This document shows positions 1-39,199 of a DNA stretch of 39,199 bases, piece after piece (the stretch's first letter is position 1; each line of letters starts with the position of its first letter). The stretch lies in NCBI GenBank assembly GCA_016840095.1, contig JAEOSZ010000007.1:1-39199 (forward strand). The letters run 5' to 3'. Under the pieces are notes generated by a model, which saw only the letters and a list, made by a program, of their open reading frames with translations, was not told the origin of the DNA and searched no databases. Position numbers and translations under genes: made by a program. Source of the stretch: Candidatus Heimdallarchaeota archaeon. GTDB lineage: Archaea; Asgardarchaeota; Heimdallarchaeia; Heimdallarchaeales; Heimdallarchaeaceae.

Positions 1-2
1 AT

Positions 3-311
3 ATCAGAATAGTTGATACAGGTTCTGAAAATATAGAAGAAGATGTACCTGTAACTTTCAGTGATGGAAATTACTTGAGTTATCCAACTATAAATGGAGA
101 AGGATGGTATGCTGTTGAAGTAGAATACAATGGAAACATCCAAATCAATGTTCCTTCAACATGTGATGGGTATATTTTTAATAGAATGGAAATTAGATTC
201 TGGATTCCAGACACACTACAAACTAATCCGATTAAACATTATCTTTCAGCATTAACTTATACACTTCAGACTAATGTTTTCTATTATCAATTCAAGCAAT
301 TCTATTTCTAG
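3..311 (+). CDS. 3' part of a hypothetical protein, truncated by the window edge
   Basis: Frame +3 is open from position 3 (IRIVDTGSENIEEDVPVTFSDGNYLSYPT...) to TAG at 309-311 and is followed by a long T-tract. Confidence 0.6.
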   Translation: MRIVDTGSENIEEDVPVTFSDGNYLSYPTINGEGWYAVEVEYNGNIQINVPSTCDGYIFNRMEIRFWIPDTLQTNPIKHYLSALTYTLQTNVFYYQFKQFYF

Positions 312-318
312 AAGCTCC

Positions 319-344
319 TTTTCTTTTTTTCTTTTCTTTTTTTT
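319..344 (+). terminator. U-rich (archaeal-type) terminator candidate
   Basis: TTTTCTTTTTTTCTTTTCTTTTTTTT begins 8 nt after the stop codon at 311. Confidence 0.5.
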
Positions 345-473
345 CAAAGCCATTATTCTATTACTGTTAATACTACTCATCTTACAAAAAATACTTGATA
401 GAGGATAATTTAAGCATTTTTTTTGTTGGATAAATATTATATATAGTAGTGAGAGAAAAATATTGGTGATTAA

Positions 474-722
474 TTGAGTCAAGAAAAGATTGGTTCAGTT
501 TTCAAGTTTTTCGCAAAGCCTAGTGTAGCTGCAATAGAAGTCTATAAAGAATTAAATATTGGAGATGAATTGCACTTTAAAGGTGCAACTACAGACTTTA
601 CTATGAAAGTTATCTCTATGCAAATAGAAGGAAAAGATGTGGAAACAGTTAAGAAAGGTCAACAAGTAGGCATTAAAACTCCAGATAGGGTGCGTCCTGG
701 AGACGAAGTATTTAGAGTATAA
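474..722 (+). CDS. Small translation-elongation-factor-like beta-barrel protein (EF-Tu domain II / U32 C-terminal-like)
   Basis: Motifs IGxVxxFFxKxSVAAI, GDxLHFKGATTDF and VxSMQIE...GQxVGIK..DRVRPGDxVF. TTG start with GGTGAT upstream. Confidence 0.8.
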   Translation: MSQEKIGSVFKFFAKPSVAAIEVYKELNIGDELHFKGATTDFTMKVISMQIEGKDVETVKKGQQVGIKTPDRVRPGDEVFRV

Positions 723-827
723 TTGATCTAGAAACTTGTAAATTTTTTTATTCAACTATAGAGCAACTGAAATTAAAAATAAAAAAAAGGAAAACTATTG
801 AAGTTTCCGCATATCTGTTTGGATTTA

Positions 828-1496
828 TTATTTTGGTGGTCCTTGAGCTTTCATTCGTTCTAGAGTCTTCTTGTTTGGACCAAGTTGCCATTTAAGAAAC
901 ACAAGAAGGAAGACAATGATTATTATTGCTAAAATCCATGCTTTCCAATAGGCATCTATGAATTCATGCCAATTCCAAGCTGCTGCCCAAGCAACAGAAG
1001 CAGGTAATTTTAGAAGAACTAGATTGTTGAAGAATGGTACAAAACCTGATAATGGAATCACAATCATTGTGTCAACTAAAATACCCCAAATCCAGAATTT
1101 CCATGATTTCTTTGAGAACATAAGTTCTCTTGGACTCGATGCTCTGAAATCTGCTCTAAAGTCATATTGAACCATACTCATTGTTAATGGTCCAATTATG
1201 AATACAAAGAAGAACCATGCAATTATGAACGAGACAAACAAACCCCATCCTAAGTATGAGAAATATAATCCAACTGCGTTAGGAGCAGCCCAAATTCCTC
1301 TAACAGCGAAAACAATTGCTGTAACAATTGCAGTCATGAATAAGGCAAACCAAAATACTAACCATTCAGCAAAATAGGTAGTTGCCATAAACTTACCTTT
1401 TGCACCGTTTGCAAAGATAAAACCACGTCCCTTGGTTTGAAAATGCAAATAATCCCAAGGCCACTTAAATCCTTTTTTTTCAGTCATTTGAATCAC
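828..1496 (-). CDS. Hypothetical integral membrane protein (about 4 TM)
   Basis: 222-aa ORF with several W/F-rich hydrophobic helices. A TATATAAAG element lies about 25 nt upstream on the minus strand. Confidence 0.7.
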   Translation of the reverse strand: MIQMTEKKGFKWPWDYLHFQTKGRGFIFANGAKGKFMATTYFAEWLVFWFALFMTAIVTAIVFAVRGIWAAPNAVGLYFSYLGWGLFVSFIIAWFFFVFIIGPLTMSMVQYDFRADFRASSPRELMFSKKSWKFWIWGILVDTMIVIPLSGFVPFFNNLVLLKLPASVAWAAAWNWHEFIDAYWKAWILAIIIIVFLLVFLKWQLGPNKKTLERMKAQGPPK

Positions 1497-1745
1497 TTTA
1501 GTTTTATCGTCAGTAATTCTTTATATAGGGAAGAAAAAGCCTAACAATTGTTTTTCTCCTCTGAATTTTGAAGTGAATTAGTATCACAAAGACGACTAAA
1601 GATTTGGGTCTTGGAGCATTTATATAAATCTTTGTTCTTTTTGATTATCATTTCACATATGAGTATTTACGTAAATTTCGAATAAACATTTTAGTTTCAT
1701 AAAGATTCCAATAGAATTAAAAATGCAAGTACATATTAATTTTTC

Positions 1746-3983
1746 ATGAGTAAGAAAAGGTTAATCAGTTTAATACTTATGATATCTCTTTTCATCCAGG
1801 TTTCAATGATAAGTTATTACAAGGTGGATGCTTTAGATGTAAAAGCTACTGACATTGAAACCGAACTGAACAATGGAATCCCAGTCAAAGAATGGACATT
1901 TATGGTCTACTTAGATGGAGATAACAACCTTGAAGCAAATGCCATTGATGATATCAATGAGATGGAAGCTGCAGGAGGATCTACAGCTGATGTCAACATT
2001 ATAGTTTTAGTTGACTTATGCGGTCATGAGACCAGCGCAAACTCAGAATATGGCATAACTTGGGATGATGCAAGATATTATTACATTGAAGCTGGTTCTG
2101 ATCCTGATGTAATTGAATCTACTCTTATCAGTGTAGAAGGAGAAATCAATATGGGGAGAGGGGATACACTCACTAGTTTCATTGATTTTGTCACAACTAA
2201 CTATCCTGCAAAAAGATATGGTCTTAGTTTATGGGATCATGGGGGAGGTTTTGAAGGAATTTGTTGGGATGATGATAATAATGGAGATAGTATTGGAATA
2301 AACGAGCTTCAAGAAGCACTAGTAGGATATCATTTTGATTTTCTAGGAATGGATGCGTGTATAATGGGACAATATGAAATCGTTTACGAAGTCAGTCCTT
2401 ATGCTGACTATGTTGGTGTCTCTCTGTTAAATGAACCAGGAGACGGTTGGGATTATGAAAACTTCTTACCTTTTCTTTTAGCTGATCCCTATATGACTGG
2501 AGATATTTTAGGAGAACACATCTGTACAACTTATGTGGACCAATATAGTTCAGATGTCACATTTGGTATTTGGAATACTACAGACATGACGACTGTTCAG
2601 ACAGAAATAGATGATTTAGCTACTATTCTAATGGATAATTTAGATACTTATGGATCTGAAATTGCTCTAGCTAGAGAGCTTGCTCCCTCAGATGATTATC
2701 CTAGCTATGGATCAGACATACATGAATTTGTTATAAATCTACAAAGTAGTACCTCAGTAGATATTGTTAATCAAGCTGCTGATGTTCAAGCTGCTCTTGA
2801 AGACATCAATATTTTGAGCTACTCATCTTTTACAGTTCATCCTTTTGGACTCTTGATTTATTTTCCTACAATTCCAAATGAAGATTATAATCAGTTTTAT
2901 GCTAATAGTGATCAACAATATGTCAATTATCAATCTAATCCATATTATGGGTTTGATTTCGTAATGAATAGCAGTTGGGAGGATTTCATCTATGCTTGGC
3001 GAGAGACCCTTCCAGACATTCTTTCTAAGATAGCTGATGGAGAAGAACTTGAGATTACTACTGGGGACAATCAATATTTTGCTGTTGACCTTGTAGCTGG
3101 TGATAGATTATATGCTGAGCTTCATTCCAATTCACAGGAAAAGATCAATCTTGAAGTATATGATCCCCTAGGAAGGATAGCTGATAGTGATTATACTATA
3201 TTCAATCCAAAAATCGCAGAGTATACCACTTCAGAAAATTGCTCAGTCTTCATAGGAGTTTTAAATGAGTTTGGCAGTCCTTGCGATTACAACTTATCAG
3301 TTATGATTGACAGCAGACCCTATATAGCAGACATTGGCATAAGTCCAGAAGAGCCTATTTTCGGTGAGGATGTGGAAATTCTGTGTGAGATTATAGATGG
3401 ACATGGGTTAGATGAAGTCATCTTATCGTATAGTACAGATGGTAGCTGGACTGATGTGGCAATGACTGAGGTTTCAGAGGGATGGTATTCTTACACAATA
3501 CTAATTGATGAATCAACTCAACAGATTCAATATCGAATAGAAGCTACTGATAATTTGGATAATACTATGATTTCTTCAACAAAAGTCACTTATTTCCATG
3601 AAGGAAATGCACCAGAGCTAAAGAGTGTAAAATTCGATCCTAAGAAACCAAAAAGTGGAGAAGAAGTAACACTAACTGTTGTAGTAACAGACTCATCTGG
3701 TATAGATAAAGTCATTCTCTCCTATGATTTTGGGGAAGGAAAAAACAATATTACAATTAACACCAACAATCTTGATGAGTATGTATTCACTCTAAACCTA
3801 CCAGAAAATGGAACTGCCGTTACATATCAATTATATGTCTTCGACACATGGGGAAACTGCTTAGTTACTGGAGAGGTTATAAAAGAACTAGATGTAGGAC
3901 CACTACCAATCTCACCTCTAATGTCGATCCTAGCTATAGGAATTTTGGCTTTAGCTTATCTAAGAATGAGTAGAAGAAAGTGA
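1746..3983 (+). CDS. Secreted clostripain-family (C11) cysteine peptidase with C-terminal Ig-like domains and TM anchor
   Basis: Signal peptide; KEWTFMVYLDGDNNLE; catalytic WDHGGG and GMDACIMG; two beta-rich repeats (DGHGLDEVILSY / DSSGIDKVILSY); C-terminal TM + RMSRRK. Confidence 0.9.
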   Translation: MSKKRLISLILMISLFIQVSMISYYKVDALDVKATDIETELNNGIPVKEWTFMVYLDGDNNLEANAIDDINEMEAAGGSTADVNIIVLVDLCGHETSANSEYGITWDDARYYYIEAGSDPDVIESTLISVEGEINMGRGDTLTSFIDFVTTNYPAKRYGLSLWDHGGGFEGICWDDDNNGDSIGINELQEALVGYHFDFLGMDACIMGQYEIVYEVSPYADYVGVSLLNEPGDGWDYENFLPFLLADPYMTGDILGEHICTTYVDQYSSDVTFGIWNTTDMTTVQTEIDDLATILMDNLDTYGSEIALARELAPSDDYPSYGSDIHEFVINLQSSTSVDIVNQAADVQAALEDINILSYSSFTVHPFGLLIYFPTIPNEDYNQFYANSDQQYVNYQSNPYYGFDFVMNSSWEDFIYAWRETLPDILSKIADGEELEITTGDNQYFAVDLVAGDRLYAELHSNSQEKINLEVYDPLGRIADSDYTIFNPKIAEYTTSENCSVFIGVLNEFGSPCDYNLSVMIDSRPYIADIGISPEEPIFGEDVEILCEIIDGHGLDEVILSYSTDGSWTDVAMTEVSEGWYSYTILIDESTQQIQYRIEATDNLDNTMISSTKVTYFHEGNAPELKSVKFDPKKPKSGEEVTLTVVVTDSSGIDKVILSYDFGEGKNNITINTNNLDEYVFTLNLPENGTAVTYQLYVFDTWGNCLVTGEVIKELDVGPLPISPLMSILAIGILALAYLRMSRRK

Positions 3984-4007
3984 AAATTCAGCAACATTGA
4001 CGATAAA

Positions 4008-4544
4008 TTAAATTGAACTAGAAATCTCGAGAATCTTGTTGATAGTTCTCAAATTTCTAGTTGTTGCTTTCATTCCAAGTTTTTTCTCGAAAAAATTATT
4101 GGTTAATTTAGTTCTACCTGAACCGTGAGGTAAGTAGAGATAAATCTCCTTATCCCTAATTTCAAACTCCTCTTGTCCAGTTATAGATTTTTCTAACTCA
4201 TCTATTGAATAAGAATACTGCTCATTAGATAAAAACGCAACATGCACCTTGGTCAAATCCTTATCTGAATAGGGATTGTTCTTTATTATCTGATCAAATT
4301 CTTCTGGTGTTCTAACTATAACAATAACATCAAAGCCATATTCTTGATTTATTTTATTTCTAATTTGTGTAATCATTTGGGTTGTATCCAAAAGATTAGT
4401 TCTAAATATTACATTTCCACTTTGAATGTATGTATGTATTTCTTCGAAACCTAGTGATTCATATAGACTCCTTAATTCTTCCATCTTGATTTTATTCTTT
4501 CCACTAACATTTATTCCACGAAGTAGTGTAATAAGTACAGTCAT
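4008..4544 (-). CDS. DUF1697 family protein
   Basis: LLRGINVSGKNKIKM, TYIQSGNVIF and ATTRN motifs. Start moved to ATG 4544 (the ORF track extends to 4589). Confidence 0.9.
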   Translation of the reverse strand: MTVLITLLRGINVSGKNKIKMEELRSLYESLGFEEIHTYIQSGNVIFRTNLLDTTQMITQIRNKINQEYGFDVIVIVRTPEEFDQIIKNNPYSDKDLTKVHVAFLSNEQYSYSIDELEKSITGQEEFEIRDKEIYLYLPHGSGRTKLTNNFFEKKLGMKATTRNLRTINKILEISSSI

Positions 4545-4668
4545 GACTGTAACTCTCCATGATGAGAGATAAATCTTTTTAAAAACCAACTTTCGGCGTT
4601 TAATATTAACACGTCTTACGACATGTGAAAATTAATACGGTATTATGATAATTTTTATCTGAGGACAA

Positions 4669-4848
4669 ATGAAGAACATTCAAAAATTAGGTTTAATTGT
4701 TGAGAGAGTTTCTGACATCCTTCCTGATATGTCTCAATCAAATAGAAAGAGAAGAAAATCTGGAAGGAACAATCTAAAGAAGAATAAGAACCATAAAAGA
4801 ATTCAAAGAAAAGCAATATATAATTCAATGTTTTACGGTTATTACTAA
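4669..4848 (+). CDS. 59-aa small basic protein (not in ORF track), paralog of 10243-10419
   Basis: MKNIQKLGLIVERVSDILPDMSQSNRKRRKSGRNNLKKNKNHKRIQRKAIYNSMFYGYY*. GAGGA at 4661-4665. Shares the C-terminal NSMFYGY with the second copy. Confidence 0.7.
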   Translation: MKNIQKLGLIVERVSDILPDMSQSNRKRRKSGRNNLKKNKNHKRIQRKAIYNSMFYGYY

Positions 4849-4863
4849 ACTACTCTCAATAGA

Positions 4864-5526
4864 TTATTGAAATCCATAGTCACTGAACAGACTATCTTTT
4901 ACATAATAGTTAATAATCTTTTGTTCTGCTCTTCGTATTCTCTCCTGGCAAGCTACTCTCTTTATACCTAGTTCTTCTCCTACTTCTTCTAGGGTGATTC
5001 TTCTAGGTATCTCATAATATCCATTTCTATGAGCAAGCATAATTGTTTCATATTGCTTATCTGTTAAGAAATCTTGCAAAGTTTCTGTAGGTTTAGAGGA
5101 TAAAGCTCTAATGTTAACATCAGTAAATCTTTCTTGTAAATATCCTAGCAATTTTCTAAAACTATCCGCACTTGGAGATAAAATATTATGATATTGAATT
5201 CCATTTTCTATAATAATAGGTAATATAGTCATACTCCCACTTTCCAGAATAGAATCATGTATAGATGGATAATCTAGCTTATGTTTAACTTTGTTCCAGT
5301 ACATTGTCGGTGTTTTGTGAGTGACATTAAACTCAATAATTTGATCAGATTTTTTCATTAATTTAACAAACTCTTCAAGAGTTTCTTTTTTCCTGTCTAA
5401 TGCTTCAACAATACCCAATCCTTCAGGTCCATTTAAAGCTAAAACTGAGATTTTAATGGGTATCTTCTTCGAAACCTCACAGGAATAATAATGTTCAGTG
5501 CTTATCGCAATCTTACTTCTTATCAC
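4864..5526 (-). CDS. Archaeal bacterio-opsin activator (HTH_10)-type transcriptional regulator
   Basis: C-terminal LTDKQYETIMLAHRNGYYEIPRRITLEEVGEELGI...ERIRRAEQKI. Confidence 0.88.
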   Translation of the reverse strand: MIRSKIAISTEHYYSCEVSKKIPIKISVLALNGPEGLGIVEALDRKKETLEEFVKLMKKSDQIIEFNVTHKTPTMYWNKVKHKLDYPSIHDSILESGSMTILPIIIENGIQYHNILSPSADSFRKLLGYLQERFTDVNIRALSSKPTETLQDFLTDKQYETIMLAHRNGYYEIPRRITLEEVGEELGIKRVACQERIRRAEQKIINYYVKDSLFSDYGFQ

Positions 5527-5578
5527 ATGTACAAATAATTGTAATCTTTTAAAAATAAATTGGAGGATAGAAATAGCC

Positions 5579-6679
5579 CTAAAACATATAGAAACTATTA
5601 ACTTTCTTCCTCTTCATAAATAACCTATGTACTACTACACATAAAGAAAATCCAATTATACTAATGAAAAGATCAATTCCATAAGTTTCACTAGTATTTG
5701 GATTAGCTGGAAATATAATATCAATCTGTTCTGTTTTTACTAGAACATTACCTCCATGTACTCCAGTAACTCCCATAAAGCTACTTTTTTGTTCAAAAGA
5801 TTCAGTATCCGAAAGCTCTTCTGTTAAATTATATTTAGTAGTAACTGAGAAATCTTCATCTGTAATGAAGTAAAACTCAAGATTCACAGGATCACATATA
5901 TTACTATATTTGGTAGCATAAGTTCCCTCTTGATGAACTGCTTCTAAAACGCTAGCACATGCAGAAACATTAAGATCTTCTTCAGCTGAAATGTCATCCA
6001 ACATCTGTGTAGCTGTATTATACCTTGAACAAGGATAAAGACCATGACTTGTATCATTTAGATTGAAGTTTGTTGAAACAAGACATGAAGAATCTTTTCT
6101 TGTGAATACCCATTGACCAGTTGAATTTACTCCTACTACTACCGCATCACCTGTAGCATCAGCATAATGGAATTGTCCCCCAAGTTGACCCTCCCATTTA
6201 TGATTTTGAAACCAAGCAATAACATCTTCAACATCTTTACAATCCCATAAAACTTGAGCTAAAGCATGGGAAGTATATGGATACGAAGCAAGAGGATCAA
6301 GATTCAACTGAATGTCTGGGAGACCATTTGCATCATAACAAAGTCCAAATTCATTCATTCCACCTTGTTCCCAAGTATCAACATCAGGAAAATCATTATT
6401 GTCAAATCCAAAGAAAACTGCACCAAAGATTTCTTTATCTCCAAAATAATTTGTTGAAACATTCTGTGCAGGAACGTACCATCTGTAAGCATTGTTTAGT
6501 TTATAATCCTCATTATTTCCAAAAAGAACCGTATCCCCCAATGAGACTGTAAAGATTGTACATGAAGACGATGTATGAGTTTCAGCACAATCCACATCCA
6601 TACCTATTGACATTAAAGGTTGGATCATTAGGAGAGTAATAGTCAAGGTAAATATGATTTTGGTAAGTCTGTTTAACAT
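5579..6679 (-). CDS. Secreted Ntn-hydrolase (C45/C59 choloylglycine-hydrolase-like) with C-terminal TM anchor
   Basis: Signal peptide, then the nucleophile motif SCTIF...LFGNNED; GGMNEFGL; ADATGDAVVV; STNF; RY; C-terminal TM + KRKK. Likely start is ATG 6679. Confidence 0.8.
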   Translation of the reverse strand: MLNRLTKIIFTLTITLLMIQPLMSIGMDVDCAETHTSSSCTIFTVSLGDTVLFGNNEDYKLNNAYRWYVPAQNVSTNYFGDKEIFGAVFFGFDNNDFPDVDTWEQGGMNEFGLCYDANGLPDIQLNLDPLASYPYTSHALAQVLWDCKDVEDVIAWFQNHKWEGQLGGQFHYADATGDAVVVGVNSTGQWVFTRKDSSCLVSTNFNLNDTSHGLYPCSRYNTATQMLDDISAEEDLNVSACASVLEAVHQEGTYATKYSNICDPVNLEFYFITDEDFSVTTKYNLTEELSDTESFEQKSSFMGVTGVHGGNVLVKTEQIDIIFPANPNTSETYGIDLFISIIGFSLCVVVHRLFMKRKKVNSFYMF

Positions 6680-6778
6680 TCTACAGGTAATAAACCATTC
6701 ACATTTAAAAATTATTGCGTACAAATTGTGAGTATAGTTTGTTAATGTATAAAGATGAATTCTAATATTCTAGTTCTT

Positions 6779-7873
6779 CTATTTTTCATTACATTCTTTT
6801 ATAACATCATTTATCAATATGTTTTGATATTTTTCTTTTTCTTCTAACATTGGAAAATGTGCTGAGTTTTCAAAAATGATAAGATTCTTTCCTTTTTCAG
6901 CTTTCAATTTCTTATAGTATTTTTCAACTTGAACTGTTGGAGTAATCATATCATATCTACCTTCAAAGAAATATATTGGAACTTTTATTGAATCTATCTC
7001 TTTAGTAAAATTGACATCTGTTATTTCCTTCCACAAGGCTTCTGTAGTGAAATTTCGTCCTTTTCCTAAGATTGTTCTAATTCCTTCTGATAATGAATAT
7101 TCAGGTGATGTTAAATACGGCAGTATCAGACTTATCATTTTTTTTGCTGAGAAATCAGCTATCATTCCACCATATCTTACAATATACTTAGCTTTTTCGA
7201 ATAATTTTTTAGGTGTTTCATAAGGTGGAGGTCCAATTGCTTTTATCGCAATTTGATGTTTTTCATTATCAGATTTTTCAGCTTCTTCTATAACAAAATC
7301 ATAATTTATTTTCTCATGCTCATAGTCGTTGATAATTTGCGCTACTCCAACATAAGCATGGATTTTTTCTGGATATTTATGTGCAGTTTTTATTCCAAAC
7401 AACGTTCCAGAGGAATGCGCAACAATGAAGACTTTATCTTTGTCAAATCTAGTCAACAAATGATCAATTAATTCATTGCAATCTTCAACTATTCTATCTA
7501 TACTCATAGAATCAGCAGATATTTTTCTACTAAATGATTTACCTGATCCTCTTTGATCCCAATGAACTACTGTGAAATAACTAATCAATTCAGCGTCTAA
7601 CTTTCGAGAACTTGCCATGGCACAAACAGGTTCACCTGGGCCACCATATATGAAGAGTAAAATTGGATTAGTTCTATCTTTTCCTCTAATAAAAATCCAT
7701 TGCTTTTCACCACCCAGTGTAATCTTTTCTAGTGAGCTAATACCGTTAGCTGTGCTGATTCTAGTAGAGTATTTCAAGATGTTTTTGTAGAGGATAAGAC
7801 TAACAATGATAAGTAGAAAAAATCCTATGAGAACAGAGATAACCCACGTTATAACTTTTAAAGCAAGTATCAT
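6779..7873 (-). CDS. Alpha/beta hydrolase (proline iminopeptidase/S33-like), N-terminal TM
   Basis: YGGPG, WDQRGSGKS, nucleophile AHSSG, GRYDMITP and FENSAHFP. Confidence 0.88.
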   Translation of the reverse strand: MILALKVITWVISVLIGFFLLIIVSLILYKNILKYSTRISTANGISSLEKITLGGEKQWIFIRGKDRTNPILLFIYGGPGEPVCAMASSRKLDAELISYFTVVHWDQRGSGKSFSRKISADSMSIDRIVEDCNELIDHLLTRFDKDKVFIVAHSSGTLFGIKTAHKYPEKIHAYVGVAQIINDYEHEKINYDFVIEEAEKSDNEKHQIAIKAIGPPPYETPKKLFEKAKYIVRYGGMIADFSAKKMISLILPYLTSPEYSLSEGIRTILGKGRNFTTEALWKEITDVNFTKEIDSIKVPIYFFEGRYDMITPTVQVEKYYKKLKAEKGKNLIIFENSAHFPMLEEKEKYQNILINDVIKECNEK

Positions 7874-7882
7874 CTCATTTTC

Positions 7883-9178
7883 TTACTCCTTTAGATTTTC
7901 TGCTAATAATGATCTGAATCTAAATTGAGCATTTTCAGCTATTCTTTTCATTTTCTGCGCGTTATGTCTAGATTCAAGGTAGTGAAAATGAAAACTCATC
8001 TTACCGCGCATTGTATAAACTAAAACTGTAATTGCACCTATTGCGAAAGAAACAGCTCCAGAAAATGAATCAATAGAAAATTTCTCAGAATCAAGCTTAA
8101 TTCCTAATCTATCTAAGGAACCTAAATTTGTAATCGCAAAAGCTTCCTGATTACCAGCTATTTCAATGAACATAGGACCAAACTCGTTGAGAATATTGAG
8201 AGGTACTCCAGTATGAACCATTTTATGTATTTTGTAGACTTTTTTGTCTCGGAGTTTCAAGTACAAACTACTCTGATATCTTTTCGCATTTTTCCAGAAA
8301 TCCTTTCTTTCTTTATACTTCTTTCTTACTACAGTACCTCCTGCATAAAGCCCAAATGATTCACCTATCGGATAAGCAAGCCTATCTCTAAGGTTTACTG
8401 GATTATTTATTGTAGAGATATGTGGGAGAAACAATGTACAAACTGCACTATGAACCGCTAAATTATTCTTCTTGCATAACTTAAGAAATAGATTTGTTTC
8501 TTCTTCACTCAACTCCCATTTGATTAGCTTTAGATCATCCTTTTTGTAATCATCAGCATGAATAACATCCGTTTTTCTTTTACCAAATTTTAGGAAATAG
8601 TAGATTCTCATTAAGAAGAACATCACTTTAGTTCGAAACATATTTTTGGGAATCCTTTTTCTGACTTCACTAGGAAATATGTCTTCTTGTTTAATAGGCG
8701 TGAGTAAAGGGGAGGGTTCAGAATCTGGATAATTTAAGAAATGTATAAGATCTCTTGTCAAAAAAACCATTGATAAACCATCAGTTATTGTATGTTGAGC
8801 ACAAAGGATTAAATCAGCCTGCTCTTTTGAATGTAGTAATGTTGTCCTGAATAAGGGCAATTGTTTCTTCTCATACTCGAAGGGAGTCTCTAGATTTTCA
8901 AGAAAGAGAGAATTTGTTCTTGAATCATTTTCATATTTTGTAATTGTTAGTGGAATCTTCTTGACTCCTTCAGATGTAAACCAATAAGCATCATTTTCAT
9001 CAGCTTCTATTCTTACTTTCAGTAAAGGATGTCGGTTTTGAGCTTTATTCAGAGCTTCCTTAAGTTCTTCTTCAGTAATCTTACCTTTGATTCTTAAAAC
9101 AATAACTAAATTGTAAGGTTGACTTATTGAAAAATTCAGATACTCTAAATCATTTAGTTTTCTTCTCATAAGAATCAT
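7883..9178 (-). CDS. Condensation-domain / CoA-dependent acyltransferase (alcohol acetyltransferase, PapA5-like)
   Basis: RHPLLKVRI, catalytic QHTITDG (HxxxDG), PVNLRDRL and ITNLG. Confidence 0.8.
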   Translation of the reverse strand: MILMRRKLNDLEYLNFSISQPYNLVIVLRIKGKITEEELKEALNKAQNRHPLLKVRIEADENDAYWFTSEGVKKIPLTITKYENDSRTNSLFLENLETPFEYEKKQLPLFRTTLLHSKEQADLILCAQHTITDGLSMVFLTRDLIHFLNYPDSEPSPLLTPIKQEDIFPSEVRKRIPKNMFRTKVMFFLMRIYYFLKFGKRKTDVIHADDYKKDDLKLIKWELSEEETNLFLKLCKKNNLAVHSAVCTLFLPHISTINNPVNLRDRLAYPIGESFGLYAGGTVVRKKYKERKDFWKNAKRYQSSLYLKLRDKKVYKIHKMVHTGVPLNILNEFGPMFIEIAGNQEAFAITNLGSLDRLGIKLDSEKFSIDSFSGAVSFAIGAITVLVYTMRGKMSFHFHYLESRHNAQKMKRIAENAQFRFRSLLAENLKE

Positions 9179-9265
9179 CTATTTTGCTTTGATTCTACTA
9201 CTTTTCAATTCCAGCTATGCATAATAGATGAGGAATCTATAAATATATTTGCTAAGTAAGTAAAG

Positions 9266-10138
9266 ATGATGTGTGGATACAAAAGAATGTTGAAACAAAG
9301 TAATAACAGAATCAACAAAATAAAATCCCAGGTATATAAATCAAAATTTGGTAATATTGAACACCTAATAGAGGGAGAAGGAACTCCAATTCTTATTCTT
9401 CATGGAGTATCTGGAGGTATTGATCAAGGTATCGGGTTATCAAATAGCTTCCTTAGCAGAAGATATAGGTTCGTATTTATTTCGAGATTCGGTTATTTGA
9501 AATCTGAAATACCAGAAAATCCAAGTGTCGAGAAACAAGCTGATGCATATAAGGAACTGTTAGATTATCTAAAAATTAATAATGCTATAATTTATGCAAA
9601 TTCAGCTGGAAGTACATCAGCTTTGCAATTAGCAATTAAGTACCCACAAGTTTGCAATGGATTAATACTTCAATCAGCAAATGCACCGCTAGGATATACT
9701 CCAGGAACTCCACCAAAGTTTATCTTCAAATCGAATTTTCTTTACTGGTTCTTTCTAAAGTTATTTGGGAAAATGATGTTCTCAATGTTTCTTCCTAAAT
9801 CAATCCACAAAGAGCTTTCAAAGGAGGAGAAGAATGAGCTTATGGAAGGAGTATTTTTCTCAGTATTGCCTGTTACAGAAAGAACTAGAGGTATCTTATT
9901 TGATACATTTGTTTCTAATCCCACAATAGAAGAGGATATTGCTTTTGAGAAAATAAAAACTCCTACACTAATACTCAATGCTATTGATGATCCAGCAACT
10001 AAAATTTCAGGAGCTAGGACATTAGCAGAGAAGATAAAGGATAGTAAACTTGTTGAATTTAAAACAGGTGGACATTTGTTACACAATCAAGATGAAAAGG
10101 TTAAGAAAGAGATAGATAAATTTATAGAAAATCTATAA
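9266..10138 (+). CDS. Alpha/beta hydrolase
   Basis: ILHGVSGG, SRFGY, nucleophile ANSAG, PTLILNAIDD and GGH. Confidence 0.85.
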   Translation: MMCGYKRMLKQSNNRINKIKSQVYKSKFGNIEHLIEGEGTPILILHGVSGGIDQGIGLSNSFLSRRYRFVFISRFGYLKSEIPENPSVEKQADAYKELLDYLKINNAIIYANSAGSTSALQLAIKYPQVCNGLILQSANAPLGYTPGTPPKFIFKSNFLYWFFLKLFGKMMFSMFLPKSIHKELSKEEKNELMEGVFFSVLPVTERTRGILFDTFVSNPTIEEDIAFEKIKTPTLILNAIDDPATKISGARTLAEKIKDSKLVEFKTGGHLLHNQDEKVKKEIDKFIENL

Positions 10139-10184
10139 AGAAATTCAAAGTTTTTCAAGTCATTCTCACTTTCTTTTAAATACC

Positions 10185-10196
10185 CGACATATGTCG
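10185..10196. promoter_or_regulatory. Perfect 12-bp palindrome, candidate operator
   Basis: CGACATATGTCG, just upstream of the TAATACG element that is shared with the paralog's upstream region. Confidence 0.35.
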
Positions 10197-10242
10197 CATA
10201 AAGACTAATACGCTTGATGATTATTGTATACCTGTGATAAAT

Positions 10243-10419
10243 ATGGCAACACAAAACAAAAAGAAGATTCTGGGTTTAGGTTTTCGCTTCTATGAACCTA
10301 AATCAAAACAAAACAGGAATCGTAACAAACTACATAGAAGAAATAGTCATATAGCACATAAGAATTACAGTAAATCTCGAGTAAGAGCGACTTTTAATTC
10401 AATGTTTTATGGCTACTAA
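10243..10419 (+). CDS. 58-aa small basic protein, paralog of 4669-4848
   Basis: MATQNKKKILGLGFRF...RATFNSMFYGY*. GTGAT SD-like element precedes ATG 10243 (alternative GTG start at 10234). Confidence 0.7.
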   Translation: MATQNKKKILGLGFRFYEPKSKQNRNRNKLHRRNSHIAHKNYSKSRVRATFNSMFYGY

Positions 10420-10565
10420 AGAGATTAATAAGTGAATAAAATTCACTATTTTTCATTTTAATTTTCAAATAAATAAAAAATAATTACTAAGAAATTTTGA
10501 CTTATTTTGTAGGAATCTATTAATATTGTTACTCAAGTTCTACCTTATTGATAGAGGTTTTCTAC

Positions 10566-12212
10566 ATGGATATTGAGACAGATATTCTCATCATTGGAGG
10601 AGGCAGTGCTGGTACTATGGCCGCTGTTGTTGCTAAAGAACAAAATCCAGCTGCTGATGTAACAATTATTGAAAAGGGAGAAATCAGCAGAAGCGGATCT
10701 ATTGCTATGGGTATGGATGCACTAAATATAGTAGTTCAACCAGGAATTACTACACCTGAACTCTATATGAAATCAGCTAAAATAGCTACTGAAGGTATCT
10801 TAGATTACAAACCCAGTTACGCTATGGCTGAAAGAAGTTATTCTATATTAAAAAGACTAGAGGAATGGGGCATTCGTTTTCCTAAAGACGAAGAGAATAA
10901 CTACATTTCTTTACAAGTTCATGCTAAAGGAAGTTTTCTTCTAGAGATGGATTCTCCTGATCTTAAACTTGTCTTAGCTAAAAAGGTCAAAGAAGCTGGT
11001 GTTAATGTTATTAATAGGACAATAGTTACAAAACTCCTAGTTAAGAATAATCAAATCTATGGAGCTATGGGATTCAATATTCGCACAGGAGAATTCATTG
11101 TCTGCAAAGCTAAAGCAACTATTTTAGCTAATGGTGGTTGTGCAAGATTCTCTCTTCCCAATTCAGGATATCTTCATGGAACATTTGATTATCCAGGAAA
11201 TGCAGGTGACGGATATTCTTTAGCCTATAGAGCTGGAGCTCAATTAACTGGATTTGAATTTGCTCAATGTTCTCCTTTGATAAAAGACATCAATTGTCCT
11301 CTACTTTATATTACTCTTACTAGAGGAGCGGAAGTTGTCAACGCTCATGGAGAAACAATTGATCTGGAATATGTTTCTACTCAAAATATGCTTAAGGAAC
11401 TTCGAAAAGGCAAAGGTCCAATTTTCATCAAGATGAATCATCTTTCTGAAGAAAGAATTCAGGAAATTGAAAGAATACTTTTTACAGTAGAAAGACCGAT
11501 TCAAAAGAAATTCTGGGAAAACCGAGGGATTGATTTTCGTCAAGGACTTATTGAATTAGGCGAAACAGAATATCAGCTCTGTGGAGGTCATGGAATGACT
11601 GGTATAGTAGTTAACGAAAAAGCAGAAACTACTTTGAAAGGTTTATATGCTGCAGGAGATGTTGCTTGTGTACCCTTCCAACACTTGACAGGAGCTTTTG
11701 TCTTTGGTGAAGTAGCAGCTGAAGAAGCTGTTAAATTTGTTAAAAAAATTGACTTTGGAGAGGTAGATAAAAGTCTAATTAATGAAGAGGAAAGAAGATT
11801 ACAATCCATAATGGATAGGAACAAAATAGGCACTATTTCAGTTCAGGAATTTGAATATAAAGTTCGTAGAACAATAAGTGATTATGCTATTCCTCCAAAA
11901 AATGCAACAAAACTGAAGCGTTTCCTGTGGTGGTTACCAAGATTCAGAGAGGAGATGAAAGATATTCAGATTACAGATCATCATGAGTTAAGCAAGTTCG
12001 AAGAGATAAGGTTCATTCTAGATAGTGCTGAACTTTCTGTACATGCTTCACTTGCTAGAGAGGAGAGTCGTTGGGGATGGTTCCATTATAGAACCGATTT
12101 TCCCGAAAAGGATGATAAGAATTGGCTAAAACATGTAGTATTAGAATTAGGATTAAAGTCAGGAGAAGTACAAACGTATTTAGTTCCAATAGATAAAGGA
12201 GGAGAGAACTAA
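10566..12212 (+). CDS. FAD-dependent oxidoreductase of the SdhA/FrdA/AprA flavoprotein family
   Basis: DILIIGGGSAG, GNAGDG, GHGMTGI, GLYAAGD, and C-terminal ASLAREESRWG..HYRTDFPEKDDKNW. Start set at ATG 10566 after GAGG. Confidence 0.9.
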   Translation: MDIETDILIIGGGSAGTMAAVVAKEQNPAADVTIIEKGEISRSGSIAMGMDALNIVVQPGITTPELYMKSAKIATEGILDYKPSYAMAERSYSILKRLEEWGIRFPKDEENNYISLQVHAKGSFLLEMDSPDLKLVLAKKVKEAGVNVINRTIVTKLLVKNNQIYGAMGFNIRTGEFIVCKAKATILANGGCARFSLPNSGYLHGTFDYPGNAGDGYSLAYRAGAQLTGFEFAQCSPLIKDINCPLLYITLTRGAEVVNAHGETIDLEYVSTQNMLKELRKGKGPIFIKMNHLSEERIQEIERILFTVERPIQKKFWENRGIDFRQGLIELGETEYQLCGGHGMTGIVVNEKAETTLKGLYAAGDVACVPFQHLTGAFVFGEVAAEEAVKFVKKIDFGEVDKSLINEEERRLQSIMDRNKIGTISVQEFEYKVRRTISDYAIPPKNATKLKRFLWWLPRFREEMKDIQITDHHELSKFEEIRFILDSAELSVHASLAREESRWGWFHYRTDFPEKDDKNWLKHVVLELGLKSGEVQTYLVPIDKGGEN

Positions 12213-12406
12213 TGCCTTTAATCGTTGATAGGGAACTTTGTACTAGTTGTGCAGAGTGTGTTGAACGTTGTCCTATGGATATCATCAGGTTGAATGATAA
12301 GGGATTTCCATATCAGAAATATGATGAATGTTGGTATTGCATGGTCTGTGAAGAAGATTGTCCTGAAAAAGCTTTAGTCATAGACTTACCATTTCAAGTA
12401 AAATAA
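12212..12406 (+). CDS. 2x[4Fe-4S] ferredoxin (AprB-like partner)
   Basis: CTSCAECVERCP and CWYCMVCEEDCP. TAATG overlap with the flavoprotein gene. Confidence 0.93.
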   Translation: MPLIVDRELCTSCAECVERCPMDIIRLNDKGFPYQKYDECWYCMVCEEDCPEKALVIDLPFQVK

Positions 12407-12501
12407 AAAATGATCTAATTCAATTAATCTAGTTTTCATATTCTCCAATATAATCATCTTAGGTTCAACTTATTCTTCAGATTCAAGTTAAATTAATATA
12501 G

Positions 12502-14547
12502 TTGGATGAGAATCATGCTTGTTTTTCAAACCTAAAAGAGATGGAAAATATGAGATTTAGAACATTCATTAAAAGAAAAGAAATTATTCTTCTGATATTA
12601 TTACTATCAATTTTATCTTTCAATGGAGAAAGAAGTCATATTAATGCAGTGGCTGATGAATATGTAGGTAATGAGGGTGAGATTCTAAGTTTAACAAGTC
12701 ATCCAGCCTTTAATATAACACATAATGATAATTTTACAGACTATAGTTCAGGTGGAACTGGAGCTGTTGATGACCCATATATTATAGAAAACTACAATAT
12801 AACAACAACTGATTACAATGGTATCTATGTAACAGGAACAACTTTGTACTTCGTAATACAAAATTGTTATGTTGATGCAGACTATAGAGGGATTTACATC
12901 GTAAATGTTGCAATGAATACCTCTAGATTGATAAACAACACTTGTGTAAACAATGATGGCTATGGAATCTGGATAGAATCATCTTTCTTCAGTACGTTGC
13001 AGAATAACAACTGTTCAAATAATGGGAACGGAATCTACCTTACTGGTGCGTCAAGAGGAACTCTGGTCAATAATACATGTAATAACAATATTGGAAATTC
13101 AGGTATTGGAATAACTTCTTCTACTTATGTACTTCTTGAAAATAATACCTGTAATAGCAATAAACATGGAATTTATCTAAATTGGGCAGATAATTCTTGG
13201 GTAATCAAAAACACTTTCAATAACTGTTGGAGAGGTATAAATTCTTTATCTACGGATAATGTAGATATATTAAACAATACTATGAATTCATTTTCTTCAG
13301 CTGGAATACATATATCGGGAGGATCGAGTTTTACTATTGGATACAATTCGTTGAAATTCGGTTTAAATGGAATCTATTTAATGGAAAATTCTGATACTGC
13401 AGTAATAATCAACAATACAATTTCAAACAATGTAAATATAGCTTTATGGCTTGAAGCATGCCATCACACAATAATTGCTAATAACACAATTTCCAACAAT
13501 TATAAAGGCTTGCAAATTGAACATACTACTAATTGTACAATAGAAAATAATACTTTCAGTAATCATAAGAATGGGAATTATATTACTAATTGTCCAGAAT
13601 TAACAATACAGAATAACTACTTCTACAATGATGGATTGGAATTTTATGTATCAGATCTAACAAACTATCTGACCTGTACCTTTGTAAATAACTGGGTGAA
13701 TGATAAGGAATTAGGTTTCTTCTTTAATGCAAACAGCATAATCATTTCTGCAACAATATATGGGCAGCTAATTCTTATCAATTGTTCAGATATTAGTATA
13801 ACCAACCAGCAGTTGAATAGCACTTCAACAGGAATCAGTTTGCATTACTGTGAAGATATCACAATTGAAAATAGCAATTGTTATAATAACAGCATCAACG
13901 GAATATACTTCATTAAATGTGATATTATTACAATACATGAAAATAGGTCCTATAATAACACTTTATCTGGAATACATGCTGAAGGTACAACTGGAACTTC
14001 AATAAATTCTAATATATGTTCAAATAACACATATGGAATTTACTTGAGAGATTCACCATCTTCTGAGATTTTCAACAACACATGTGAAAACAATAGCCAA
14101 TACGGAATTTACCTTTATGGTAGTGGAGGGATTGAGAGCCCTTGGTTCATCTTAGATGTTCGAAAAGCTCCTTCTGATTCTTGCTTGATAACTTACAACA
14201 AACTAATCAGCAATACAGAATATGGAATCTACATAGAGACTGATAACAATAAAATCTACAATAACACCTTTATCAATAACAATCAAGGTGGTACCAGTCA
14301 AGCATATGATGAAGGAACAGGAAATACCTGGTATGATACTGCATCAAATCTAGGAAACTACTGGAATGAGTGGGTCAGTGGTTCATATAGCATTGATGGC
14401 TCTTCAAGTTCTGAAGATCCTTATCCCCTTTCAGAAATACCTATTCCACCAATCATATCTGAATATTTATACAAAAATATCTTCTTGATTTTCACCATTC
14501 TTCCTCTAATACTGATAGGATTTATAGTGCTTAAAAGAAAGAAATGA
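12502..14547 (+). CDS. Cell-surface right-handed beta-helix (NosD/PbH1) repeat protein
   Basis: Many N-rich GIxL...NNT repeats, GTAVDDPYIIENYNI, GNYW..W..GSYSIDG...DPYP, and C-terminal ISEY + TM + KRKK. The real start is probably ATG 12541 or 12550. Confidence 0.88.
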   Translation: MDENHACFSNLKEMENMRFRTFIKRKEIILLILLLSILSFNGERSHINAVADEYVGNEGEILSLTSHPAFNITHNDNFTDYSSGGTGAVDDPYIIENYNITTTDYNGIYVTGTTLYFVIQNCYVDADYRGIYIVNVAMNTSRLINNTCVNNDGYGIWIESSFFSTLQNNNCSNNGNGIYLTGASRGTLVNNTCNNNIGNSGIGITSSTYVLLENNTCNSNKHGIYLNWADNSWVIKNTFNNCWRGINSLSTDNVDILNNTMNSFSSAGIHISGGSSFTIGYNSLKFGLNGIYLMENSDTAVIINNTISNNVNIALWLEACHHTIIANNTISNNYKGLQIEHTTNCTIENNTFSNHKNGNYITNCPELTIQNNYFYNDGLEFYVSDLTNYLTCTFVNNWVNDKELGFFFNANSIIISATIYGQLILINCSDISITNQQLNSTSTGISLHYCEDITIENSNCYNNSINGIYFIKCDIITIHENRSYNNTLSGIHAEGTTGTSINSNICSNNTYGIYLRDSPSSEIFNNTCENNSQYGIYLYGSGGIESPWFILDVRKAPSDSCLITYNKLISNTEYGIYIETDNNKIYNNTFINNNQGGTSQAYDEGTGNTWYDTASNLGNYWNEWVSGSYSIDGSSSSEDPYPLSEIPIPPIISEYLYKNIFLIFTILPLILIGFIVLKRKK

Positions 14548-14622
14548 GGTAATTTTACCTCTTTTTTATCTATTTTTTGTAAACAAAATAATTCTCTAAT
14601 TCCGAACGACAGATATTTTATT

Positions 14623-14685
14623 TGTATCTGTGAAGAAGATTGTTCTGAAAAAGTAATAGAGGAATTACCATTCAAAGTAAACTAG
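14623..14685 (+). pseudogene. Degenerate duplicate of the ferredoxin gene 3' end
   Basis: Translates as CICEEDCSEKVIEELPFKVN*, versus CMVCEEDCPEKALVIDLPFQVK* in the gene. 26 of 27 nt are identical between 14627-14653 and 12345-12371. Confidence 0.7.
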
Positions 14686-14747
14686 TACTTATCATTTTGA
14701 GAATCTGAAAATGGTTTAAAAAGAGCATTGAAATTGATTTAATTGAA

Positions 14748-15626
14748 ATGAAAATCTATAGAATACTGAGATACTTTGAAATACTCTTCTTACTGGTTAT
14801 AATACTAACACCAGTAGTAATCGTATCAACTCCCTTAAGGATACACTTCGGACCAACTCAAATTGGTTTTAGAGAGGGAGACATTATTCAGCTAACAATC
14901 AATGATTATTCTTTTGATTACAATCTCTCTTATCTTAACGACTATAATGTAACTGCAGGACTTTACCTAGGTCCTTTCTTCAACTTTGATGAATTAGAGA
15001 AAAAAGATACTTACACAATTGAAGAATTGATGTCTGTGTCCTATAACATCAATTTATTTCAAGGTAACACATCTTCTCATTTACAATATGATTTTCAAAT
15101 AGATTCAATAGGTAAAAAGAAAAGGTATGCAAATGTATCTATTGTCAATAGTACTAAGAGCTTTATAGTCTCAAGATTATATAATCTTGAACCTGCTCCT
15201 TTCTTTGATACTTCGTTAGCTTACGGTTTAACATTCTCTACTGAGGTAGATAATTCCACAATAAGCTATATTCATTTGAGAAGAATTTTTCTATTCTCAA
15301 CTTCAGAAACTAGAGACGCACTGAATTGGTACAGTAGACACGGTATGTTTTATCCCTTTTATGACTTTTCTAGATATGACAAAGATACCTTTAGAACTGT
15401 ACACTTCTATGAAAATTATTTCACATCAACTACTTACATACTTCAAGAAGGAAGCAATAACTTAAAGGAAGTTAGCTCACATTTCGCAGGTTTGGAATAT
15501 CTACTGAATACTGGTGATAACTTTCAATCCAATATAACAACTTATCTAGGATTACCAACTCAAAGTTATTGGAACTTTGATGTAAATTTTGATTTGAGAT
15601 ACTTCAGAGGGGGAGAAGAAATATGA
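14748..15626 (+). CDS. Hypothetical protein with N-terminal TM/signal and extracytoplasmic domain
   Basis: 292-aa ORF with a hydrophobic N-terminus. ATGA overlap with the next gene. Confidence 0.65.
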   Translation: MKIYRILRYFEILFLLVIILTPVVIVSTPLRIHFGPTQIGFREGDIIQLTINDYSFDYNLSYLNDYNVTAGLYLGPFFNFDELEKKDTYTIEELMSVSYNINLFQGNTSSHLQYDFQIDSIGKKKRYANVSIVNSTKSFIVSRLYNLEPAPFFDTSLAYGLTFSTEVDNSTISYIHLRRIFLFSTSETRDALNWYSRHGMFYPFYDFSRYDKDTFRTVHFYENYFTSTTYILQEGSNNLKEVSSHFAGLEYLLNTGDNFQSNITTYLGLPTQSYWNFDVNFDLRYFRGGEEI

Positions 15627-16333
15627 TGGTCAAATTAACACTGATTAAGCCTAGAGTAAAAAAAACTCTAAATTTCCTTAGCATATATTCTCCTTATCCT
15701 GCTGCTATTTCCGTAATTATTATCCTAATACTCAATGTGGATGAAATGATTAATTTTTTTGCTATTTGTCTCTTAGTTGCATCTATAATTCTGAGAATTG
15801 TGATAGTTATTTTGAAGAAACGAGTAAGGGATCAACCTGAAATAAAAACTACTGATTGGAATGAATTACGTAAGCAACTAACTTTGATACTTTCTGAAAG
15901 CAAGATCTTGCTAGATAGTGCAGTAGAATTGAGAAGTGAAGAAGTATCAAACATAATCTTATCAGAAAAACAGGTTAATGGGAATTTCTTTGAGGAGAAT
16001 GAAGAATTGATTAAATCAATCAGAAACATTGGCATAAATGGTCTACTTTGTCTATTATTTCTAGTTCAACAACAACCAGCAATTGCTGCAGTGAGGGCAA
16101 TACACAGGACATTAAAAATCCCTTTAGCTACTGCATATAGACACTTACAAAAGTTATCAGAGTTAAAACTAGTGAGTTCTTATTATGAACCTGATAAACC
16201 AAGTAAAGCACTATACAGAATAACAGATGAAGGAAGTTCTCTGATAATACAATTATATGAGATAATTGGAGAAACACTTCTACCATTACAAAGCGTTAAA
16301 CCTGAAAAAACTCAAGTCAAAAGTGAAGCATAA
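15623..16333 (+). CDS. Membrane-anchored winged-helix (ArsR-like) regulator
   Basis: Two N-terminal TM helices. C-terminal wHTH: IHRTLKIPLATAYRHLQKLSELKLV...YRITDEG. Confidence 0.75.
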   Translation: MMVKLTLIKPRVKKTLNFLSIYSPYPAAISVIIILILNVDEMINFFAICLLVASIILRIVIVILKKRVRDQPEIKTTDWNELRKQLTLILSESKILLDSAVELRSEEVSNIILSEKQVNGNFFEENEELIKSIRNIGINGLLCLLFLVQQQPAIAAVRAIHRTLKIPLATAYRHLQKLSELKLVSSYYEPDKPSKALYRITDEGSSLIIQLYEIIGETLLPLQSVKPEKTQVKSEA

Positions 16334-16386
16334 TCTTTCATAGATTACAACTTTCATTTTATTCGAGTTCTTTCATTTTATGTCTT

Positions 16387-16749
16387 CTAGAATACTGTAC
16401 TAGCAAAGTATATAGTTAGTGCATTTACTCCAAAACTAACACACAGCAAAAACACATCAAATGGCTTGTATCCTTTTATTCCAGCAAGATTTAGTATGAT
16501 AAAGAAGCTAGCTACTACTATGTTTACAATGCTATTTGCAGGTTGAGGTAAAATTACAGAAAGTATAACCATAGCAATAGGTAAAAGCATTAATGCTGCC
16601 ATCCCTAACCAAGCATACTGGCTTACAGGTTTACCGTCTATTTCTCCAGGTGTGAACTCTCCTGAGAAAATTCGGAGAACATCACCCAACAAGTAAATTA
16701 ACATACAAGCTACCCACAGAAGTGATAGCATTATCTCTAAGTCAACCAT
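16387..16749 (-). CDS. Small membrane protein (DUF6326-like)
   Basis: LSLLWVACMLIYLLGDVL N-terminal motif, about 4 TM. Confidence 0.65.
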   Translation of the reverse strand: MVDLEIMLSLLWVACMLIYLLGDVLRIFSGEFTPGEIDGKPVSQYAWLGMAALMLLPIAMVILSVILPQPANSIVNIVVASFFIILNLAGIKGYKPFDVFLLCVSFGVNALTIYFASTVF

Positions 16750-16771
16750 GTATTTTCACGATCTCAAATTT

Positions 16772-17710
16772 CTAGTTGTCCTTATCCTTAAACACAGATA
16801 TAACAACATTTCCCTTTTTATGTCCTTCATCAACGTATCTATGTGCTTCGACCATTTCTTCTAAAGGATAGCTTCTATCGATGTAAGGTTTTATCTCTCC
16901 TTTCTCAATTAAATCTCTAAGATATTCCATTTTTTCATCAGTTTCAGAAGTCATTGATTTAATTGTAAGAAAGGTACCATCTGGCTTTAGTACACTTTTG
17001 CATTTTCTATCTGAGATTTTGACAACTGATTCTAAAACAACATCATATTTTTCACCACTTTGAGTAAAATCCTCTTTAGTGTAGTCAATGATTTTATCTG
17101 CTCCTAATGACTTTACCATTTCTATTTTGTTTGTACTGCAAACTCCAGTAACCTCAGCTCCGAGATATTTGGCAATTTGAACCGCAAAACTACCTGTGCT
17201 TCCAGACGCACCATAGATTAGAACCTTTTGTCCTTTTTGGATATTTGCCTTTCTAAGAATTTGGAGTACTGCCATTCCTGCAACAGGAACAGCTGCAGCT
17301 TGCTCAAAAGTTAGGTTTGAAGGTTTAATCGCAACAACACCCATTTTCCATTTTTCAGGAACACACACATATTCTGCATATGACCCATGTTTTAACATAG
17401 TTGTTGTTCCCCAAACTTCGTCACCTTGCTTAAATGATTTCACATCTTTTCCTACTGATTCAACTACACCGGCAAACTCATATCCTAGAATTGGTTTTCT
17501 TGGTTTTCTAATACCATACATCAATCTCAATGCTAATGTGAAAAATTTGGAATCAGGATGAATTCCTTTTCGTCCATTTACAACTGCTGCGTTGACTGTT
17601 GTACCATATACTTTGACTAACAATTCATTGTCCTTAGGTTGAGGTTTCTCAACTTCAGTTATTTTTAGTACTTCAGGAGGACCATATTTCTCATAAATTA
17701 CGGCTTTCAT
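16772..17710 (-). CDS. Zn-independent medium-chain dehydrogenase/reductase (NAD(P)-dependent, quinone-oxidoreductase-like)
   Basis: MKAVIYEKYGPPEVL, ILGYEFAGVVE, VLIYGASGSTG and AHRYVDEGHKKGNVVI. Confidence 0.92.
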   Translation of the reverse strand: MKAVIYEKYGPPEVLKITEVEKPQPKDNELLVKVYGTTVNAAVVNGRKGIHPDSKFFTLALRLMYGIRKPRKPILGYEFAGVVESVGKDVKSFKQGDEVWGTTTMLKHGSYAEYVCVPEKWKMGVVAIKPSNLTFEQAAAVPVAGMAVLQILRKANIQKGQKVLIYGASGSTGSFAVQIAKYLGAEVTGVCSTNKIEMVKSLGADKIIDYTKEDFTQSGEKYDVVLESVVKISDRKCKSVLKPDGTFLTIKSMTSETDEKMEYLRDLIEKGEIKPYIDRSYPLEEMVEAHRYVDEGHKKGNVVISVFKDKDN

Positions 17711-17840
17711 TATTGTTCCTTTAGAGTAGGTATTTTAAAGATTTCCTCACTTTGATAGTTGATATTTCGAATTTTGTAAGACAATTAACTATATTTACTC
17801 AAAATTGTCTTGTTATGCATCCTTTAATGAGGGTAAATAG

Positions 17841-18332
17841 ATGAAATATTGTAATACTTGTGGAAATCTCAATCGAAATAAAGCAAGAAAATGTTCAAAT
17901 TGTGGTACCCTAGTAAATAGAAACGTTGTATCAGAGAATGAGTATGGGAAGAATTATTCTACTCAAGAAGATTTCAAACCTTCTGCAAAAGCTTACAAAG
18001 ATTTTAAGACGATCTATGTTTCGCAGAAAAAAAATCTGTTATACCTTTTTCCTTTCTTTCTTATCCCAGGAATAGGAATCATATATGCAGGAAACTGGAA
18101 AAGAGGATTATATTTTTTGTTAGCCTTCATTGTAACAACAATTTTTGATGTTGTGTTCAAAGTACGAGGTTCATTTTTCGTCATTGGAATCACAACTCCT
18201 GCTTATATAATTTTGATTGTATGGGGTATTATAGCAGCAATAAAAGAAATAAGGTTATACAACGAGAAAGTGGAAAATCAACCTCAAAAAGGACAACAGA
18301 TGAAAAGTGTAGATAAAGCCATTTTTCAATAA
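17841..18332 (+). CDS. Zinc-ribbon domain membrane protein (TM2-like C-terminal part)
   Basis: CxxC...CxxCG at the N-terminus, then IPGIGIIYAG.WKRG and 2-3 TM helices. Confidence 0.75.
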   Translation: MKYCNTCGNLNRNKARKCSNCGTLVNRNVVSENEYGKNYSTQEDFKPSAKAYKDFKTIYVSQKKNLLYLFPFFLIPGIGIIYAGNWKRGLYFLLAFIVTTIFDVVFKVRGSFFVIGITTPAYIILIVWGIIAAIKEIRLYNEKVENQPQKGQQMKSVDKAIFQ

Positions 18333-18446
18333 TCCATAAAGCCTCTAATTCAGTTCATTATAAGTAAAACTAATTACCTGACTAACAAGGTCCAGATTAA
18401 GGATATTGAATAAAATTAATAAATAAGCATCTGATGGACTTGTGAA

Positions 18447-18992
18447 ATGATAAGATTAGAAACTGAAAGGTTAGTAGTCAGAAACTTCATTCATGCAGAC
18501 TATAAAGACCTTGCAGAGCTTGCTATGAAGTATGAGAAATCAGAATTAGCAAAATATGATGAAGGTCCATGGCCAGATAACCTAGAAGAGTATAAAGGCA
18601 TAGTAGAGGAATTTGCGAAAGGGGTTGATTTTTTAGCTGTTGTTCTGAAAGAAAACAACAAATTAATAGGGTTAATTTTCAAAGGGGATAAAGGGAAAGG
18701 AAAGTATGAGTTTGGTTTTAATTTTCATTACAATTACCATGGTAAAGGTTATGCTACCGAAAGCTGTAAAGTTGTCTTAGATTTCATGTTTAAGGAACTA
18801 GAAGCAGAAATTGTAATGGCAGGAACAGCAAAAGTTAACAAACCATCAAATAATCTACTAAAGAGGTTAGGTTTTGAACTAGAAGGGGAAAAAAACATCT
18901 CTTTTAGAAAAGATGAAGAAGGCAATCCTATTGAATTTGTGGGAGTAGACTATTCACTTATGAGAAATAATTGGGTGCTGAACAAGCGATAG
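18447..18992 (+). CDS. RimJ/RimL-family GNAT N-acetyltransferase
   Basis: LETERLVVR, YHGKGYATES and N..S..LLKRLGF. Confidence 0.9.
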   Translation: MIRLETERLVVRNFIHADYKDLAELAMKYEKSELAKYDEGPWPDNLEEYKGIVEEFAKGVDFLAVVLKENNKLIGLIFKGDKGKGKYEFGFNFHYNYHGKGYATESCKVVLDFMFKELEAEIVMAGTAKVNKPSNNLLKRLGFELEGEKNISFRKDEEGNPIEFVGVDYSLMRNNWVLNKR

Positions 18993-19059
18993 CAAATAAA
19001 AGTATATTAAGGAATCTCTTATCACTTATTCATCAGCTTGAATTGGTGAATTTTGTAAA

Positions 19060-19872
19060 ATGAACATTAATCAGAAGATATTAGTTGGTTTAGTAATAGT
19101 TTCATTGTTTTCGTTTTCTTTTAGTAGTTCCAATCTCGCTCAAGTAGCTGAGTATGAGTTCTATTATTCAGATTTTCTTGTGCCTGGAGAGACTTTAGAA
19201 TGGAAAGTGACCACATTTGAAAAAGAAGATGGTTTCAATTGGGAACTAGCATCAGGTCATTTTGTTAAGGAAGGAGATGTAATTAGATTTGTCATTACAC
19301 AAGATCCTGATTCATTAAACTTAACCGACCCTAAAAATTTACAATACAATACTAAATCTTGGGTAAATACTTATCTAAATGATATTGATCTTTCAAGTGT
19401 TGAAGAATGGGATTATTTTATAGAACCTTTTGATGAAGTTGGGTATGTAGGACCAGAACGTCATGACTCACCAGATAAACCAGATACAGAAAATTACTGG
19501 GAAGGTTTAGAAGAGAATATGAAACCTGACTGTTTCAATAATGAAAGTGGAATATTAGAAGTTAGTATAACTTCTGATCTCTTCAACTTGAAAAAGGAAT
19601 CCTATGAGTCGGGAGAGACCCCAGATACTTCAGAACCCTTTGTAAGAAATAAAAGCTTTGAAGTTAGCTACAATATAAATTGGGGTTATCTAGATAGAAT
19701 GAGAGTCTATGAATATTATGAACAAGGTGTGATTGGTGAAGAAGAGCAAGAATGGTTAGAACTAATTTTATTAAATTCAAGAAGTACTCAAGGTACTCCA
19801 ATAAAATGGTTTAGTGGTTTTATTGCTTTATTTACATTGGGAATGGTTACAATTCATATGCGAAGACGCTGA
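19060..19872 (+). CDS. Acidic secreted/surface hypothetical protein with C-terminal TM anchor
   Basis: Signal peptide, acidic body, and GTP + TM + RRR tail. Confidence 0.7.
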   Translation: MNINQKILVGLVIVSLFSFSFSSSNLAQVAEYEFYYSDFLVPGETLEWKVTTFEKEDGFNWELASGHFVKEGDVIRFVITQDPDSLNLTDPKNLQYNTKSWVNTYLNDIDLSSVEEWDYFIEPFDEVGYVGPERHDSPDKPDTENYWEGLEENMKPDCFNNESGILEVSITSDLFNLKKESYESGETPDTSEPFVRNKSFEVSYNINWGYLDRMRVYEYYEQGVIGEEEQEWLELILLNSRSTQGTPIKWFSGFIALFTLGMVTIHMRRR

Positions 19873-20094
19873 TAATCTTAGGTAGAATAAATTTCTTTAC
19901 CTGTCCTAAGTGTTTTTGAGTATTTCTGACACACAAGCAATCTTCTAAAAGACATAGAGTAATGTTTCCAAATTAGTGTAATCCTAAATTGAAAATTAGA
20001 TAAAAGTACCACTGATAAAAGGAAATTATATAGATACAGCCATATTTAATTAGATAAATATATAAATAACCTTTTTCTACACATAATCGATTGT

Positions 20095-20982
20095 ATGAAA
20101 GTAAAATTAATGACTGATTCAACTTCTCAAATTCCTTCTGAATTTGCGAAAGAGAAAAAGATAGCTCTTCTAGAGCCTACAATAGAATTTGAAGGAAAAC
20201 ACTGCAAAGATCTTACAGATATTGATCAGAAGTACTTTGTTTCAAAGATGAAGTCAATGAAGGATCTTCCAAAAACTTCAGTTGCGAATCCTCAACAATC
20301 TCTTGAGCTTCTTGAGAGCATTAAAGAAGAAGGACACAAAGAAGTCCTATATGTTCATCTTACACAAGCTATGTCAAATCAAGTAGGACCTGTTCAAATA
20401 GCAATGAAAAAAATGAAAAATGATCTCAAGGTTCATCTATATAATACAGAATTTTCTGCAACAGCTCAAGCCCCTTTCGTACTATTCGCTCAAAAAATGC
20501 TAGAAGAAGGAAGATCTGTTGATGAAATAACTAAAATACTTGATAAATTGAAACCTCTGATTCATTCAAGCGGTATTTCTAGTAGTTTTGATCTTTTGTT
20601 TAGAACAGGAAGAATAAAGAAAACTGTTAAGATGACTATGATTTCATCCTTAATGAAACTCAAACCAATCTATGAGACTGCAAGAGATAAAGGTTATGGT
20701 GGAAAAGGTGCAGGTACTGGGTACAATAGTGCTGTTAAGAAAATCATTGAAAGATTTGAGGAAACAACTGATCCTAACATGGAATACAATGTGATCATAA
20801 GCCATATCGGAAATCCAAAACTTGCAAAGAAACTTGAAAAAGGAGTTAAAAGCATTAGAAAAGTAGAAGAGGTCCAATATTGGGATATCTCACCTGTTGT
20901 TGCTAATACTCTCGGATATGGTACTGCAATGATTGCTCTTTATCCTAGCTTTGAAAGCTTTATTAAGACGGTAGAAGGATAA
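20095..20982 (+). CDS. DegV/FakB-family lipid-binding protein
   Basis: MTDSTS, PKTS, LFRTGRI, LKPI and ISPVVANTLG. Confidence 0.88.
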   Translation: MKVKLMTDSTSQIPSEFAKEKKIALLEPTIEFEGKHCKDLTDIDQKYFVSKMKSMKDLPKTSVANPQQSLELLESIKEEGHKEVLYVHLTQAMSNQVGPVQIAMKKMKNDLKVHLYNTEFSATAQAPFVLFAQKMLEEGRSVDEITKILDKLKPLIHSSGISSSFDLLFRTGRIKKTVKMTMISSLMKLKPIYETARDKGYGGKGAGTGYNSAVKKIIERFEETTDPNMEYNVIISHIGNPKLAKKLEKGVKSIRKVEEVQYWDISPVVANTLGYGTAMIALYPSFESFIKTVEG

Positions 20983-21161
20983 ATCGTAGAGATGATGGTG
21001 AATACTACTTAAGTTCTTAAAAAATATGAGAATCTATTTGGTGGAGAATACTATCAAAGAGCTGAGAAAAAGTATATAGAAACTTATGAAAAGGCTTTAA
21101 ACAAAGAAGCAGTAAAACCTCTCTCAAGCTTTTTATACTAAAATACCTTCAGAAAATCATT

Positions 21162-21515
21162 ATGTCTCAAGTAGAATTAATATCATTTTGTGGAATAAAT
21201 TGCTTAGAGTGTCCTGCTTATATTGCTAAAAGAACTGATGATATGGTACTTAGGGAAAAAACAGCTAAGGCATGGTCAGGTCCAGAATTTCAAGTAAAAC
21301 CAGAGGATATCAATTGTGACGGTTGTATAACATTGAATGCAGAATTATTCTCACACTGTACAGTCTGTCAAGTTAGAGCTTGTGGATTAGAGAAAGGCGT
21401 TGAAAACTGTGCACATTGTGATGATTACTCATGCGAAAAGCTTGAAGGATTATGGAATATGCTCCAGTTAACAGAGCCCAAAGAAAGATTAGATGTCATA
21501 AGAAGTAACCTATAG
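21162..21515 (+). CDS. DUF3795 Cys-rich protein
   Basis: CGINCLECPAY...CDGC...C.VRAC..EKGVENCAHC..Y.C pattern. Confidence 0.85.
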   Translation: MSQVELISFCGINCLECPAYIAKRTDDMVLREKTAKAWSGPEFQVKPEDINCDGCITLNAELFSHCTVCQVRACGLEKGVENCAHCDDYSCEKLEGLWNMLQLTEPKERLDVIRSNL

Positions 21516-21680
21516 TAGATACATTTTACACTAAGGTTTTTGCTATATGTATTCCAATTTATGGAAAAGAATTTAGTAAAACAGAAGAAGGTTTGAAAGA
21601 AAGGACTGTAGTGAGTATTTTCTACAACTAGTCTAAGATTTTGTAAAAAGCGAGAACTTTTCAATTAGAAAAGGTCTAAG

Positions 21681-22235
21681 TTGTTGATGAAAAGAAAGCT
21701 ATTAATTGTACTAATAATGCTAATATTCTTTACTTCACAAAACTCTGTTTCTGCTAATACTTGTACGTTTCCAAGTGAGTCAGATTCAGTTTATACTTTA
21801 GATGTTTTTGCAGACAAAACACCTGTAAAACAGCAAGTAGTCTATAATGTTACTGTAAAACTTCAGATAGATGAATTTGGTGATGGTGTATCCAAAATAT
21901 TCAATATCATCATATATGCAAAAATAAAAGGTGAATCTTACGAAAATACCAAAGTCATGAAAGTTGAAGAAGAAATTCATAATCTGATTAATTTTCCTAA
22001 TAGCGTAAGTGTTAGTTTCTCATTTGATTTAACAGACGTTACTGGAGAAGTAGTAGTTTATGGTAGTGCATCTTTTAGCGACTATCTCTTTGATGGTATC
22101 AATATAGGAACATGTACTTTTTGGCTCAATGCACACACACTTACGTTGGAAGCAAATAACTTTGGTTATTTGGCAATGATATTTGCTATAGGCTTCTTAA
22201 TAATTCTTAAACGTCAGAAGAAGAAAAGAGTTTAA
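21681..22235 (+). CDS. Secreted beta-rich hypothetical protein with C-terminal TM anchor
   Basis: Signal peptide, plus C-terminal TM + KRQKKKR. Confidence 0.7.
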   Translation: MLMKRKLLIVLIMLIFFTSQNSVSANTCTFPSESDSVYTLDVFADKTPVKQQVVYNVTVKLQIDEFGDGVSKIFNIIIYAKIKGESYENTKVMKVEEEIHNLINFPNSVSVSFSFDLTDVTGEVVVYGSASFSDYLFDGINIGTCTFWLNAHTLTLEANNFGYLAMIFAIGFLIILKRQKKKRV

Positions 22236-22406
22236 TTATTCCAGTAATTTCACACACTAGTAAATCTTGTTTCCAATAGTTCAGTGAAAGAAAATATAGT
22301 TTGATGTTACTTTAATACAACAGAATCCCGTTTAGAAAAGTAGAAACAAGGTTTATAAGAGTTTTAGAATAGGATTAATGGATTAAAACTTCTTCGAGGT
22401 TCAGAA

Positions 22407-23543
22407 ATGAAATTAAGAATTCTTGGAAACAGTTCTCTAAAAGTTTCAGAAATCAGTTTGGGAAGCTGGTTATCTGTAGGAGGGAAGCATTTAACAAATG
22501 AAATTCCTGGTTCCCCTTCTGTTGAAGAAAGAGAAACAGGATTAAAAATACTAGAAAAAGCAGTAGATGTTGGTATCAATCTTTTTGATACAGCTCCAGG
22601 TTATGGTAAAGGTAATGCAGAACGGATGATTGGAGAATTCATGCAGGATTACAATAGAGACAGTTTTTTAATTGCTACTAAGGTCTTCTTCCCAATTGAG
22701 TGGGACGATAATCGTTTTGGTAACAGCAGGAAGAGCATTCATGTTAATTTAAAAGAATCTCTTGAGAGGTTACAAACTGATTATATCGACATCTACTATT
22801 GTCACGTTTATGATAATTTTGGAAATATTGAGGAGACTATCAGAGCGATGAATGATTTAATCGATCAAGGTAAAATCATATATTGGGGTGCATCTAACTG
22901 GACAGCAGCTGAAATAGAGCGAGTGTATGGTATTTGCAGAGCTGAAGGTTATCATAAACCGATTGCATTACAGTCTAAATATAACCTACTTCACAGAGAA
23001 CTTGAACGCACTCATTTGTCTACTTTTAATTTCACTGAGATAGGTTTGGCTACTTACTCTTCTCTTGATGAGGGAATACTTACTGGAAAGTATAATTATG
23101 AAAAACCAGTTGATTCACGTTTTGTAAAACTGCAAGGAACTGCTTTTGAAGAATTGATGACAGAGTATTTGGATAAGACATTGACAGAAGAGAACTTGGT
23201 TAAATTAAGGAAATTGGAAGAGTTAGCTAAAGAGTTTGAAATTTCAATGGCTCAATTATCGCTAGCTTGGCTACTCTCAAAAGATTTTGTTAAAACAGCG
23301 ATTGTAGGAGCAAGTAAGATAGAGCATCTAGAAGACAATGCTCAGACAAGCAAACTGGAATTAGATAATGATGTTTTCACTAGAGTAGAGGAAATAATGA
23401 ACAATGAACCTTTGGTTCAAGGTGATCATTCAAGATGGAGTTACAATGTTCTCTCTAAGAAAATAAATGAATGGAACCATAGACTTCCATCAATTGCTCA
23501 AGAAAGAAGAGATGCAAGAAAAGAAAAAGAAACAGATAGATAA
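22407..23543 (+). CDS. Aldo/keto reductase (Kv-beta/Tas-like)
   Basis: LKVSEISLGSW, FDTAPGYG, IATK, SLERLQTDYIDIYYCH, YWGASNW and AQLSLAW. Confidence 0.92.
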   Translation: MKLRILGNSSLKVSEISLGSWLSVGGKHLTNEIPGSPSVEERETGLKILEKAVDVGINLFDTAPGYGKGNAERMIGEFMQDYNRDSFLIATKVFFPIEWDDNRFGNSRKSIHVNLKESLERLQTDYIDIYYCHVYDNFGNIEETIRAMNDLIDQGKIIYWGASNWTAAEIERVYGICRAEGYHKPIALQSKYNLLHRELERTHLSTFNFTEIGLATYSSLDEGILTGKYNYEKPVDSRFVKLQGTAFEELMTEYLDKTLTEENLVKLRKLEELAKEFEISMAQLSLAWLLSKDFVKTAIVGASKIEHLEDNAQTSKLELDNDVFTRVEEIMNNEPLVQGDHSRWSYNVLSKKINEWNHRLPSIAQERRDARKEKETDR

Positions 23544-23660
23544 CCAGATTTGATGGTTAAGTTTGATAGATTATAAATACGAAGTATCCTAGAAATTGAA
23601 AACAAATCGAAATAACTATTTCAGGACAGTTTACGAATGGTGTGAGTATTGAAGGAATAG

Positions 23661-23927
23661 AAACAAGAATCGATTAAGCTATAATGTTTGTTCGTAAAAG
23701 TACCTTTGAGATATGAGAAGATTACAAAATATATGGAAGTTCTATTAAGATTTGATCACACACCATTTTGGCGTGATAACATACCTGCTATCATGGTGAT
23801 AGATGCGTCTTTCTTACGCAAACCATTTTATCACACCGAAGCTGATACCATTGACAAACTAGATTTCGATTTCTTGAGTAAATTTACACAAGCTACAGTA
23901 GCTACTGCAAAGGAATTAACAACTTAA
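23661..23927 (+). pseudogene. Remnant of an M28 peptidase 3' end (paralog of 29159-29434)
   Basis: Colinear with 29159-29434 (KQESIKL*CLFVKVPLRYEKI...FYHTEADTIDKLDFDF). In-frame TAA at 23682-23684 where the intact gene has CCT. SDH motif changed to FDH. No upstream homology. Confidence 0.85.
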
Positions 23928-24028
23928 TTTTATCTTAAATCACATCTTATGAGAAAGCAATATAAGGTTTTAAGCTTTAAGATGATAATTAAATTGTAAT
24001 GTAACCCAAAAATTCCTAGGAGATCCAT

Positions 24029-25666
24029 ATGAAAATGCTGCATAGCATAGAAGAAAGCAAAATTAAAGATTTTATAAACTATATTAAAGATTTTATTAAT
24101 TCTAGAAAAGATACGATAGGATTAGCTTTAGCTTTAACTACAGATAAGAAATTAATCTGGGCTGAAGGTTTTGGTTTTACAGATCAATCCAAAAAAGAGA
24201 AAGTTACTGCGGAGACTTTATTCAGCAGTCAATCGATTGGAAAAACATTCACATCATCAGCTTTTCTAATCCTAGCTAGTAAAGGATTAATTGCCCTTGA
24301 TGATACTATCAGGGCACACTATCCAAGATTCAAGATTAATACTATTCATGGAGAACCAGATGAAGAAATCTCTAAAATCACTTTTAGAAGGATGTTAAGC
24401 CATACTGCAGGATTAACTCATGAAGCTCTAAGAGGGAACAATTATGATTATTCTCCTTGTACTTTTGAGGAACACATTGAAAGTATAAATGACTGGTGGC
24501 TTAAATCCCCTGTAGGAGCAGATATGTCCTATTCGAACCTAGGTTATGATTTGACTGCTTATGTTATGGGATTGATTAAAGATACATCTTTTGAAGAAGT
24601 AATGAAAGAAGAATTATTCGAGCCTTTAGAGATGTTGAATACAACATTAGATGTTGAAGAAGCTCTGAAAAGATCTTTCGCAAGAGGATTTGACGGAGAA
24701 TTTGCTTTTCCAATAGTTCAAATACCTATGTTAGGAGCAGGAGGATTGTTCTTCAATGTTCTAGATGTAGCTAAATTCATAAGATTTCATCTTAAAAAAG
24801 GGAAAATTAATCAAAAACAATTAATTAATCCTGAACTTTTTGATGAAATGTATAAGACTACTTCCAACGAATACACTGAATATGGATATGGTCTAGGAAT
24901 ATATGCTGCTGGAAAATTAAATAATTCATTAATCTATGGGCATGCAGGTGGAGGATATGGTTATCAAACAAACATGATGTGGGTACCTGAGCAAAAAATA
25001 GGTGTAGTAGTATTATCTAACAATATGAAAGACAGTCGCGTGAGTAGCATAGCTATGAAGGCTCTAAAGCTAATAACAGAAGAATCAGAAGAACAGGAGT
25101 TAAAGAGTGATTTTGAGAAACCAAAATGTGAAGAAGTCTCTGCTGATTTGCTAAAAGCTCTAGAGGGAACCTATTGTGCAGAAAATAATCTCACATCTCA
25201 AATGATTAGAATTTCCTACGAAAACAACAATCTATACTTGTATGATATGAGTAATAATAGTTCAGAACTTTATCCATTCAACTCAATAGATTTTACAACA
25301 GATAAAAATAGAATTCTGAAATTTAAGTTAGATCAGCAAGGAAAACCAAACAGTGTTTTAATTGATGATCGTTTGTTCCCATATGTATACAAGTATAACG
25401 ATGGTCCTAATGATGAAGAAGGACCTAACTTGGAAGAATGGAAAGAATATGTGGGAACATATTTCTTTGAAGATGAAGCTAAACCTAGTTCTCTTAGTCT
25501 ATTTCTTCAGAATGGGTATCTATATTTAAAGTATAAATGTAATTTTAAATTACATCATCATGAAGAGAATATATTTTTCACTGCTGATGGAGAAGCTTTA
25601 GTCATTAAACAGGATCATTTGATTTACAAAGGGATTACAGTTACTAAAATGGAGAAGGAAACTTAG
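24029..25666 (+). CDS. Serine hydrolase, beta-lactamase/S12 family, with C-terminal extension
   Basis: SIGK (SxxK), LSHTAGL, YSN (YxN) and GHAGG. Confidence 0.9.
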   Translation: MKMLHSIEESKIKDFINYIKDFINSRKDTIGLALALTTDKKLIWAEGFGFTDQSKKEKVTAETLFSSQSIGKTFTSSAFLILASKGLIALDDTIRAHYPRFKINTIHGEPDEEISKITFRRMLSHTAGLTHEALRGNNYDYSPCTFEEHIESINDWWLKSPVGADMSYSNLGYDLTAYVMGLIKDTSFEEVMKEELFEPLEMLNTTLDVEEALKRSFARGFDGEFAFPIVQIPMLGAGGLFFNVLDVAKFIRFHLKKGKINQKQLINPELFDEMYKTTSNEYTEYGYGLGIYAAGKLNNSLIYGHAGGGYGYQTNMMWVPEQKIGVVVLSNNMKDSRVSSIAMKALKLITEESEEQELKSDFEKPKCEEVSADLLKALEGTYCAENNLTSQMIRISYENNNLYLYDMSNNSSELYPFNSIDFTTDKNRILKFKLDQQGKPNSVLIDDRLFPYVYKYNDGPNDEEGPNLEEWKEYVGTYFFEDEAKPSSLSLFLQNGYLYLKYKCNFKLHHHEENIFFTADGEALVIKQDHLIYKGITVTKMEKET

Positions 25667-25760
25667 ATTCTCTTTTACTTGTGAAAAATCCTTCCTTAAT
25701 ATAAATATTCTATCGATTCACAAAGAGAGGATATATAAGTGACTTAATCTTAATTTTGCT

Positions 25761-26549
25761 ATGTTTGAAGTTGTTGAAAAGAAAAATTATGGTAACTACA
25801 AAGGAATCTTTGGTAAACATAAATCTGTATCGATTTTTAATTATGCTTTTGATAACAAACTAGGAAAGCTAGAATTAGATAATTTAGATGAACCTGAATA
25901 TGCGAAATATTCGTTTGCAAACTTTATGTTTTTTACTGGAAAAACAGACAAAAATAAAGCCAAAAAAATGTTTGCAACATTCCCTCCTAAAGTAGCAATA
26001 ATTGTTGAAGATAAAGATTGGTATCAGCTTATTGAAGATTATTTTTCATCAAAGAAAGGGATAAGATTTATTCAACAGGAACGAGTTAATTTTTCAAGTG
26101 ATTCTCTCACAAAGGAACATCTAGACTCACTGAAGAAACCTTTACCTGAAGGATATCATATGAAAAAAGTAACCAAAGAGATAGTAGAAAATATTTCACC
26201 ATCACTTAAATATCATATTCAACTATTCTTTGGTTCTGATGATAGTTTTTTGGAAAAGGGAGTGGGATTCTGTATACTTGATAGTGAAAAACCAATCTGT
26301 ATGGCTTCTTCCTTTATTCCAATCTATAAGAATAAACTAGAGATAGAAATAGACACTGAGGATGATCCAAAATACAGAAGAAAAGGATTTGCAACAGCTG
26401 CATGTATAGCACTTCTAGAATTCTGTCTGGAGAACAATCTTACTCCAGAATGGGATGCACAAAACGAAGCTTCTGTTGGATTGGCTAAGAAATTAGGATA
26501 CACTGAAAAGGAAAAGTGGAAATTATTTTATTATATCGAAAATAAATAA
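25761..26549 (+). CDS. GNAT family acetyltransferase
   Basis: F..KGVGFCI, EIEIDT...YRRKGFA and PEWDAQNEASVGLAKKLGY. Confidence 0.88.
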   Translation: MFEVVEKKNYGNYKGIFGKHKSVSIFNYAFDNKLGKLELDNLDEPEYAKYSFANFMFFTGKTDKNKAKKMFATFPPKVAIIVEDKDWYQLIEDYFSSKKGIRFIQQERVNFSSDSLTKEHLDSLKKPLPEGYHMKKVTKEIVENISPSLKYHIQLFFGSDDSFLEKGVGFCILDSEKPICMASSFIPIYKNKLEIEIDTEDDPKYRRKGFATAACIALLEFCLENNLTPEWDAQNEASVGLAKKLGYTEKEKWKLFYYIENK

Positions 26550-26584
26550 AGTTAATCGCTTTTATCTTTTATTAACTGATTTCA

Positions 26585-28021
26585 TTACTGTTTCGATTTC
26601 TTCTTTCTTGTTCTTAAGGTGACTAGTGGAATTGTTACAATCAAAGTACTTAGGAAAAGATACAAATAATTAGTAATATACTCTGCGACTTCTGGAACAA
26701 AATCCAATGGATACAAATCTTCAGAACCTGCTGCACCGTCTATAGTATAGCTAGCACTAACTATTGGGTTCCAGTTATTCCAGAAATTCCCTTCCTGGAG
26801 TATTTCATTATACCATTGATCTCCTACATCATCAGAAGCTTGTATTTCATTTCCTGCGAGATTGTTATCATAGAAAGCATTATGGTATATCTTGTTTAAA
26901 CCTACTGAACCTTGCATCATTAATCCATAACCTGTATTAGACTCAAAATGGTTATTGGTTATTAGGCTCTCAGATGAGCTTATAATCCTCATTCCATAGA
27001 AATTATCTATGAGATAGTTGTGTGATATAGCTAGATTGTTACTCATTTCAGCTCTGATACCTGAATCACTATTATTTGAGCAATTATTTCCAGTAATTAA
27101 AGCATCACCTGAGTTTGTGACTTTTATTCCAACTTCAGCATTATTGTTGCAAGTATTGTAGATCAGTTCAACATAATTAGAATTGTTTATTCGGATTCCA
27201 GTATTTGCCTGCACAGTATTCCCTTTAACATATGTAAAATCAGAATCTCTTATATCGATCCCACCATCAATATCAACTATGTAGTTTTCTACTAGTTTGC
27301 CGTTTAAGCTTCCTGTAAGAATAAGATATGAACAATTATTCCCAGAGATAGTTGCATCATGTGAGAAGTCCAATTCGATACCAACTTCCGCAGTTTTATC
27401 ACAATCATTTTGTATGATAGAAGCTCCATTAGAATTAGTTAATGAAATAGCAGTTGATGCATAGATAGTGTTGCCTTTAACATAAGTGAAATTTGAATCT
27501 TGTAATTCGATTCCAGCATCAAATGAGATTATTTTATTGTAATAAGCTCCACTGTCAAGGGAACCTTTAATTCGAAGTCCTCCTCCACCTGATGATTCTA
27601 TATCATTACCTTCAATTCGAAAAGAACCTTCATTCAGATTTTTGTGTTTCCCTATTGTAATTGTATGATTTGTATCTGTTTTAAGAAAACAGTTCTGAAT
27701 AATGAAGTGTTTAGTAGTATAACCTCCGAAACTAAGACAAGAATCACTAGTGGTTGTTATGTTGTAATTTTCTATTCGATATGGATCACCAGCTGACCCA
27801 TCTCCCGGAAATCCATATGCTTCAAAATCTGAATCATAATCAATAACCATCGGGGACGCAACTACTAAATCGTTTAACGAAGGCAATCCAAGAACTGGAT
27901 CAGAAGAGACTATTGCAACTGTGTTGCTAACTCCTGTATTCAATAAAATACTATAAACTATCAAAGAAAACATCATTACTATTATTGAGACTTTGAGGTT
28001 GTTTTTTTTCACTTCGTTCAT
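26585..28021 (-). CDS. Cell-surface beta-helix (NosD/PbH1) repeat protein
   Basis: GDGSAGDPYRIENYNI, N-rich repeats, GNFW..W...YTIDG...DLYP, and VAEY + TM + RKKK. Paralog of 12502-14547. Confidence 0.88.
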   Translation of the reverse strand: MNEVKKNNLKVSIIVMMFSLIVYSILLNTGVSNTVAIVSSDPVLGLPSLNDLVVASPMVIDYDSDFEAYGFPGDGSAGDPYRIENYNITTTSDSCLSFGGYTTKHFIIQNCFLKTDTNHTITIGKHKNLNEGSFRIEGNDIESSGGGGLRIKGSLDSGAYYNKIISFDAGIELQDSNFTYVKGNTIYASTAISLTNSNGASIIQNDCDKTAEVGIELDFSHDATISGNNCSYLILTGSLNGKLVENYIVDIDGGIDIRDSDFTYVKGNTVQANTGIRINNSNYVELIYNTCNNNAEVGIKVTNSGDALITGNNCSNNSDSGIRAEMSNNLAISHNYLIDNFYGMRIISSSESLITNNHFESNTGYGLMMQGSVGLNKIYHNAFYDNNLAGNEIQASDDVGDQWYNEILQEGNFWNNWNPIVSASYTIDGAAGSEDLYPLDFVPEVAEYITNYLYLFLSTLIVTIPLVTLRTRKKKSKQ

Positions 28022-28240
28022 CTCTGTAAGTAATTGATATACTTTACAATATTAGTATTCTTCTATTGTGTTTTTGGGTATTATTTAGAATAATATCCTG
28101 CATCAAGAACTAATGTAGTTTCTGCATTACAATATGAATGAAAACTTCATTCATTTTTTCTTTTTTTATAAATCTCTTGAATACAAGAAAATGATACCAA
28201 ATAAATAAATAGCAAATAAGAATTTATTTCATGATAAAAC

Positions 28241-29434
28241 ATGGAAAGGATACTCAAAGAAGTTGATCAAGAAGAGCTATTTTTACATGTACTTAAATTA
28301 GAAGGAGTAAAACACCCAATAGAATCACCTGAGAAACTTAATGAAGCAGCAGACTACATCAAATCTAAATTTCAGGAATATGGACTAGAAACTAGAGAAC
28401 ATACTTTTATGCTGGAAGGATTTGATTTTCCATTTAGAAACATTGAGGGATATCTGGGAGATGGATCAAATTCTGAGCTTCTTATTACAAGTCATTACGA
28501 TACAACAGCCACTACACCAGGTGCAGATGATAATGCTTCAGCAGTTGCAGGAATGTTGGAAACTGCTAGAGTTCTTTCTCAAGAAGAAAATGTTGGAAAT
28601 ATACGTTTTGTTAGTTTCACAATGGAAGAAATGAATCCTGTTATAGCCCTTAAATGGAAGATGGCAACAGAAGAATCAGGCCTTTTTGATGAACAAAACC
28701 GTAGTTTAACTTACCACACACAGAAAATGTATTCTAAATACATTAACCACTTTATTGTGGGAAGAATGAAGTACATGGTTTATGATGATGCATTTCAATA
28801 TGCCATGAAAAAAGTAAAAGATCAGATAAATGATCAACAAAAAGAGTTCTTTGAGAAACTAAGAAGAATATACAAAGGAATAACTCTGATTAATTTTCCA
28901 GGTAAATCTTACTTAAAGGGTAGTCATGAGTGGTTAGAATATGCAAAAAAAGAGAAGAAGAAAATAACTGGTGTAATCAACTTAGAGATGATAGGTTTTG
29001 TATCTAGACTAAAGAAATCACAAAGAACACCAAGTTTACTGAAACCTCTATTCTTTCCATCATATAAGATTAATCCATTCAAGGTAAGAGGAGATTTCAT
29101 AGCAATTGCCAGTGATAAAAATTCTAAGAAATTAGGAAGAGTGTTCTTTAAGCAGTGTAAACAAGAATCGATCAAGCTACCTTGTTTGTTTATCAAAGTA
29201 CCTCTCAGATACGAGAAGATTGCAAAATACATGGAAATTCTGTTGAGGTCAGATCATGCACCATTTTGGAGAGCTAACATACCAGCTATCATAGTATCAG
29301 ACACATCGTTCTTACGCTATCCATTTTATCATACACAAGCTGATACTATTGATAAACTAGATTTCGATTTCATGAAGAAGGTAACACAAGCTACAGTAGC
29401 ATCTACAATTGAATTCTCTTCCCACAATACTTAA
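28241..29434 (+). CDS. M28 family Zn metallopeptidase
   Basis: SHYD, PGADDNAS, EE, NLEMIG, RSDH and YHT..DT motifs. Confidence 0.9.
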   Translation: MERILKEVDQEELFLHVLKLEGVKHPIESPEKLNEAADYIKSKFQEYGLETREHTFMLEGFDFPFRNIEGYLGDGSNSELLITSHYDTTATTPGADDNASAVAGMLETARVLSQEENVGNIRFVSFTMEEMNPVIALKWKMATEESGLFDEQNRSLTYHTQKMYSKYINHFIVGRMKYMVYDDAFQYAMKKVKDQINDQQKEFFEKLRRIYKGITLINFPGKSYLKGSHEWLEYAKKEKKKITGVINLEMIGFVSRLKKSQRTPSLLKPLFFPSYKINPFKVRGDFIAIASDKNSKKLGRVFFKQCKQESIKLPCLFIKVPLRYEKIAKYMEILLRSDHAPFWRANIPAIIVSDTSFLRYPFYHTQADTIDKLDFDFMKKVTQATVASTIEFSSHNT

Positions 29435-29482
29435 TAATTCTAGAGTCTTAGCTATACTAGTATACTTAGGGTGTAGGAATTC

Positions 29483-30523
29483 ATGCCAGAATATTGGCAA
29501 TTAAAAAAAATCAAAAACAAGGAGTGGAGAAATAGAATAGCCCAAAATTTACTAAATTTGAGGATGCAATTACAAGAGCTAATACCTTGTAGAACTGTAA
29601 CAGAAACCCTCTTACTTGCTACTTGGAATATTCGTGATTTTGGAGCTAGAAGATTTAATCCAAGAAAAAGAACAAAAGAATCTCTCTTTTACATTGCTGA
29701 AATAATCTCAAAGTTTGATATTGTTGCAGTTCAAGAAGTTAATGAAAATTTAGATCAATTTCAAGATTTAATGGATATTCTTGGTTATCCGTGGACTTAC
29801 ATTTCTACTGATACTACCGAAGGTCCAGGTGGTAATCAAGAAAGAATGGCTTTCATTTATGACAGATCAAAAGTTAGATTCAGGAATATCGCAGGAGAGA
29901 TAGTTCTTCCGAAAACTCAACTCATTCAAAGAGAAAAACAATTTGCTCGAACACCGTTTTTAGTTTCATTGCAATCTGGTTGGTTTAAGTTCAATCTTTG
30001 CACAGTACACTTGTATTATGGCAGTGATAGTGGCATTGGCATGAAACGCAGAATAGCTGAGATCAAAGCAATTACCAAAGCACTTGCTAAGAAAGCGAAA
30101 AAGGACAGAGAGAGCTATATTGTTTTAGGAGATTTCAACATTATTGGACCTAAAGATGAAACCATGGAAGCTTTATTGACTAATGGATTCATGATACCAG
30201 ATAGCATTTGGGACACAGCTTCAACTCCTTTTAGTGCAAAGCATTATGATCAGATAGCTTTTAGAGCAGAAGAAGGGAAGGTACAATTTGGTAATCGAGG
30301 AGGAATTCTGAACTTCTTTGAAACAGTTTTCAGAGATGACGAAGCAGAATTGTACATTAACAAATATGACAGAGATTTTGAAAAACATGGAGATCCAGAT
30401 GATGCTGATAGAAAAGGGAATTACTATCTCAAAAGATGGAGAACCTGGCAAATGTCTGATCATTTACCACTGTGGATAGAACTAGAAATTGATTTCACAG
30501 ATGAGTATTTAGAATCACTGTAA
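29483..30523 (+). CDS. Endonuclease/exonuclease/phosphatase (DNase I-like) family protein
   Basis: ATWNI, AVQEV, GNQERMAFIYD, FARTPF, VHLYYG, LGDFNI, YDQI and SDHLP. Confidence 0.92.
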   Translation: MPEYWQLKKIKNKEWRNRIAQNLLNLRMQLQELIPCRTVTETLLLATWNIRDFGARRFNPRKRTKESLFYIAEIISKFDIVAVQEVNENLDQFQDLMDILGYPWTYISTDTTEGPGGNQERMAFIYDRSKVRFRNIAGEIVLPKTQLIQREKQFARTPFLVSLQSGWFKFNLCTVHLYYGSDSGIGMKRRIAEIKAITKALAKKAKKDRESYIVLGDFNIIGPKDETMEALLTNGFMIPDSIWDTASTPFSAKHYDQIAFRAEEGKVQFGNRGGILNFFETVFRDDEAELYINKYDRDFEKHGDPDDADRKGNYYLKRWRTWQMSDHLPLWIELEIDFTDEYLESL

Positions 30524-30548
30524 ATAGAGCTATGAAAGAGGTGATAGT

Positions 30549-31121
30549 ATGTTAAGAGAAAGAAGAAAACGATTGATTAAAAAAATGAAAAATCGAAGGA
30601 TATTTTTCTATATCATTATTATTTTACTCATTATTACAGCAACAATATTGATGATTGTCTTTGGAACACCGAATTTAGAACCTGAAGAATCGGACTTATT
30701 AGCAATAGCAGGAGTTGTAATTTTACCTTTAGTAATATCTGAGTCGATAAAACAAGGTTTTTCATATCTGAAAGAACACAGAAAGAGTGCAGAAACTGAA
30801 GAAAAAATCAAAGAAGAATTTAAACATAATCTTGTTCGTTTCATATATCATTGGGATTTAGGTACTCTACGACCTGCATTTTTTGTACTCCATGAAGAAA
30901 TTGTAAAATTACTTGAGAAAAATATGATTATTATCTTGAAAGAGGTTAATGAGATTCAATTTTCCAAAATAGAGGAACTGTACAAAATTGCACTTGAGTT
31001 CAAAATTCCTGATGAAGTAAGTAAAAACAATTATAAAAACAGATTTAGTAATAAATCAGATTTGAAGAAATTCAATCTTTTTGTAACTTCATGCAGAGAA
31101 TTAATAGAATCATGGGAATAG
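30549..31121 (+). CDS. Hypothetical 2-TM membrane protein
   Basis: GAGGTGA SD. Two hydrophobic helices then a helical soluble part. Possible C-terminal frameshift (see findings). Confidence 0.65.
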   Translation: MLRERRKRLIKKMKNRRIFFYIIIILLIITATILMIVFGTPNLEPEESDLLAIAGVVILPLVISESIKQGFSYLKEHRKSAETEEKIKEEFKHNLVRFIYHWDLGTLRPAFFVLHEEIVKLLEKNMIIILKEVNEIQFSKIEELYKIALEFKIPDEVSKNNYKNRFSNKSDLKKFNLFVTSCRELIESWE

Positions 31122-31426
31122 ACATTAGAGATGGTATAAAGATATTCTTTGAAGATGTTTTTAGGATTACTAAAGAACTTCAGTTGAAAGATTCTTATGA
31201 AAGACTAACATTAGAAAAAGCAATCTCTTAGTTCATGGAAATTCTTGTCCTTATCTTAGGAAATTTCACAATTTGAGAGTTCTTTGTGTCAATTTGAGTC
31301 TTAAATTATATCTTTGATATAACCAAAATGAATGCAAAAAACTTATTTAGCATTACGCATAAGTACATAAGATATACAAATTCGTATTAAGACTAAGTAT
31401 CGGATTTTATATCATTGAAATCATGA

Positions 31427-31437
31427 AAGGAGGAGGA
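31427..31437 (+). promoter_or_regulatory. Strong ribosome-binding site of the first operon gene
   Basis: AAGGAGGAGGA immediately upstream of ATG 31440. Confidence 0.6.
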
Positions 31438-31439
31438 AA

Positions 31440-32507
31440 ATGAATCAGAAAAAAAACAGTTTTCAGAGTACTATAGATAATTTTACAAAAAAACAAACAA
31501 TAACACCTAAAAGAATCATTATCAATCCTAAAAATATTGAAACAGGAGACTTAATGAGAGAAGAATTTGATCCCAAAAAACATTATTTTCAAATAAGTAT
31601 AAATGATATTTATCTCAAGTACTCTCGTAGATGGTTTAGAGAATATGTACCTTTAGTTATAGTTATCTCTGAGTTTAAATTCAAAGGAAAACAAGTGATA
31701 ATTCCTTTCATAACAGGTCCTACTAATTTTAAGGATTTAGTAGGTGAAGACATAACTGAAGGAATGAAGTTCTCCAATACACAAGTCGTTAGTTTACGAC
31801 CATATAATGGAGGACGTATAAAATTAACTGTATTATTATGTAAAGTAGTTAAAAGAGATTACTTAAAGGAAATACTTGGATTTTTAGAAAAGACTTCAGA
31901 TTTAGTAAGTTTAGCAGGAATTAGCTCCTATTTAGAAGTTGCACAAGCAATGCTAGAAGGAGTTCAATCAGTTCTGGATTCTGGAAAAGCATCACCTATA
32001 GCAAGTATTCATGAAGAATTTGATAGCGCTACAGGAGTAGACTTTTTACCTAATTATTTTGCTTTACTAGAACCTATTGAGACCAAAATAAATAAAGAAA
32101 AACTCTATGTGAGAGATTCTGATCTTGTCTATGGTGAGAATAAGGAAAAAGCAAAACCTTTCAGAGAAACAAGTTTTGTTCTTTATAGTATTACTCAAAC
32201 AGATAAAAGAGAAGATTTAGATTCGCTACCATTCTACCCACTTTATGAAAAAACAAAGCAATATGCAATGATTCCTATTCAGAATGTATGGGATCTTACG
32301 AAATTTTACTTATCTGATCTTCAAAGGACTATACTTCTTAGCCCAAATCTAACCCCCAATCAACGAATTTCCTTAGCTGATGATATTAAGGATGAGATTT
32401 ATACGATACATAAAAAATATGCTGGAAAAAGTGATTTGGGACCCGAAGCAAGAAAATTCAAACCAGATGACATAGAGAAGAGAATTCTTGAGATTCTCAA
32501 ACTATAA
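31440..32507 (+). CDS. Hypothetical protein, first gene of the CHAT/SctV-C operon
   Basis: 355-aa ORF with a beta-rich N-half, a central amphipathic helical hairpin and a helical C-terminus. Family not recognised. Confidence 0.8.
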   Translation: MNQKKNSFQSTIDNFTKKQTITPKRIIINPKNIETGDLMREEFDPKKHYFQISINDIYLKYSRRWFREYVPLVIVISEFKFKGKQVIIPFITGPTNFKDLVGEDITEGMKFSNTQVVSLRPYNGGRIKLTVLLCKVVKRDYLKEILGFLEKTSDLVSLAGISSYLEVAQAMLEGVQSVLDSGKASPIASIHEEFDSATGVDFLPNYFALLEPIETKINKEKLYVRDSDLVYGENKEKAKPFRETSFVLYSITQTDKREDLDSLPFYPLYEKTKQYAMIPIQNVWDLTKFYLSDLQRTILLSPNLTPNQRISLADDIKDEIYTIHKKYAGKSDLGPEARKFKPDDIEKRILEILKL

Positions 32508-32527
32508 GTTAAAGAAGATGGAAAATT

Positions 32528-34027
32528 ATGGAAAGACCTGAATATAAGGATTTCAAAGTATTAGTAAAAAATCCATCAACCATTAATTATGTTACAACAG
32601 ATGATAACAATTACATAAGAGATATTCAAAAAGATAATCTTAGGGAAGGCGTAATTAGATTTTTCATAAAAATGCTAGAAAATGACAGAGTAACGACTCG
32701 AGATGAATTTAGAATATTCGGTTCATTTTTGTTTCTGAGATTGTTTACTGATGAATTTAAAAAAAGGTTTCACGACGAATATTGTAAATTTGAGAAACAA
32801 AAATCTTCTCTTTTTAGATTAACTTTAGAATTTGATACTCATGCAAGAGATTTAGCTGAATGGCCTTGGGAGTATATCTACTATCCTGGAGAACTAGATG
32901 GAAAAAGAGGTTTTTTTATTGCAACAGAAACAGAATTAGTATTAACACGCAGAATACCAGAAGTACGCGTAGATGAAGACGAGGAAATTGATAAGAAGGA
33001 CATAAATATATTAGTAGCTTTATCACAACCAGGTACTCTTGGAATAGTAATGCCAAAACCTGTTCTTGAAGCTATAGAAGATCTTCAACAAGCATATCCA
33101 GAGAGAGTAAAATTTGAAAGTATAACTGATCTTACAAAGAAGAAACTCAAAAAGAAGATTGACGAATTTAAACCACAAATTTTGCACTATATAGGTCATG
33201 GTCAATATACTGAAAAAGAAGGTTTCTTAGCAGGAAGTGAGGATGAAGAAACCGAAGAAGTTGATTGGATTGTTGATGATGATCTTGCAGATTGTGTTAA
33301 AGCTAATCCACCAAATTTAGTAATATTACAGGCATGTGAAGGAGCTCATACTTCTGATTATGTATTCTACAAAGGTGTAGCACTTCAATTAATTCAAGCT
33401 GATGTTGCAGCTGTCATAGCCATGCAATACCCAATAATTAATGATATGGCAAATGAATTCTCACAAGAATTTTACAATGCTTTAAAGGAGAAGAAAGGTA
33501 TTGAGGAAGCTGTACAACAAGGTAGAAATAGTTTAGCATGGAAGAACAGAAGAAATTATAGTAGTCGTGATTTCGGAAGTCCCGTTGTATATATGCAATG
33601 CCCAGAAGGAATTTATTTTTTCACAAAAGACAAAGATGATACAGAAGAATTTGAGGTTCATGAAGTTCCGACTATTATGACTGGTAAAGTTGATTGTCCT
33701 TATAGTGGATGTCATGGAGAAGTAAGACGAGATGCACTAATCTGTACTGCGTGTAAACAACCTTTAGAGCAATGCCCAAATCCAAGCTGTAGAAGAGTTA
33801 TTGAGAAAGGAGGTACTTGTGATAGATGTGAACCAACTACATTTGAAATGGCTAAGGAAAAAGCTGCAGTTACTGAAGATGTTTACTCAAGAGAGACATT
33901 AGATTCTTTAGTTAGAATTGGTGAAAATATCAAGGAACCTGAGAGTAAAAAGCACAAGATACCTATGAAACCCAAGGATACAAGTACTAAAAACACGAAG
34001 GAATCAGAGGATTCAGTATCTAATTGA
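32528..34027 (+). CDS. CHAT-domain (caspase-like, clan CD) cysteine protease with C-terminal double zinc ribbon
   Basis: LAEWPWEYIY, ILHYIGHG (H224), LVILQACEG (C270), AVIAMQYPI..A..FS..FY..L and AV..GR. C-terminal CPYSGC..CTAC..CPNPSC..CDRC. Confidence 0.9.
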   Translation: MERPEYKDFKVLVKNPSTINYVTTDDNNYIRDIQKDNLREGVIRFFIKMLENDRVTTRDEFRIFGSFLFLRLFTDEFKKRFHDEYCKFEKQKSSLFRLTLEFDTHARDLAEWPWEYIYYPGELDGKRGFFIATETELVLTRRIPEVRVDEDEEIDKKDINILVALSQPGTLGIVMPKPVLEAIEDLQQAYPERVKFESITDLTKKKLKKKIDEFKPQILHYIGHGQYTEKEGFLAGSEDEETEEVDWIVDDDLADCVKANPPNLVILQACEGAHTSDYVFYKGVALQLIQADVAAVIAMQYPIINDMANEFSQEFYNALKEKKGIEEAVQQGRNSLAWKNRRNYSSRDFGSPVVYMQCPEGIYFFTKDKDDTEEFEVHEVPTIMTGKVDCPYSGCHGEVRRDALICTACKQPLEQCPNPSCRRVIEKGGTCDRCEPTTFEMAKEKAAVTEDVYSRETLDSLVRIGENIKEPESKKHKIPMKPKDTSTKNTKESEDSVSN

Positions 34028-34036
34028 GGTTTTAGC

Positions 34037-36832
34037 ATGAAGATTGGAAAAGAATTTATAAATATCTTCGCTGAAACTTATCACGAAGCTGCACTATCTA
34101 ATTCAAATATGAGAAACGTAACAGAAGCTTTAGAGACAATTCGTTCAGTCATTGCAAGTGAGTCTAGCTATTTAGAGGTTTGGGATGAAATAGATACTCA
34201 ATTAGGACGAGCGGAAATTGTACGCTTCCTTCCTGTTTTGATTGCATTTCGAGACAAATTTATAGACTATATACTCAAAAGAGAAATCACTAGACTATAT
34301 GAGGAATTCAATAAAGACAAACACAAAGGTTGGCAAATATGGATAGAAGATTATGTTGCTGCACTAAATAATTTTAGAACATCAATTCTTATTCCTCTGA
34401 TAACAGAGAAATTCCCTTTTGCATCACCTTATAAAAAGGTAATTGAAAAAATCAGAGAACTAACACCATATGTAGTACAAAATAGATGGCCAGAAACATT
34501 TGATTTATATGTAATGTTAATGGAGACAGAATATATCTCTAAGGAACAAAAAGCCCTGTTGTATTGTATGGCAGGGAGAATCGAATTATATCAATACATG
34601 AATCCTAAAAATGCATTGGATTATTTCCAGAAAGCTCAAGAACTATCACCTAATAATGGAAGAGTTATTGCAGGTATGGGAGAATACTTGTTACAACAAA
34701 ACCAGATTACAGAAGCTAAACAAATCTTTGAGAAAGCAATGGAATTAGATCCAGATTTTGAAGGATATTCTGCAATAGGAGATTGTTATCTAAAATTGGA
34801 GGATTATAAAGCAGCAGAAGCATGGTATCATGATGCAATAATAGAAAAAAGTGGTTGGAAATCAGGATATATCAGTTTAATACGACTTTATGGAGAACCT
34901 CATCTCTTTTCTAGTCATAAACGTCGATTACAGAATCTAATTGTAAGATCAAATGCAGTTTATCCAGATACTGAGTTCTACACATATATTGACGTTGGTT
35001 ATATTTACCAAAAAAATAAGATGTACAAGGAAGCTCAGGAATGGTACGATAAAGCCCTAGAATTTGAAATTGGTAAGTATCATGGACATATTAGCAAGGG
35101 TTATGCATATCTTGAAGAAGGAGATTATGTTAAAGCTTCAGAAATTTTTGAATACGTAATTAAGTTTGCACCAGAATCTTTGGATGGTTATTGGGGAAAA
35201 GCTATAATTCATGACAGAGAAGAACAATGGGCAGAAGCACTAAAATATTATGAAAAGAGTTATGAAGTTCGACCACAATGGAAAAAAATAATTAATGAAA
35301 GAATAAATGTAACAAAATGGAATCTTGGAAAACAGAAAGAAGCAATTGAGGGTACTTTCAAATTGCTTGAAGAGGATAAAACTGATGAAAATATAACAAG
35401 CAGATTGCATAATTTTGCATGCGAATTATACCAAGATTTTAATCAAACAGAACAAGCAGTCAGCATTTTTTCTAGGCTAAGAACATTAAAAGGAAGTGAC
35501 TATGAGGCAGAATATCACAATCAAATTGGAAATTTAAGATACTGGAATAGTGAATATAAAGACGCTATAAAAGAGTATCAGAAAGCAATTAAGGCAGATT
35601 CGAGTAAAGCAGTATATTTTTCTAACCTCTCGGGAGCATATAGAGAATATGATGAATCTGATAAAGAGATAAACTTGCTTGATGATGCAATTTCTACGCT
35701 CGAAAAAGCAATTCATCTTAAACCTGATGAATATGCTTACATCACTAAGCTTGAAGAATTGAATAGAAAACGAGATAAGAAAGCAAATTATGGTGAAGAT
35801 ATTCTCACAATGTATCAAGTAGTTACTCCTATAGCTGTAGAAGTTGCAGCAAATCTTATTCCTTACATCGAAGATATCAAAGCAGGCACTTTGAGAGAAG
35901 AACTCTCTACAACGATAGATATTATAAGAAAAAGAATTCTAGGTGAATTTGGCATAAAAGTTCCAGGAATTAGATTTAGGGGAAATGAAACAGATCTTAA
36001 AGATGGAACTTATATTATCTTATTGAATGAAACACCTTTAGAATCAAATGTGGTTTCACCTGAAAGAAAATTATTTACAGGAAGTATAGATGAAATTGAA
36101 CAACTAGGAATTAAAAGAGAAGAAACGTTTAATCCAGTAACAGGAGAAAATGCTTTTTGGGTTTGGAAGGAAGATTTTGAAAGACTATCTTCAGTAGCAG
36201 ACAAATGCTTGAATTTTACTGAATATTTTGTTAATCACATTGAATCTGTTCTTCGAGATAATTTGCAGAATTTCTTTGGATATCAAGAAACAATGAATTT
36301 GCTAGAAGATTCAGAAGAGGAATTTTTCCTTCAATTTGATAACTCAGATGATAAATTCATTGCTTTAGTCAAGGTACTCAAATCTCTTGTATCAGATAAA
36401 ATATCAATTCAACCGTTCAACGCTATATACGAAAGTTTTACTACTCTATATGAAGAAGGGAAAAACACCACTGAAATAGTTGAGAGATTAAGATCATTAC
36501 CTTCCATACAACCTGTACTTCCAGGTAACAATGCTAAGTTTTCATTTTACGAACTAGGTGAAGATTTTGAAGAAATGATTCAAAAGTCGATTCAGAGGAA
36601 ATATGAAAATCCAATTTTACTTCTAGAACCAGAAGATTGTCAAGAAGCTTTAACGTCAATCAGAAGAGGAGTCTATTCTTATAACAAAACTACTTTAGTT
36701 GTAAAAAATGCAGAAATACGACCATTTGTGCATAAACTAATCGAGTTAGAATTCCCAAACATAAATGTTTTATCTTATCAAGAATTATCACCTGAATTTC
36801 AAAATAAAATCTTAGGAGTGATTGAATTATGA
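34037..36832 (+). CDS. TPR-repeat protein fused to an SctV/FlhA (FHIPEP) cytoplasmic domain
   Basis: About 10 TPRs (e.g. GRVIAGMGEYLLQQNQITEAKQIFEKAMELDPD). From about 35820: VTPIAVEV, EFGIKVPGIRFRGNETDL..YIILLNE, FFGYQET, LKSLVSDKISI and IRPFVHKLIELEFPNINVLSYQEL. No TM helices. Confidence 0.88.
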   Translation: MKIGKEFINIFAETYHEAALSNSNMRNVTEALETIRSVIASESSYLEVWDEIDTQLGRAEIVRFLPVLIAFRDKFIDYILKREITRLYEEFNKDKHKGWQIWIEDYVAALNNFRTSILIPLITEKFPFASPYKKVIEKIRELTPYVVQNRWPETFDLYVMLMETEYISKEQKALLYCMAGRIELYQYMNPKNALDYFQKAQELSPNNGRVIAGMGEYLLQQNQITEAKQIFEKAMELDPDFEGYSAIGDCYLKLEDYKAAEAWYHDAIIEKSGWKSGYISLIRLYGEPHLFSSHKRRLQNLIVRSNAVYPDTEFYTYIDVGYIYQKNKMYKEAQEWYDKALEFEIGKYHGHISKGYAYLEEGDYVKASEIFEYVIKFAPESLDGYWGKAIIHDREEQWAEALKYYEKSYEVRPQWKKIINERINVTKWNLGKQKEAIEGTFKLLEEDKTDENITSRLHNFACELYQDFNQTEQAVSIFSRLRTLKGSDYEAEYHNQIGNLRYWNSEYKDAIKEYQKAIKADSSKAVYFSNLSGAYREYDESDKEINLLDDAISTLEKAIHLKPDEYAYITKLEELNRKRDKKANYGEDILTMYQVVTPIAVEVAANLIPYIEDIKAGTLREELSTTIDIIRKRILGEFGIKVPGIRFRGNETDLKDGTYIILLNETPLESNVVSPERKLFTGSIDEIEQLGIKREETFNPVTGENAFWVWKEDFERLSSVADKCLNFTEYFVNHIESVLRDNLQNFFGYQETMNLLEDSEEEFFLQFDNSDDKFIALVKVLKSLVSDKISIQPFNAIYESFTTLYEEGKNTTEIVERLRSLPSIQPVLPGNNAKFSFYELGEDFEEMIQKSIQRKYENPILLLEPEDCQEALTSIRRGVYSYNKTTLVVKNAEIRPFVHKLIELEFPNINVLSYQELSPEFQNKILGVIEL

Positions 36833-36878
36833 TTAGAAGAATGAAAATCAACAGAGATGAACTGATGGTGAGTATAAG

Positions 36879-38510
36879 ATGACACTAGATTCTTCCCAAT
36901 TAGGAGATATTTTGATAGAAATAGAACTTGATCCATCTGTATTTCATCTAGCAAAAACTAGAGATGAGAAAAATAGAGATTTAAATGAATACTTACTTAA
37001 ATATTCAACTGACATCCTAGCAGATTTAAAGATACCAGCAAATATTACTCTCAATTTATCCGAAGAGGTGAATTTAAAGAATCAAATAATGAACGACTTT
37101 CAAGTTAAGATAAATGAAGAAGTATGTAGACTACCATTTCTACACCGTTCTATAGAACATCTGGATGCTCAAACGCTAGCTAGAGATATACTTATTGGTA
37201 TTTATAAGAATCTTGAATTATTTTTGTCAGAATCATTAGTGAAGAGCATTAAAGAAAAATGGACAGCAGAGAGTAACAGCAAATTATTAAGTAATTTATC
37301 TTTGGAAGATTTCCATAGCTTATTGAAAGAACTAGTTTCTCGGTACTTCAGAATCAATAAAATAAAAGATACTATTATTAAAACAAATGAAAGCGGGTTA
37401 GAAGAATTGAACAAAAGTTGGATTCTTGAAGAGTCAACCGCTGGATGGGATGTACATAAAGTTAAGCTATTTCTAAACAATCTAGATGAATTTGATTCTA
37501 TTAAGCTAAGTTCAGAAGGAACGAATTTTCCAGTAGAATCCATAGAAGATATGTTCATTATGATGAGAGATGGACTTTTTTATGAACTCGGAATTTTGCT
37601 TCCTCAAGTGAAATTTATACAAGATAAAAGTCTTGATGACAATGAATTCAGAGTTCAAATAAACGATCTAAGATTTTATCCTAAATGTAGAATTCTGAGA
37701 AATTACTTTCTTGTGAATGATACAGTTGATAGGTTAGCACTACTCAATATAGAAGGAAAACACATCTTAAATCCAGCAAATGATAGTGAATGTGCTATAG
37801 TTAAAAATGAGAACAATAATGAAGAATTATGCATGGAAGCTGGTTTAACAACTTGGAAACCTGAGGGATTTGTAGTACTAAGTGTCTCAGCTCTTGTTAG
37901 AAAAAATGCAGCAGTCTTCATGAATAAAAAAATAGTTGAACACATGCTGATGCAGCTAAATCTAGTATTTCCAGATCTTATTGATGCAGTAAAGAGTCGC
38001 TACAGTAATGATGAACTTACTGCAATACTTCGTGGATTATTAAAAGAAGAAATCTCTATTAGAAATCTTCGTACTATATTAGAAGCATTGCTTGATTCAG
38101 AACATCACAAAGAAAAACCTCTGAATATTGAAAACACAGTAGATTCTATTAGAATTGGTTTGAAACGATATATTACAAATAAATATACAAGATCATCGAA
38201 CACATTAGTCACTTATTTACTAGAGAAAGAATTGGAAGAACTAATCCTTTCAATTGATAGAAATTCGTTAAGAGTAAGAAATAAGAATCATGATCTTTTA
38301 ATTAAATCATTATATGCTGAATATGGTAAAGCTCCTCCCACTGCACAAACACCCATTATTCTAACTACTTATGAAGTTCGAAACTATTTTAGAAAATTAA
38401 TTGCGAAGGAATTTCCATGGGTAGCTGTATTAAGTTATCAGGAATTATCTCCTGATATGAATATACAGCCAATTGGTAAGATATCTAAATATGAGGAGGA
38501 AATAAGGTGA
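36879..38510 (+). CDS. Soluble SctV/FlhA (FHIPEP) cytoplasmic-domain protein
   Basis: MRDGLFYELGILLPQV, FPDLI, ILRGLLKEEISIRNLRTILE, LKRYI, YLL and PIILTTYEVRNYFRKLIAKEFPWVAVLSYQELSPDMNIQPIGKI, all hallmark SctV-C motifs. No N-terminal TM domain. GGTGAG SD. Confidence 0.9.
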   Translation: MTLDSSQLGDILIEIELDPSVFHLAKTRDEKNRDLNEYLLKYSTDILADLKIPANITLNLSEEVNLKNQIMNDFQVKINEEVCRLPFLHRSIEHLDAQTLARDILIGIYKNLELFLSESLVKSIKEKWTAESNSKLLSNLSLEDFHSLLKELVSRYFRINKIKDTIIKTNESGLEELNKSWILEESTAGWDVHKVKLFLNNLDEFDSIKLSSEGTNFPVESIEDMFIMMRDGLFYELGILLPQVKFIQDKSLDDNEFRVQINDLRFYPKCRILRNYFLVNDTVDRLALLNIEGKHILNPANDSECAIVKNENNNEELCMEAGLTTWKPEGFVVLSVSALVRKNAAVFMNKKIVEHMLMQLNLVFPDLIDAVKSRYSNDELTAILRGLLKEEISIRNLRTILEALLDSEHHKEKPLNIENTVDSIRIGLKRYITNKYTRSSNTLVTYLLEKELEELILSIDRNSLRVRNKNHDLLIKSLYAEYGKAPPTAQTPIILTTYEVRNYFRKLIAKEFPWVAVLSYQELSPDMNIQPIGKISKYEEEIR

Positions 38511-38992
38511 TAAATGTGATTGAAGAAACAACTGCTAAATATCTAGAGTATATGATTCATAGTTTTATGAATGGTTTAGAAACTTTACTAGAAATTGATG
38601 GTTTAAGTGATGAAGAATTGGAGACAATCTATGCACTAGGGTATAATTACTTTACTTATGGAAAATATGAGGCAGCAAGAGATATTTTTGAGCTACTAAC
38701 TGCATATGCTCCTTATACTCCACATTATTGGCGTGCCTTAGGAGCAGTAAATCAACAATTAGAAGATTACAAACCTTCGATTGAAGCATATGATATGGCA
38801 ATAATTATGGATGAAAAGGATGTTGTTAGTTATGTCTATCGAGGAGAAACACAGATTCTATCAGGCAATATTGAAGAGGGGTTAAGAGATTTAGATACAG
38901 TCATAAAAATCGGATCATTTTATCCAGAATGGCAATCCTGGGTTGAGAGAGCAACATTACTACTCAAAATTCTTAAACCAAAACAACCCTAA
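38507..38992 (+). CDS. SycD/LcrH (class II T3SS translocator chaperone)-like TPR protein
   Basis: 161 aa, acidic. GLSDEELETIYALGYNYFTYGKYEAARDIFELL...YWRALGAVNQQLEDY..SIEAY..A, a 3-TPR layout typical of SycD/LcrH/IpgC. GTGA overlap with the upstream stop, and GAGGAGGA SD. Confidence 0.8.
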   Translation: MINVIEETTAKYLEYMIHSFMNGLETLLEIDGLSDEELETIYALGYNYFTYGKYEAARDIFELLTAYAPYTPHYWRALGAVNQQLEDYKPSIEAYDMAIIMDEKDVVSYVYRGETQILSGNIEEGLRDLDTVIKIGSFYPEWQSWVERATLLLKILKPKQP

Positions 38993-39199
38993 TTCCTTTT
39001 CTTGTAAAGAGGAAACAAGTAAAAAGAATAGGTTAACAAATCCAGAAGAAGTGAAGGTCATTTCCACTGCCCAAAAGGTACTGAGATTCTATAAGGAAGA
39101 ACAAATGAGAAGATATCTTATTGAACACTTGAGAAAATTCCTTTGCATTATAATGAAAATAAGTAGAAAGTATAATTAACTCTTTGGAACATATTCAGG

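Follow-up and report, generated by a model that had tools for sequence, protein, structure and literature searches.

Soluble SctV/FlhA-type export-gate domains encoded beside a CHAT protease in a Heimdallarchaeaceae archaeon: a candidate protease-triggered cassette

To our knowledge, SctV/FlhA domains are known solely from membrane secretion machines, which archaea do not have. In bacterial operons that couple a gasdermin to a CHAT or caspase protease, the genes follow the order effector, protease and repeat protein, and the CHAT protease of Runella cuts the gasdermin at a Leu-Gly site, freeing 21 residues (10.1101/2021.06.07.447441). A caspase-like dyad and TPR regulation are found in Craspase (TPR-CHAT/Csx29), SAVED-CHAT, and the EAD-linked conflict systems (PMC7159879), the account of which mentions neither FlhA nor SctV. 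The locus analyzed here shares the gene order and a candidate Leu-Gly site with the former, and the caspase-like dyad and TPR with the latter. However, its putative effector is C2-like, its repeat protein is a separate chain carrying an SctV-C domain, there is an extra SctV-C subunit and a chaperone, and neither a CRISPR effector nor a SAVED domain is present. The output logic, in which a protease cuts an effector, is already known, whereas the sensor scaffold is not. Outside subscription journals, literature searches combining FHIPEP, FlhA, SctV, or the export gate with caspase, gasdermin, TPR, defense, conflict systems, decoy, or Asgard returned nothing on this module, nor did a search on C2 and CHAT, and the titles and abstracts of the FHIPEP literature describe no soluble form.

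The window, i.e. the whole stretch of 39,199 nt that was analyzed, is an entire contig from a Heimdallarchaeaceae archaeon, the genome of which is 89% complete and 7.8% contaminated. ORF coordinates confirm the five co-oriented genes (g1 to g5) of a preliminary description, with gaps of 20, 9, and 46 nt between g1 and g4, and a 4-nt GTGA overlap between g4 and g5.

31440..32507, + strand: g1, 355 aa, candidate effector and protease substrate
32528..34027, + strand: g2, 499 aa, CHAT caspase-like protease with a C-terminal double Zn-ribbon
34037..36832, + strand: g3, 931 aa, N-terminal helical region, TPR array, and SctV-C domain of type A
36879..38510, + strand: g4, 543 aa, N-terminal domain followed by an SctV-C domain of type B
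38507..38992, + strand: g5, 161 aa, GTG start, SycD/LcrH-like class II chaperone fold

The last 207 nt of the contig follow g5. No known defense genes neighbor the cassette in the window, and PADLOC detected no system fitting its gene set.

Both g3 (576-921, E 2e-42) and g4 (222-527, E 1e-44) match the Pfam FHIPEP profile above its cut-off. The matches span only positions 311/353-656 of the 657 in the profile, i.e. the cytoplasmic part. As in SctV/FlhA-C (CdsV, 6WA6; YscV, 7QIJ/7ALW), there are four subdomains (SD1-SD4) and the residues of the SD4 cleft. The fold match is that of the g4 AF2 model (pLDDT 89.5, pTM 0.90) to CdsV (Foldseek E 4e-25, TM 0.81 by target), g3-C being assigned by Pfam. 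Unlike SctV/FlhA, the domains come as two paralogs, in fusion with TPR/STAND modules or a decayed repeat, with no TM domain and no further T3SS gene. In g3, the TPR array lies at about 170-575. The N-terminal domain of g4 looks like a decayed SD1+SD3 repeat, the internal repeat being weak (hhalign E 0.012, probability 3.6%); equating its conserved R/K161 with YscV R560 was rejected, since the two are one residue out of register.

The preliminary description had proposed that bacterial export-gate parts were acquired and reused without a secretion machine, and our searches support this. No TM segments were predicted in g1-g5, with a maximum 19-residue hydropathy of ≤1.45, whereas canonical SctV show 5-8 TM in the same test. 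The multi-TM N-terminal domain of SctV/FlhA is thus missing from g3 and g4, and by tblastn it was found neither in the genome nor in any of 41 soluble loci, whereas 72 canonical loci were matched. Genome-wide, g3 and g4 were the sole FHIPEP matches, no FliP/SctR, FlhB/SctU, FliR/SctT, FliQ/SctS, or YscJ/FliF was found, and matches to the SctN model were all far under cut-off, an absence that is not absolute in a genome 89% complete. Secretion genes are also missing around two related copies with long flanks (L122 and L142).

The protease assignment of g2, the only CHAT protein in the genome, was likewise upheld. It matches PF12770 (E 3e-17), has the H224 (HYIGHG) and C270 (QACEG) dyad, with the His in all 10 alignment rows covering it and the Cys in all 11, and displays a four-CxxC Zn-ribbon region at about 390-436. 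The AF2 model of g1 (pLDDT 88.9) consists of an N-terminal amphipathic helix, a C2-like β-sandwich (46-255) with an inserted amphipathic hairpin (142-180), a three-helix bundle (256-333), a loop with Leu333-Gly334, and a C-terminal helix (344-354). Several unrelated C2 domains match residues 46-255, with Z below 8 and without a match at the sequence level. The similarity is middling to both cPLA2 (Z 7.3, 118 residues aligned, rmsd 3.5) and AIDA C2 (Foldseek prob 0.97, E 4e-3). With a median maximum hydropathy of 1.16, the hairpin does not clearly qualify as a TM hairpin. The g1 family comprises 1172 clusters at 50% identity; g1 itself has no Pfam, PADLOC, or PDB sequence match, and its Atlas matches are unnamed clusters only. 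Structural matches to the 256-333 bundle were generic and discarded. Identity with gasdermins was rejected, with no Bact_GSDM match in 131 family members and an hhalign value of 0.1% to the gasdermin of a related locus (L051).

In g1, the Leu-Gly lies 22 residues before the C terminus. Its position is fixed in the family, with Leu in 69 of 131 members (53%), a small residue next in 100 of 131, and a median tail of 24 residues after the Leu. Wherever gene order is visible, g1 homologs are followed by a CHAT and a TPR protein. Because the Leu-Gly near the C terminus resembles the CHAT site of the Runella gasdermin, g1 is likely to be a substrate of g2. At motif level, the locus has what is seen in gasdermin systems, an adjacent caspase-like protease and a Leu-Gly loop preceding a short C-terminal peptide, making the cleavage of g1 by g2 a candidate by analogy.

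We propose, with moderate confidence, that the locus is a protease-triggered cell-death or abortive-defense cassette built around a split T3SS export gate. The C-terminal domains of g3 and g4 would form a closed heterodimer with a single chaperone/substrate cleft, instead of a nine-fold ring, in which the N-terminal helix of g5 would bind, as modelled, as a plug or adaptor. A change of cleft occupant, or a ligand on the g3 TPRs, would be relayed to g2, which would cut g1 after Leu333 and release the 22-residue C-terminal helix. Freed g1 would reach the membrane via its C2-like domain and amphipathic hairpin, and the cell would be killed or arrested. SctV/FlhA domains are reused here free of the membrane, as a two-part soluble scaffold with caspase-like/cell-death modules, and this reuse extends over several bacterial phyla, methanogens, and Asgard archaea. 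If the model is right, this would be a new class of immune scaffold, accompanied by a large, new effector family (g1, with more than 1000 clusters) that has a precise predicted cleavage site, and a caspase-like circuit in a Heimdallarchaeia lineage. It would also provide a small soluble model for class II-type chaperone docking on the export gate, and bear on T3SS substrate hierarchy and the poorly understood Myxococcota T3SS*.

The gene set recurs, which the preliminary description had named as a check. The five-gene order is repeated in a Methanomicrobiales archaeon (L061/L122) and on one further contig (L067). At least 31 loci contain the SctV-C pair, coupled to CHAT, caspases, a gasdermin, TIR, or STAND; types A and B occur together in 31 of the 41 soluble loci, are fused in five, and the paralogs stay adjacent or fused. 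Type A carries or adjoins variable modules (TPR, STAND, NACHT, HsdR-like helicase, TIR, caspase, CHAT), and the swappable partners of the pair include gasdermin, EAD2/EAD11, TIR, nSTAND, NACHT, and HsdR-like proteins, the EADs being reminiscent of EAD-linked conflict systems (PMC7159879). In L051, EAD11, a true gasdermin, and a caspase occupy the g1-g2 slots, which links the pair to gasdermin operons and supports the coupling to cell-death/defense effectors suggested at the outset. No relative of the module was found in viral contigs, and the plasmid matches listed are canonical SctV/FlhA.

The same parts could instead compose a regulatory proteolysis switch, in HetF-/DdvA-like signaling, development, or stress. 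CHAT proteases also have signaling roles, the cassette has a weak HetF match, and g1 has no recognized toxic fold. Moreover, a Lokiarchaeota copy with long flanks (L142), arranged g5-g3-g4, has no protease or toxin nearby, which implies that proteolysis is not the sole output. However, the spread is very patchy (1 of 61 relatives and 4 of 400 Asgard genomes) and the swappable partners are typical of conflict systems, and we consider such a switch unlikely, if worth keeping in mind.

Whether the pair could form a ring was assessed at the salt-bridge positions of the YscV ring (PMC9163089). All six are intact in 15 of 15 Myxococcota SctV, whereas neither g3 nor g4 has both nonamer faces in one chain. 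Type A has the acidic face (E665 and E751 in g3) and one side of the SD4 cleft (about 851-904), whereas type B has the basic face (R395, R398, and R430 in g4), SD2, and the other side of the cleft. At the YscV R560 position, Arg is present in 4 of 32 type A but 41 of 42 type B sequences; the corresponding figures for R563 are 3 of 32 and 29 of 42. R592 is lost in type A (Pro in 18 of 32) and is Arg in 35 of 42 type B. In g3, the residues at R560, R592, and R563 are Q792, P822, and N795. Conversely, type B lacks D511 and E517, which are replaced by V346 and I352 in g4. The alignments show that type A retains mainly acidic and type B mainly basic ring residues, with opposite halves of the SD4-SD4 cleft. 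Since most of one ring face is missing from each paralog, a homo-nonameric ring of g3 or g4, as envisaged in the preliminary description, is unlikely, and g3-C and g4-C probably form a heterodimer rebuilding one SD4-SD4 cleft.

The complementarity is not full. The E431 position is Glu in 32 of 32 type A and Asp in 29 of 42 type B sequences, and one acidic contact therefore survives.

A large homo- or mixed SctV-C ring might still cluster the protease, with g5 keeping g1 soluble like a translocator. In its favor, the SctV-C fold is fully retained in g4, the decayed repeat of which could offer new interfaces for larger oligomers, g1 contains an amphipathic hairpin, and the solved structures nearest to g5 are the translocator chaperones AcrH (E 2e-12), PcrH, and SycD. 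This reading is rather improbable given the complementary loss of ring residues, the presence of g5 without g1 or protease at L142, that of g1 without g5 at four loci (L062, L069, L079, and L047), and the modelling of g5 on g3/g4. The last three of these points speak against the earlier suggestion that the chaperone holds g1: as judged from gene content, g5 travels with g3/g4, not with g1.

The SycD/LcrH-like protein g5 itself scores just under the cut-off of TIGR02552, the LcrH/SycD model (102.7 bits, E 1e-29, cut-off 104.8), and hhalign gives a probability of 97.6% for AcrH vs 2.9% for AscY. Assignment to SctY was rejected on this latter value and on NF052415 (22 bits vs a cut-off of 70). 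Like the class II chaperones SycD/LcrH/PcrH/AcrH/IpgC, g5 has a three-TPR fold and an N-terminal helix. Unlike them, it is predicted to bind the gate domain itself, and no TM protein or translocator is encoded in the operon or beside g5 orthologs in module loci. In a three-chain model, the g5 helix (6-24) lies in the g3/g4 SD4 cleft with a score of 0.68 (best control 0.00), which comes from a job with its own alignments that is outside the calibration (in which 58 of 80 solved pairs attained the mark, against 2 of 110 mismatched ones) and does not include the g3-g4 contact. Runs agree in at least 75% of contacts, with a partner pLDDT of at least 80. This pass may be owed to the solved YscV:YscX:YscY structure (7QIJ; PMC9163089), which the model resembles in that a helix lies between two SD4 and a TPR domain contacts SD2/SD4; type B also retains the counterpart of R701. 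On the other hand, helix and TPR are in one chain in g5, with the helix N-terminal, the protein is SycD-like not SctY-like, and R551 and R669, which neutralize the YscX C terminus, are mostly lost in type A.

By sequence, the closest canonical relatives of the pair are in Myxococcota, the SctV of which represent the needleless T3SS* lineage (PMC12075869); g4-C and g3-C are 40-46% and 31-38% identical to Myxococcota-type SctV-C, respectively. In a quick ML tree with long outgroup branches, built without duplicate loci and without ten canonical SctV rows that were fragmentary, the soluble proteins form two coherent groups across several phyla. Type B is placed beside Myxococcota SctV with support, and the branching of type A close to FlhA may be artefactual. 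These comparisons show a Myxococcota-like SctV that has lost its membrane domain and been duplicated into two stable paralogs; we make no claim as to donor or order of events. The cleft halves are ∼62-68% identical to Myxococcota SctV vs 32-42% overall, including in loci without g5, a contrast that is not independent since the model that served to select the columns was itself derived from the same alignments. As for g5, it is 65-70% identical to a Myxococcota protein, within a tight subfamily the Myxococcota members of which are orphans beside glmS/glmU/rsmE. An ortholog is present in one of five Myxococcota-type genomes tested and absent from five bacterial genomes having the pair. Because the cleft halves stay Myxococcota-like even without g5, and those five genomes have no ortholog, the pair might be an integrated decoy. 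The g3/g4 cleft would mimic the export gate of predatory Myxococcota and g5 copy their chaperone, such that incoming chaperones or cargo of the T3SS* type, or a viral mimic, would be sensed and answered via caspase-like activation of a new C2-type membrane effector. We view this as a speculative, rather improbable elaboration; if true, it would amount to an anti-predator inflammasome-like receptor made from the attacker's secretion parts, common to bacteria, methanogens, and Asgard archaea.

That the locus is a decayed T3SS remnant or a mis-binned bacterial contig, as genome contamination, the nearby contig end, and split or frameshifted bacterial copies (L018, L040, L047, and L048) might suggest, is highly improbable, being largely refuted by recurrence, intact frames, and conserved order, while the soluble groups are coherent in several phyla and intact copies sit on long archaeal contigs. 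A sigma-70 promoter/terminator scan of the operon, with a model ill-suited to archaea, was at chance level, and no RNA run among those listed holds the operon. The contig itself also argues against mis-binning. The flanking genes have counterparts in 23 of the 24 genomes from the same genus, with nucleotide identities of 66-88% for the best matches. The operon has a GC content of 31.8% vs 33.2% and ranks at the 75th genome percentile in tetranucleotide distance, and it is present in two DNA runs of a single study.

As assessed by an ORF check, the five plus-strand genes at 31440-38992 (g1, encoding a 355-aa protein; g2, a CHAT protease; g3 and g4, two SctV-C paralogs; g5, a SycD-like chaperone) have the gaps and GTGA overlap of the preliminary description, and the contig, all of which is covered by the window, ends 207 nt past g5. 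Domain match and alignment confirm that g2 is a CHAT protease with a Zn ribbon (dyad H224/C270, C-terminal double Zn-ribbon). The proposed absence of a membrane domain from g3 and g4 also stands, since their FHIPEP match is confined to the cytoplasmic half and neither has a hydrophobic segment, whereas canonical SctV has 5-8 by the same test. In a profile search, g5 scores slightly below the cut-off of the LcrH/SycD model. The double Zn-ribbon shifts among related loci on other contigs (L-numbers), from the CHAT C terminus to the g3 N terminus or the middle of g4:
g2, residues 390-436: double Zn-ribbon
L047, L062, L057 and L038, g3 N terminus: double Zn-ribbon
L067:6218-8173: double Zn-ribbon
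This domain may be a homotypic adaptor coupling protease to scaffold.

SctV-C proteins without TM segments form a large family. Both paralogs occur in 31 of 41 tree-set loci, always with type A (g3 kind) before type B (g4 kind) and fused in five of the 31; loci without both are mostly short or broken contigs, and an SctV TM domain was found in none of the 41 soluble loci. The expected recurrence in other genomes was borne out by the complete g1-g2-g3-g4-g5 order in L067 and in L061/L122, the latter from a Methanomicrobiales archaeon whose contigs reach 1.5 Mb. Partial copies with g5 occur in Hermod-, Thor- and Lokiarchaeota, all named module loci with g5 are archaeal, and related copies sit among ANME-2 and Methanoperedens genes. 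The module is rare (1/61 relatives, 4/400 Asgard genomes). Upstream partners differ by locus (CHAT; caspase C14 and EAD2; TIR and nSTAND; NACHT; in L051, EAD11-gasdermin-caspase), and such a constant core with exchangeable outputs is the pattern of conflict systems. Other arrangements were also seen:
L063:3157-9042: type A SctV-C and TPRs, with a type I restriction HsdR-like helicase fused in front of them; the neighboring genes on the contig are ANME-2-like
L142:9997-14163 and L059:211-4727: variant order g5-g3-g4, the g3 having an N-terminal hydrophobic segment and no recognized TPR or enzyme domain; no protease lies near the L142 genes
L051:11461-20200 and L052:28-1690: contractile injection system genes (eCIS core, CIS_TMP, sheath, tube) adjoining SctV-C pairs
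L065:1720-3294: third SctV-C pair locus, with a sheath-like gene as judged by eye

Most likely, in our view, the five genes form a cell-death cassette that is triggered by a protease and has a split export-gate heterodimer as its core. The candidate effector, g1, comes from an unnamed family of 1172 clusters. At every locus with visible context, its members are followed by CHAT and TPR protein genes. In the confidently predicted fold of g1, an amphipathic hairpin is inserted into a C2-like sandwich, which is accompanied by a three-helix bundle and a terminal helix. Leu is found in 69/131 family members at a constant spacing from a conserved SPDL motif, and the next residue is Gly, Ser, or Ala in 100/131; after these come a variable loop and the terminal helix. 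The corresponding pair in g1 is Leu333-Gly334, which lies 22 residues short of the C terminus. Runella CHAT cleaves its gasdermin at Leu-Gly, freeing 21 residues (10.1101/2021.06.07.447441), and g1 likewise has Leu-Gly before a short tail, with a CHAT gene next. In L051 a gasdermin occupies the slot held by g1, although profile comparison rejected g1 itself as a gasdermin. By this analogy, g2 would cleave g1 at Leu333-Gly334 and cleaved g1 would act on the membrane; that proteolysis instead serves regulation, without cell death, is unlikely. At L145:1188-4799, a g1 homolog adjoins a VMAP-C/AAA ternary conflict system in divergent orientation.

A second alternative, put forward in the preliminary description, is a self-assembling SctV-C ring that clusters the protease, with g5 holding the effector. 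The YscV ring is bridged by E431-R560, D511-R592, E517-R563, and R519-E531 (PMC9163089), and SsaV nonamers need equivalent bridges (PMC8635156). When the first three were mapped onto the family alignment, Myxococcota SctV was found to retain acidic and basic sides. Type A retains the acidic side and has lost the basic one, whereas type B largely shows the opposite, with an Asp remaining at the E431 position; the fourth bridge is unconserved even among Myxococcota SctV. This complementary loss argues against a ring, and the simplest reading of these residues is that the core is probably a heterodimer, in which a single A-B interface would replace nine identical interfaces. In g4, the first 190 residues repeat the secondary-structure order of subdomains SD1 and SD3, align weakly with the SD3 of g4 itself, and may cap the free face. 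As for the chaperone, g1-g2-g3-g4 also occurs without g5, g5 adjoins g3/g4 in L142 without g1 or protease, and a predicted complex puts g5 on g3/g4, which speaks against g5 as holder of g1. We therefore regard a ring with a chaperone-held effector as unlikely.

By structure match and profile comparison, g5 resembles SycD, and an SctY-like identity was rejected. Three-chain prediction places its N-terminal helix in the cleft formed by the SD4 subdomains of g3 and g4, with its TPRs on g4 SD2. The complex scored 0.68 (best control 0.00), which may partly echo a solved complex because the modeled site is that bound by YscX:YscY (PMC9163089) and SctO; the mark for this score is met by 58/80 solved and 2/110 mismatched pairs. 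Contacts agree at least 75% between runs, with partner pLDDT of at least 80. Family-wide, type B keeps the modeled g4-side patch (68% identity to Myxococcota SctV, versus 16% in type A) and type A keeps the g3-side patch (62%, versus 20% in type B), also at loci without g5. Because the patches are retained and none of five bacterial genomes carrying the pair has a g5 ortholog, the modeled cleft seems to be a conserved working site with g5 as one of its ligands.

Among canonical proteins, the nearest are SctV from Myxococcota and similar MAGs; both paralogs of the early-branching L051 pair are 52% identical to Myxococcota-type SctV. The tree has two soluble groups, of which type B is strongly supported next to Myxococcota SctV. 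In it, g3 and g4 share their two nearest neighbors and were therefore inherited together. A Myxococcota protein annotated SycD/LcrH is 65-70% identical to g5; its orphan gene adjoins glmS/glmU/rsmE. One such orphan (L155:10001-10492), distant from any T3SS cluster, is highly conserved in Myxococcota-type genomes. Prey lysis by M. xanthus makes use of a needleless T3SS* (PMC12075869). A literature search found no description of the SctV-C pair module. The new elements are the five-gene form, found again in a methanogen; residue-level evidence against a homo-ring; a modeled site for the chaperone; the link between g5 and Myxococcota; and, for g1, a fold and a candidate cut site.

We rate a relic or a contaminant as very improbable, as the flanking genes of the cassette are matched in 23/24 congeners and operon GC and tetranucleotide profile are typical of this genome. 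The stretch is present in marine-sediment DNA runs, all from one study, and the host genome, of a Heimdallarchaeaceae archaeon, encodes a true actin. Apart from g3 and g4, this genome (89% complete) has no FHIPEP protein; searches for SctR/S/T/U/J and for an SctV membrane domain also found nothing, and SctN matches stayed below cut-off. The grounds for rejection named at the outset (a secretion locus in the genome, no recurrence, failed domain matches) did not materialize. Nearby genes and others on the contig include:
29483-30523, plus strand: EEP/MnuA-like nuclease, with a same-genus ortholog at 75% nucleotide identity
30549-31121, plus strand: 190-aa protein having TM segments at its N terminus, encoded 318 nt upstream of g1
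1746-3983, plus strand: clostripain-family (C11) protease
7883-9178, minus strand: stand-alone condensation-domain protein
The nuclease is a flank, outside the module. The 190-aa protein, which weakly matches a SLATT domain (NF033634, E 5e-5), is probably also outside because it has no homolog at any other module locus. Elsewhere, the genome carries rotary-ATPase A/B-like subunit genes in two pairs (C95:27347-30215 and C104:28857-31915), reflecting either a second operon or contamination.
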